Shown piece by piece: positions 1 through 64,000 of a DNA stretch of 64,000 bases (position 1 is its first letter; every line of letters starts with the position of its first letter). Origin of the DNA: Moniliella sp. 'wahieum' (lineage: Eukaryota); NCBI GenBank assembly GCA_003971905.1, contig RSEE01000086.1, positions 1-64,000 of the forward strand. The letters run 5' to 3'. The translations under genes were made by a program, and so were the position numbers. The notes under the pieces are model-generated. The model ran no database searches. It was given only the letters and a program-made list of their open reading frames with translations, and had not been told where the DNA came from.

Positions 1-24
1 ACCCTAACCCTAACCCTAACCCTA
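1..24 (-). repeat. Telomeric repeat (CCCTAA)n / TTAGGG, chromosome left end
   Basis: Window starts with a-ccctaa-ccctaa-ccctaa-cccta, C-rich strand on +, the orientation expected for a left telomere. Confidence 0.85.
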
Positions 25-154
25 GGGGAGGGCCGAGGGTAGATAGCGAGCTACCCGAAGGGGAGAGAGTTATGCCGAGGCGATAGCTCGCTATAAATCG
101 TCCGCTCTATGCATATGGCCTCCGTTTTCCCATCCGACGCCCCGTTCAAAGTTA

Positions 155-220
155 CACCCACCCCACCCTAACCCTCACCCCCTCACCCACCCCACCCTAA
201 CCCTCACCCCCTCACCCACC
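155..220. repeat. Subtelomeric 29-bp tandem duplication containing a telomere-like motif
   Basis: cacccaccccaccctaaccctcaccccct at 155-183 and 184-212, plus a partial third copy. Confidence 0.85.
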
Positions 221-1102
221 ACCATGCCTGACACACCCCCCGACACACCAAGACCAGGCGTCGCATCACAGTGAGAGTGGTAGGGGGGATAGCTACAGCC
301 TTGGGCTACTCAAACTAACTCACTCCCGTGGTCTTCCAGTCAAAAGTTGTCTCAACCCTGAATGGGTGGGGTGGGCATGCCCTTGTAACCCTGCATCTTT
401 GTTACCGATACCCTCTGTAGGTTCCGACTTGAGGATATCCTGGCCTCCTTCAGACTTGTACGTATACTGACCCCTGCAGATGCTGACTTGTGTGAATCTA
501 TACTGTTAACAAGTAGGTCACCTGGGCAGAAGAGAGTGTCTTCCGGCCACGCGCCGGAGTAGTGATCGATTCCCCCTGTAGCCCCCGCACAGGACTGCTC
601 TCATCTTCCACAGACCAATGCATGCCCCCATATACTCTACCACTACCACCATCCGCACCCTAGTACTGTGACCGCACCCCATATATCCCGTCCGATCTGC
701 GACGGTCACCATTGCATCACCCAGATATAATACCGCGATGGAATCAGAAGAGGCCCACGTGGGAATCATCAGTGCCGTCATTCTTTTAGCATCCTCCTCC
801 GCTCCAGCTGTGTATCAGTTCACGCAGCCCCGTCCAGAGCTCGATTGTGTACCAAGAGACTCTGCCCACCGCCCACCAAGAGCAGCTACACCACATATAG
901 TAATACTTCCCAACATTGCCCCCTCGCGCCTGCCCAACCGACCGACCCCCCCACCCCCCCGCCCTTACTCTCCGCCCAGTGGTACTCATACCCACCCTCT
1001 TCTCTTCGTACTAATACCACTCGAATGCAACACCAGCGATTCTGGAGCTATATCTTCCCTTGGGCGTTTATAGTGTGGCTGCTGATCTAATCCCAACCCT
1101 AC

Positions 1103-1240
1103 TGCCGCATAAGCCTGTGCACGTGCATCGACAGGGTTGGCATCACTGTTGGTCTGGGCCGTGTCCGCCTGCTCCCTTTGCCTCACCACCACCACCACCG
1201 CGTATGCCAAGGCATTGTTTGGCCAGCACTTTCAGCATGC
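1103..1240. repeat. Diverged direct repeat, copy 1 (partner 5131-5280)
   Basis: tgccgcataagcc..gcacgtg.atcg.cag.gttgg.atcactgttggtct...tatgc.aag.cattg...ggccagca.tttcagca is shared with 5131-5280. Confidence 0.8.
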
Positions 1241-1299
1241 GCGTTGGCCCTGCTGACCTCGGCGGCGCGACCAATGTGAGGTCTTTCGAGGTATCGTGG

Positions 1300-4200
1300 G
1301 TGCAAAGCCAGGGCTCTATTCGCCGAAGCAGGTGCTCAATCCCTTAGGGTTAGGGTTAGAAAGAAGCGGGATGGAGGGGTGCCCACGAGCATGTTCGTTT
1401 CCAGAGGTTGTGCTGAGCATTTCATCCTTATCGCCGCTTCGTTCAAACTGTGGGCGTTATTTGTACCAACCCGGCGCGAAGCATCGAGACCACTTCGCAT
1501 TCCTTTCACCGCCGACACACGTCCCAAAAAGGACATACCGAAAGTCAGCTTACTCATCGGCTGCATACATGCAGTGCTTGCAGCAATCCTCGCCCCCACC
1601 GAACTCGGAAGACAAGGGGCTGTGCTAACTGCGTCTACTCGGAAAGTCTGGGAAGAGGGAGGTGGCATGGCCATTTAGCAACACCATCGCTCTTGACCAT
1701 GCATGTTTTCCCCTGTACTACGTTTTCCCTGTCGAATAGGGATGGCCAATGTGCCCCTGAACCTTCCTAGCGCATCGCCAGGCTCTCTTATTTCTTTGAC
1801 ACCCACGAAAGTTCACCGTTCTCTGTTCTTCTTTTTGACGTGGCCTGGGGCTGCGTGCTATATGTGGATGCTCTGGAGGGGCATGCATACGTTGTGACCA
1901 CTTTCTTCAAACGCCGGCGCAAGGAGTGTTTGATGTTCTGGCTCCATGATTGCTGCCAATCCGCCCTTTTACTTTATGTCAAATCTTCCAAGATGCCGCA
2001 CCCTTCGAAAGTGGAATTCCCTTCTTTGATTGGTGCGGTGGGGCATAACGTGCAACTCGCCTCCTAGTGCTTCATCCTGTGCAGCCCCGTTCTCCTTGCG
2101 CGAATTACGAATACACTTGTCGACTTGCCTGCATGTCATGACGTACGGCAATGCTGCTATTTTCATTGTCATTGTGGGTCCCTGCTGGTACGGTTTGCTT
2201 GCAGTGCTGTGCTCATGTGGCCCGCCGTCACCGCCGCTACCAACGATACGATTAGCTGCTACCAATCTGGGCGGTATCTCTGCAACACTTGGTGCGCACA
2301 TGTATTTCGCCAAAACTTACCGGACCAGGTAGTGGTGATGGTACGTTTTCCACGCTCTCTTGTGCTCTCTTGTGGAGCGAAGTACTGACAACCGACGCAG
2401 ACGGAACAACACCAGCAGTCATTGCAAAGTACGTACTTACACAACAAGGAAACTGGCGGCATCAATGCCTCTTATTCACAAGCATGCGACGCTTACACGG
2501 TGAAAGTGCAAGCGCTGTCTACTTGACGAAGGGCAGCTGCCTCGCAAAGCAAGTGCCCGCGCCGCTCTCCCTTCGGTCGGGTACGGAAGGCCCTGGTTGG
2601 GCTTTGGCCAGGAAGGGACGTGTGAAAACAATGTCCGAGCTCAACCCGCCTGTTTCAGTGGCCGTACGCCTGTGTGGCAGCGCGCTGCGCCTAGCCAACA
2701 CGGCGAGTACCTTGAAGCCGTCTGCAGCGCTCCCTGCTACAGCGCAGCTTTGAATCCGCTGCTGTTCGTCGGAGGGAGGAGGGGAGCTTGGTTGACAGTA
2801 CCGCCAAGAAAGGGCCGTCACTGCGTGGAGCTCTGGCGAGGCAGAGCCGGAGGAAGGAGGAGTGCTGCGCACGGCCATCACGTGGCGGGGCCAGTGGCGA
2901 GAATGGGGCGCGGGCATAGTTGTATGCCCTTCGCGGTCCTCCTGAAGAGCGTTGTGGCCACCGCCTCGCTTGGCGCGCTCAGCAGTCAATTCATTGGCAT
3001 TGGCTGCGGCCACACCGCCTATAACCCTAGCACCGTACTGAATTTGATCTCGTTGCGACTGGGAGCCATTTTACTTCTCCACCACCAACCCAGGCTTTAA
3101 GACCTCTGCTGCACCTCGTGTTCTTGCCCCCCTTTCGCCCTCCTCTCCTCTCGCTGCGTACCAAGCCGGATGCGTGCTCACGAAGGGGGCATGCCTCTTG
3201 GCTTCACGTCTTGCTGTGCATCCTGTCAATGCAGCTCGTACTGAGCTGGAATCGAGCAGGCGGCCTTGTGGCGGCTGTGGGATGAAGGCCTAGGCGATCG
3301 TCTCCAGCAGCATGCCGAACAAGACACGCTGTTCCCTCGGCTGCCCACCTCGATTCATTGGCACGCTAAACCTGGCCGTGCATGCAACCGTAAATCGGGT
3401 CCTTCCCGGTTCTGCCGGTTCTGCTACAGACGAGGGCGGCACGATGTGCAGCGGAAGGCAAAGCAAGCTGAAGACGGCACACCCATGGGTGGCGACAACT
3501 GGATTCAGCGATGGCGGTAGCAGGGATTGCGCGCTCCCCTTCGATTGCCAGCAAGATGCGTAGCGCGCACCTCCAAGGCCAACAGCACCGCAACCAAAAG
3601 TACCACCGCTTGCGGATGATTTCTTTGCTGGTATTTGCTGTCCTCAGGAAACACAAGCGTTGCAAGAATTTGAGGTCCAATCTCAAGACGTGGGTGGAGT
3701 CATCACCAGCTTCTGACACGATCTGGTGCCGATGAACAAGGGGCTACGCATCTGCAGATCGTCACTTTCAAGCCCGGGGAATGTGGGTTAGCCATGGTGG
3801 TGTGCGACCAGCAGGATAAGAAACGGTGCTGCTGATCGCCCCTGATAGCACGCTTGGTTGCGGTGCACACCTCTCTGGACTTACAATCCAGGATGAACTC
3901 AGCGCGCTAACGTTGTTGGTGGAAATGCCTGTATGTGGTTCATATTCTGTTGCTGTGGCCCAAGTTGCTGACCATGTGGCTTTTGTCAAACGCAGGAACG
4001 GGAGGTCACGCACTCATGCAGTGCATCAACTCGTCGCGTCAGCGCCTGCCCCAGCGAGTCGTTCAAAGCGCCAATGGAGGGAGTGCCAGCACTGCGGGCA
4101 CTGTGTTGTTTGGCCATAAGCTGCACCACTAGCACAGACAATTTGCATTCCCCACTGCAGCGTGGGCACGGAAGATCCTTGTGTTTTTCCCGAGGTCCAG

Positions 4201-5100
4201 ATGCTGTTCGGTGCTGCTGTTGTGCGGGGCCATGACGGGCGCGGAGAACGGGTCTCCCGCACTTTGGCAGCGCAAAGAAACGGATGTGGGTCAGCTGGCA
4301 CCAACCTTGTCATCAGGGCTCCATTGAGAGCACGGAATGCCCCGCAAATGGTGAGGTTGATCAGGGATCGTCATCCTCATCACGCCGCCGATTGTTGGGG
4401 CCGAGGGAAGAGGAGCCAGACAACATAGTGGGACGTGCGGGTGCCAAGAGCTCGTGGGCTGGACTGGATGCAGCGTATGCTCATCGTCCCGTTGTTTCTG
4501 ATGGCGTTCGTCGTGTGGGGCGTGCTTGTCTGGATATTGACTCTGGTTTGGGACTGACGTTATTACCACACTCATAGGTTGCCTGTGTTTTTCTTCGTTC
4601 GTACGTTCATCCTCCGAAGCGATCAGTCGCATAATGCATGACAACGGCACCTTACAACACAGCTTTACCCTGATCCATGCCTAAGAGTCAGGGCGACGAG
4701 ATGATCGTGGAATGTAGGATGCCTATCCAAGTGCCTAAACGACATGAGGGCGGAATGGGATATATGTTGAACGGGAGGGAGAGGCAGCTGATGGTGGCAC
4801 AAGACGCAATGCGAGTGGTTCTACTTGGTCGCTGTGACTGTGCTGGCCATCGTACGTCGCGAAGGATTAGTCTGGGCAATGGGTGCCGCTTGCGTTGCTT
4901 GAGCAAGTCGCAGGAACAGGACAAGAGCGTTGCGCGCGAGGCAAAGCTACTGGACATCCACTTGAACTACGATACCAATGACATTGATCAATTGATGAGA
5001 CCTGAAACCGAGACGGCCCTCCAGGGGCATGCATTCGCACTAGTGGTTGCGGTGGTCGTCCAACCCAACCAACGACATCTCCAGGGACATTAGCAGACGA
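1300..5100. pseudogene. Degenerate subtelomeric region with gene relics, no recognisable product
   Basis: Only short broken ORFs; one canonical-looking intron on + (gtatgt 3931...gctgac...cgcag 3995). No convincing helicase or RT motifs. Confidence 0.3.
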
Positions 5101-5130
5101 GGCGCTACCGGGCCAGACTGCAGACCTTAG

Positions 5131-5280
5131 TGCCGCATAAGCCCGAGCACGTGGATCGGCAGTGTTGGTATCACTGTTGGTCTTGCCTATAGCCTCCTGC
5201 TCCCAGTTTGCTCCTCCACCTTCGCCATCAGGTATGCCTATGCTAAGACATTGCTGCGGCCAGCAGTTTCAGCAAGTGCA
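5131..5280. repeat. Diverged direct repeat, copy 2 (partner 1103-1240)
   Basis: Visible alignment to 1103-1240 with scattered substitutions and small indels. Confidence 0.8.
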
Positions 5281-8154
5281 AGCAAAAGTAAGTCTAGGGT
5301 CTTGGTGTGGTGCAATGGGCGTGTCGTACGTGTGGATGGGCTTAGTGGGTTCCAAGGTACCGTTGGGCGGCGGTGCTCCAGTCCCAGTGGAACGCGTAGC
5401 CGGCATCGCCAACTCGTTCCAAGGTACAGTACATATTCCGTGCCGCTGTCATTGTTCTTGAGCATGCTGGGATCCACATACAATTCTGAGTCGTCCGTTT
5501 CATATGCCGAGTCGGGGAAGGTCGATTCCCACTCTTCCCTCATGTGCCGCTCGTGGCGAAGGAGAACATGTTTCATGCCTTCTAATGGAACCAGCACGCC
5601 CGTCGGGGTCAAGGTGCAGCGGTCCCATTGGATCTGGGTCATGTCGTGCATGCGGGAAAAGACATGCAATTCGGGTTCAATCCACCGTTGGATCACGTGG
5701 GGCTCGCCATTGGTCAACAGAGCAAACGGGCGAAAGGGAAAGGAAGGTGATGCAGGTAATTTCCTGGGGCTGCCGCGCATGGGTCCAATCCAGTACATTG
5801 ACCAACAACACCCCCATCTCGTCCTCTCTCATGTTGACATTCTCGAGGGGAGAAAAGAGGTTTACCCCGCGGCGCGGCGTCAGAACCCTACCGTCGGGCG
5901 AGGGCGGAGAAGTAGGGACGTGATAGCCATGACGATGCAACATGCTCGGAATCATGGCGCGGCCATCTTGCATCCACGAGCGCTGCGAGTACCACTTTCT
6001 TGGCAAGGAGAGGCCCATCCTCTCGGGAGTGCGGCAATCGAGGATGGCGAGCCAGGCCCGGTGGCGGTGGACACGTCCGGTAAAGGCATGCTTGTACCCT
6101 TGAGTACACCAAGGTATATTTCGGTCCATTCCCCGTGCTCTTTGATCCGCTCGTCATCCTCGACGGCATTGTCCTCCAACAAGGCTTTGTGGGCAAAACA
6201 AAACACGAGCGTCTCCGATTCGGGTTGCACTTGAAGTCCAATCACATCTCTCACCCCAAACCCATTGAAACCCGCCATCCCCATCTTCTCAATGCCATTG
6301 AACGCACGATTCATCCCTACCAAAAGCAAAAACAATAAAAAGAAGGGTTAGTCAATTGTCCCGCACCACCTACCAACCAAGCACCAGTCTTCCTCCGGCC
6401 CAAGAAATCCCCTCGACGCGAAACACATACCGCGGCTGTCCTTCTCGGTCGCGGTGGCTGACTCAGATCCACTTTGGGTGGCCAACTGAGCAGGCGGCTG
6501 TGCTGGGGATCGAGATGATACTGGGACGGGTCCATGAGCATTTGATTAAGCGAGAAAAGGGCTTTGTCCGACTGGGCATCGTACGCAACCAAGTCAGACC
6601 ATCGCTCCCATTTAATCGCAGGATCGCGCGCTTGACCGTTCCAGTCAAAGTGGGAAAATAGCATGCGAGGCGAAAGACCAAAGGGTGCAAGTGAGTCGAC
6701 GACCTGGCCCGTAGTTAGATTGAACATGGAAATGATTTGTTTGCCGAACGGCATATTGGTGTCATCAACGGCCGGAGCACTTGGGGGGTGGGGGGGGGGG
6801 GAGAATGTGCGCAACCAAAAACAGAACGCGTTAGAACCACCAAGAGAGAGACCAAAAAGGGACCACTACCGTCATCCCTATCGTCCCCATCGTCCCCATC
6901 ATGACGCATGCGAGCACAAGACGTACCAAGCTACCAAGTAGTCATTCCCAACCAGGACGAATCGGATTCCCAACAAGACCAAGTCCACGGTGTCTATCCC
7001 CCCAGGGATGTCCAAGATGGTGGTCTTAAGCGTCGTACAGGGCAAGTTGTCGTCGGTCGAATCGTGGTAATGAGCGTTCAAGTCCCAACCTCCATGGTGA
7101 ACGATAACAGATAGGTGGGTATTGTTCCCAGGATCGTCTGTCGCGAAAGGTCAGACATGGGGTTAGGACATTGGGGAAGGAATAAGAACAAAAGAAGATG
7201 AGGAAGGAAGAGTAGCCACAACCACAACCACAACAACCAAAACAACAACATACCTCGACGCCAAACGCTCAGCAACGGTCCATCATAGACCACATCACCC
7301 CCCAAAAGCTTCCAACCCTTCGGTGCGGCATAGGTATACAACTCGATCTGGTGCTCTTCGTCCCAATACATCATCAGATTGACCTGGCTGTCGAAATATA
7401 TCTGCGAATTGCGAAAGGTCAGCCCGCCATACTTGCTCTGCGGTCGGATCTCCATATTGTGCCGCCGCTTCACCGGACCATCTCCCTCGTCGAGTACAAC
7501 GGGGTTAACGAGCGGGTGCAGAACAAAGGGGTTGGTAGGGTTAGTGGGGTCCATCGCGATAGGGGATGGAGGGTCATGGCCGGTGGCTGACGCCTCCGTG
7601 TCGCGGGCCTCGGCATTGGAGGGGTGCGGGAGCGGAGGTGCGGCGGGAGAGGGAGAGGAGGGAGGAAGAGGAGAAGGAAGCGGTGTGCCAGACAAGCTCC
7701 ATCCAAACGGGGCGTGGAGGAGTTCGTTGGCAATGACCAACGCTTGCCAGGTGCGCGGCACGATGTCCAAGCCGCAAGCGTGGGTGGCATCCTGAAGCGA
7801 GAACGGGGGCGACGAGGGCAGGCGCAGCAGCCGGCAGGCGATGCCGCGCCAAAGCAATTCGTCCTCGTGGAGAAACGCGTGCAGCCCTGTGGGGGTGGGG
7901 GGAGGAGGGGTAAGCGCGAGCGAAAGAAACGAGGGTCAGTCTAGCGTTCAGGGCAGCTGCGCGCGGATAGAACACATACGTGTGCACGTCGCCGCCAGAC
8001 GCACCACATCGCACGGCTCCAGCAGCGGTGTGGCGGCCACTTTCCAAACGAGCTCAACGGGGGAAAACACTCGAGCGACATCGAATCCGGCCGCCCTTCT
8101 GTGTGGTGGTGCGCGGCAGGGGCGAAACGAGGAAGAGGGGGTTGCCGGTTCCAT
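5238..8154 (-). CDS. F-box protein with unknown C-terminal region, multi-exon
   Basis: Splicing out intron 7979-7887 (gtatgt...ctgac...cag) gives FSPVELVWKVAATPLLEPCDVVRLAATCTRLHAFLHEDELLWRGIA, an F-box pattern. Further introns near 7254-7138 and 6925; exons match ORFs 7078-7857, 6899-7081, 6317-6814, 5952-6335 and 5238-5798. Confidence 0.7.
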
Positions 8155-9329
8155 TTCAGGCCGGCGGTCAGGCCGGCGGTCGGGCCGCAGGCCGAGGCCT
8201 CCGGGGTCCTAATCAATTACCCCACTGCGGTGACGGTGACGTGACGGTGACTGGTGGTGACCGGTGACTGCAGGATGATTTCCGCCAGGTGCTGGCCCAT
8301 TCCGCTCTCCGGTCCCAGATCGCTTGGGCCACCGGGGTAAATCGTCGATTGCTGACCGGTTTACCTGCTCCCAACCGGCGGGCGGAGTTGGCGGGGTTAC
8401 CGGTGCCCGCTAACTCTGAGTTAGGTCGGCGTCGTCAAGCGCCGACCTAACTCGGTGGTGGACTGCGGGGTTTCGAAACCAACGCATGCTCGCAACGGGA
8501 TCACCAAGTAGGGGTAGGCTCCCCTTGGCTCGCCGGTTGGCTTGGCCTCCATTGCCGCCACACACTCCGATCGGACTTCTTCGTGCTGTCTCGACTCCTA
8601 GACCAACACATGCTCCTGGCTCCTTCGCCTTGCCTCCCGGCGCTTCTCTCTGCACAGCCCGTTTTTCATCGCCATTCTGACGGCTCCGGCCCTGGCATCA
8701 GACGCACGCACCACAAGGGCCTTCTTTTGAAGCTGACATGGACGTTCACTCTCACATGTTTAGGGGGTTGACCGACATGCGAGCCCGGCCGACAATATCC
8801 ATCTCTCCATCGCCTGCTCCACTCTCGCACGACCGTCAGTGTCCCTGTAACAAACCTGCACCAAGATCAGGAGTGTCAGGGACGGAGATGGGGGAAAGGG
8901 CGCAGATGGATTGCATACATCTATGGACGCACAGGAGGTATATGTACCTCCTCAGGAAGGGGGCACAGTCGAGAGGTGGACACAGGATCTCCCAACTTAT
9001 AAGAATCACGCCATAGTGCCCATACGGGTCTAATAGTGGCCAAGGGGCCCCTAGCACGGCGTGAGTCTGACAGCATCTCACTCTACGCGCGGGAACAGAC
9101 TCTCCCTTCTCCTTCCCATTCCCATTCCCATCCCCACACCTATTCTCATTCATTCTCATTTCATCTCATTCTCATTCGGATCGGTCCTCGTCGCTGCGCC
9201 GGACCACGGCGGGGTGGGTGGGGTGGGTTGGGTGCAGCGTGGGCCAACAAGAACAACAGGCCGGCTGGTGAACTGAGAAGAGCGATGGAGACAATCTGAC
9301 AGAGGGAGAAGCGCGAGGTGAGAGTGAAC

Positions 9330-10150
9330 AGTAGGGGACTCGGTACGAAAGGGTCGGTCTGGAGGAATGAATGGCGGTAAACAAAGTACGGGGAAGGGTT
9401 GGCGGGCGAATGAGTGGACGCCAAAAGTACATTTATAGGGCCGGGTGGGATGGCCATCGTAGGATGCCAAAAACATTATCCCAATCGAACGGGAAGAACA
9501 CACGCCAGAATGGCGGTATAATAAGGAGTCAGAACAAAGTTTTTTTTTGTGTATGTGTTTGGGTTCTTGGTGTTGGTTGTGGGCGCACAGAGGGCGAGCC
9601 AGAAGAGAATGGGGTAAAGTAGTGGGAGAGGGAAGGGAGAGGGAGAGGGAGAGGGAGAGGGAGAGGTGAAAGTGAGTAGAAGGAGACGCGGTAGGGCAGG
9701 GTGAGGGTGAGTGAATGAATGAAAGCGAACAAAGTGCAGGTATAGGGCCGAGTCGGATGTGTGGGCATCGCAGGATCCCAAAATCATCCGTGTAGAACGG
9801 CCGGAACACAAGGGAAAGCGGTGTATACGGTATCAGGACAGGGTTTCTTTGTAGAGTTTTGTTTTTGTTTCTTAGTGTATGTTGTGGGCACACAGAGGCC
9901 ACAGTATGAGGCTTGTGGTGTAGAGGGAGAGGGAGAAGTGGGAGTGAACAGCAGGGATCATGCGGTACGAAAGGGTTATTGGGCGAATGAAAAACGCCAA
10001 TAACGTACACAGGGAAGGGCCGGTGGGTGAATGAATGAGGTCCAACAAAGTACAAGTATGGGGATCTTAGGATCCCAAAAACATACGCATAATAGAGCGG
10101 AGGAACACACACAGGAACGGCGGTATATGTGGTGTCGGAACAGGACTTGG
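9330..10150. repeat. Degenerate ~300-bp tandem repeat, three clear copies
   Basis: Shared blocks aaagt.ca..tat.ggg / ggat.ccaaaa (9462, 9773, 10070) / gaacaca / gcggt.ta / gaaca, separated by purine-rich spacers. Confidence 0.65.
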
Positions 10151-10515
10151 AAAGTAAAGGGTCTTGGTGTATGGTTTGAAGAAGTCACTTGGTTGGAATC
10201 GGTGCTTAAACGAATGTGGTCATCCGGAGACGGAAGAGAATCCGCAAAAAGGCCAGGCGGACGACAAGCAGGCACTTTTGGTGGTACAGAGTCACAGAGA
10301 AAAGACAGGCGGGCAGGAACTTGGTGGTATAGTTACAGAGGTTGGCGAGCAGGAACTTGAACTTGGGTCATCGAAGCACAACAGTCCACACATCCTGGGT
10401 TGACATCCAGGATACCGTAGCAGCCCCTCCTCCATCCAACAGGGCGGCTCGGGCAACGAGAAGAGGAAAAGAGAGCGTGTCTATCGCAGAATAGGTTGTA
10501 TGCTGCGGTAGGAGA

Positions 10516-12255
10516 ATCACTTGGGTCGCTTGGCCGCCTCGTCCCGGTTGGTAGACAGAGCGCGGGGCGCGGCACTGCTTCCCTGGGCCACGACCTTGGG
10601 TGGGGATGCATCAATCGTCCATCCAGGCAAGGCCGAAGATCAAAGCGATTTAATTTGTTGGACAGGAAGGAATGGCAGAATGGGGAGCAGCAAACGGTCA
10701 GTAAGAGCGAGGGAAGAAGAACAAAAGGTGAACCAAATTGCAACGTACCTTGGTCGTGGCTTTCGCTTTCGTGGTTGTTTGTTCGGTCGGCTGGACCAAG
10801 CGCGCGGGCTGGCGAGCCCCCGGGGTAATCCGTCCGGGCACGACGGTGCGCGTAGCAGCCGTCGGACCACGGGAAGCGGCAGAAGCACCGGAGATGGGAC
10901 GAGGACGTGTCGAACCCTCCTTGCCCTTGTCTTTCCCTTCGTTCTTGGTGAGAACAGCGATCGGGCGGGACGAGGAAAACGCGGGGACGCACAGCAGCTG
11001 TCGTACCACGGGAAGCGGCGGCAGAAGCAACGGACGTGGGACGGGTGCCTGTTGCTTTTCCTTGGTCTTGTCCTTCCCTTCGTTCGTGGACGGAACAGCG
11101 ATCGGGGTGGACAAAGAAGCTCGGGGACGCACAGTAGCCGTCGGACGACGGGAAGCAGCAGAAGCCACGGATGTGGGACGGGTGCCTGTTGCTTTCTCCA
11201 TTGCCTTGTCCTTCCCTGCATTCTTGGACGCAACAAAACCGGACTGGACGAGGGAACTCGAGGACGCACAGCAGCCGTCGGACCACGGGCAGCGGCAGAA
11301 GCAACGGACGTAGGACGGGTACGCGTCGATCCCTCTTTTGCCTTGTCTTTCCCTTGATTCTTGGACGGACCAGGCACCGGGCTGTACAAGGAAACGGGGA
11401 GGCACAGTCGCCGTGGTACCCTGAGAGGCAGTACCATGTGTGGTCTTGGGACGCCGGACAACCGGGGGTGCAACGGTTGTGGTACGAGGACTGGTGGCCC
11501 TCTGTTTTCCCTTAGTGTCTCGTGCTTGCGTCTTGGCCTCTGCCGGCGCCGGGGTAGGTTCCGGTGAGTCGACACGCGTGCCGCGGCGGCTGATCCGGCC
11601 GGACGGCTGAGTGGATGGGCCGGCGGGGGGAGGAGAACTGGGATCGTGGCCGAGGGAGGGAGGGTCCGAGTCGGAGTCTTCTTGGGCACGGGCATCGAGT
11701 GCTTGCTTTCGCTGGATCAACAGGTTGACCGCTTGGGCATCGTACCACGGCCCAAGTTCAACGTCGTAAACGGTATGAGCTTGTCGAGGGGGTCGGTCCG
11801 AAACTTAATACCTTGCCAGTCAGGCGGCAATTTCTTATTGATCTTCGCCAGCATGACCGCGAGGCGCTCTTCGGTGCGCCCGCGCTCGGCATTGCGAGCG
11901 GCCGCGGGCGTTGCGTTCCTCTTGCCGGGCCATACCCATGAGCATGCCGATGCAGGCGTCTCGGACCATGGCGTTCTTGGAGTGGCGGATATCCTTGCTT
12001 TGGCGATCAGGTCACGGTTGACCTGCTCGAGGGGGTCGTCGTCGGGGTTATATGCGAGCTCGGGGAAGCGAGCGGAGCACACGTCAAGCGCTGAGTACTG
12101 ATGCTGCTCTTCTTGGGGCGGGTCTGCCTCGGGGGGGGTGGGGGAGGAGGACATGAGGGGTGGCGAGCGCAGGGAGATGCGAGATGGCGGTGGGGAGGAG
12201 GACATGAGGGGTGGCGAGCGCAGGGAGAGGGAGATGGCGGTGGGGAGGAGGACAT
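10516..12255 (-). CDS. Hypothetical disordered, basic protein with ~41-aa tandem repeats
   Basis: Consecutive ORFs 11717-12481, 10698-11720 and 10640-11695 join by frameshifts. Putative intron gtacgt (~10748)...ctgac...aag leads to final exon VVAQGSSAAPRALSTNRDEAAKRPK*. Confidence 0.5.
10850..11420 (-). repeat. Coding minisatellite, ~123 bp (41 aa) x4
   Basis: Repeated unit like SKNxGKDKAKEKATGTRPTSVASAAASRGPTAAVRPRV; DNA gcagaagcaacggacgtgggacggg recurs about every 120-125 bp. Confidence 0.85.
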
Positions 12256-12256
12256 T
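12138..12256. repeat. ~51-bp tandem repeat x2.3
   Basis: gtggggaggaggacatgaggggtggcgagcgcagggaga..gagatggcg repeated. Confidence 0.85.
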
Positions 12257-12715
12257 AGGAATGGCTAGCACACGGAGATGCGAGGTGGTGGTGGGGAGGA
12301 GGGGGATGGTGGTGGGAAAGAGACGAGGGATGGCCGTCGGGTGCTGCTTGAATGTGAATGCATGCGGCAGGGGCCCAGTGTGGGGGAGTGGGGCATGGGT
12401 GAGGGTGAGGGTGCTGCCGGGCGCCGCAATCCCGCGGCCGGCACAAACAACAAACAAGCGAGCACTTGAACAGAAACACACTTTAATTGGCTGTCGGCCA
12501 GTACGTCACGCGTCCGCGTCAGTACTCGGTAGCGCGCAGCGCGTAATGCGTAACGCCGCCGCAGCAGGTGGGGCACCCGGGCAGTGTGCCACGCGTATCG
12601 CCGCCCTGGGGCGCTCCCAGCCCGTGCAGCCCGCAGCCAGCGCCGCCTAGTTGCGCCCGGGCGGAAGTGCTATCTGTATCATCTCTATCTCTATCTGGAT
12701 TCTGTACTTTACGCC

Positions 12716-15211
12716 ATGCGTACCTATTTTATGACACGTCCTGCCTACGCTAGAGGTGTACGTCCAGACCCAGGGGTGGTTTGTGGGTTCCATGCACTCC
12801 CCCACAAACCCACAAACCAGCCTCGGATTAGCTAAGCAGGTGGCCAATATGTAGCCGCCAAAGTACCCACCGCGCCGATGGCAGCTGATCCGTCGCGTCG
12901 CATAGCGCTTGTCGATGCGGTGGCCGACTGAAGGGCAGTACGACTGGCGCTCCAACCGCCCTGGTCCTTGCACCTGCGGCCCCCGCCGCGCCGCTCAGCC
13001 AGGCGCGAGCGCGCGAGCGCGGGCGAGGAGTGTGGGAAACCAAGGCCAGTGGTACGATGCCATTGTGTTCTGCATGTGCTGTTGCAGGGCCACGGCCGTG
13101 CGCTGACGGGGGAGCCTGTTGGGTTTGGCTTTGCGCTGTTCGGGCGGGTGGTGCTGTGGTCGTACGAGGACAGCGACGTGGAGCAACAACAAGAAGACTA
13201 CGAAGAAGACGCGGAGCAAGGAGCGGAGGAGGAGGCGGAGGAGGAAGGACCGCGCCTTGGTGGTCAAACGCACCGATGGCCATCGTCGGTGCGTCCTGCC
13301 CCCGATGCTCACTCGTTGTTCTGGCCCAACGAAAGGGACATGAAAGAGAAGGAGAAGGCGAAGGGACCGCGATGCGCTCCGGCTGGTGGAGGAGAGCCTT
13401 CTGCTTCCAATGGGCTACGATCACCTGGGCTGTCTACGACGCGCCCAGCGCGCGCACCGGGCCGCCACAAGAGCGATACCGCATTTACATTCGAGCTGGA
13501 CCGGGTGGACCAGAGCTCGGTCGTACTGGCGTGCAATGCCGACGTGGGCGTGCACGCAGCCAGCCTGGACTGTACCTCGGGTGAGCTGCTGTGGAGCGAT
13601 GCAGTGGTGACAACTCGATGCGACGCAACTCTGCCTCAGCCGCGACTTCCTCTACTGCTTTTCCAACCTGTTCCCGCCTCCCACTGCACTGCACGGTACG
13701 TACCCCCTCTTTTGCCTCCCTTCCTTTGCTTGATCGTTGATCGCCCGCTGGGACGTGGCGTTGGGCCGGAAAAGGTGCTAACCTTTTCCTCGGTCGGAAC
13801 TTGGATGTGTGCTGCGCGCCGACGCAGAAGGAATTTCGGTAGGAAACATGGAGACGTTCGGCACTATCATGCGCTACCGTCGTGCTGACCCCGATCCCGA
13901 TCCCAATCCCAATCCCAATCCCAATCTCAATCCCTATCTCGAACCGACCGAAGGAGGATCAAGCTGCACCCACGCGGGGATTCCGGTGGTTCTGTTCGGG
14001 TGGGGGTGGCCGGAGACTGGGGTATGGATGTGGGATACGGAGCTGGAGACCGACACGCCGCTGCGGAACGTGTGGAAGTTTACCTCGGTGCGCAGCACGC
14101 TTTGGGCTTGGTGGTGAGGACGAGTTGCATGGGGTGTACGTTTGGCGAGGCAAGTGCAGGCGGTGCGACGACGCCAAGTTGTACTTGGGCCTTGCCCCCG
14201 ACCCTGGCACGCCCACCTGCTGACCACCACTGCCGGGACCATGACCTTGGCCATGACTATGAGCATGACCATGCCGACGACTACGACCAGGAGCAAATAA
14301 TTAACGACGTGGTGGTGTGCTCGGCGAGGATAAGCCTGTGGTGGACTTTGATGGGACGTGGGTGTGGTACGCAAAGTGACATGTTACGTGCATAGGGCGC
14401 ACCGTCTCGCCGCTCTAGGACCCACAATCTTGCTTCTCCCCCTCGCCTCCCCTTCGCCTCCGCATGCCCTTCTCCCGCTTCGCCTCCTTCTTCGCCTCCT
14501 TTCAAATTTCACGCCGCTTTTCAGTCCGCGCCCGACCTCCCCTTCCAGCCCAGTGGCGATGCCGATGCCAAGCCAATGCCGGCGCCAATCGGACCCACGT
14601 CTACGGGATCTAACCAACTCCGTGGGACCGCGGCCAAGGTCGATTTGGTCCGTCCCCTTGCGTCCTCCGCTTCTGCATCCGCGTCGCTCGCCCCAACCCC
14701 AGCAGCGAGGGAGAGGCAGAGGCAGAGGATGGAATTGTCGAGAGGACTGGCTGGGACGGAGGACGGGTACCTTGTGCCCGAGGCAGTGGGCACGGTACCC
14801 ATCTGGGACGGCAGGCCACGTACGATTTTCGTGCCCGTTTGATCCTCCTGATCCGGTACGTACATTGAGCTGTCTATGGTTGGGGTTATTGCTGTCACTC
14901 TTATTCCCCTCGTGCTAGGGCTTTCCCTCTTACTCCTGCTCTGCTCTTCTCGTCTATGGGCCGAGGGGACGCCACAGCGACAGCATACGTACTGGCCATT
15001 CTGATCTGTGGTATGTACTTGGGGACGGTGCAATGCGCAGTGGACCGGCTACACGGGCCACCTGGACAGTTTCCTAATCGACAACCAGGCCAACATGTTC
15101 CTCCTCAACCAAGGCCACACGCTCCTGTTCATCCGGCACTACCGGCACCTATCCCTTCCCCCTACTCTCCCTCCACTGCGCACACACGTACGCCGCCCAT
15201 GCGTTATATGA
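12716..15211 (+). CDS. Hypothetical multi-exon protein, Trp-rich beta-strand-like segments
   Basis: Protein-like stretches (GFGFALFGRVVLWSY, FTFELDRVDQSSVVLAC, GIPVVLFGWGWPETGVWMWD, HLDSFLIDNQANMFLL) separated by gtacgt...ctaac...cag introns (e.g. ~13695-13827). No family recognised. Confidence 0.4.
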
Positions 15212-15889
15212 CGAGAATGGAGTGTGGGGGAAAGGATCCCCCCCCATCAACCAGAGGGTACAGGCTAGATCAAAAGGGAAACGGATACAAGAGGGGGTGT
15301 AGAAAGGAAGACACGTCAAAAGAGGGGTTGATGGCCGCAGGCGCGACGGGAAAGGAAAAGGAAACGGGGACAGAGGCGACAGTCGTAGCAAGGATACCGG
15401 AAGTTCGGTGGCCTCATTTAAGCCAGCCGACTTGGACTTGGGCGGGGGGCGACTATTGCCGCGCTGTTGCATGGCCCTTCTGGCCACGGTACCCAATTTA
15501 ACCAACCAGCATCACACTTGGTTAGACTGCGGAGCGCGCTCTGCTGTAGGCATGTGCGGAGCAGGGGGGGCTTAGCGTGGGTCGGACCAACGGATCCACC
15601 GCAGCCCGTAAAAAGGGAGGGCAGGTTATTGCCGCAAGGATATGTTCCGGAGTGGTGGCCACTCTGGTTCGACCGACCAGGCACGATTGAACTTGGTGTG
15701 GTTTGTGAGCGAACTCTATTGAGCTTCCATGTGTAGAACAGACGGGCCTCAGCATGAACCACGTCAGATCAGATCAGATCAGATGCGCCCTGTGACACAT
15801 GGAGGGCGAACGTCGGAACGGAGAGAATGTGAGGAAGGCGAGCTGCGCGAGCTGTGTGGCAGCCGAACAGGAACGGCAGAAGACGGATA

Positions 15890-18800
15890 TCATGGAGGGA
15901 AAAACTTGGAAGTAGATAGTGGGAAAGTAGCTAAAGGATTTAGGCTGTAATACACGAACGGTTCCAAAACCACAGATGCGTCGCATTGCTCACCGCGCTC
16001 ACCCAACTCCGAAATACTGTTAAGAGCACAGAGCCAATTCATAAACTTTCTGCTCATCGTACCCCGGATTGGTTGCGGACCGGACGCCGCTCGCTGATCA
16101 GCACGGGAGGAAGCGGGGGGTCGGTCAAGTCGTCTCTCAGCTCTCCGCCGCCGCAATCACCCGCACCGCTTGCCCTGAGACGAGGGAAAAGTTGGGCCCT
16201 CTGATGACCTGCTCCAATTTCCATAGACACTGCGGATCTCAATGAGCGGACTGATCCCGATCAGGTGCTCGCCCTGCTGCACCACGCTCACCGGCTTACA
16301 TTCCCACCGGAATGTTTTTTGCAGACTGTCGGGCGTGACGACAAAGGCATCATCGGCCGTGGATTCCACGTAAAGGCCATAGTCGCGATAAGCGAGGAGG
16401 ATCTTGTTTTCCCCCGGCTTGGACCCGGGGTAGGATGGCACGGAAAACATCCCGAGTACCTTACTTTGTTCCAACTTTGTGCGCTTCCCTCATGTCGGGC
16501 GTTCCCTGGTCTTGGTTTCATGGGGGTTAACCCAGCCCCGGGCTTCAGCCCATTCAGACGAGAGGCGAAAGTGGGAAAAGCGATGGACCGCTTAGTCTGT
16601 CCCTTCACATTAATCATATCCACTCCAGCGTCATGACGACGGTCAAGTCAGTGTCGTCCACGAGGAGATGCGGAAAGAGCTGGTGCGTTTGGCGGTCACG
16701 CGATATTTTCCCTCTTCACGAAACATCGCGTCACAACAGAAAATCTTATGATCTGTGCCGAACGACGGTGGGTGCGCACGAGCCCATTTACCTTCTCCAT
16801 CCGCAGGCCCCTTCACGGATGCGAGTCGCAGTTGACGGAAGCTCATCAATGTTCCTTTCGCTGCCAAACCAGGGTTGGCGTAAGAAACACCATGCCAACA
16901 GTCATCTGCGCCACCTCTTTGTTTCTCCAGTTTATCTGCACTGCCTCAACCCTCTCTTCGAATGGAGACACACTTGAGGGTATAAGGGAGCCAATGGCAT
17001 GGGCGTGCAGGTTGCCGTTCGACTGGAGCAGAAGTGTACCTTGATAAGCGCCCCCTACTCGCGGAGTAAACAAGGCGATGTCTTCCACAGTTGCCACATG
17101 GAGAATTTGACTCATCTTCCGTTCGCACGTTCCCCACCCACACCCCAAGCGTGCAGCCACCGCCATGAACTCGCGATCGTCGTGGGTGCGAAACAGAATG
17201 GCCTTGACCAAATCGCCAGACAAGTGCATACCGCTAGTTGAGGTCAGGGGAGCTACGTCTGGCCTGCACAGGCAGCAATAACGGTTCCTTGGACAGGAGG
17301 TTGAGACACATTGGCCCACCCTGGCGCTGAAGGTGCCATGCCCGCGGTTCATTGGGTGAATCTTAGCTTAGTACACAGATCTTTCCGATGTTGATCTTGA
17401 GAAGTGTACAGCGTTAACAGAGGATGGCGGCATGGCCCACGGAAAAGGGATACCATTCCTTCCCCTCGTGCGTCTCGCCGGGTTACTGAATGAACCCATC
17501 TCGAGCACCTCGAGAGGGATGGCTTTGCACAGGCGTCAGTCTCTTTTTTTCAGTCATTCTGACGACAAATGTGCAGAGGGGAGGACGAAGTAGACGTACG
17601 CGTTTGTACAGTCGGGATCCCGTGGTTGTACCGTAGTTTTCAAGGTCAGGATCATCGAGTGGAAAGGATGTTTGTAGAATTCACGGTCGCCTCGCCCGGC
17701 AAGCCTGACTCATTGAAAAACGTTTTGCGAGAACCGAAAATCCTCGAGTAGAGGTATGAGTGAGTCACGACCAAACGTAGCTCCCTCGCATCATCATCGG
17801 TGAAAGATTGACGGTAGTCGACCACCACCCTTGCATCCGGTTGGTACAATCCGACACTTTGCATAGTCATGGTGTCGCCGAGGGCCGGGGTGCCCTTCCA
17901 CAGGAGAGTATGGTGCAAAAGAACGCGTTGGCCCTGTCAATTTCCAGGGGCAGCAATTCGTTGTTAATCCGCCCCATCAGCTGGTCGATGATCTGTCGAG
18001 CGCGGTCCAATTGCAACTGCCTCCCTCTGAGCTTCCTCTCCCGACAAGTAGTGGGAATCGTTACTGATTAACGACCCGAGCAACATTTTGTACCGGCCCA
18101 AGAAAGTGCTGTTGCCTTTATCGATCAGACCTTTGAGATTCCGCTTGTCTCGACCATTTTTTGATGCATCTTTGAAGAATATACCTTCTGTGAACTGTTC
18201 AAACGGAGGGTTGCGCCCACTTTCAAGGTCCAGCATTGCCTTCGCCATCGTGAACTCCCCCATATAGCGCAGGGCCGCCCTCTCCAGCAACCCATCTTTC
18301 ACATACTCCAGCACCAGATCGCCTAACCCCGACACGTAACCAAGCTGCCCCGACGCCAGCACGCGTTGTCGCAGTTTGGCCAAAAAGGGATCGGCAGCCT
18401 GCAATAGGTCATCGACCGAGGCCATGAGCGTTTTACACCACTTCGTTCGTAGTGCTGATTTCCCTGGTGGTTCGAAGCCGAACTGCTTTGCACAAGAACA
18501 AGGCTGGATGATTGAGGAAGGAACCCTTGCTCCCCGCAGGAAGGAATTCGGTGCGTAGCAGTCGGAAATCCGCCACGAGCGAGGTATGATAAGTGCAGAA
18601 CTCGAACAAATGATTTTGCCTTTTAACCTCTCTTGGATCCGTGGGCAGCGTGGACAGCGCAGACGGGGTATTTAAGACCAATTCCACCCATACCGGTATT
18701 TCGTTGCCTGGAACCTCGTTGTGCAAGAGGGCCTCCAAGGCTGCGTCCAGCCGCTCGTTTGCCGGCGGACCATCACTGTCGAACAAGGCCGCCGTATCGG

Positions 18801-19807
18801 GGGGTGTAAGGGTGGAAGGAACGCGTGTTGGCTCTCTTGCTCCTGCAGCTGCAGTTGTTCCCGAGGGGGTACTGTCGTCTCAACTGCTCGGGCGGAGGTA
18901 CTGGCAGAGGGGCGTGTTGACGGCATGGAATGGACAGTAGCGCAAACAGGCACATAGGAGTGCGGCGTGGCTATATGCAGGGGAGCATGGACGTGGGTTA
19001 GCAGCAGCAGGGGGGAAGTTTGTTGGAAAAGAGCAGAAATGTGGGATGTGGGATGAAGACCTTACCGTCGGGATTGGCCAGGACCAGGGCGCCGCTCCTC
19101 CCAGCCGGCAAGCAGGAGGGGCAGGTGGGCGTATAACATCCCTGATTTCCCGGTCTGGAGGTAGGACAGTTGTAGGCGTAACAGTGAGTCAATTTGGGGA
19201 ATACGCCGTGCGGATAAACTCGGGGTTCAAAGTTTTGCCGATGAGGATGAAGGAGGGCATAAACCAAAGGTCATTGGCGTCTTCGTGTGCCTGTGCGTCG
19301 CCATTTGGCACCCGATCGAACTGGGCTGCCTGTAGACGGTCTGCCACGTTCCGCTTGTCGGTGAACACTGACACGATCAGTTGCGTTGTGTGTAGCAGAC
19401 GCAATATCAATGGTCATTTGGCGGCCTGTTTCTTGGATGGCTGTTTCGTTCCAGGGATCGATCGAGCGGTGGCCGAACCCGGAGCGATTCGGGGCAGGTG
19501 CAACGGCGTAAAAGGAGCGGATGCGAGGAAGGATGAGTTTAAGTAGAGTGTCACCGAGCTGCTTGGGGGTGAACTTTTCTGACCTCAAACGAGAAGAGGT
19601 ATGAAAAAGGTGTTGTGCCAAGGAGGAAAGAAGGCCTGGATTGACGGGGGGAGGAGCCCGGAAGGGGGAAGGGGAATGCTCCAGATCTGGCAGTGACATC
19701 TGAGCGTGAAGCCGGTGGAGTTGCGGTGGCCGTGAAGATCTGAGACACGAGAAGGAAGAGCCAGCATTCCGCGTGCGCAGATGGGAAGGCACAGTGAAGT
19801 TGTCCAT
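15890..19807 (-). CDS. Rho guanine-nucleotide exchange factor, Rom2/Rgf/Tus1 type (DH-PH-CNH)
   Basis: VNPGLLSSLA; CYxxxC...CYTPTCP; DH: PREVKRQNHLFEF, GDLVLEY, FLGRYKMLL, RINNE; PH: AIPLEVLEM; CNH end: LLAYRDYGLYV...FRWECKP...LIEIRSV. Several frameshifts. Confidence 0.8.
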
Positions 19808-20808
19808 TCTTATGTGGCGCGCGGTGAGGATAAGGGTGTGTGGCGAGATGGGGTGGCAGTGGTGGTGGCAGTGGTGGTGGTGTGTGGTAGTGGTGGTGGC
19901 AGGGGATCTTGTGGTGATGAAGGAGGAGGGGGGAGCGACTGGTTACTAGTCGATGATATATGATGTCAGCCGCTGCGATAGATTCGCCCGGTTGGCGCAG
20001 CCAGTGGATGAAGCACTCACTGCCTTCTTAACGCCGTCGCGCGGGGCTAATTAATTGCTCTGCGCCCCTCGCTGCGCCCTTCGACCTGCGCCACCTAGGC
20101 GCCCACTGCGGTCGCAACGCAGCACCGCACCACCAGACCCGACCAGGTACTGTCCGCGTGCCTTGCGTGTGGGGGCAGCTAGCGATCAGTACTCACTCAG
20201 TGTTCAACGTGACTAGGTTGAATGGCGGCTGTCGTGCGGCTGCGTAGATAAAACCTGATTCCATAACTCTGAGACAACTCCTCTATGCATTCGAAGAGAG
20301 AGGCCCTGATGCCTTATCGCTCCAGTTTCCAATTCTCACAAGAGTGCCATCCTTGCATCTCACTCTCTTCCCTCTCCCTTTTGCGCTTGTTCCCTGTCCG
20401 ACGCCTCCTGTTTCGGCCATGAGCTGCATGAACGTTGGTTGAACCGTTGAACGTTGAACGTTGAACGTTGAACGTTGAACTTCAACACTCTTGTCATCGA
20501 TGTCATCCTCGCCTCTGTTTGATTAATTTGGACCTTGATCTCCCTCGTTTAGCTCCGACTGTTTAACGTTAGGGACCATGTAGTCGGGCCAAGCGCCTGT
20601 GGCACTCGCGAGAGAGTGATGGTGATGATGCGTGCGTTGGATGATGCAGCTCACCAATGGCCGAATCACGTGTCCATCACAATTTCGGCTAGGTATTGCA
20701 ATTTGAAATCGGAGGAGGGTATGACGACATGACGGTCCCTCGTGCCATCCGCTCTACCTGTCTCTACCACCCGGCATCTCGATCGTCTCTCCACTAGGCT
20801 CCCACCTC

Positions 20809-21671
20809 ATGCTCGTCCTTGTCAGCGACTGGGATGAGACCATCACGTCGGCCGATACGCTCGCCCTCATTGCGCCCCCGACCAAGGCCGCGCTGTTTCA
20901 ACGGCTTTCTGCGGCGTATGTGGCTGGTCTCCCTCCGGCTCCCGCCCTCACCGATGGACTGGACCCGCTCCTTGCCCACTTGGCCGCGCTGGACGAGGTA
21001 GAACTGCGGAGCCAAGCGCGGGTAGAAGCCTCCGGCCTGTTTCTTCACATGAAGCGCGACGACTGGACGAACGAGCGCAGGAAGTGACTTTCCGTCCCGG
21101 TTGGCAACAAGTCGCAGCCTGGCTGCAGCAAAATCATGTCCCCCTTCATCTCATCTCGGTGGGATGGAGTGCACGGCTAATGGCCCTGGCGCTAGCAAGC
21201 CCCTCGGGGGGATCTATTAAGCCGGAGAGCATCACTGCGAATGAGGTGGAGATGCAATGTGTTGATGGGGTGTGGGAAGGAACGGGCCGTCTGACCAAGG
21301 CGCGTGATGAGCCGCAAGGCCGAAGCGGCATCCGGGTCGAGAGACAAGCGGCGCGCTCTGGATGCCCTTCTGCCCGCCAATGCCATCTCGGTATACGCGG
21401 GTGACAGCTTGACTGACATCGAGGCTCTGTTAAGGGTGCAGGTGGGCCTGCTGCTGGGCCCAGCTGCCAAGCTAAAAACTGCATTGACCACGCTCTTTCC
21501 TGGCTCGGTCTATACGCCTATCCAATGGAAACGGCTGGATGCCCGCTATCCCAGTGTACCAAGTGGCAGTTTTGGTCCCAGCCTCTGCCTGAGAGGGCCA
21601 AGGTTTTTGTTCATACGCCCACATGGACGGAGGCCTTGCCGGTACTCAATAAACTGGCGAGCATGCAATGA
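20809..21671 (+). CDS. HAD-like hydrolase (YCR015C/UPF0655-like, TH2-type phosphatase domain)
   Basis: Motif I SDWDETITSADT; FRPGW; ISVGWS; ANE; motif IV YAGDSLTDIEALL. Broken by 1-bp indels. Confidence 0.85.
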
Positions 21672-21902
21672 AGATACTTTTGGTGACCAGCTGAAGAGGG
21701 AATATACAGAGCAAACCAGAAACTGGCTGCCATACAATGAAATACTCTTGATGACCCGCAACAGAGGAAGGTTCAGCAGACCAAAAGAGAGGAGGCCAAT
21801 CAAAACGCAGCTGCCGACATGGGGTCACAAAGCAAGAAGGCAAAGAGCGTGATATCCGTAACAAGCATGTGGGGGGGCGAGGAGAGGATGGAGAGTTAAG
21901 CC

Positions 21903-22935
21903 TCAAGCCTGGTGTGCGTTGTTGGCGATTTGGACAAAGGCATTATTGATAACACCCACCCGGTTCACGTTACCTACCGGCGTAGAGTGCGATGGCACTC
22001 GAGCTAGGCACAGGAAGGCTGGTTGGCACAGCTGAAAGGGGAAGATGGTCGTAGCCCCTCTGACAACTCTGAAACCCCGACCTGCAGGCTGCGGCGGAAG
22101 AGGCCGAAGCAACGGAAGCCAAGCTGGCGGATGCAGCAGAAGCAACGCTCTGCATGGATGCCAGGGAAGCAGCGGCAACCGAAGAAGCGGAAGCGGCCGA
22201 AGCCGAAGAAGCGGAAGCGGCCGAAGCCGAAGAGGCAGAAGCCGCCGAAGCCGAAGAGACAGAAGCGACCGAAGCCAAAGAGACAGAAGCGGCCGAAGCC
22301 GACGCGGCAGAAACGGACGCTTTGGACGCTGACACGGACGAAGCGTAGGCACGCCACGCTGAGGCGGCAGAAGCACTGGAGACAGATGCCTTGGATGCCG
22401 ACATGGAGGAGGCGTGAGCAAGCCAGGCGGACACTTCGGAAGCGTGGGATGCGGAAGCCGCAGCCGCAGCGGAGGCAGCTGCGGCCGACTGGGATGCTGC
22501 AGCAGAGGAGGAGGCCGCCTCGGCATCGCCAAAGACCCAAGTGATGGGGATCTTACCGGCACTGAGAGGAGAGAAGTAGAGAAGAGGGCTTTGGTCATGT
22601 CGAGGTCGGAGCCACCGCAGTTGCCCTGGCCAGTGGGACAGGCATCGGCGATGGTGGCAGTGTGGGACTTGCCATTTGCGTAGATTGTGATGGTCTGGCC
22701 GCAATACTGCGACTGGGAATCGAGGTTGCCGTACATGGGTTGGGCTAAGGCGACGTGAAACCATCAGGGGAGAGGGCGCCGCCGCAGGCCGCAGGTCGCC
22801 CTGCTGAATGTTGTAGAAGGTACCGGAGGTGTCATGCCGCGGCTCCCCGATGGCGGAGGCCGTGCGCATGGGGGGAGCTGTGGGCCTGGGCCAAGAGCGG
22901 GAGGACAACGGAGCCGAGCAGGACGACGAGCGCAT
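21903..22935 (-). CDS. Secreted expansin/loosenin-like (RlpA DPBB) protein with Ser/Ala-rich tail
   Basis: Signal-like LVVLLGSVVLPLLAQA; GTFY...CG...VAL...YCGQTITI...ATIADACP...DLDMTKALF...GKIPITW; long ASAASASS repeat. Confidence 0.85.
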
Positions 22936-23783
22936 GGTGGTGGTGGTGGTTGGGGGGGCACGCGGAGGGAGTGTTGCCGTGCACGGAGGCGTTGATGGTG
23001 ACCGCGGGAAAGAAGGTGGTGTGGATGGATGGCGCTTCCTTGAAGCTTCGCTTGAAGCCTGACCGTCCCGCGCGACTTGGTGAACGACGGATGGATTATA
23101 GGATGGTGGATGTGGTGATCGATGATCGAGGCGGCGATGTGCATGATCGGCGGGGCAGCGGGGCACGAGGGCAGTGTGGGGGTGCTGTCACATGCCACGC
23201 GCAGGCGAGTGCAGGCGCCAGCACGGAGGACGTGTGTTGGATGGGCGTAGTCACCGACGCGGCACGCGGCATGCGTGATGGCACGGCTCAGCAGCTGAGC
23301 GGTTAGCTGACCGGTGACCAGTGACTAGTGCGCGTGACGCGTGACTAGATCGATGATCGATGGTCGCCTGATTGCAAATTGCCAACATGATCCCCGCATC
23401 CCACCAGCCCATACAGCCCATACCACACCCCAGCGACCATCCAGCCACCCGCGTCCATGGCTCTTAGGTCTAAGCCTTAGGCTTTAGGCCTTAGGCCGCA
23501 TATAGGACAGGGCGGCATGCCGAGCGCATCGCTTGCCGCCAACTCCGCATCCCCACCCTCCTTACCTCCACTGCCGCTGCGTTCAATGTTCAACGAGACT
23601 AGGCCAACCCGATGCCCCTCAGGGCAGCGGCGGCTCGGAAGCATCGGTGTCTCTTCGGCCTCTTATTGGTCACTGCCGCTCCACTCACTCCTCCTCCCTC
23701 CTCAGTGCGTAGCTAACTTCACTGAAGCCCTGCGCCAAGGGTTATACAGTTGGCCTGCACCGTTGGTACTCGTAGCAACCATC

Positions 23784-25208
23784 TCATTCCTGGGAACCCT
23801 CAGCACGAGAAGACGGCAGCGGCCAGATTTGGGCCTCGAGGCGGTGGACGTAGGCACAACCCCAGAGGAAGAGAGGAGCTTGGTGCGGACCCAGGTGAGC
23901 GGCGGGAGGAACATGTCCACCCGCGTTTGGTACGCCACATACGCCTCCCCGTACTTGCCTCGCGCAATCGTCTCGGTAAACGGGGTGGAAGCGAGAAAGA
24001 GGAGCGTCATCCCCACTGGCGAGATCAAAGCATAAGTCCAAGTCGTGTGCAGCGAATAAGGTACCCAGAGATAGAGAATCCACCTAGGGCGGGGTCAGCG
24101 GCGTGACTCTTAGGGCAGCAGAGGCGCACGTAGAGGGGTTACGGGAGCTCGGCGGCAGGTGGGAGGGGGTGCGTACCAGTTGGCTTGCTCGCAGGCGAAA
24201 TTGGGATGCCGTGAGGAACGGAAGAGGCCTGTGGCTGGAAATCCCCTGGCCGCGTCAGCTGGGGTTAATTGCCAGTGAGTCTCGATCTGCGCGCGGCGGC
24301 GGGGTGAGGGGATGTCCCTGAGGATCCTGGTTGCGTTTGTAGTTCTGGTATAACCCACTGTTCCTTGTCAGCCCGCGCTTGCCGCGCCAAGTTGAGCAAA
24401 AGAGCAAGGCCAGCAAGGCGTCCCCTAAGCCTAGAGTAAAGAAAGATGCAGACAGGGGGTTGGGGAAAGTGGCAGTTAAGAGTAAGTAAGCCGGCAGCTG
24501 CATGCAAACAACACGTCAGCTCGCCCAAACATTCTTGATAAGAAGAAAGATGAAAGACGACGTACACCCGTTGCGCTCAAGAGGAGGATCTGGCATGGCA
24601 ATGAAGAAGAGGGAGAAGAGGTGCCACTGCCACGTGGTCATTTGTTTCTGAGCACGGGCCACCGGTAATCTTCTTCTCCTCTGTACCAAAGAAGAATTAG
24701 GAGGAGAGAAGGGGAGGGTCAGAAGGCGCCGTTGTCATAAAATGAGGACGTACGGGTTGAACATGCCCCTGCGGATTGCATTGTGGGTGAGACGTGCCGA
24801 CCAAAGAATGGTGCAAAGAAGGATCAGCGCCAGACGGGGGGGCAGGCCCGCACCTTCGAACCACGGAAACAGCACAAAGTGTGCAGTGAAGACAACTGGG
24901 TATCGAGTTAGGCGAGCTGCAGCGCAGCGCTAAAGAGCAAGGGAAAGACGGACCGGGAAGAAAGGTCCAGAGCCGGTCGACCTGACTTGCATTGCCTGAG
25001 AGTTGCTGGGCTGCGTAAACCCAGAGCATCACCGCCAGCTGGAGAAGGACAAAGCCGTTGATCGGATCAGCCATGTAAAAGGCGGACCACGCCCTGGGGC
25101 TAAGCGGATCGGTGGTGATCTGCGCCCAAAGCGCAGGGAACGCTCCCGGAGCGCAGGAAAGAAGTAGGTCCAGGGGGAGGCAAGCGAGGCGGAAGTGGCG
25201 GGCGACAT
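23784..25208 (-). CDS. DUF1295 family membrane protein (steroid 5-alpha-reductase-like)
   Basis: GNASQVDRLWTFLP, LWSARLTHNAIRRG, EEDYRW, ADKEQW, GFPATGLFRSSRHPNFACEQ, STPFTETI...KY..Y..YQ.RV; several introns. Confidence 0.9.
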
Positions 25209-27959
25209 GGATGGTGGTGGGAAGGGAGCGGCCAGCTGCCCGATAGCCCTTCCAGCAGAGTGTTGGTATCAGCGCGTCAACCGAGGATCGCAGGCGATCC
25301 AGCCGTCCTGCTGATCAGATCTGGGGTTCCGAGTTGCGAGTCCAGAAGTGGGAAGCGGTGGTGGGGACCGCCGGTGCGTCATAACCCCATCACTCAGGGA
25401 GGCACTCGGCCCAAACCACTGACTGCCCCAGCCAGGCGCACCTTCGTTTCGATTGATTGGCACGAGCAACGCGCCCTCGTAATCGATAATCGATAATCGT
25501 GAGTGATTGGTCAGCATGACGTGGGCGATCAGTACTCAGTGATCTCCAGGATGATCGGTGATCAATGATCGATGACCGAATGTGGCCTCCTTTTAATTAC
25601 CGTTTTGGGTCGTTGGGCGGGTCCATAAGCACCACCACGCCGCTATATATAGAGTGCGGTGGCATAATACCGGCCACCTACCACAGCCATCATGACTCCA
25701 GGAGGCGTTTCCATTCAGCCTGCCGCTGGATGGGGTCGTCGATAACCTTACAGACGCTGACCAACCTGCAGCTGACCGTAATTATAGGCCGCACAGCACA
25801 TGCTCCAACAACACACACAAAATGGGAATGAGCGTCGCACAAAATCTGTGGTACGCTGGGGAGCGATACGGGCAATGATGCCGGCCGTGCCAGTCGACCT
25901 CCAGAAGATGCTTTACCCCCTCTTCTAGCAGGACCGGAATGTGGTTAGTCACAGCATCCGTAGTACCTCAGGACTGGAGTCTCGGGTGTGAGACGTGCCA
26001 TCTTGGTCACGGCCGTCATCTCATCCAAAGATGAGCAGGATGACGCAAAAGGAGGCTACTTGCTTGGCCGGGAGCAAGATCCGGAGGGACGGAGTCAACC
26101 TCTGACTTGAGGCACGCCCGTATTGGACGGCTCAATGTGCTAGTGGAGTCGTTGCGCCCCTTTGTGAGTCTCGTGCGTCGCCTCGTTCCAAGAATTGGAG
26201 GGAGCTGGCTTTTTTATTCAAGGTGAAATCGGGCTCGGGCCTGCTATTATATACTCAGGCTAGGGAAGCATTTTCCATGAGCTATTCTTTCCCTGGCCAT
26301 GACGACAAGGCGGTACTACAAGATGTTTGAGCACTATAAAAATGGAAGAATACTATAGTGCTGACAAGAAGAGATGGTCCATCACTTACATGATAAGTCT
26401 CTACTCCTTAGTATCTCTCCTTTCATTGGTCTTCATCCGGTTTGGAGGCGAATGGCGGTAGCCAGAGGGCCCTGACCTGGCGACCCCATTGGCCTCCAAA
26501 TTGAGTTTGCATCAGATATTGAAGGGAGCACAACCTAGCACAACCCGGATGAGCAAGCCGGTTGGTATTAGACGCAGCCGCGGTTCTTCAACCCTCTGTT
26601 GCTGCATCTGTTGAAATTCTGCCAATTGTTTTATGAGTTTTTAGGGGTTAAGCCACTCTGTGTTCTTTGGCCCGAAACTCGTATGCACAGGATGTCACTG
26701 ACTTCTTCGGGCCTCAGAAGGAGGTGGAGAGTAGAATGACATTTTTGGTTCGCTTTTCACCAATCAAATGTTTTACGGGACGCTGCCGTATCTGGGTTAT
26801 ATAACCTTAGTAGCACGCTTAATAGACACCCTCTATTATAGCCCCGCGTCCTCCTCCCGCATAACGCGTAACGCGTAAAATGCACGCCTTGGATGCCACA
26901 TCCGGTGCATCCTTTATCGATTATCTTTCGCGTCGTTCCTGCTGGTTCCTGGTGCAGATACAGGCCAAAGGCCTATCACATATCGTAGCACCACTATGTC
27001 CTCATTCGGGGGTTTCCACCCGCGGCGTTTGTCCTTGAAGACTAAGTGTGCTGCTATAATCAACGCTCGGGCTCGCTTTATATCATCGATAACTTCGATA
27101 ACTCATCTTCTCAGATCTCAAATCTCTTCCAGTGTGACACATCGGAGTCTTCATTTCGGAACCATTAATCATCCTCATTCACGAATATCCATTTCACGGC
27201 CCTGGCTATCCGCCACCTTGTCCGTTCTTAGGCATAAGCTTATCGATTATCGATTATCGATCTTATCGAGCACTTCTATACAACACTCTCAGCAGCACCC
27301 TTTTTTCTGTACCTCTCATCCCCGCCGCCCCCCCATCCGTGTCGCTGACGCGCTAACCCCTGTATAGAATGGCGGTCGTCGAATCCTTGCGAAGCAAACC
27401 CCGTATTACTATATTGATGTCACGGGTCCTGCTAAACTTCGCCCCAAAGCACGGAAATGTGTGGAGTAGATCATGTGCCACATGCAACCCGTAGCAGTCA
27501 TCACCATCATCAGCACCCGTGTGCCACGCGTTCAGGCCCCAGGACCCCCGAGGACCCCAGGCTGCGCGTCCGCGTCAAGCGTCAAGCGCCAAGCGCCAAG
27601 CGTCAAGCTTCAAGCGTCAAGTCGTTCTCTGACAAGCCACAGTGTGTTGGTTCGTGTCGGAATCCCGAATTGTTCGCCTCTTGAGTCCTGCTTCAAGACT
27701 CCGGCGTATAGTATAAGCACCACGCTGTTTCCACTGCGCTTCCGTCTTCCGTTGCCAGGCCTGGATGACTGGTTGCTTGAGGCTTGATGCATGATGCATG
27801 ACACCTCTCGCATCGTTGGCTGTGGGCTAGATCTTCGTTGAGATCGTTTATACGTACTTTTACCGTTTAACGCGTTTAGACCACTACCACCACCACTGGT
27901 GCGATTGCATATATGCCCTTCAAGCTTCAGGGCCACAGGACTCTACTAGTATAGGTCTC

Positions 27960-28198
27960 TGTTGACTGTGATCCTCTGGCTCCAGTCGGTAGACCAGGTT
28001 CGCCTCGGTTCCATCGGCTTCCACGCTGACGTCCCTGCGTGTCACTGTCCCTGTGCCCTGCACTCTCTCCTGTGTGACTCACTGTCCCTGTGCCTAGTCC
28101 AGCCTCCTATATAGATGCCTCTGTACCCAGACCCAACTCTGGCTCCAATCCATCACCTTCTCCTCATCCTTCTGCCCGTCCGGCTCCCTAGGCCAACA
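27960..28198 (+). repeat. LTR 1
   Basis: tgttgactgtg...cctatatag (TATA-like)...ggccaaca. Confidence 0.9.
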
Positions 28199-28320
28199 GA
28201 GCTACAATCTGATCCCCCCGGAAGGGGAGCGCTCTTCAAGCAAGCCCACCCCCAAGCCTACAAGCCCAACTAAGCCGCCAAGCCCACAAGACACACCCGT
28301 CCTCCCGCCCAACAACACCA

Positions 28321-28397
28321 CCGCCACAATCGGCACCTTACCGCCACAATCGGCATACTACCGCCACAATCGGCATACTACCGCCACAATCGGCACA
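28321..28397 (+). repeat. 20-bp tandem repeat x~4 inside the TRIM internal region
   Basis: ccgccacaatcggcatacta repeated; present again at ~29445-29520. Confidence 0.9.
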
Positions 28398-29088
28398 CTC
28401 GTCCCCACAGATGGGGCAATGATTTTTAGGGACACACGACGGAACAAACGTGTCGGGTATCGTCAACGAGACGAAATTCCTCCAACGACAAAACGGCGCA
28501 GGCGAATCGCAGAACGGGGGTGGCTGCTCATCAAGTGCCCCACCCACGGCTACACGCCCCGGATTGCCAATTCATCCGGGGCACCTGGGGAAGGATGGGG
28601 GTGGGGTGGTCACCCAACTTCTTCCACTCCTCTTTTCAACAACAAGAGAACCCAACAGATCAAGACGGTTGACGCATAGCGCCCGTTCATTTCCCATGCC
28701 CAATGGACCCCACTGGCACCAGGCATGCGGAACCAAACAACTACCAAACGATCCAATTTGCCAAACGACCTTGGCCGCATTTACTCCAAGTTTCCAATTT
28801 TCTTCACTACACCTATAACTGGTGCTTTTTACTTTGCCCACCAAATCGCTTCGGGGCCAACCCCTACTACTTTTACTTCTAAGACTTCTACAAGCATCTG
28901 GCGGTCGCACAATACCACCACAAGCGCTCGGCTCGTTCAGGTGTCATCCTGGACAGCGGGGGTGTAGGCCAGTCGTGTGGCATGCACAACTCCAGGCCAT
29001 CGTCCCGTGCCACTCAAGTCCTCCCCTTCTACATCCACGGCAGGAGCTCATCCCACAACCGATGTCTCCGGTTCCCTGCCAGCGGGGG

Positions 29089-29325
29089 TGTTGACTGTGA
29101 TCCTCTGGCTCCCAGTCGGTAGACCAGGTTCGCCTCGGTTCCATCGGCTTCCACGCTGACGTCCCTGCGTGTCACTGTCCCTGTGCCCTGCACTCTCTCC
29201 TGTGGACTCACTGTCCCTGTGGCCTAGTCCAGCCTCCTATAGATGCCTCTGTACCCAGACCCAACTCTGGCTCCAATCCTCACCTTCTCCTCATCCTTCT
29301 GCCCGTCCGGCTCCCTAGGCCAACA
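29089..29325 (+). repeat. LTR 2 (shared middle LTR)
   Basis: Near-identical to LTR 1; preceded by the PPT-like tract, followed by the same PBS-position sequence. Confidence 0.9.
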
Positions 29326-30221
29326 GAGCTACAATCTGATCCCCCGGAAGGGGGAGCGCTCTTCAGCAAGCCCACCCCCAAGCCTACAAGCCCAAGCTAA
29401 GCCCAAGCCCACAAGACACACCCGTCCTCCCGCCCAACAACACCACCGCCACAATCGGCACACTTACCGCACATCGGCATACTACCGCCACAATCGGCAT
29501 ACTACCGCCACAATCGGCACACTCGTCCCCCACAGATGGGGGCAATGATTTTTAGGGACACACACGACGGAACAAAACGTGTCGGGTATCGTCAACGAGA
29601 CGAAATTCCTCCAACGACAAAACGGCGCAGGCGAATCGCAGAAAGCGGGGGTGGCTGCTCATCAATGCCCCACCCACGGCTACACGCCCGGATTGCCAAT
29701 TCATCCGGGGCACCTGGGGAAAGGATGGGGGGGGGTGGTCACCCAACTTCTTCCACTCCTCTTTTCAACAACAAAGAGAACCCAAACAGATCAAGACGGT
29801 TGACGCATAGCGCCCGTTCATTTCCTGCCCAATGGACCCCACTGCCAGGCATGCGGAACAACAACTACCAAAACGCATCCAATTTTGATGCCAAACGACC
29901 TTGGACCGCATTTACTCCAAGTTTCCAATTTTCTTTCACTACCCTATAACTGGTGCTTTTTACTTTTGCCCACCAATCGCTTCGGGGCGCAACCCCTACT
30001 ACTTTACTTCTAAGACTTCTACAGCATCTGGCGGTCGCACACCAACCACAAGCGCTCGGCTCGTTCAGGTGTCATCCTGGACAGCGGGGGTGTAGGCCAG
30101 TCGTGTGCCATGCACAACTCCAGGCCATTCGTCCCGGTTGCCACTCAAGTACTCCCCTCTCTACATCCACTGCAGGAGCTCATCCCACAACCGATGTCTC
30201 CGGGTTCCCTGGCCAGCGGGG

Positions 30222-30458
30222 TGTTGACTGTGATCCTCTGGCTCCCAGTCGGTAGACCAGGTTCGCCCGGTTCCATCGGCTTCCACGCTGACGTCCCTGC
30301 GTGTCACTGTCCCTGTGCCCTGCACTCTCTCCTGTGTGACTCACTGTCCCTGTGCCTAGTCCAGCCTCCTATATAGATGCCTCTGTACCCAGACCCAACT
30401 CTGGCTCCAATCCATCACCTTCTCCTCTCCTTCTGCCCGTCCGGCTCCCTAGGCCACA
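30222..30458 (+). repeat. LTR 3
   Basis: Near-identical to LTR 1; ends ggccaca (one A missing), then TSD gtctc. Confidence 0.9.
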
Positions 30459-31364
30459 GTCTCATCATGCATCATGCCCATTGATCATCGTCAAGCTTGG
30501 AGAGGGAGTGAACAGGGCTAACGTTATAACGGAACGCCCCACCAGGCCTGCGGCCCTGAGGTTTTAGGAGTTTAGGTGAAGTAAGGCTTGAGGGCCTGAG
30601 AGGGGCGGAAGCCCAAATTAAGACACATTGCTTTTCTGTGACCATGTCTTGTGGGCCTTGTCCAGGCAGAAGGTCTGATTATGAGATTGCTAAGGACTAA
30701 GGACGTCGACAACCGAGAATCATTTTATCAACAAGTGGATTGAAGCGATTGTTACTCGTTAGGCGTTATCGATTCGATTAGATCAATTAGATGGATTATC
30801 GAGATGATCGATTAGTGGATTTGATTAATGATCTGTGGCCTGCCCTTAGTAAGCCTTAAGCTCCTTAGACCGTAGGTCGATTCAGGTTCATGCACACGTG
30901 GCGTGGCGCACGCGGCCGGCCAAGTCGACCCTGTCGCAGCGGCAACCGCCTGCTAGCGCAGGGTACGGCTGGTACTCCCTCCGCGCTGCGCCAACGGCTT
31001 GTCTAAGAGCGCTGTGGCAAAATTAAAACGTAGCTGCGGAGTGGGAATGTGAAGTGATTAATTGAATTAATGAGATCGACAATTGTACGTATAGGTGTTA
31101 TGGACCCATTGGGCGCAGGGTCTGCGGTTCCCATACTGCAAACCCGCCGGCCCCCCGGGCTCTGGCCCTCTCTTCTTTTCGTGCAAGTTCCCAGGGTCGC
31201 CTGGAGACCCTAGCCGCCCGTCTCAAGCCACCGCAGACCATCGCAGACCACCACAGACAACCGTCCGTCGGGTTTAAGACGTTAAGGATAGTCGATAGGT
31301 CCTGAGCGCCTGAGCGCCCTGAGGCCTGAGCCTGATATACGATAGGTCCTAGCGATCATCGTAT

Positions 31365-32183
31365 CTACGAAGCAGCCACTCCAGCCACTGTACCAGCCAT
31401 CACCTGAGCCGCGGTTGCGCGTTTTATATTGTGCCGACGCCGGAGTGGGCCAGGTTGGCCCTGGGTGGCCAGGGCATCCTCAACAGGCTTCAGATCATTG
31501 ATCAATCGATGAAAGAGTAATGATTTACTATCTTCTGAGGATCTGACACAGTAGTCGCTATATAGCTCTGCCAAGCCGGTGTTTTGCAACGTACTGTTGC
31601 GATCTGCCTCTGTTCTGTCAAAACACGCTCACATGCCCATAATGGACGTTGGTCAGCCATGCAGGGTATTAGAAGGAGGGGTCAGAAATGCACATGGCTG
31701 CAACAGGGGACACCAGTGATACCGTGGGACACCTCGGAACTCCTCAGTGAGCAGGTGACTGGTCACTACACTGACGTGATGGGCTTCGATTTGTTCAGGG
31801 GGAATGCAGAATGCATGGACGAATAGGAGGATAAGCCGGTGAGTACTCAGACTGAGTGCTCCCCGCCCACTATGCATCCACCAGTGCGTGCAAGCCACCG
31901 TCCTCAGGAGGCCGGTGCTTGGTTGGATGGCCGATGAGAATGTGGCTGTCGGTGGGGATGGTCGGGGTACAAAAAAAGAGGGGGCGAGAAGACCGAAAAA
32001 GATCTCACGTTTGAACGTTGAACAGTGTCTTCTGAGCGTCGCTTGAAGTTTTTGAACAGCTGGAGACGCCGATGATGAGCGCTGAGCCTCAGCGCTGAAC
32101 GCCGGAATCGTCGGCAGATGTGGCATCCCAAGAAAGGTGAAGGCCTGGTGGCAAGACCGGGCAGGCGGCGGGACAGCACGCAA
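31365..32183 (-). CDS. Possible small hypothetical gene or relic
   Basis: Two collinear minus-strand ORFs (31653-32183, 31365-31589) with protein-like segments; no family recognised. Confidence 0.2.
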
Positions 32184-32736
32184 GCACCGCCTTAAAGTTT
32201 TCCACGCTCCTTTCTGTCCACTGCACGTACAGGACGAGGCCCGGACAGTTAACCAATGAACGATGAGGCGAGGCGGCCTGAGTACTGAGTACGTCCTGAG
32301 TATTACCGGTTACCCTGGTGTGCCGGTGGCTGGTGGGCGGCTGGAGCGGCCGTGGGTGCGTGGGGTGCAGTGGGCTAGGGCTTAACGGAGCTCAAGAGCG
32401 GCACTCAGCTGCTGCTCAGGGTTCATGAGCACTCAGCGCCTGGCCGTAGCTGGCAGCTTGTGGGCCAGCACTGGGCACTGGGCAGCACTGGTACATACAT
32501 AGTCTCCCACGGAGTTTCAGCCGCTTCCATGTTCCAGAAGAGAACGCTAGGCGCCTGCCTGACACCCGCTGGCCAGCGGGCCTTGTCCAAATTCCCACAG
32601 CCGCTGCCGTCTCGCAGAGGAATGAGTTAGCGTCTCACAAACTTATACCCCCCCACTTGAGTCCTTTTCGCGCCCCACCATCCGTCAGCCTCGCCTCCGC
32701 CAGCGTCCCTGCCATGCGCACGATGAGCAAGTGAAG

Positions 32737-35216
32737 ATGCAGCCACCCTTTTTTGTCCAGGTTTTGTACCCCTGCCGCCGACGGATCAACGTTGTGCCCG
32801 GCGAGCAGGGCGAGGTGCTGCATGCCTTCTCCTCCTCGGGATGGTGGGATGTGGTCTTCCCCCGTCCCGAAGGCGCAATGCGCGGCTGGGTCCCCAAGAG
32901 CTATGTGTCTCCACTCTACGAGCACGAGGAGCACCGAGGGAGCAGACCACCTCTCCCCGCCCCCCTGCTCAGCTCAAGATGAGCCCAAGAAGAGCACGCC
33001 CAAAGCACGGCATGAACGATCCCCATCCTTATCCTTATCCTCATCCATATCCTCATCCTCATCTTCATCTCCATCACCATCCCCATCTCTATCCCCATCC
33101 CCATCCCAGTCTCGCATGCAAGAACGAGAACAGAACACTACTCACCTCACCCCCCCTCTCATCAATTCCCCAATCACGACAACAATCACGACCCTCGACC
33201 GATCCCAACGCATCTCGCCATTCGCTGGCTCAGCATGTCCTCACACAGGCCAACGCAACCACGCCGATCCGGAATCGATCACCCGGCTGGCAGAGGCTCA
33301 GATACGGTAGCCCATGCGATGGCGAACTTTGTCTACTACTTCAACGGTGGTGGTGGCGAGTTGGGTGCGGCGCTGACCAGCGTTACCCATTCCCTCACCC
33401 ACCTCTTGCCGCGGCCGAGCAGGCCAAGCGCGTGCAACCCGGTCTCGGAGACGGAGTCTGGGCGGGTCTGGCGCTGTTGTGTGCCGAGGTGGACCGCGCA
33501 CGACTCACCTCCATCTCTCTGTGCACCACTTTCTCTTGTCGGGAACAGGGTGGCGTCGATACGATCGAAGCGCTGGGCTGTTCGGTCATCTCAAGCTCCA
33601 CACTACCCTTCTCCTACGGGCAACCAGCAGGCTCAGCAGTGCGTTGGACTATGCTCTGGGCCAGTACGGGTTGGTAAGCAACAAGGATAGCGGCACGGGC
33701 GTGGGTTTTGACGTCGGAGCCGGTCCCGGGACGGGGCTTGTGATCAAAGCAAGAGCGGGCCGTCGCAGTGCGAGTGGAGAAGAGGCGATGGTGGAAGAGC
33801 CGTGGATGCGAGGGATGTGCGATGGGCAGCAATCTCAAGTGTCCAAACAGGAACAGGAGCAGGAGCAAGAACAAGAACAAGAACAAGAACAGGAGCAGGA
33901 GCGAGAGTTGGAGCAGGAAGAACTGGGACCAGATATGGACGAAACTCGTCTCCCTCTCCCGACGTCTCTTTGCGTCTGGCCCTGACCCCACGGGAGGGAA
34001 CGCGACGCCCGCTTCGGTCGTTCCTGATTCGCCCTCCTTCCCACCGCCCGACTCGCCGCTCGTTCCCGTCCCGCCCGCGGACCTGATTCTGCAAGAAGGG
34101 GAGGTGCGCGGAGGCACGCCGCGGCGTTGTTGGCCTACCTTGTGGACGGGCAAGACGAGCGGTTTGTCCATTGCCTTTTTTCACGTTCCGTGCCTTCCTC
34201 TCGCCCGAGGAAATGGTGCGCGGCCTGCTTCTCACCACGACCTGGGCTGGAGGGTACGGCGGCAGGTACGTAAGTTGTTGGAAGTCTTTCTCCCCTATCA
34301 GCGGGAGGAGGATGGTGTGAGTGGGTTGCTGGAGGCAGCGCTGGGACCGTTGCCGCTCGACCCGCCTGCTGCGCCGGTCGCGCTGGCCACCGCGCCCGAG
34401 GGGATGCGGCTGCTGGACGTTGACCCGCAGCAGTTGGCGCGCCAACTGACCTTGCTGGAACACGAGCTGTATGCGCAAATCCGGCCGCGCGAGTGTGTGG
34501 ACAAGGCGTGGTCGGGGGACGGGGAGAGTGGCGTGCGGCGGTGCATTGCCTTTTCCAACGCGGTGGGGGCCTGGGTGATCCACACGGTGCTCAGCAGCGA
34601 TGCGACGCAAGGGCGGGCGCTGTTGGTGCGCCACCTGATCGCCATGGCGACGCACTGCTTTGAGCTGCGCAACTACGGCTCGGTCATGTCGCTGCTCAGT
34701 GGCCTGTCGGCGTCGCCGCTCGCGCGGCTACGGCGCACATGGGCCAAAGTCAACCCGCGCGCGCTCACCCAACTCCACACGCTCCAAACCGAGATGGACT
34801 CGAGCAAAAACTTTCAGCGCTACCGCCGTCGCCTGGAGCAGGGCGGCCTGCCCTTCCTCGGCGTCCACCTCACCGACCTCACCTTCCTGGCCGATGGCAA
34901 CCCCACCTACCTCCCCGACGGCAAGGTCAACTTCACCAAGTGCCTGCGCACCACCCAGGTCATCCACCATCTCCTCGGCGCAGCAAACTCAGTGCGTATC
35001 CTCCCTCTCCTCTTCCTCCCTGTGCCTGAGCTGAACTGACCTCCTGCGTACAGGTACCCCTTCCCGGCGCACCAGGGCGTCCAAGCGTTCCTGCAGGCCT
35101 CGATGCGCGATTTGCCCGAAGAAGAGGCGCTGTATGAGCGCTCGCTTCAGCTCGAGCCGCGGGACCAAGGCGACGACCGGATCGCGAGTTTGCTCTTACA
35201 TAGTGGCTTCTTATAA
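32737..35216 (+). CDS. Ras guanine-nucleotide exchange factor, Cdc25/Ste6-like (SH3-REM-CDC25)
   Basis: SH3: SGWWD...RGWVPKSYV; REM: VRGGT..ALLAYL; CDC25: LARQLTLLE, LRNYGSVMSLLSGL, RLRRTW, KNFQRYR, LPFLGVHLTDLTFLADGNP, VNFTK; intron 34992-35053; end LYERSLQLEPR...IASLLLHSGFL*. Confidence 0.92.
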
Positions 35217-35811
35217 TACCAATTTCTCTCCACGGATGTTCTCCTTGGACGTGCGGTCGCTGGAGTCACTGGGGTGCTGGCCCTGCACTGTGGCCGTGCC
35301 TGCCCTGCAGCGTGACCGAGCAGGCAAGCTAGCGCATGGCACATGTACATGTTCACCTTCTGTAGCGGGATCGACTACAAAAACTCGTTGAGGCGCTCAC
35401 TGGGATGAGGTAGGAGAGAAGAACAAGAGGGAAGCAGCTGGTCATCGGCCACCGATCACATCGATGCGACAGACGGACGATCAGGCAATACGAGCAGATG
35501 GCTTGTCGGCCCCATGGTCTAAAGGTGGCATGGGGGCAAGGCATAATCAGTTCATCAATGTGTTCATATGTCTAGTCTGGTCTGCAGTGCGGCTACGGAG
35601 CCGAGGTAGGTCAAGGCAGGGACAATATCTGTAGACCAGTGATAGTAAACGTCTCTGGGGCGCGTAGGCAAGGGAAGGGAGAGGGAGCAGGAACGGGAAC
35701 GGGAATGGGGACGGAAAGAGAAGATAAGAGTTAGAGGGAGGGGGAGAAAGAGGGTATGAAAGCAGGGTTCTACAACGGGCGTTGCAGAGTACCCTGAGGC
35801 TTGATGCAAGC

Positions 35812-37531
35812 TTAATATTGCGGGGGTCCAAACCGGGCGCCGGGGGCATTGTAGGCCCTCCCCCCCCCCGCCGCGGGGGTTGGAGTTCGGGGGAGTGGAC
35901 AATCACGTCGGGCACAGGGGCGTAGGTAGTAGTGACCTCCTCCCCGGGAAGGCTTCCGGCGGTGGGGCAAAGGCATGGGCAGGGTACTCGTTGGCGCTGG
36001 GCAAAACGGCGTGCGGGTGGACTTGTGGCCGACGAGGAAGCGCTTGAACCGTTGTCCCATGCTGAGGGTGTGGTCGCGCGGCGGTGGCGCGCCTTCGGGG
36101 TCGATCTCGTCCATCTTTACTTTGGGGTCGGCGAGCGGGTCCGAGGTGCGTGCCTTGACCAGCAGTCGGTATCGCCGGTCGCGCATCGTGGCCTGGACCA
36201 GCGGTCGTACCTTGGCCATGCGGTGGTAGATGTACCACATGGAGCCTAGCGTCAGCGCCAGGCCGAAGAGCAGGACAATGTACTTGACCACTTTGCTGGC
36301 CGTTGTCTCTCCGCCGTTGGTCTGCTGCATCACGTAGCCAAGGTAGACCACCTCGAGCTGTTTGGGCAACGACAGGATACAGCCCACGAGAAAGATCCAG
36401 AAGCCCATGCCGACTGTGGCAAAAACGGCCGTGGTAAAGTGCCCTGGGATGGCAGAGAGACGAGCAAGGACAATGATCCACAGCCGCCCGCCCTCGCGGA
36501 CAATGTGGGCCATACAGGCATAGTCGAGGCTCTTGCGCTCAAACTTGCGCGCATGACCCGAGAGGAACGTTTTGAACGCATAGTTTGCCAATTTCTCCGA
36601 GCAGCGTGCCCAAGGCCAAAATGCCAAACCCTTTCCACAGCCCCCACACAAGGCCCACCAGCACACCCACAATTTCGTGTCCAAACAAGGGTGGGAAGGA
36701 GATGATGAAGAGCAGTGCGACGGGATGAGCCAGCCAGCGGTCAAATCGCGCATCTTGGTGGTCAAGGGGGTGAGCCACTTGACAATTTGGCTGTGGAAGA
36801 CGGTCATGAGAATGGTGAGGACAATGATGAGAGTGATGATCAAGTACCAATCTGGAAGGTGCGGGGGGAAGGGTCAGCCATTAGGGAGGCGCGGAGGGGG
36901 GGCATATGGGAGTGGGCGGAGGGGGAACGTACACCAGTACTTCCACTGGACGTATGCACGCCAGTTGCGGGCGAGGTCGCGGGCCTTGTGGCGCAGACGC
37001 TTTGGGGCCTGGTCCAGGTCTTTGGGGAAGGCGTCAAAGACACGTCGTTGTGCGTCGTTGAGGCGGGCGCGGTCGACCGGCCTGCCCATCGAAGGCGGGT
37101 AGACGCCGTCCTTGGGCTCGGCGTCGTCATAGCCCACGTCGCCATAGCGTGAGGGCACGGTGGGGCCAGCAGGCTCGAGGGCAAAGGCGTCCTCCTCGTC
37201 GGAAGCATCGTGGCCGTCGAGGTCGGGGCTGGGCGGGTAGGCGCCGTTGTAGGCGTACTGGTCATAGGGCTTGGGCTCGTCGGATGACTTGGCCTTGGCG
37301 GGGTCGGCGTGGAGCGCAAAGGGGTCGTCGTCGTCGAGCGCATAGCGGTCGGGGTCGGCGTAGGGGGCGGGGTAGGCGTCGGGCGGGGAGGGGGCGGCTG
37401 GGTGCTGGTGGTAGCCAAAGGCAAGGTCGTCGTCGGTGTATGCGGCGGGGGGCGGGGGCGGGGCGGCGGGGCGGGGCGGGCGGTGTTGAGGGCGGCGCTG
37501 GCGGCAGCTCAGCAGCCGCGTTGGCATTCAT
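35812..37531 (-). CDS. TVP38: Golgi membrane protein Tvp38 (SNARE-associated/DedA family)
   Basis: GWLIP..LLFIISFPPLFGHEIVGVLVGLVWGLWKGFGILALGTLLGE; ARLSAIPGHFTTAVFATVGM; SLPKQL..VYLG. Confidence 0.9.
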
Positions 37532-38048
37532 GGTGGAGGTGGTGGGGTGGGGTGAGCTGGTGGGGGCGGCTGCGCGCTGGCTGGCGCTGGTGTGGCGCGG
37601 GCGACTGGGTTAAGTAGCAGCAGCAGACAGCCTCGGCCCGAGTTTGCTGGCTCACGTGACGCACCCGATGCGGTGCACTCGAGGGAGCGTCACCGGTCAC
37701 CCATCGACCGCTGCGGCTGCGCGGCGTGAACCCACCCCACAGGCGCCCTGCCCCCCTGCTGCCCGCACATCACCCGCCACGTCACCGCATGTCACACTGA
37801 CGTCACAGCGCCAGGCGCCCTGGCTCACATAAGCAGCAGGGCCATCTGACGTCAGCGCTAGGTAGCACGCTCCCACAGGCAACCCTAGCGCCACGAGGTT
37901 ATCTCGTTGGGGTGCGGGGCAGGCACCGCAGCCGCAGGGGTGCTTTAGTGCGCAACACACTAACACACTGCGCCCTGCCCCCTCCACTCCGCCGCCTTTC
38001 TTCGCCGCCGCCTCCACCTGTCCACCGCCACCATCTCCCCCTGCGCCC

Positions 38049-39987
38049 ATGCTCAGCCGTCTGCTGCTCGATGTGGTCATCGACGTCATCTGCGCCGGCG
38101 TGCTGGACGTGCGCGAGATTGTGCACCTCGGCGCACTCAACCGCCGCTTCCATGCCCTGCTCCACGACGACCGCCTCTGGGCCCGCCTCGCCCGCCAGTG
38201 GTGCCTCGATCTCGACGGCCCCATGCCCCCGCTCCACCGCTTCCTCGCCACCCGCGCCGCCTCCGACGAGACTGGCAGCTGGTCTAGTCTCCTCCGCTCG
38301 TCGCGACGCGGTGCTCCTCTACGAACACTCGGCTCGCCAATGCGGCCGCACCCTCGGCCCGCCGTCCCGCCTCCCCTGTCCAGCCCCCTTTCCCACCGTC
38401 CAACATTTTTTCCCACTTGCCTTGGAGGAGGCAGTGCATGGCATGATTGTCGTTCCGTCGCATGATCTCCTCGTCGTGTGGCTTTCCCAAACGATCATGG
38501 CGTACGGTCTATCCACCACCACCAGCGTCGATGGTCCTGGCGCCTGCCTCCTGCCCACCAGCCGACCCAACCGACCCAAGCGCCCGAAGCTCCCTTGCGC
38601 TGAAAACCGTGTCGGCCGAGGGAGATTACCTAGTGGCCCATGTCCGTCAGGCAGAAGGAACGCTGCTGAGATACTTTTATGTTTTCCGTCATACCTGCGC
38701 CGTCGCCCCAGCCGGCACTAACCCCACCTCACCTACCGCCTTACTCGCAGGCCGTGACCCACACCTACACCCTCACGCACCCGCTGGTCTCTCCCCTCCG
38801 TCCTCTTCCTCCAACAACACTCTGTCCTACGATGTCGGTCAAGCCCACGACGACGCCACCAAGCATTCATCCTCGTCTTCGCCGCCCGAAGCGGACACGG
38901 AGCTCTATCGACTGCTCGGTGTGATCGAACTGGAGCAGTCTGTACCGAACGCCAAACTGATTCTGCCCTGGCTGGTAGTGTGGCGCAAGTTTACATTTGA
39001 GTACTATGACCTCGAGACCCAACAATTGGCTTGCACTACCACCCGGATCTGCACTGGTGGCTCGATCCAAAAGATGAAAGTAACGAGATCACCCCCGTTC
39101 CTGCTCACCTACACGATGCACGTGCCAACCGGGACCGTGACGATACGGGGCGGTACGCCTACGCACAGCCACGGTCCATCTTGGCATATGACGTCAATGC
39201 GGCCACGGACGAAATGTACCTGCTCGTGTCTCTTATCTGGTTTGGCGTGAGCCAGCGGACAATGGCAGCAGTATGTTGCGATCGCCTGACGGGGCAGCGC
39301 AAGTGGTTTGTCCTTCGTGATTTTACGCCGGACCCCCTCCCGGCAAAAATGCTGCACCAACAAGTGTACGATGTGTTTATGCCCTTGGCGCATCGGGTCG
39401 AACAACCGGACCGTACCCATGCAACCCCCTTTATGTATCCGAGTGAACTCAGCCCCATCCAGCAGCGAGACCTAGCCCCACACCCGTCGGTCGTACGCGG
39501 TTACAATGGGCGACCCTTGCCTCGGGCGGTACAGGGGTGCCTAGTCCCCTCTCCCATCCCGAACACGAACGACCCGCGGGCATCGAACGATCGCGCCTGT
39601 GTCACCCTCGACCGGGAGACCGATGCGATCGCCTTCTATGCCGATCCGATCTTGATGCTTGTTCGGCGGTACCCCAAGCGGCCTGGGACGCATCCCTCGG
39701 CCCATGCGACAGCCGAGGGTCAACAGGGGCAAGACGAACGAGACCAAGGGTGGGAAAGGGTCAAGACGAACCACCATTCCAGCCACAAGGCAGAGAAGGA
39801 AGCAACCGAGTTGGTGGCGACCATGTTGAAGCTGCGGCAACAACGTTCGATCGGTACCGGTTCGGATTTCGTCTCTGTCAATTCATTTTGCTCGGCTGCT
39901 GGGGGCCGGGTGTTTTGGGGCAACCCCAACACGCTGCCCGTCTTGGTGGACTATACCTCGGCCCAGCGGCCCGTGACATTCGCGTGA
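38049..39987 (+). CDS. F-box protein with unknown C-terminal region (may extend to ~40538)
   Basis: MLSRLLLDVVIDVICAGVLDVREIVHLGALNRRFHALLHDDRLWARLA F-box pattern; continues through frameshift-linked ORFs 38447-39250 and 39031-39987. Confidence 0.7.
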
Positions 39988-40943
39988 TTGGGCTGGGCGG
40001 TCCACGGCACCCTAGCCCGTTCGAAGTGCAGCGGGAGCTGGAGCGGTCGGGCAAATCCAACGCGCCCCACGCTGACTTTTACGATGCGCATGCGTGGGTG
40101 CAGGAGGACAGCGCAGGAAAGGAGATGGACGGGTACCTAGCGAGTCAAACGGCGTGGATCCGACGTGCGATCGAGGGGGAGACCAAGTACACGGGCGACG
40201 CGCAACTGACCAGTTCAGCCGCCTATGTCATGGGCAATTTCTTCTCCCGGCCTCACTCGGGATCCAAACTGGTGCACTTTGTACGGTGCTGGGACCTGAC
40301 CACCTCGGCGCTCTTATCTCTTGCCCGCCCAAAGCTGCTTCGGTCTTGGGCAAGCGGACTCACATCCCCTGTCCGCCGCGCCAAGAAGTGTACCTGGGCG
40401 AAGCACAAGCCCAACGCAAACGCTCCGCTCGCACCGGCCGGCACGAACGCTTCGGACGCGCTTGAGGTGGTTCCCTGGTCACTGATTACTTGGTTGGTCC
40501 TGCGCCGAGAAGCAGGACAACGGCTTGATTGGGAATAGGAATGGTATTTACATGTATGGGCCCGAGGGGCAACAACATCCGAAAGGGAGGGGGGGGGGAG
40601 GGGGGGTGGAAGAGACGAGAGGCAGGCGCTGAATATTGAATGGGCTTCGGCTGGTGCGGCTGGGCATGCGGCCCAGAGGAGCCCCGCAATTTACCCCGCC
40701 AGTGCCTTTCCGCCGTGACTAATTTTTTTTCAACCTTCATTCCGCGCAGTCGCCGTAACGCCCGATGTCGTCCAATCGCCACTACTGCTCGCCTGTTCTC
40801 TCGGCTGACGGCAGTGTCGGGCTCTTCGTCTGATCCTGCAGCACAAACAAGTACACACGCATGCAAGTGCGCGCTGGCTACAAACGATATCAGTCGGTTC
40901 CGACCGGTGGCGGCGAGGGGGGAGGGGGGACAGAATGGATGTG

Positions 40944-41544
40944 TTATGACTGAGCAGGGGCGTCGGCGGTGGCCTTGGCCTTGGCAGCCTTTCTCTCTTC
41001 GACGGCCTTGTCAAACACCCAGTCGTTCAGCCCATGGCGGTTCCGCGCAATCTCAAAGATGTAGAACTGCATCTTGGGCACAAAGATGGTGTTGGTCTGC
41101 GTGTACTCGTCGCGGCTGTCCACGCGCAGGAGCGAGGCCAGGTTAAAGTCGGCCACTGCACGGGGTGCGCCAGGCAACAAAAAAAGGGAATGGGATGCAT
41201 CATGGTCAGTATTTCCTGTTGGTCCCTGGTGGTCCCAGGTGGTCCCAGGTGGACTTGGGTCCTGGTACAAGTAAGCACGACATACCTTTCTTTTCGTACT
41301 CCATGATCCACTCGCGCCAACGCGGCTTGTTCTGCGCCGACTTGATCTCGTCCTCGTCCAGCTTCTGCACGCGCTCGGCCGAGGTGTACTCGGGGAAGAC
41401 CTGGAGGAAGTGCGCATACATGTCGTCGTCCAGTCTAGAGGGAGCGGAATGCGGGCAATGGTTAGATGGTGCACTCAATACGCAGACGCAGATGCAGATG
41501 CAGACGCAGATGCAGACGCAGGCCAGATGCAGACGCAGACGCAA

Positions 41545-41575
<31 letters not shown>

Positions 41576-41789
41576 TGCAAACGCAGACGCAGACGCAGAC
41601 GCCAACAAAGAGGGCAGGTCAGGGGAGGCAGACAACATACTTGGTCAGACGGAGCTTGCTGCCCTTGATCTTGGTGAGCAGGCTCCAGTAAGTCTCGGAC
41701 TGCTCCACGGCCTGGACAGCCATCCGCATCTCAAACGCCTCGGCGTTCTGGACGTCCTCGGGGTTCATGCCAGCGACAGTGGAGGACAT
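40944..41789 (-). CDS. PBDC1 / YPL225W family (polysaccharide biosynthesis domain) protein
   Basis: EMRMAVQAVEQSETYWSLL...KLRLTK/LDDDMYAHF...KPRWREWI...VADFNLASLLR...IFVPKMQFYIFEIARNRHGLND; two introns. Confidence 0.95.
41481..41602. repeat. (CAGACG/CAGATG)n microsatellite in PBDC1 intron 1
   Basis: About 20 hexamer units visible. Confidence 0.95.
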
Positions 41790-42332
41790 GCTGGGCACAC
41801 AGTGGCGATGGTGGAGGAGCAGCAAGCTACCTGTCCCGCGCGGCAAGTGGCTAGTGGCGGGCCGCCCGCTGAGTCCTGACGTCATCCATCGCGGACGCAG
41901 GATGAAGATGAAGTAATGCATGCCGCCCCAATTGGGAATGTTAGTGCGAGCGGAATGCCACGGCGCGCAATTCCCACCAATTCCCCTGCTGGGCACCCCA
42001 GCCCAGCGCCAGCCACCAGGTTCCCCAGGCGGTGTGACATGTGATTAACAGCTACACTGGTCAGCTGGCCAGGCCCAGTCAGTCGGTCCATCCGCCGGTG
42101 CGTCCCGTCGCGCTGGCCACTCCCAAGTCGCGCCGCTGTCCTTGGCGACGCAGCCTATAACCCATCGGGCCCTCGGTGGGGTCTGCTCCCATGTTCCCAT
42201 GGTGCCCACTGTGGTTCCCTCTCTCTGGCCTGTACCATCTACCCTACCTCTCTCGCCTCTCGTGTGGAAACCAACCAAAAGGTATGCATTTTGACCTGGC
42301 AGGCACGCCAGTGGAAGACCACCGGTTGGGCC

Positions 42333-44587
42333 TCAGGGTCGCGGACGCAGAGAAAGTGAAACGTGGCGCTTAAGGCTGCCCAGTAAGCTTGGTCGTGGTG
42401 CCGGGTCGGCCGGCGGCGGGGCAGCCAAAGGTGGTGGGCGGTGGGTCGAAGAAGAACGGGGCTGGGTGGAAGACGAACGGTGGGGGACAGAAGGAGAGCG
42501 GTGGTGGGTAGAAGAAGAACGGTGAGGGGTAGAAGGAGAGTGATAGTGGGTAGAAGAAGAACGGTGGTGGGTAGAAGAAGAAACGGCGCGGAGCCGGGGC
42601 CGGGGCCGGCACGGTCGAAGTAGAAGTCACACTAGAGCCAGGGCCGTTGAGAAGAGGCTTGGCTGCTACCGCACCATTGCGGGCGGTCGGGGGTAGAAGA
42701 AGGTGTGGGGGGAGGCCGAGGCAGGGGCCGCAGCCGGGGCCGGGGCTGGGGCTGGGGCTGGGGCTGGAGTGGTGGATGCGGAAGGGGCCAAAGGAGGGGG
42801 TTGCGGGGGGTTCCGTGCTTCTTCCCCCCTTGGCGGGGACATGGGTGAGTCCAAGCCGGGATCCGCAGTGGGACTGTTGCATGGGCGGCAACGGGGGAAG
42901 ATGGAGAGCTAGGTCCCAAGGGACTTGGCTGCCGAGGCGGGGGCAAGAGGGAAGAAGAAGTGCTAATGCGGGGGCCCATGGACCAGGACCGTTCGAGCGA
43001 CGAGAGAGCGGTCCCAGGATTGGCGCGGTTCCACCCTGCCGAACCTTGCAACAGCGTGGGCGACGGGATGGAGCTAGGACGCGGTTTGGCTTCCTCCAAT
43101 TGGCGCATCATCTCCCTCGCGCTCCTTGGCGTCCCTTGGCACGAGCGGCGGCGCGCGCTGCGGCGCGAGCTGCCTCGGCCTCGGTCTCCGCCGCCTGGAC
43201 AAAAACATCTGGCGACTCGGTGCGTACCACGTCGTCACGTGGTGGCTCGTGGCGGGAAGCGCTGGAGATGCGGACAGCGGGGACGCGTACCGCGCGGCCC
43301 CGAGGGCGGCGGGGAGCGGACGCGCGGCAAAAGGCACTGGCGTTTCGTGGTGCGGCTGGTACAGACGCGAGGAGGGCAACTGTCTCGCGGCCAAGGTCTT
43401 GTCCTTTGATGTTTTCGCGCCGCGCTGGGCGACCAGGGCGGGGAATAGTCGGGCTGCTGCGCTCGCTCCAACATCGGCACACACTTGCCGCACGCACAGG
43501 CTGGGTTGAGTCGCTCGCGAACGGGCCATTTTCGTTCGGGAAGCACGGGCTCGGGCAGCTCGACCGGGGCCGTAACGGAACGAATGCGGGCCAGGGCGCC
43601 GCGCATCGACAAGCGCTTTGCCTTGCCCGGTGCAGGCGGCGGGAAACGGGGGGCGGCACGGGCGCAGGCGGCGGCGCAGGCGACAGGAGGGCCCACGGCT
43701 CGTTCCACCTCGCAGGCAGCGGTTGCACGAAGCCCACCATGCGCGTACCTGGGTCTCGATGGGCACAGGGGTCTGGTTGGGCTCCGGCGGGGCCGCCGGG
43801 GCGGGGCTGTGGGAGGCAGTGGGCGGGTTGCCCATGCTGGGAAAGGGGGACATCCTCCGAGTCCTCGGTGCCATCGGGCGTCGAGCCTTCCTCCTCCGAC
43901 TCGTCGCCGCCGCCCAGGTTGAGGGCCTGCATGACGGGCTTGGGGGTCAAAAGAGACGGACTGGGGGTGGGGCGATGGCCGCTGGTGGGGATGGAGAGAT
44001 TGCGGCCGTCGTGGTCGTGGTTGGTCGAGGTCGGGGTCGGGGTCGGGGTCGGGGTGGTGGTTATGGTGGTGGTGGTTGGAGGATCGTCGTCGGGTCAGAG
44101 ACGAGGGCTGCGGCAGGGTAATGATGCGCGGGTGGGGCTGCGCGTGGGCAGCGCATACACGGCAGCGGGAGCAGGGCCGCGGCGATGCCAGCCGGGCCAG
44201 ACGTGCCGGCGAGGGAGACCTGCGGCGACGAGCTGGGCGGGCGGGGCACAGTCGCGCTCCAGCTGGGCGAGGGGTCCTGGTCGTCGTCGTCGGGGGGGTC
44301 GGGGACGAGGCCCATGCCGGCGGCGTTCTTGGTGTTGTGGACGGTGAGTGCATAGCCGAGGCCGCGGCCGAGCTCGGAGTTCTGGACGGCATGCTGCGGG
44401 CGAGGGCGGCGTGGGCGGGGGCGAGGGCGCGAGGGCGGACGCGGCGGCGGCGGGGGGCGCGGCGGGCGGGGGCGGGGGCGCGGCCTGGAGCTCGGGGCGG
44501 TCGGGCGGGCGGTAGGGGGGTGCGGGGTGGTGGCCGTCCGTTGATCACGTCGACGAAGCCGACGAAGGCAACCGCCTTGGGCGCCAT
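42333..44587 (-). CDS. Hypothetical Pro/Ser-rich protein
   Basis: Start MAPKAVAFVGFVDVING; globular-looking QHAVQNSELGRGLGYALTVHNTKNAAGMGL; EDSEDVPLS; frameshift-linked long minus ORFs; divergent from the VPS9 gene. Confidence 0.5.
42438..42582. repeat. 21-bp coding tandem repeat x~7
   Basis: ggtggtgggtagaagaagaac variants (RSSSTHH-like on the minus strand). Confidence 0.85.
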
Positions 44588-44754
44588 GATGGGGGGGCGG
44601 GGGGGTTGGCTGCAAAGGGTAAACTAGAAACGCCGATTGGCAGACTGCGCACCCCGCCTGCCCGCTGACGTCAGCCGCCCAGCTGCCACATGCAGGGGGT
44701 TATGCGGGGGCTAGGCCTTATAACCCCCCCCCCACCACCACCACCACCACCGCC

Positions 44755-47700
44755 ATGCCCGCCGCCGGCGAGTACGACGCGCCGCTGGCGTATGCGCCCG
44801 CCCGCACACGCCACCACCCGCGCCCCGCCCCATCGCCCTCGCCCTCGTCGCCGTCGCCGTCCTCGCCATCCCCATCGCCCTCCGCCGCGTCCTCGCCCTC
44901 GCCCTCGTCCTCCCCATCGCCCGCACCCGCACCCGCCCCAGCACCCGCTCCGCCCCCCGCCCTGCCCCAGTGCCCGCCGCACTACCCCCCCCCCAGCCCA
45001 CCACCACCACCACCTCACCCCTCGCTGCCGCCAGGCCGCCCAGCACGCCATGGCGCCCGCCTGGCGCAGCTCGCGCTCCCGCCCACCTCCTCGGCGCCGC
45101 CCTCGCCGACAAGCTCGCCGCCGTGCCGTGCTCGCCCCCCCAACGACTGGGGCCGCGTCTTGGCCCTGCTGGCGGGACATGCCACGCTGCTGTCCCGCGC
45201 GCCCCGTGGCCCCCGGGCAGGAAATCCCCCTCGCCCTCGTCCTCGACCATCTCGTGCTCACCCCGCCGTGCGCCAGGCCGGCGCCCCGCTGGTCACCCTC
45301 TCGGGCCTGCGCGCCACGTACACCGCTGCCACCGACTCCGCCCCGCCCGCTCGTCTTCTGCGCCTTTGTCCCCAACCCCCGCTTCACCCTCCACACGACC
45401 CAGCCCGCCTGGCCGATATGTCGCTCCCTCGTTCCGCCCTCTGCCGCCCTGGCGACCGACCCCCACAACCCGCACATCACCCTCCCCTGCCGCCCCCCAC
45501 CCCCACCAAGTCTGCTTCCGACGATCAGTTCACCTGGCCCCGGCTATTGTACGCCGCGCCACCGCCCGCCCAGCGTCCCGCCCCGGCCGAGCTCCACGTT
45601 TGAACGGCTGTTGCCGGCTCGCGTCCCCCTCGCTCTTCGGGCCCCGGCTTGCGCGATCATGTCAATAGGGCCGACTCCGAAGAAAACAATGTCTCCTTTG
45701 TACAGGTAGTTGGCCGTGCCGCCATCACCTGCGCCGTCTGGCCACCGAGCAGGCTCTCTCCAAGTCGGATCTCCTTGCGGCCATGGCGGCGGCCATGCAA
45801 AGCGCATCGGCCACCTCCTTGCTCAAGCCAACATCCCCCTGCAGTGATCGATGTAGTAACCAGCTTTGCCGCCGCCTTCTATCCGCAGATGCCCTCGAAT
45901 CCTGCCACAGGCTAAGCAGCAGTGCGGGAAACCGGACAAGCGTTGCCTCGCTTGGTTCCAACCACAGCGGATCCCACACACTGCCCCCCTGGGCCCTGTC
46001 CCGCTCCCGCTCCGAATCGGACACGGAGGCCTGCTCCCTTCCCCCAAGCGTCCGTGGAGGAGATGGCAGAGACGGTGCAATCTCTGTATGCCAGTGTGGC
46101 TGTTCAACTTGCTCCCGAGCTGGGCGAGTCCCAAGACGATGAAGCCCCGCTCTTGCCACCGTGCACAGGCAACTGCATGTGGTCGAGGAGGTGGTGACGA
46201 CCGAACTGTACGACCGCCTGTTTGCGCCGTACCACTCGACCGACCGCGAGTTGGACGCAACGTTGGCCTCGCGGATCGCTGCGCTGAACCTGCTCGGTCT
46301 CGATCTGCCCCACTTGGGCCTCGTCCTTCCGCCCGCCGAGTCCGAGGCTGGAGCGCAAGTGAACGAGACGCTGGGTACGCTGGTGCGCCAGTGCGGCGCG
46401 TTACTGACGAGCCTGGATGCGATGGATTGCCGCACGCCGCACGACAAGCTTGCTGTCCTGGTCCAAGCCCACCATTTGTTGGCCGAAGGCGTAGCACGCT
46501 TACCGCCCATTGAGCTACGTGACGAGCCGGCGATTGATGCCGTCGGGACAGAGCCGGCAACAACCGTATTGGAGACAAGCCCACTGCTCCTGTTGACGTT
46601 CCGGGCGCCCGCGCGCCGACCCAGGGCGCCGCCTCGGCCGATTTGATCCTCCCGCTGCTGATTTACAGCGTTGTCAAGTCCAACCCGCGCGATTTGGTGA
46701 GCCAACTACTGTTCACTGAGCGGTTCCGTGCCCAGGGCCTATCCGTCGGAGAAGAAAGCTACGCACTGGTCAATCTTCAAGCGGCAGTTGCGTTTATTGA
46801 GAACGTGTCGCCTTCAGCCTTGGGCTTTAAGGACGCCGAATCGGTTCTGCCACCGCCGGCGATGCTGCCTGCGCAATCTGCTCCTACGAGACCGAGGGAG
46901 GACGAGTCCTTTTCCGCCTTGGCGATTGGCAATCGTGTGCGCACGCCTTGCCTCCGACTTGGGCGACATTGCAGGCGCGTCCAACAAGGTGGTTGCGGGC
47001 GTACTCGGTAGCTCCTTGACGGCTTTTGGCCGCATCCTCGTACCCCTCCTAGCGGGTCCACGCCTGATACTTCACTTGCTACTTCGGTGCCCGCAGCGCA
47101 CGAGGCAGAGCCGCACCCAACCCCCCGACCCCACTCTCCGCCCGCTGCCGTTCGGAGGGCTGTGCCTGCGCCGCCCCTCTTGTCCACGGCGGCTGGGGAA
47201 CCAGAGCGGCCCAAGCGCGAGCGCAAGGTTAGTTTGGTCGCCGCGGCCGAAGATCGAGAAGAGGCGGCTGAGGCGCCCCGGGCCAGTTTGTCGGAACGAC
47301 TGGCTGCGCTGCCCGTGTTGAACCGGCTCGGCGCTGGTGCGCGCCCGCCGAGTTGGGCAGTGCGCCCGCTGCAGCACGCGAAGTCGATGTGCCTCCCTCG
47401 CTGCTGTCGCCGTACCCGCCGCTGCACCGGCCGCCGTCGAGCAAACGGCCAGTCCATGTGGTGCTTGCGTGCTCGGGCTCGGTGGCCAGCTTGAAAGTGC
47501 CACATATCGTGTCGGGCTTGCTGGCGCATCGCAATGTGCGCGTTCAAGTGGTGCCACGCCGGCCTCGTTGCATTTTTTCGATCGGCAGCAGATTGAGCTC
47601 ATGGCATGGACTGCCGCCGGTCGGCCAATGCCCAACCCCACGCTCGACTTTGGCCTGGGAGAAGACCCGCCCGAACCGAGGAGGCCGAGGCCGAGGCTGA

Positions 47701-48655
47701 GGCTGAGGCTGATCCAAGTCTCAATCCCACTGCCAGTCCCAATCCAATCAGCCAAGGCGATCGGGATCGCCTGTCTCGGCGGCCCTGCAGGCGCAGGCAG
47801 CCAGTGAGGTGCACAGCGACTATACCGTGCTGGACTTGGCCATGGAAAATTTAGCTGCGACACGACGGGATGCGCGTCTGGCCGCCAAGCGGCCCCGACT
47901 CCATCTCTGGACCGACGAGGACGAGTGGACGCAATGGAAACGCGTCCGCGATCCGATCCTGCACATTGAGCTAAGGCGCTGGGCCGACGTGGTGCTCATC
48001 GCACCGTGCTCGGCCGACTTGTTGGCCAAGCTGAACGCCGGGCTGTGCGATACGTTGGTCGTACGTCCCCCCCCCCCCCTCCTCTCTCCCCACTTCCCTT
48101 GCTACCTTCAGATCTGGCTGACTGTCGTTTTGCTTGTCTTTGTTTCCCATGTGCTTTGGGGCTGTCCAGACGAGCTTCCTGCGTGCTCTGTCGCCTACCA
48201 CACCAACTTACCTCTTCCCGGCGATGAACACGCTGATGTGGATGCACCCGCTCACCGCACAGCACATTAGCTTTGTGTCGTCCGTGCTGGGGTACGAGGT
48301 GGTGGGCCCAATTGAGAAGCGTGGCCTGTGGCGATGTAGGCCAGGGCGCCATGGCCGAGTGGCGCGATATTGTGCAAGTGGTGGTGCGCAGATTTGCACT
48401 GGAGCGCATCCCGCTGCCCCCGCCGCCTTCTCACTTGGACGCCACGATGCCCGCAGTGCCCACCATGGCCACCATGGCCACCATGCGCATGATGCGCATG
48501 ATGCGCACGATGCGCACGATGCCCACCATGCCCACAATGCCACGCATGGGGCGGAGGGAGCAGCGGAGGAGGACCAGCCGCCGCGGCTGCCGTCGCGGCC
48601 TTCGTTCCTGGCGTCGCTTGCGGAGGCCGCGAGCGATGCACCGGCTGCCGGGTGA
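44755..48655 (+). CDS. VPS9-domain Rab5 GEF apparently fused to phosphopantothenoylcysteine decarboxylase (Hal3/Cab3 flavoprotein)
   Basis: VPS9: ELYDRLF...D..LASRIAALNLLGLDL.HLG, TPHDKLAVLVQAH, ADLILPLLIYSVVKSNP, GEESYALVNLQAAVAFIEN (46180-46805). PPCDC: HVVLACSGSVASLKVP, WTDEDEW, PILHIELRRWADVVLIAPCSADLLAKL, FPAMNTLM, ACGDVGQGAMAEW (47455-48400). No intergenic gap between them. Confidence 0.75.
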
Positions 48656-49036
48656 GGCGTGACGCGTGGGCTCAGGCCAGAGGCCGCGCGGGTGTTGCAG
48701 CGGCGGTGCTCGAATGGCAGTCGCAGCCATGTTGTTCCTGGATGATCTGGATGGGGGGACACGGTCGGCAGTTCCTCGCTACCATAGAAACCAGAGAGCA
48801 CAAGACAGCGCCGGGCAGATTACCCCACAGTCTGCATTACGTTACATTAGGTCGGCGGGCAGGGGGGGCGTATTCGGAATTGCACCGGGTGGTCTGTGCG
48901 GGCGACGCATCGGCCGGCTAATAGTGTGCACCGCCGGTGGCGCAACTCGGCCGAGCGAGCGTGCAGAATAAAAGCCACGCGCGTCTTCTTCGTCGGGGCG
49001 GCCCACCCCACCTTACCAGTACGCCTTGCGGCTACC

Positions 49037-50218
49037 ATGTCTGCCTTCACGCCCATCCTTCTCGCCTCGCCCACGCTCCAGGTCGCCCTGCTGCCCTTTG
49101 GCCTCACCATCCAGTCCATCCAGGTCGCCGGCCAGGAGGTGCTGCCGTCGTACGAGGACCCGCGCTCCCACGGCCCGCCCAACCGCGCGTTTTTCGCGCC
49201 CATCGTCGGCCGCTTTGCCAACCGCCTGCCGGCCGGGGCGGTCCCCTTTGGTCCGCCGCGCTCGGTGGCGCATCTGCTCGAGTTCAGTGCGCCCGGCATC
49301 TCCCACCACGGCGGTCCCGCTCCGGACCATCTTGCTCCGGGCTTGCTCCAGCATGGGCCGTTTGACCAGTGCATCTGGACTCATCTCCCGCTCGCTGACG
49401 CCACCCTCTTCCGCCTGCCGATGCGCCTGCCGACACGGTGGCTTCGGCCCTGTTTGCGCTCGAATCGCCCGACGGCGACCAAGGCTACCCCGGCCACCTT
49501 CGCGTTGAAGTCCTCGTCGCCCTCACTGCCCCGGCCACCGCGACCGACCCCAAGGACAAGGGCGCTGTGCATCTGCTCTACCGCGCCAAGATCCTAGATG
49601 CAACCCCTGTCACGCCGCTCAACCTCACGCACCACTGGGGGTTCAATCTCACCGCCGGCTCGTCGCTGCCTGCGGCGCTCGAGGAGCACGGACAAATTGA
49701 TGCGCACACGTTGACGCTCCCGCCCAGTACGTTGCTCGAGACGGACGCGCGGGTTTGCCGACCGGCGAGCTGCTGCCCATTGCGAGCGGCGACGCACACG
49801 ACTTTACCAAGGGCAAGCGCTGGGGGACAAGATGCCTGCGGGCGGGTACGACTACTACTTTTGGGGGCCGGAGCAGGCTGGGCTCGTGCGCTTGGCCGCT
49901 GCCTCGACGGGGATGGAGGTGGTGCTGCGGTCGGACCAAGTAGGTGCGCAGCTGTACACGACCAATGGTCAACCGGCCTACCCGGCGCCTGCGAGCCAAA
50001 CGGGCGGCGCACGAATGCAAGCGCTGGACCATGGTGCTGACCGGGCCCGGTGGCAGCAGCTCGGCAACCAGCAACGGTGCTCGGCGATGATCGAGTTTGG
50101 TGCCCCCCATGCTACCTTTCTTCACCCGCACCTCGCCCAGCAGGCCGGCACCGACACGCTCCTACGCCAAGGTCAGGTGTACAGCGCCCACACCAGCGCC
50201 CAGTTCTTGGCGCCCTAA
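49037..50218 (+). CDS. Aldose 1-epimerase / galactose mutarotase
   Basis: IVGRFANRL, HHGG, SPDGDQGYPG, TPLNLTHHWGFNL, GYDYYF, DQ...QLYT, MIEF. Confidence 0.92.
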
Positions 50219-53200
50219 CCCCGCCCGTTCCTCGTAGGCCCGAGAGACGCTGCCTGCTTGCTCGTAATGGAATACACTGGATATATGGACCCTTTGGACG
50301 AGAAGAATCCGCGGTAGCAGCGGATGGACGCCGAGAGTGTAGCGCTATAAAAACGTACAGGTGAGCAGGGTGGGATCCACCTCTCAGTGTTGCCTGCACA
50401 TCGCGGTCGTATCACACGCCCTGAGTGGGACAGCAGCGGCCTCAGTTCTTCCCCGCGCAGATCGTTTGAGGTGGTTGCTCTCCTCCGTCTCGCATTTGGT
50501 CACGGTGGTCCCGAGTGGAGTTTGGGGTGCTTCGATTTCAGTTTCCGCAAAGGCATAGGTGATGGCAGCAAGACAGACCAGTACCTTTGGTATTGCGGAT
50601 TTGTCAGACACCACTGCCGTACCCATTGAACCAAGCGGAACTCCGGCTCGGTGTGCGGCTATCGCTTTCCTTGGTCTTAAATCAGCTTCCATTTTGTCCG
50701 CTCTTTACTAGTCTGTCCCATTCTGGCACTCTTCCTCCTCCTCTTCCACTCCTCTTCCCAACAAGACAACAACAGGACCCTTGGGTTAATCTCCTTCTTG
50801 TCACCTTCTCTAACCCGACCACACTACGCTGCATCTCGCCTCTTCCATATACCAACCTCTTCCCCCACCTGTTCGGATGCTGTGACCTCTCGGGCCTAAT
50901 GATATGCGGACCCACATAGTCTCTCTTTTGTATCATAGTATCGCCGGCTTGTTCGACCGCCTGTCTCTTCCAGGGCGGGTATGAGTCTCCGTCCTCTTGA
51001 ACCAACACCATATACTGGTCGTTGCATTGCGCTGTTTTCCCTGAGGGTCTCACCCAACTCTCTTTGGATGTTGAACCGGAGGTGAGCCACCTGGTGGCTC
51101 GTGCATTTTTGGCCACAGGGTAGTCCCTTCAGTCCCTTCTCAAGCGTAGGAGTTTTGGGGTCTTCTCTCGCTTCTGTCCTTCCTGTATGCAGCAACTGAT
51201 CCCGGTGGCAACTGGCTGCTTGATGTCCCTCTGTGTTTGTAGGCTGGCTTAGACCACCAACATCACCACCATAAGTGAGATTGCGTCACCCTAGACGAGG
51301 GCCATCAGAATCTCCAGAACTCAACATCAGAAGAGTGACAGATCGGCCAGCACGCCCCCCATTCCCATTCCCTTCGCTGGGCGTATGTCGTCAACAATTA
51401 TTATATCTGCGCCATTCCGCACTCTACTCTTACCTTTCGAACCCGGACTGTGGATGAAATCCCATCTTCCCTCCTTTTCCAACCGAACAAAAGGACTCTC
51501 ACCATTCGAACGTACTCCTCGCTCCTGCATGCCACCAAGGATCAGCAAGGCCAACTAACACCAAACTCTATCTTCGGTATCATGCTCTTGACGGGCACCG
51601 GACACCTATAGTATATGCCACAAAGGCGACAGTCGTTTTCCCGAGTTCCAGTGCCACCGACAAAGTATATATGTCGATCCCATTCGAATCACTCGACCAG
51701 AAGATCATGACAATGGCCGGTTACCCAGATATTAAGCGAGTACCCCGCGATCCATCGATCCTCCCAAGAGTCTGTGTAGTGGCACTTCAATTCAACGAAT
51801 GTGTTCTCCAACGGACTCTCATGTGCCGGAAGCATTCCTGGAAGAGAGCAAAAAGGGACGAAGCCCGAGACTCTACGTCTCACTGTCACGGAACGAGTCG
51901 TGTGGATTGTACGATGGAGTCAGACGTAAAGGGGTTCGAAAAGAGCTGGCTGTCTAGGCCGGAGGTTTCTTGTTGTGCGTACCGGCAGAACTATGTTGAA
52001 CAATTTACTCTGCCCCCTCAATGGCCCGGTCCAAGGCTGGATGCACGAACACGCTTGGGCCATTGCCAGACAGCCTATCCGGCATTGAACTGGTCGTCTT
52101 TTTCCAAATTCGTGGTCAGCATGGTCGTGACAGGGACACTATCTCGAGATCCGTGTCTGCGTCACCGAGTCACTGTGGAACAAAGCCAATTGAGCGCGAG
52201 GTCCAAGATCCCGACCATATATAGACTCGAATGGCATATCCCTGAAGAAGCTGGCTCCTACGCATTCCTCCGTCAGCCCAGGTGTGAAAGTAGTGCACAC
52301 CTTCATCCAGATACCCGGATGAAGTTGGATGGGGCAAGAGGGGCGACGTCTGGCCTATATAACAGGATGGATATTGGGAGAGGAAACTTTCTCCAGAACC
52401 GCCATATAGCAGCTGATACGCCCACCTTAGCAGCCCACCAGTGCAGGAGACGATCCACAGATATGCAGCAACTGATCGCAGTACGCGTGGTCATGATTGC
52501 AGGATCGATCGGAGGAGGTGAACTTGAGGTTGCTCACAGAATGTTTCCACGAAGGGAGCCAAGTGGTGACGCAATCGGGCGTGAGTTAGGACGGGATCGC
52601 GAGGGGTCGGGATGACTTGAGACATGTTTCGTGCGATTGCTGGACACAAGAACGGGAAAGTACCAAGCCTATCGAGCACCGTCGTCAGCTGGGCAATAAG
52701 ACCAACTCGAGGCTCTCGTTCCTCTGCGCACCATCTTCTCCGTGTGGCGGTGGTAATTCAAGCGTTAAGAGGAAAGCGGCATGTTGGTGACGGCAAAGCA
52801 TATTACGGGGAACTCTTGGCGCTTTGTATGGCAAATCACTACTCTATGGTTCATTGCATGCCGTCAGTTTCTCCTTTCTCCTTTCGACGCCGCGCGGTCA
52901 TCGTAGCAACACTTGTTCGCCGGGTGGATCCTCCCGAAGAGGAAGACGCCCGTCCCGTGGGTCTGGCTCCTCCGCGGACCGTGTTGCCCGTTGGGAGGGA
53001 TAGTGACTGTCGCGAGGGTGGAGGAGGGAGGTCTGCCTGAACGCGGCAGTGGTTACCCACAACCACACGCGTAGAACTGCGCAGTGCGCAGCAAACTCCC
53101 TCTGTGGATAACCCTCGTTCCGCGGCGGCCTTTTTCTACCATCTTACGGCTGTGAATTGGACGTGGGAGGCCGGGATACTGAGTCACCACAGGGGGCTCG

Positions 53201-54212
53201 TGCGTTCAGTCCACTGAACAGAAGTTGCTTTTTGCCCTGCTTCGACCTAGGAGATCCGCCGTTTCCTCGCTCCGGCCGTCCCTGTTCTGCAACCAGGCCG
53301 AGTGACGACTGTGATGATTGCTTAATGTTCCTCTTCTGTAGCGTGTAGCACTGAAGAGAGGTTTTTTGCACGAGATGGCACTGAGAGCGAGCCAGCCCGT
53401 CGGGGTCTGTTCGCTCCGCTGGGCCGCGGACATGCGCGTCCCACGGAGTAGAGCGTATGGCCAAGCTCAGGCTCGACGTCTGGCTTGGCGGTGTTTGACA
53501 AGTGACTTGGCGGTGTCTAGGCAGCTTGGCGGCAAAAAATCGAAGTAATGGCGATGTGACAGTGTGACATGGAACGCAGGCAGAGAAAGAGCCCGGGCAG
53601 TGCCAAGTGTGTGTAAGAGGTGGGATGGGACGTGTGAGATCGGGGAGGGCATGTATCACATGTGACATGTGACATGGTGTGACTGCGCCCCCATGCTGCG
53701 ACGTGAGATGTGGCGTACTGTGGCCTGGTGCGCTGGCGGGTGTGGGGGTGTTCTGCGGTGTTCTGCTGCGTTCTGCTGCTGCTGCGCACCGGCTGCGCCC
53801 GTGGAGCACCTGAAACAGGTGGCCTGAAAGCTCAAAGTGCGGGGGCGGGGCAGGGGAGCACTGTCGAGGCAGGCACGCAGGGGCAGGCAGGGCTAGGCAC
53901 TGGGCCCGCGCGGACGTGCGTCGGACAGTCCCCCCGTACTCGCCGGCAATGGCGTGAGGCGGACACTGCTCGGCCGCCCGAACGAGGTGGCGTGACTTAC
54001 CTCTGGGGTAGCGCAGGTAGACAGACGCGTAGACGCCAGACGCGCCAAAGGGGGTCGATGCCCTACGCAGCACACCACCCGGCACGGGGGATCCAGCGCA
54101 CACCGTGTGACAGCGTCACTAGGAGGTGAGTCACCTGCTTGACTAGGCTGACAACCCCAGCAAGACGGTCTGTGCGACCCATCCGACTATGCCCCGCCCC
54201 CTCTCCTCTTTC

Positions 54213-54221
54213 GCTATATAT
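54213..54221 (+). promoter_or_regulatory. TATA-like element upstream of small gene
   Basis: ctatatata about 130 bp upstream of ATG 54349. Confidence 0.5.
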
Positions 54222-54348
54222 ACCCCACCCCCCTGTCCGCCCCCTGCCTCATCCACATCCCCATCCACACACCGCACTATCCGCGCCACACAAACACCTA
54301 CACCCCCTTACCTTGTTGCCCTACCCACAACAGTTTACCACGCCTACC

Positions 54349-54689
54349 ATGGTGCGTTCCTGTTCCTTTGGCCTTCTTCGCTCTTATCCCCCATCCTGTC
54401 GCCGCATCAATTCACTCTGCCCGCATGCTTACTGACCCCACGTGCCTCGCTTCCACAGAAGGGATTCTCGTTCACGTCGCTCCTGCGCCCCAAGAAGACC
54501 TCGTCGTCGGCCCAACCGTTGACCCGCACCCACTCGTCATACGATGGCGCGCACACCACGCCGTTCCGAGTGCCCGAGGGGGAGGCCCAGCAGCGCACCC
54601 AAACTGGCAACAGCAAGCAATCGGCCAGCGAGATGTACCGCTCCACTACGCTGCAAGAGCGGATCAAGGCTGCCGAACGCAGGCACTAA
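54349..54689 (+). CDS. Small hypothetical protein (77 aa), first exon is ATG only
   Basis: accATG|gtgcgt...tactgac...cacag intron 54352-54458, then KGFSFTSLLRPKK...QERIKAAERRH*. Confidence 0.7.
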
Positions 54690-56282
54690 GCTCCCCAATA
54701 TGGTTTGAGCTGTAACCGTTTTCCGTTGTGATTAATGATTCTCAACAGATCTCACCCCGCTTGCTCCTTACACGGTTGCGGGGTATGTGATCTGGACGGA
54801 TGGCTGCCTGCGGGCTATGCCCCCCGTCCCCATTCCCTATTACACGACTGATCATCTTGAAACCTCGGTTGGATTCATTCATCCGTTGGTTTTGAGTGGT
54901 TTGAGTCGCTTTTCGTTCCGTTTGCTTTCACGACAGTTTAGACGCCGTACCGGACAATATCAACCTAATGATCATTTACCTTCTCATCGTGATTGACTGT
55001 TGGATACTCACATTGCCTCTTGCATGCGGTGATGTAGGCGCGGATATAGATGCGAGGAAATGGTACCGTCAAGTACGCTTCAGGATTGGGCGCTGCTGTG
55101 ATCGGATATGCCTTTGGATTTCGTGTTGACCACCGGTGGTCCCGGGCCCATCGGCCTTCACAGTGACACGTGGCCCGATACACACAGTGCATCGGTGGGG
55201 TTCCGTGTCCCGGACCTTCCACGAGCTTCGACTGGCCTCCGAGCCCGGAGCCTACTATCAAGGCCCATAGGTCTAGTTGTAAAAGGAACAGAATGGGTTG
55301 GGTGATGAACCTCTGGTGATCAAGAGCAACGCAATCGCGATGGTGGTGGGTAAGGGTTAAGTTAAGGCCTAAGGGTTAAGGTCTAAGCCGTAGGCCACAC
55401 CTACTAGAGGACAGGGGTTCCAACAAGCCTGAGTATACATGTGGAGGCTTCGGAGGTCAAATAAGGAGAAAAGGGCGACAATGCGCCTTGGCCTATGTAC
55501 GGGATGGCGGGGCCCAACATTAGTTCTCCTTATTCGTTCTGGAATACCATCTGCATTACCCATCTCCCACATCGCTAGCTACTAGGCCCATGATAAAACC
55601 CCATTTTTATTTCGCCCGACTTGTTCGCTTCCACATGTGATGTTGAGGCGGAAAGGTAACGGATGGCAACATCACCACAGGAGACACTGCCCTTAGGAGG
55701 CCGTACATGATGGATGAGTAGCTCAAGGAAATCTGGTACCACCACACCCGGGGTAGTGGCACCAGCAGCCCTGGGCAAGCCTAGGGGGTTCCTTGAGGTG
55801 CATTCCTTCTGAGAATGTTCCTTCCTGGGGGCAGGAATGTTCCCTGCGGTGATACAATACAAATCAACTGCCATTACCGAGAGCGGATCCTCTCTGCGGG
55901 GGTTCCCACAGGGAACTCTCTGTTTGAGGTTGCTGAGGCGCTGAGGATGGAATGGGTCTGAAGCGGATGGAGCAGGCGGCTGGAGTGGGCAGACTGATGG
56001 TGGACTGTGCTGTAGCCCAGAGCCAGTGACGAGCAACGCGTGGTCAGTGGCCAGTGACCGGTGACCGGTAGCAGCGGCAGCCGATGGCCGGTGGCTGGTC
56101 GGGTCCGCAGGGGTAGGGTTAGGCGTTGGCCTGCGTTGGCACACTGCCCTCCCACGCACAGACACCGCCTTGGGCCACATCACTGTGATGTGCCCGTGAT
56201 GGGAGTGTGTTGGGCGCACGACAGGCGGAGTACCGCCGCGCCGCGTTAACGCCGCCACCCCCCGTCCCCCACCACCACCACC

Positions 56283-59200
56283 ATGGTGCGCGCCTCTGCC
56301 AACACCGCCTCCGCCCCGGCGCGTGCCCAGCCTGCCCCTCCTCCGGGCTCGAGCACCCGGGGCTCCACCTCCTCCCCGTCCCCCGCCACGGCGCCTGCTG
56401 CGCGCCCAGCCCCCGCTGCTCCGGCGCCTGCCCCCCGCAAAAGATGAAGGCCTCGGTCGGCGGCGGCGTGGAGCTGGAGCTGGACGACGACCTGGTCGAC
56501 GAGGCGCTTGGACTCATTGGCCAACGCCGCCGCCGCAAGCGTGTGCGCTACAGCTGCTCCGAGTGCCACCGCCGCCGCGCCAAATGTGACCGGCAGATGC
56601 CGTGTTCGTCCTGCGTCGAGCGCGGCATCCCCGACGCCTGCCGCCCGTGCGAGGACTTTGATGTGGACATTTACGAACATGCCAAGCGACTTGAAGGTCT
56701 TATTTCCCGCATCCTTGACCGCTCTCATAACCCGCCTCCTGGCAAGCGCCGCCGCAAGCGCAATCGCGACAGTCCTCCGCCGACCCAAGCGCCCTCGGTT
56801 GTTCCCTCGGGCGACCCCGAGGCCGGCAGCCCCTGGCAACCCGCCTCCGCCTCCCTCGTCTCGGAACCAGTGTCCCGCCCTACCGCACGCGGGACAGAAC
56901 CTTTTGCCTCTTCCTCCTCGGCATCGCCTGCCTCCCCGACGACATGCCGCTGGTCGAGGGGGTATCCTCTGCCACGTCCCGAGCGATCGAGACCCAAGCG
57001 CAAGGCCGCAGCTGGAAGTTTGGCGCCAACATGTCCCATTCTTCCTGTATTGTCAACTACAACAATATGCTCCAACTTGGTCAATACAGCTCGGCGGAGC
57101 TGATGCGTGTGCTGGGGCAGCTACCTTCGTTGGGGGAAACCAACCATCTGATCACATTGTATTTTGACCACATCAACACACGGTCTTTCCCATCGACGAG
57201 GCAAGTTTCCGCCGGTGCTTCCAACGACTTGCGCCTGTGGTATGGGAAACTGCTTCGCCGGCCAGCGCTCTGGGCGTGGCGGCAGCAGAAGGCTTCGTAC
57301 GCAAACGACCGGCTGCAGAAGACTTGATCCCTCAACTTTCGTCCTTGTCGCTTCTGATTGTGCTCACGTTTGTATACCGATGTCTTCCTCCGTCCATGGG
57401 CACGGAACAGGAAGGCGCCGCTCGTTCCTCCAATTTGGCCGCCTCGTGCCGTGCCATCATCCGCCTGCTGCTCGCGGTGGACCGACCGGACCTGAAGTGG
57501 TGCAGTCTTGGCTGCTGCTGTCGCGATGGTATGTGATTGGGCGCCAGGCGGACCTATCGTGGTTCTACCTTGGCTCGGCCATCCGCACGGCGTACATGAA
57601 CAAGCTCAACATTGATGGAACTCGTCTGAAGCTCGACGCTATCGAGACGGAGCAGCGACGAAGAATCTGGAGCCATCTATTTTACATGGACCGGACCAAT
57701 GGGGTGTTGATGGGCCGGCCTCCGACGGTCAATACGGCGTATATGGACACTGCTCTCCCCTCGGAACTGGCTTCGGCTTCATCCAGCGACACTGCCCCCT
57801 CGCCAGCAGGGACGGAGAGGAGCCACGGGTCCCACCAACGCCACGAGTTGCTTCGGATGAGCAATCCCTGGAGCCCGGCGCGCTACGGCGTAGCGACGTT
57901 TTTGGCGCTGCGGCAAAAATTCGCCCTTTGACGGCAAGGTGCTGGCTCACTTTCATGACTTTCACATGCCTCGGTCGTATGATCAAGTGTGCTGGACTCG
58001 GAGCTGGTGCAGTTCCAGGATCGTTGCCGCTGGTGTATACGCTGGACTTTGGTCCGCGGTTGATGGCCAGCTCAAGAGGAGGACGACAGAGCCTGCGTTG
58101 GGCGCGCACCCTGACCCTGAAGCACAAGAAATTTGTTCCCGCTTGACCTACACCAACCTCAACACACTGGCTTGCCACCGATACTTGCTCAACATGGAAT
58201 TCGCCTTTGTCCGCATCTCCCTCCACCAGCCCTACATCCTCCGCGACAGCCCGCTCTTCAGCCGCTCCCGCACAGCGGCCATCGACTCGGCACTATGGGA
58301 TCGGCGTGGTACGCTTGCCTCCTCACCCTTCTCCCCCCCTTCCCTCCTTGTTGGTCGTTTCTACCAGAGTGTTGCTGACTGGTATCGTGTCGTTTTGCTT
58401 TGGTTTGCTTTGGTTTGCTTTGTTTGCTCTGTTCTGTATCGGGTTGGATTGCGTCGTCCAGCGCGGATGGTGTTTGCGCAAGAGTCGCACTGGACCCCCG
58501 ACCTGCCCCGGACCAACTTCCTCGCCGGCCTGTTCCGGCACTTTAATGCGACGACGGTGTTTGGCTTGGCGTTGGTGCAAGATCCGCGTGGCCGACATGC
58601 GAGCCAGTACCTTGGCTACCTGCACGAATTTGTTGCCGCTGCGCGGCCCAGGCCCAGGACCACATCGCCGGCGCCGGTCGCGTGGTCGACCGCGAAATCC
58701 GCATCGTAGAGATGTTCATCAAAGTCAAGGAAATGGCCGACGCGCAATTCGTGCCCCCCATGCCCTCGGTCCCTGCCATGGGCCATCGGGCCTCGGAGGG
58801 CGGATCTAGCATGCCATCGGCCCCGACGTCGGCACCAACGTCGGTACCAACGTCGGTGCCAGCACCCGCGCCGGTACCTGCCGACTATGGCCGCGACTAC
58901 CCTACTAGCGATACGCGCACCGCGCATCCGTCCTCGTCGCCGTCTCTAGCAGACGCGGGCGAAAGGGGGGTTGGGCGCGCGTTTTGAGGCGGTACCGCTG
59001 CGTCCGACGAGGCTGGTCCCTGCAAGGGACCTGCTAGCTCCCGCTCGCGGCTCGATGCGACGACGGGACGGTTACCGCTCCCAGTGGCCATGGGACCGTC
59101 CGCGCCCGTCTGTCCCGCCTCGGTTGGGCCGAGCTCAACAACCCGCTTCCGGTTCGGCGCGCACCCCAACGGCGCCGCGGCCTCCGACCCCGATCCTGAT

Positions 59201-59965
59201 CCCGGCCCCGATCCCGATCCCGATCCCGATCCCCCTGTGGCCCGGACCGGACGTCAGGGCGGCCCGAGCAGAGCTGCGTCGCGCATGGACCGCACCTTGA
59301 TCGCGCCTGCTCCCGGCCGCGGCGGGCCGGGGCCCGAACCGCCAGGCAACCGACGGGGCAGCCGAGCGAGTGCGCTGCCTTCTTCTTGGGGCGGTCCCCC
59401 TGTGCCTGCCCCCCCTGCGCCCATGGGGATGGAAGTGACGCTGTCGCCTACATCTACCTTGCCCTCCAACCTGACCGCCGCCTCGCCACGCAAACTCAAC
59501 CCCCAACATCTACAATGCCTTGGCGGCGCCCATCTTGAGCGGGATGAACGAGCATTTGGATGCGCCTACGAGCAATTGGCCAGGGGCTTGGATGGAAAGT
59601 GCCTTTGCCCTGTGCCGGTGCCTGTGCCTGTGCCTGCCCCCGTTCCTGTGCCTGCTCCCGTTCCTGCTTCTGCCTCTGCCTCGGCCTCTGCGTCGGGGTC
59701 GGTGCCCAAGCCTAGGCCTGCATCTGCGTCTGCGTCTGCGCCAGGCGCCATCCCGCCCATCCAGCCCGCTCCTCGCCATCGTCGTCGCTGGGGGCCGGTG
59801 TGGCGGCATTTGAGCCCGATGGGCTGTGGCCGGCGCCGCCAGGGCTGACGTAGGGCCCGGCGCGGCGAATGGGATGGGGATGGATCTGGCGCGGGAGGAC
59901 TGGGCGACGCTCATCTCGATGCTGGCTCCGTATGCGGTGGAGGACATGGTGCGCCGGGGCGATGA
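56283..59965 (+). CDS. Zn(II)2Cys6 transcription factor with fungal-specific TF domain
   Basis: RKRVRYSCSECHRRRAKCDRQMPCSSCVERGIPDAC; WFYLGSAIRTAY..LNIDG...EQRRRIWSHLFYMDR...LMGRPP; RISLHQPY. 3' end uncertain. Confidence 0.92.
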
Positions 59966-60179
59966 GGGGCGGGAAACGAATGCATTCAGCGTAGTGGTGG
60001 TGGGGACGGTGGTGCGCATGGGCGTGGGGTGGTGCGCATGGGGTGACAGACGTGGCAGCGCTTACGTCAGTCGCTGGGGTGGTGGTGGGCGACGGGGCCG
60101 GTGGGCGTCGTCTGGGCGCAGACGACGACCATCTAACCATCGGCTCGTCGCCGCTGCCTGCCCTGCCCTTCTGCCCGCC

Positions 60180-60606
60180 ATGACCCGCGCCACCCGCTTT
60201 GCCACCAAGCTGGCGCTCGTCGCCAGCGCATACCTCGTCTTCTGGCTCCACCTCCTCCCCGTCCCGCTCGTGCCGCAGGCCACGGCGGACGCTGTGCTGG
60301 CCGCGCTGCCGTGGTGGGCGCTGATTGCGGTGGGCTGCCACCTGATGTACGAGCTGGGCAAGGGCCTGTACTACTTCAACGACACGCCCAAGGCATACGA
60401 AGAACTGCTGGTCGTACGTTGCTTGCTCTTGCTCTTGCTCTCCTTGGTCCGCTGGCTCCCTCCCCCTCCCCAGCCGCGTCGTTGGCGGCGGCGGCGGCGG
60501 TGCTGGCGGTGCGCGGTGCTGGGCTAACACGGGCAGCCCCGTTGTGCAGGAAATCAAAGAGGCCAAGGACTACCTCCGCCAACGAGGCGTCGACGTTGAC
60601 TCGTAG
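60180..60606 (+). CDS. DPM3: Dolichol-phosphate mannosyltransferase subunit 3
   Basis: MTRATRF...LPWWALIAVGCHLMYELGKGLYYFNDTPKAYEELLV / intron 60414-60549 / EIKEAKDYLRQRGVDVDS*. Confidence 0.95.
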
Positions 60607-61110
60607 CGCTCGCCCGCCGTGGCGATGGACGCGCCGCGCGGCTGTGTGTGTGTGCTGGGCCCGACGGGGCCGGCTCGGCCGGGGCTCATTTGCGCTAGCC
60701 GCCGCCATAGTAGCTCCTGCTCTGCTCCCGCTACGCCTCGTCCCAGTTGATCTCATGTCGTTCCATCCCATCCCATCTCGTCGCAGACTGCATGCCCGCC
60801 ATGGCGCCGGCGCCGGCCATGCACAGCACGTCGTAGCCCATCGTAGGTCCCCGGGGGCGCAGACAGGCAGCTGGCGGCCGAGTGACTCCACTCCGTTCCG
60901 CTGCGGGCGGAACAGGCGGTGGGCAGGGCGGGGCTATTGAAGCTTGAAGGCGATTGATATTGACGTGGCATGGCAGCCACCTGCCTCGCCTGTTCCCTCG
61001 TCTCCATCGCCTCCATCGCCTCCATCGCGCCCATCATCTTCTCCGCCGCGCCCACCATCTCCATCGCCCCCTCGCCACCCTCCCCCGCATCGCATCGCAC
61101 CATCCACGCC

Positions 61111-64000
61111 ATGTCGGCCCCTGCTGGCCCGCCGACGGATGTCCGCTCGGTGCTGGTCGCCATCAACGCCGGCGTGACGCTTGCCCCGCCCGCGCCCGCT
61201 TCCTCCGCCACGCCGGGCTCCGCCGCCGCCCTGCCCGTGCTGCCGCCCAGCGCAAAGGCCACCCTGCTCGATGCGCAGATCCATGCCCACCAGACCCCTC
61301 CTTGCCCATCTCCGCCAGCATGCCCAGCAGCTTACCCACCATGCTGAAACCGCCGATTCCCTGCCTGCGCGGGTCGACGAGCTGCGCGCCCGCCTTGCCC
61401 GTCTTCGCGCCACTCCATCGCTTGCGCCGATCGATGCTGCTCACGACGTACGTCTAGGTGGGCCAGACTGGCTCCACTGCCCTTCTCTTACTGACTCGTC
61501 GTGTTTGTTTGTTTGGTTGGTTGGTGGCCGTGTTGGCACTTGCTGGCTCTGCACAGCCCATCTCTGTCCCCGCCGCGGGCACACCGGTCTGGTCGGCCAA
61601 CACACCCGCCTCCGGGCACTGACAGAGCTGTGTCAAGCGCTGGTTGCGCCGCTTCAGGCGGTGGAGCAAGCCGAGCTCGCCTGGGCCAGTGGCGACCTCT
61701 CCAACGTCCTCTGCGTCAGCGGCCCCAAGGCCCAAGCGGCCGTCCAGGAGCTGGCGCAAGGCCCGCAAGCATGGGCCCTGTCTTCTCCTGGCATTGGTTT
61801 TGTCCATGCCATCGCCGCCCGCGCCGACAAGGTGATGGAGCAAGCAAGTGCGCTCACGCTTGCTGCCTGGCACAGCGCGGTCCAACTGACCACCGAGCCA
61901 ACCGAGCCGAACGAGCCGACCAAGCCGACTACGGTCCATTTGGCCTTGGCTTCGTCCATCTCGGTTGCCGCTCTGCGCGACGGCCCTGCGCATTCGCTTG
62001 ATCTAACCTCCGACTTGGTCCCGTTGCTCCTTTCGTTTCACCCTACTGTGTTCTCTGCCCTCCTGACCACCCTTGAGAACGTTCTCTTCACACCTCTTGA
62101 GCATGCCGCCGAACAGGTTGCGCCTGCCACAAGGGTTGCCCTCGATCGCCCCCCACTGGATCCTCGATTGGAACTCCAAGCCGTATCTCGCTATGCCGTG
62201 ACGTTGACTTGGCCTCCGGGCCCCGCATCCGAAACCCTGGTCCGAGTGCTGAGCTGATCGCGGCCGTAGCAACGGCGACACTGAGCTCACCTCATAGTCA
62301 GGAGGACCTTCCTGCGCCCCAGGATGAGGAGGTGCGGTTGTTGCGCAAGCGCACTGTCGACGTCCTCTTGGCCTGGCACCGCGCTCAATTGGCCGCGATC
62401 GACCTGCTCGCTCCCGGCTGAGGAAGCGTCGGTGGTCCGGGAGGAGGCACTTCAACTCCTCCACGCATGGAAGCGTTTGTCAATGTCGGAACCCTTGATG
62501 GCCAAGGGCCAAGCGCAAGCGACCGAGGCACGCACGACGCTTGCACGCCTCCTTGTCGCCGCCCGCGACACACCCCGGCCATGCGCAAAGCCGTGCTGGC
62601 GGCCCAGGTGGCCCGTGTGCGCGATGCCGCTAGTGGCCAGGAATCTGGGGCGCCACCGGATCGGTGGGCGACAGTCTCCTCAATGCTGTCTACTTCGACG
62701 GCTGTGTACGCATCGATCGGTGCTCCGCCTCTGGCGCTCCCCGGCTCAGAGTTTGACACGAGCAGCAATCAAGATTTTGCTACGCCCTTGGCTCAGCCCA
62801 CCACTCCTGCGGGCGTAGAGGACCCCAGCCCCTTTCGGCAGCACGTGGCATTGCCCGTAGCGGACGCATGGTCTCCAGCGCCAGCGCCATCGCCATCGCC
62901 GACGCCGGCAGCGAGCCTGGCCCCTTCCAACTCCATCGGAACGGGGATGGCGCGGGGAGGACGGAAAAAGCTGGCGGCGCGCCGAATCCCAGCGCAGGCC
63001 CAGCTGGGTTCGGGCCCGTTCCCTTCGACGAGATGCGTGGGGGCTGGAAGAACCCCGCTTCCGGTCCCGGCCAAGCCTTCGTCCGTTCGCTCTTCCAGCG
63101 CCCTGTCCAGCCGCGCCCTGCCCTCGCGGCTGGGCCAAGTCCGCTCCTCCTCGGCGCGGGCGCGAGTGCAGGCGCAGGCACAGGCGCGCGCGCGCTTGGG
63201 CCCGGCCTGGGCCTCGCTGGCACCAGCTTGGGCGGCAGCATGGCCGGCAGCGTGTCGGGCAGTGTGCGGGCAGCGTTGCGGGCAGCGCGGCGGGGAGTCC
63301 CCCGTTGCGCCCGTCGCCCAGCCCGGTGCCCGTGCCCGTTCTGGGGTCCGATCTGGGCTCCAGCGCGCTGCCCTCGTCGCCGCGCCCGGTAGTGGCCAGT
63401 CCTCCTCCGTTGCCCAGCACGCTGTCTACGTTGGGGCACAGCCCTGCCTTGCCCTCGGCGCCCAGCCCGTCCTTGGCGTCCCCGCCGCTCCCCGGCCCTC
63501 TGGCGGGCTCGTCATGGGCAGGACTCGCTTCGGCCGCCACCAGCCCGCCGCAGGCACCTGCGCTCGCCCTGTCCCCGCGCCGCGCCTATTCCCCCTTTAG
63601 TCTCGCGCTGCCCCGCAAGCGCACGCGCGCATCCCCCTCCTCGGCCCCGCGGCGGCCCAGTGCGACGCTGAGCTCCCACATGTCCCTCTCCCCGCGGCCC
63701 ACCTCGAGTCTGTCGCGCACGTCGTCACAAGCGTCGGTCCGCCCGGAAGAACGTGGGTTAGGGGACGCTTGGGACTTGGCTCCAGAGTCGGTTCCCTCAG
63801 AGAGCGCGAGTGCTGCTCCCACGCGCGTCGTGTCTTTGCCCCCCATTGCTTCGCCCCCGCCTCCGCCTACCGCCCCTTCCCCGCCCCTGGGCAAGGCGAG
63901 CGAGCCGAGGAGTTGGATGCACTTGGTTTCTGCTGCATCTGCAGCGCTGGCTGATCATAGTTCGCCTGGTGAAGATGCCTGGGACTTGGGCGACGACACG
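61111..64000 (+). CDS. Probable Dsl1/ZW10-like ER tethering subunit (runs off window)
   Basis: N-terminal coiled-coil/helical region, then a low-complexity region with repeated acidic-Trp motifs (DAWS, DAWDLA, EDAWDLGDD) like the COPI-binding lasso of Dsl1. Confidence 0.45.

What the first reader, a model, noticed from the sequence alone, without database searches (positions are those of the whole stretch)
44755..48655. Apparent fusion of a VPS9 Rab5-GEF with a complete PPC decarboxylase (Hal3/Cab3)
Seen: after the VPS9 domain, coding sequence continues (…APRASLSERLAALPVLNRLG…EVDVPPSLLSPYPPLHRPPSSKRPVHVVLACSGSVASLK) into the flavoprotein, through only 1-bp-type frame slips, with no intergenic space and no in-frame ATG suited to a separate PPCDC. 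The catalytic His (PILHIEL), Asn (PAMN) and Cys (ACGDVG) are all present. Established: PPCDC is a CoA-biosynthesis enzyme forming trimers; fungal Hal3 proteins moonlight as Ppz phosphatase inhibitors, and S. pombe Hal3 is fused to thymidylate synthase. Inference: one polypeptide could place CoA synthesis or Ppz regulation on endosomes and oligomerise the GEF. I cannot tell whether this architecture is already catalogued in relatives.
Basis: partly seen in the sequence, partly recalled or inferred. Interest (0 to 1): 0.8.

Follow-up and report, generated by a model that had tools for sequence, protein, structure and literature searches.

The report
Known smut-fungus VPS9–PPCDC fusion gene
This is one real gene that joins an endosome-trafficking activator to a coenzyme A biosynthesis enzyme, but the same fusion is already published from corn smut, and the many frameshifts here are assembly errors.

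Summary
The fusion is real, but it is known. The gene is an ortholog of Ustilago maydis UmHal3, a VPS9 domain plus C-terminal PPCDC. UmHal3 was shown in 2019 to be an essential, active PPCDC that does not inhibit Ppz1 (PMC6695811). An uninterrupted relative aligns at 67% over 1055 residues, with 23 frame slips and no stop. A second copy in this assembly supplies the missing bases at 21 of 24 slips, and linker differences are 11 of 15 synonymous. The two copies are the only PPCDC genes found. 33 of 53 hits carry both domains, across seven smut-fungus orders; a long N-terminal extension in Exobasidiomycetes was noted in 2022. The Ppz-regulation idea is not supported. Small additions: the VPS9 catalytic Asp is invariant (33 of 33). 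PPCDC stands where unfused orthologs have a conserved C-terminal motif (70 of 83 versus 0 of 41). Malassezia PPCDC is stand-alone and starts at the junction. What the GEF half does is still untested.

The parts
44755..48655 (+). Whole fused gene (UmHal3 ortholog), ATG 44755 to likely stop TGA 48653-55; at least 24 frame slips in this assembly, one intron
   Evidence: same ATG in the second copy; the N-terminal LAYAP motif is shared with P0001 and P0002
45010..45775 (+). Conserved folded N-terminal domain (P0001 about 66-317; window coordinates approximate), also in unfused orthologs; weak FAS1-like fold
   Evidence: pLDDT mostly 80-97 apart from a loop at about 247-295; 13 of the top 27 rows are FAS1-type by title or recall, Z 5.4-7.7, below the tool's reliability line of 8; alignment
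45820..46860 (+). Helical bundle plus VPS9 catalytic core; catalytic Asp codon 46640-46642
   Evidence: Pfam; P0001 model matches AtVPS9a at Z 22.5, rmsd 3.1, 235 residues; the Asp aligns to the site changed in AtVPS9a D185N
46861..47385 (+). Coding, mostly disordered linker with two short motifs inherited from the ancestral GEF (a post-VPS9 helix and SLSERLA at 47285-47332)
   Evidence: between the two copies, 12 of 15 substitutions in 46831-47450 are at codon position 3 and 11 are synonymous; pLDDT below 50 over 679-845; SLSERLA-like motif seen in unfused orthologs
47386..47454 (+). PPCDC N-terminal segment (PxSLxSPYxxL), equal to the first residues of stand-alone Malassezia PPCDC; marks the fusion junction
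   Evidence: Malassezia P0234 residues 2-59 match 47386-47559
47455..48060 (+). PPCDC exon part 1 with low-complexity insertion; catalytic His 47962-64
48061..48169 (+). 109-nt phase-0 intron (GTACGT...CAG, branch-like CTGAC at 48118)
   Evidence: splicing restores colinearity with P0002; P0001 and P0003 run off at the same point
48170..48401 (+). PPCDC exon part 2: Asn 48227-29, Cys 48327-29 (after a 2-base loss at 48321)
48402..48655 (+). Lineage-specific low-complexity tail, His-rich in the frame ending at 48655; not acidic
   Evidence: 14 His and 10 Asp/Glu in 69 codons; frame inferred from the second copy

Best explanation
One gene makes one polypeptide of about 1250-1300 residues: folded N-terminal domain, helical bundle and VPS9 core, a long disordered tether, then PPCDC. 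The PPCDC end is the organism's only decarboxylase for CoA synthesis and works as an FMN homotrimer. Activity is shown for the U. maydis ortholog; the trimer is inferred from the family. The VPS9 end is most likely an active nucleotide-exchange factor for Rab5-type GTPases, secondary to canonical Vps9 (inferred, about 0.75). The two halves fold and probably act largely independently, so a trimer carries three GEF arms. The gene most likely arose once, early in Ustilaginomycotina, by head-to-tail joining of an old fungal VPS9 gene with a downstream PPCDC gene, losing the GEF's last 40-50 residues. It persists mainly because the essential PPCDC now depends on the GEF's promoter and start codon while the GEF is still selected (inferred, about 0.55 against functional coupling). 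It does not regulate Ppz1. The frameshifts are long-read-type assembly errors.
For: Uninterrupted orthologs: 3 of 3 hits and 33 of 53 carry both domains. Complementary slips in the two copies (21 of 24) and a synonymous-biased linker. No stand-alone PPCDC: all 6 matches to Malassezia PPCDC lie in the two fused copies, and the other flavoprotein loci read as PAD1/UbiX type (named from recall of the motifs). UmHal3 is essential, full-length protein is expressed in yeast, and the PPCDC domain alone complements. VPS9 Asp, Pro and Tyr are 33 of 33, and PPCDC His is 33 of 33. All 34 fused VPS9 parts form one clade among unfused fungal orthologs. The tether is disordered.
Against: No transcript or read evidence for this organism. 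Three of 24 slips (44965, 47358, 47781) are not resolved by the second copy. GEF activity has not been measured in any paper found. The Thr of Rabex-5 and AtVPS9a in the last VPS9 helix is Val or Ile in 33 of 33. Support for single origin is modest: 0.787 in the VPS9 tree, and unresolved in the PPCDC tree. A Testicularia 'flavo protein' of 313 aa is annotated separately. Over-expressing the N-terminal part in U. maydis gave no phenotype.
Confidence: 0.8

Rival explanations
1. Functionally coupled fusion: the GEF half brings the PPCDC trimer to Rab5 early endosomes (local CoA synthesis), or the trimer replaces the lost C-terminal motif as the GEF's clustering or targeting element.
For: The fusion is kept across seven orders. 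The ancestral C-terminal motif is in 70 of 83 unfused long orthologs and 0 of 41 fused proteins. The catalytic Asp is invariant.
Against: The PPCDC domain alone complements in yeast and E. coli. The tether is long, variable and disordered. Malassezia uses a stand-alone PPCDC. Basidiomycete PPCDCs are annotated with several unrelated partners, which points to opportunistic joining or gene-calling errors.
Confidence: 0.25
2. Two adjacent genes (VPS9, then PPCDC) that only look fused because of assembly errors.
For: Three frame slips fall between the domains, and the one at 47358 is not cleanly fixed by the second copy. There is an ATG at 47387, where Malassezia PPCDC starts.
Against: That ATG is out of frame and is ACG in the second copy, a synonymous change in the fused frame. 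Linker substitutions are 11 of 15 synonymous. P0001 and its 4 cluster mates cross the junction without a break and without a Met.
Confidence: 0.03
3. A decaying pseudogene whose frameshifts are real.
For: At least 24 slips in 3.9 kb.
Against: No stop in the aligned path. Slips differ between the two copies. Frame-breaking indels between the copies also occur in the neighbours: 25.2 per kb upstream, 16.4 here, 5.1 in the aldose epimerase. No other PPCDC was found.
Confidence: 0.02
4. Moonlighting Ppz phosphatase inhibitor, as with S. cerevisiae Hal3.
For: A degenerate basic-basic-x3-V-S-L stretch lies in the window's linker (1 of 35 sequences). UmHal3 binds ScPpz1 weakly.
Against: The UmHal3 PPCDC domain does not inhibit Ppz1 in vitro, and full-length UmHal3 gives no inhibitor phenotype. 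The true motif is in 0 of 35 sequences and the window has no acidic tail. The degenerate stretch is not kept in P0001. Full-length UmHal3 could not be purified, so it was not assayed in vitro.
Confidence: 0.04

Closest known systems
Ustilago maydis UmHal3 (UMAG_05916), PMC6695811
   Same: Long N-terminal extension with a VPS9 domain, C-terminal PPCDC with His/Asn/Cys, no acidic tail, sole PPCDC of the genome, and a separate canonical Vps9 elsewhere.
   Different: Distant lineage: the window is 62% identical to unnamed P0001 and about 35% over long alignments to named relatives; it sits on a long branch beside Tilletiaria. It has a His-rich tail. UmHal3 itself was not among my hits, so the comparison is through Ustilago and Sporisorium orthologs.
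Stand-alone eukaryotic PPCDCs: AtHAL3a, C. neoformans Hal3 (6eoa), human PPCDC, Malassezia PPCDC
   Same: Fold and catalytic motifs; Malassezia shares the N-terminal junction segment.
   Different: No VPS9 module.
Unfused fungal VPS9 family (Cryptococcus, Rhodotorula, Mixia, Wallemia, agarics, Mortierella, Coemansia; no published name found)
   Same: N-terminal domain, VPS9 core with insertion, and linker motifs in the same order.
   Different: They end in a conserved C-terminal motif that all fused proteins lack.
Rabex-5 and AtVPS9a catalytic cores
   Same: Helical bundle plus VPS9 fold, catalytic Asp.
   Different: Thr to Val in the last helix; insertion inside the domain; no zinc finger or CUE domain reported by Pfam.
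S. cerevisiae Hal3/Vhs3/Cab3 and S. pombe Hal3 fusion
   Same: PPCDC core with an extension or fusion partner.

Membership tests
UmHal3-type VPS9-PPCDC fusion | VPS9 domain and C-terminal PPCDC in one reading frame | tested here: met
   (1 of 3 junction slips rests on P0001 and a homopolymer difference)
UmHal3-type VPS9-PPCDC fusion | Orthology to the Ustilago/Sporisorium proteins | tested here: met
   one clade of 34 fused VPS9 parts, support 0.787; whole-protein tree
UmHal3-type VPS9-PPCDC fusion | Only PPCDC in the genome | tested here: met
   (6 of 6 matches in the two fused copies); the assembly may be incomplete
UmHal3-type VPS9-PPCDC fusion | One mRNA and one protein in this organism | not testable with these tools
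   no run could be laid on the region; shown only for UmHal3 expressed in yeast
PPCDC (HFCD flavoprotein) | Catalytic His, Asn and Cys motifs | tested here: met
   window has all three; relatives: His 33 of 33, Asn 27 of 33 (6 gaps), Cys-Gly-Asp 27 of 33
PPCDC (HFCD flavoprotein) | Enzyme activity, FMN, trimer | not testable with these tools
   activity and flavin shown for the U. maydis ortholog; trimer inferred there
VPS9 Rab5-family GEF | Helical bundle plus VPS9 fold and catalytic Asp | tested here: met
VPS9 Rab5-family GEF | Nucleotide exchange on a Rab5-family GTPase | not testable with these tools
   no assay in the papers found
Ppz-inhibitory Hal3 (moonlighting) | R/K-R/K-X3-VTFS motif in the N-terminal extension | tested here: not met
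   0 of 35; motif from PMC10084417
Ppz-inhibitory Hal3 (moonlighting) | Acidic C-terminal tail | tested here: not met
   10 Asp/Glu in 69 tail codons
Varp/Vrl1 subfamily of VPS9 proteins | Conserved folded N-terminal domain before VPS9 | tested here: inconclusive
   a folded N-terminal domain exists, but no Varp sequence or structure came up for comparison; the Tilletiaria stretch SFEEAFF resembles the N-VARP motif quoted in PMC11817943, but this is not conserved
Varp/Vrl1 subfamily of VPS9 proteins | Ankyrin repeats (often absent in fungi per PMC6032885) | tested here: not met
   Pfam gives only VPS9 and Flavoprotein for 3 of 3 fused proteins

The most novel reading that the evidence does not exclude
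In an ancestor of the smut fungi the PPCDC trimer replaced the conserved C-terminal helical motif of a second, possibly Varp-like, Rab5 GEF and took over its clustering or targeting role. A CoA-synthesis step would then ride on Rab5 early endosomes as a three-armed GEF. Malassezia would have reverted by losing the GEF half and keeping the junction segment as its new N-terminus.
Probability: 0.2. Interest if true: 0.6.

Novelty: already known. Interest (0 to 1): 0.25.

Why it matters
As a discovery it matters little: the fusion, its enzyme activity, its essentiality and its failure to inhibit Ppz1 were published in 2019. One question is left open in that paper: what the VPS9 half does. The catalytic Asp is invariant, the junction is mapped, and the GEF's ancestral C-terminal motif is missing from every fused protein examined. 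If the GEF half does place PPCDC on endosomes, it would link CoA synthesis to endosome traffic in smut fungi.

Tried and rejected
Sequencing runs: none was listed for 45600-48700, so no reads were laid; this is no evidence either way. Earlier scan notes: 0 findings. ESM Atlas on the N-terminal domain: no usable hit for P0001 or P0002. The whole-model Foldseek search gave only VPS9 and flavoprotein matches at E below 0.01. The N-terminal domain was not folded alone, so the FAS1 likeness stays a hint. The PPCDC tree (50 rows, 213 columns) could not place Malassezia inside or outside the fused group (support 0.37); its C87 row was mis-cut and is ignored. Four agaric rows dropped out of the VPS9 tree because the cutting pattern missed them. 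The first motif count, 60 of 61, used a set picked by eye and was replaced. That count is still partly circular, since the profile was built from 60 of those proteins; the 0 of 41 is not circular. A pattern for the SLSERLA motif caught only 14 of 41 fused and 20 of 83 unfused proteins, so that motif's sharing rests on reading sequences. The organism was not identified. No Malassezia, Tilletia or Moniliella name appeared among VPS9-bearing hits, but these searches are length- and word-limited, so absence is not shown. The upstream gene has no Pfam match in 6 of 6 frames tried. No complex prediction was sent: GEF-Rab and the PPCDC trimer are textbook pairs. Literature searches: searches found only PMC6695811 naming VPS9 together with PPCDC or Hal3; subscription journals are not covered.

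Full report
Observation. The region 44755-48655 holds, on the + strand, a VPS9 domain and a PPCDC-type flavoprotein in that order, spread over all three frames. A search with the 84-residue VPS9 core returned 3 proteins, all 3 annotated with both PF02204 and PF02441; a fresh Pfam scan confirmed both domains in 3 of 3. The closest, unnamed P0001, aligns to the window at 709 of 1055 identical residues, with 23 frame slips and no stop on the path.

The slips are assembly errors. The assembly has a second copy on G000:C87, 92.6% alike over about 9.5 kb. Over the gene the two copies differ by 89 substitutions and 78 indels, 59 of them single bases, split evenly between the copies. At 21 of 24 window slips the second copy supplies bases within 20 nt; 44965, 47358 and 47781 are not resolved this way. 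At 47358, the slip in the quoted junction, the second copy shows four G against three, and P0001 is continuous. Substitutions between the copies fall at codon positions 1, 2 and 3 as 9, 12 and 45. In the linker (46831-47450) 12 of 15 are at position 3 and 11 are synonymous, so the linker is coding in the fused frame. The ATG at 47387 is out of frame and reads ACG in the second copy. Frame-breaking indels between the copies also affect both neighbouring genes. A search of the genome with Malassezia PPCDC found 6 matches, all in the two fused copies. The other flavoprotein loci read as PAD1/UbiX type (named from recall). PPCDC is needed for CoA synthesis (established knowledge), so the gene should be intact. 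No sequencing run could be laid on it.

It is published. PMC6695811 (abstract, whole Results, first part of Discussion and passages read; supplements not seen) describes U. maydis UmHal3: 1430 residues, Vps9-like sequence at 777-894 and a C-terminal PPCDC. Full-length protein and the PPCDC domain alone rescue E. coli dfp-707 and yeast cab3 or hal3 vhs3. The gene is essential. The PPCDC domain does not inhibit Ppz1 in vitro, and full-length protein gives no inhibitor phenotype. The function of the VPS9 region is stated to be unknown, and a closer Vps9 exists elsewhere in the genome. The authors limited the architecture to Ustilaginales. PMC10084417 (passages) later noted long N-terminal extensions in Exobasidiomycetes as well, and defined the Ppz-inhibitory motif; that motif is in 0 of 35 fused sequences. 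PMC9604783 (passages) agrees that basidiomycete PPCDCs are not Ppz regulators.

Range. Of 53 hits, 33 carry both domains; of 64, 30 do. The 16 named fused hits are 15 smut-group fungi and one record labelled as a plant. They cover Ustilaginales, Urocystidales, Violaceomycetales, Georgefischeriales, Ceraceosorales, Exobasidiales and Microstromatales (Ustilaginales from the paper). Named VPS9-only orthologs come from other basidiomycetes and from early-diverging fungi. In a tree of the VPS9 part (57 rows, 203 columns) all 34 fused sequences form one clade, support 0.787. The window and P0001 sit on a long branch next to Tilletiaria; the organism is not identified. Deep relationships in this subphylum are unresolved (PMC7451774, passages), so loss in Malassezia versus later gain cannot be decided.

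Anatomy. An AlphaFold2 model of P0001 (60-row alignment) has a confident N-terminal domain, a confident helical bundle and VPS9 core, a disordered stretch at 679-845, and the first two-thirds of the PPCDC (P0001 retains the intron). The core matches AtVPS9a at Z 22.5 over 235 residues; the N-terminal domain weakly matches several FAS1-type folds, Z up to 7.7. The VPS9 Asp aligns to the site changed in AtVPS9a D185N. Asp, Pro and Tyr are invariant in 33 of 33 relatives, while the nearby Thr is Val or Ile. Unfused orthologs end in a conserved helical-looking motif 8-45 residues from the C-terminus. It is found in 70 of 83 VPS9-only proteins of 700 residues or more and in 0 of 41 fused proteins (partly circular on the first count), and not in the window's six frames. 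Stand-alone Malassezia PPCDCs begin exactly with the segment that precedes the PPCDC core in the fusion. The junction therefore lies between 47333 and 47385. A Varp-type identity for the GEF half is a lead only: PMC6032885 (passages; one supplement file searched without hits, its Table S1 perhaps not held), PMC9507130 and PMC11817943 (passages) describe a conserved Varp N-terminus and ankyrin loss in fungi, but no direct comparison was possible.

Mechanism. Shown, for the ortholog: one protein, active and essential PPCDC, no Ppz inhibition. Shown here: one frame, both sets of catalytic residues, a flexible tether, and loss of the GEF's C-terminal motif. Inferred: a homotrimer with three GEF arms, an active but secondary Rab5-family GEF, and a fusion kept mainly because it cannot easily be undone. 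The rival, functional coupling on endosomes, is not excluded (about 0.25).

Verdict. The architecture is already known. Interest 0.25, for the open question of the VPS9 half and the junction mapping.

Noticed in passing
window 42111-51640 and G000:C87:257000-266500 (L015): The assembly holds two versions of this block, about 2.3% diverged by substitutions in the gene (89 of 3824) and with complementary indels; PAD1-type loci are paired too (L001/L003, 90%). It looks like two haplotypes or subgenomes in an unpolished assembly.
   Followed up: partly
L007-L013, L016 (contigs C39, C15, C4, C161, C176, C120, C17, C90): Canonical-type VPS9 genes look expanded: about four sequence groups 68-77% alike, one of them in four copies 97-99.6% alike.
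   Followed up: partly
window 48402-48655: His-rich repeat tail (14 His in 69 codons) after the PPCDC; repeat number differs between the two copies; not seen in Tilletiaria P0002.
   Followed up: partly
window 44588-44754 and the minus-strand gene starting at 44587: Only 167 bp separate the fusion's ATG from a divergent, unidentified gene with no Pfam match; probably a shared two-way promoter.
   Followed up: partly
window 49038-50218: Downstream neighbour is an aldose 1-epimerase, also broken into three frames.
   Followed up: no
P0035, P0037-P0042 (Vanrija, Cutaneotrichosporon and unnamed): Another PPCDC fusion: 7 of 53 hits pair the flavoprotein with PF06677 (autoantigen p27 domain); confirmed by Pfam for P0035. 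Single records also pair it with BTB, PX or NDK domains and may be gene-calling errors.
   Followed up: partly
P0014 and P0062: Smut-type proteins labelled as plants (Cichorium endivia, Mucuna pruriens). P0014 groups tightly with fungal sequences, so it is probably assembly contamination.
   Followed up: partly
P0060 (Testicularia cyperi): PPCDC annotated as a separate 313-aa protein that carries the junction motif: either a split annotation or a true fission within Ustilaginomycetes.
   Followed up: no
C-termini of unfused fungal VPS9 orthologs, e.g. P0067, P0192, P0201, P0223: A conserved 35-40 residue C-terminal motif with no Pfam family, kept from Mortierella and Coemansia to agarics; function not found.
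   Followed up: partly
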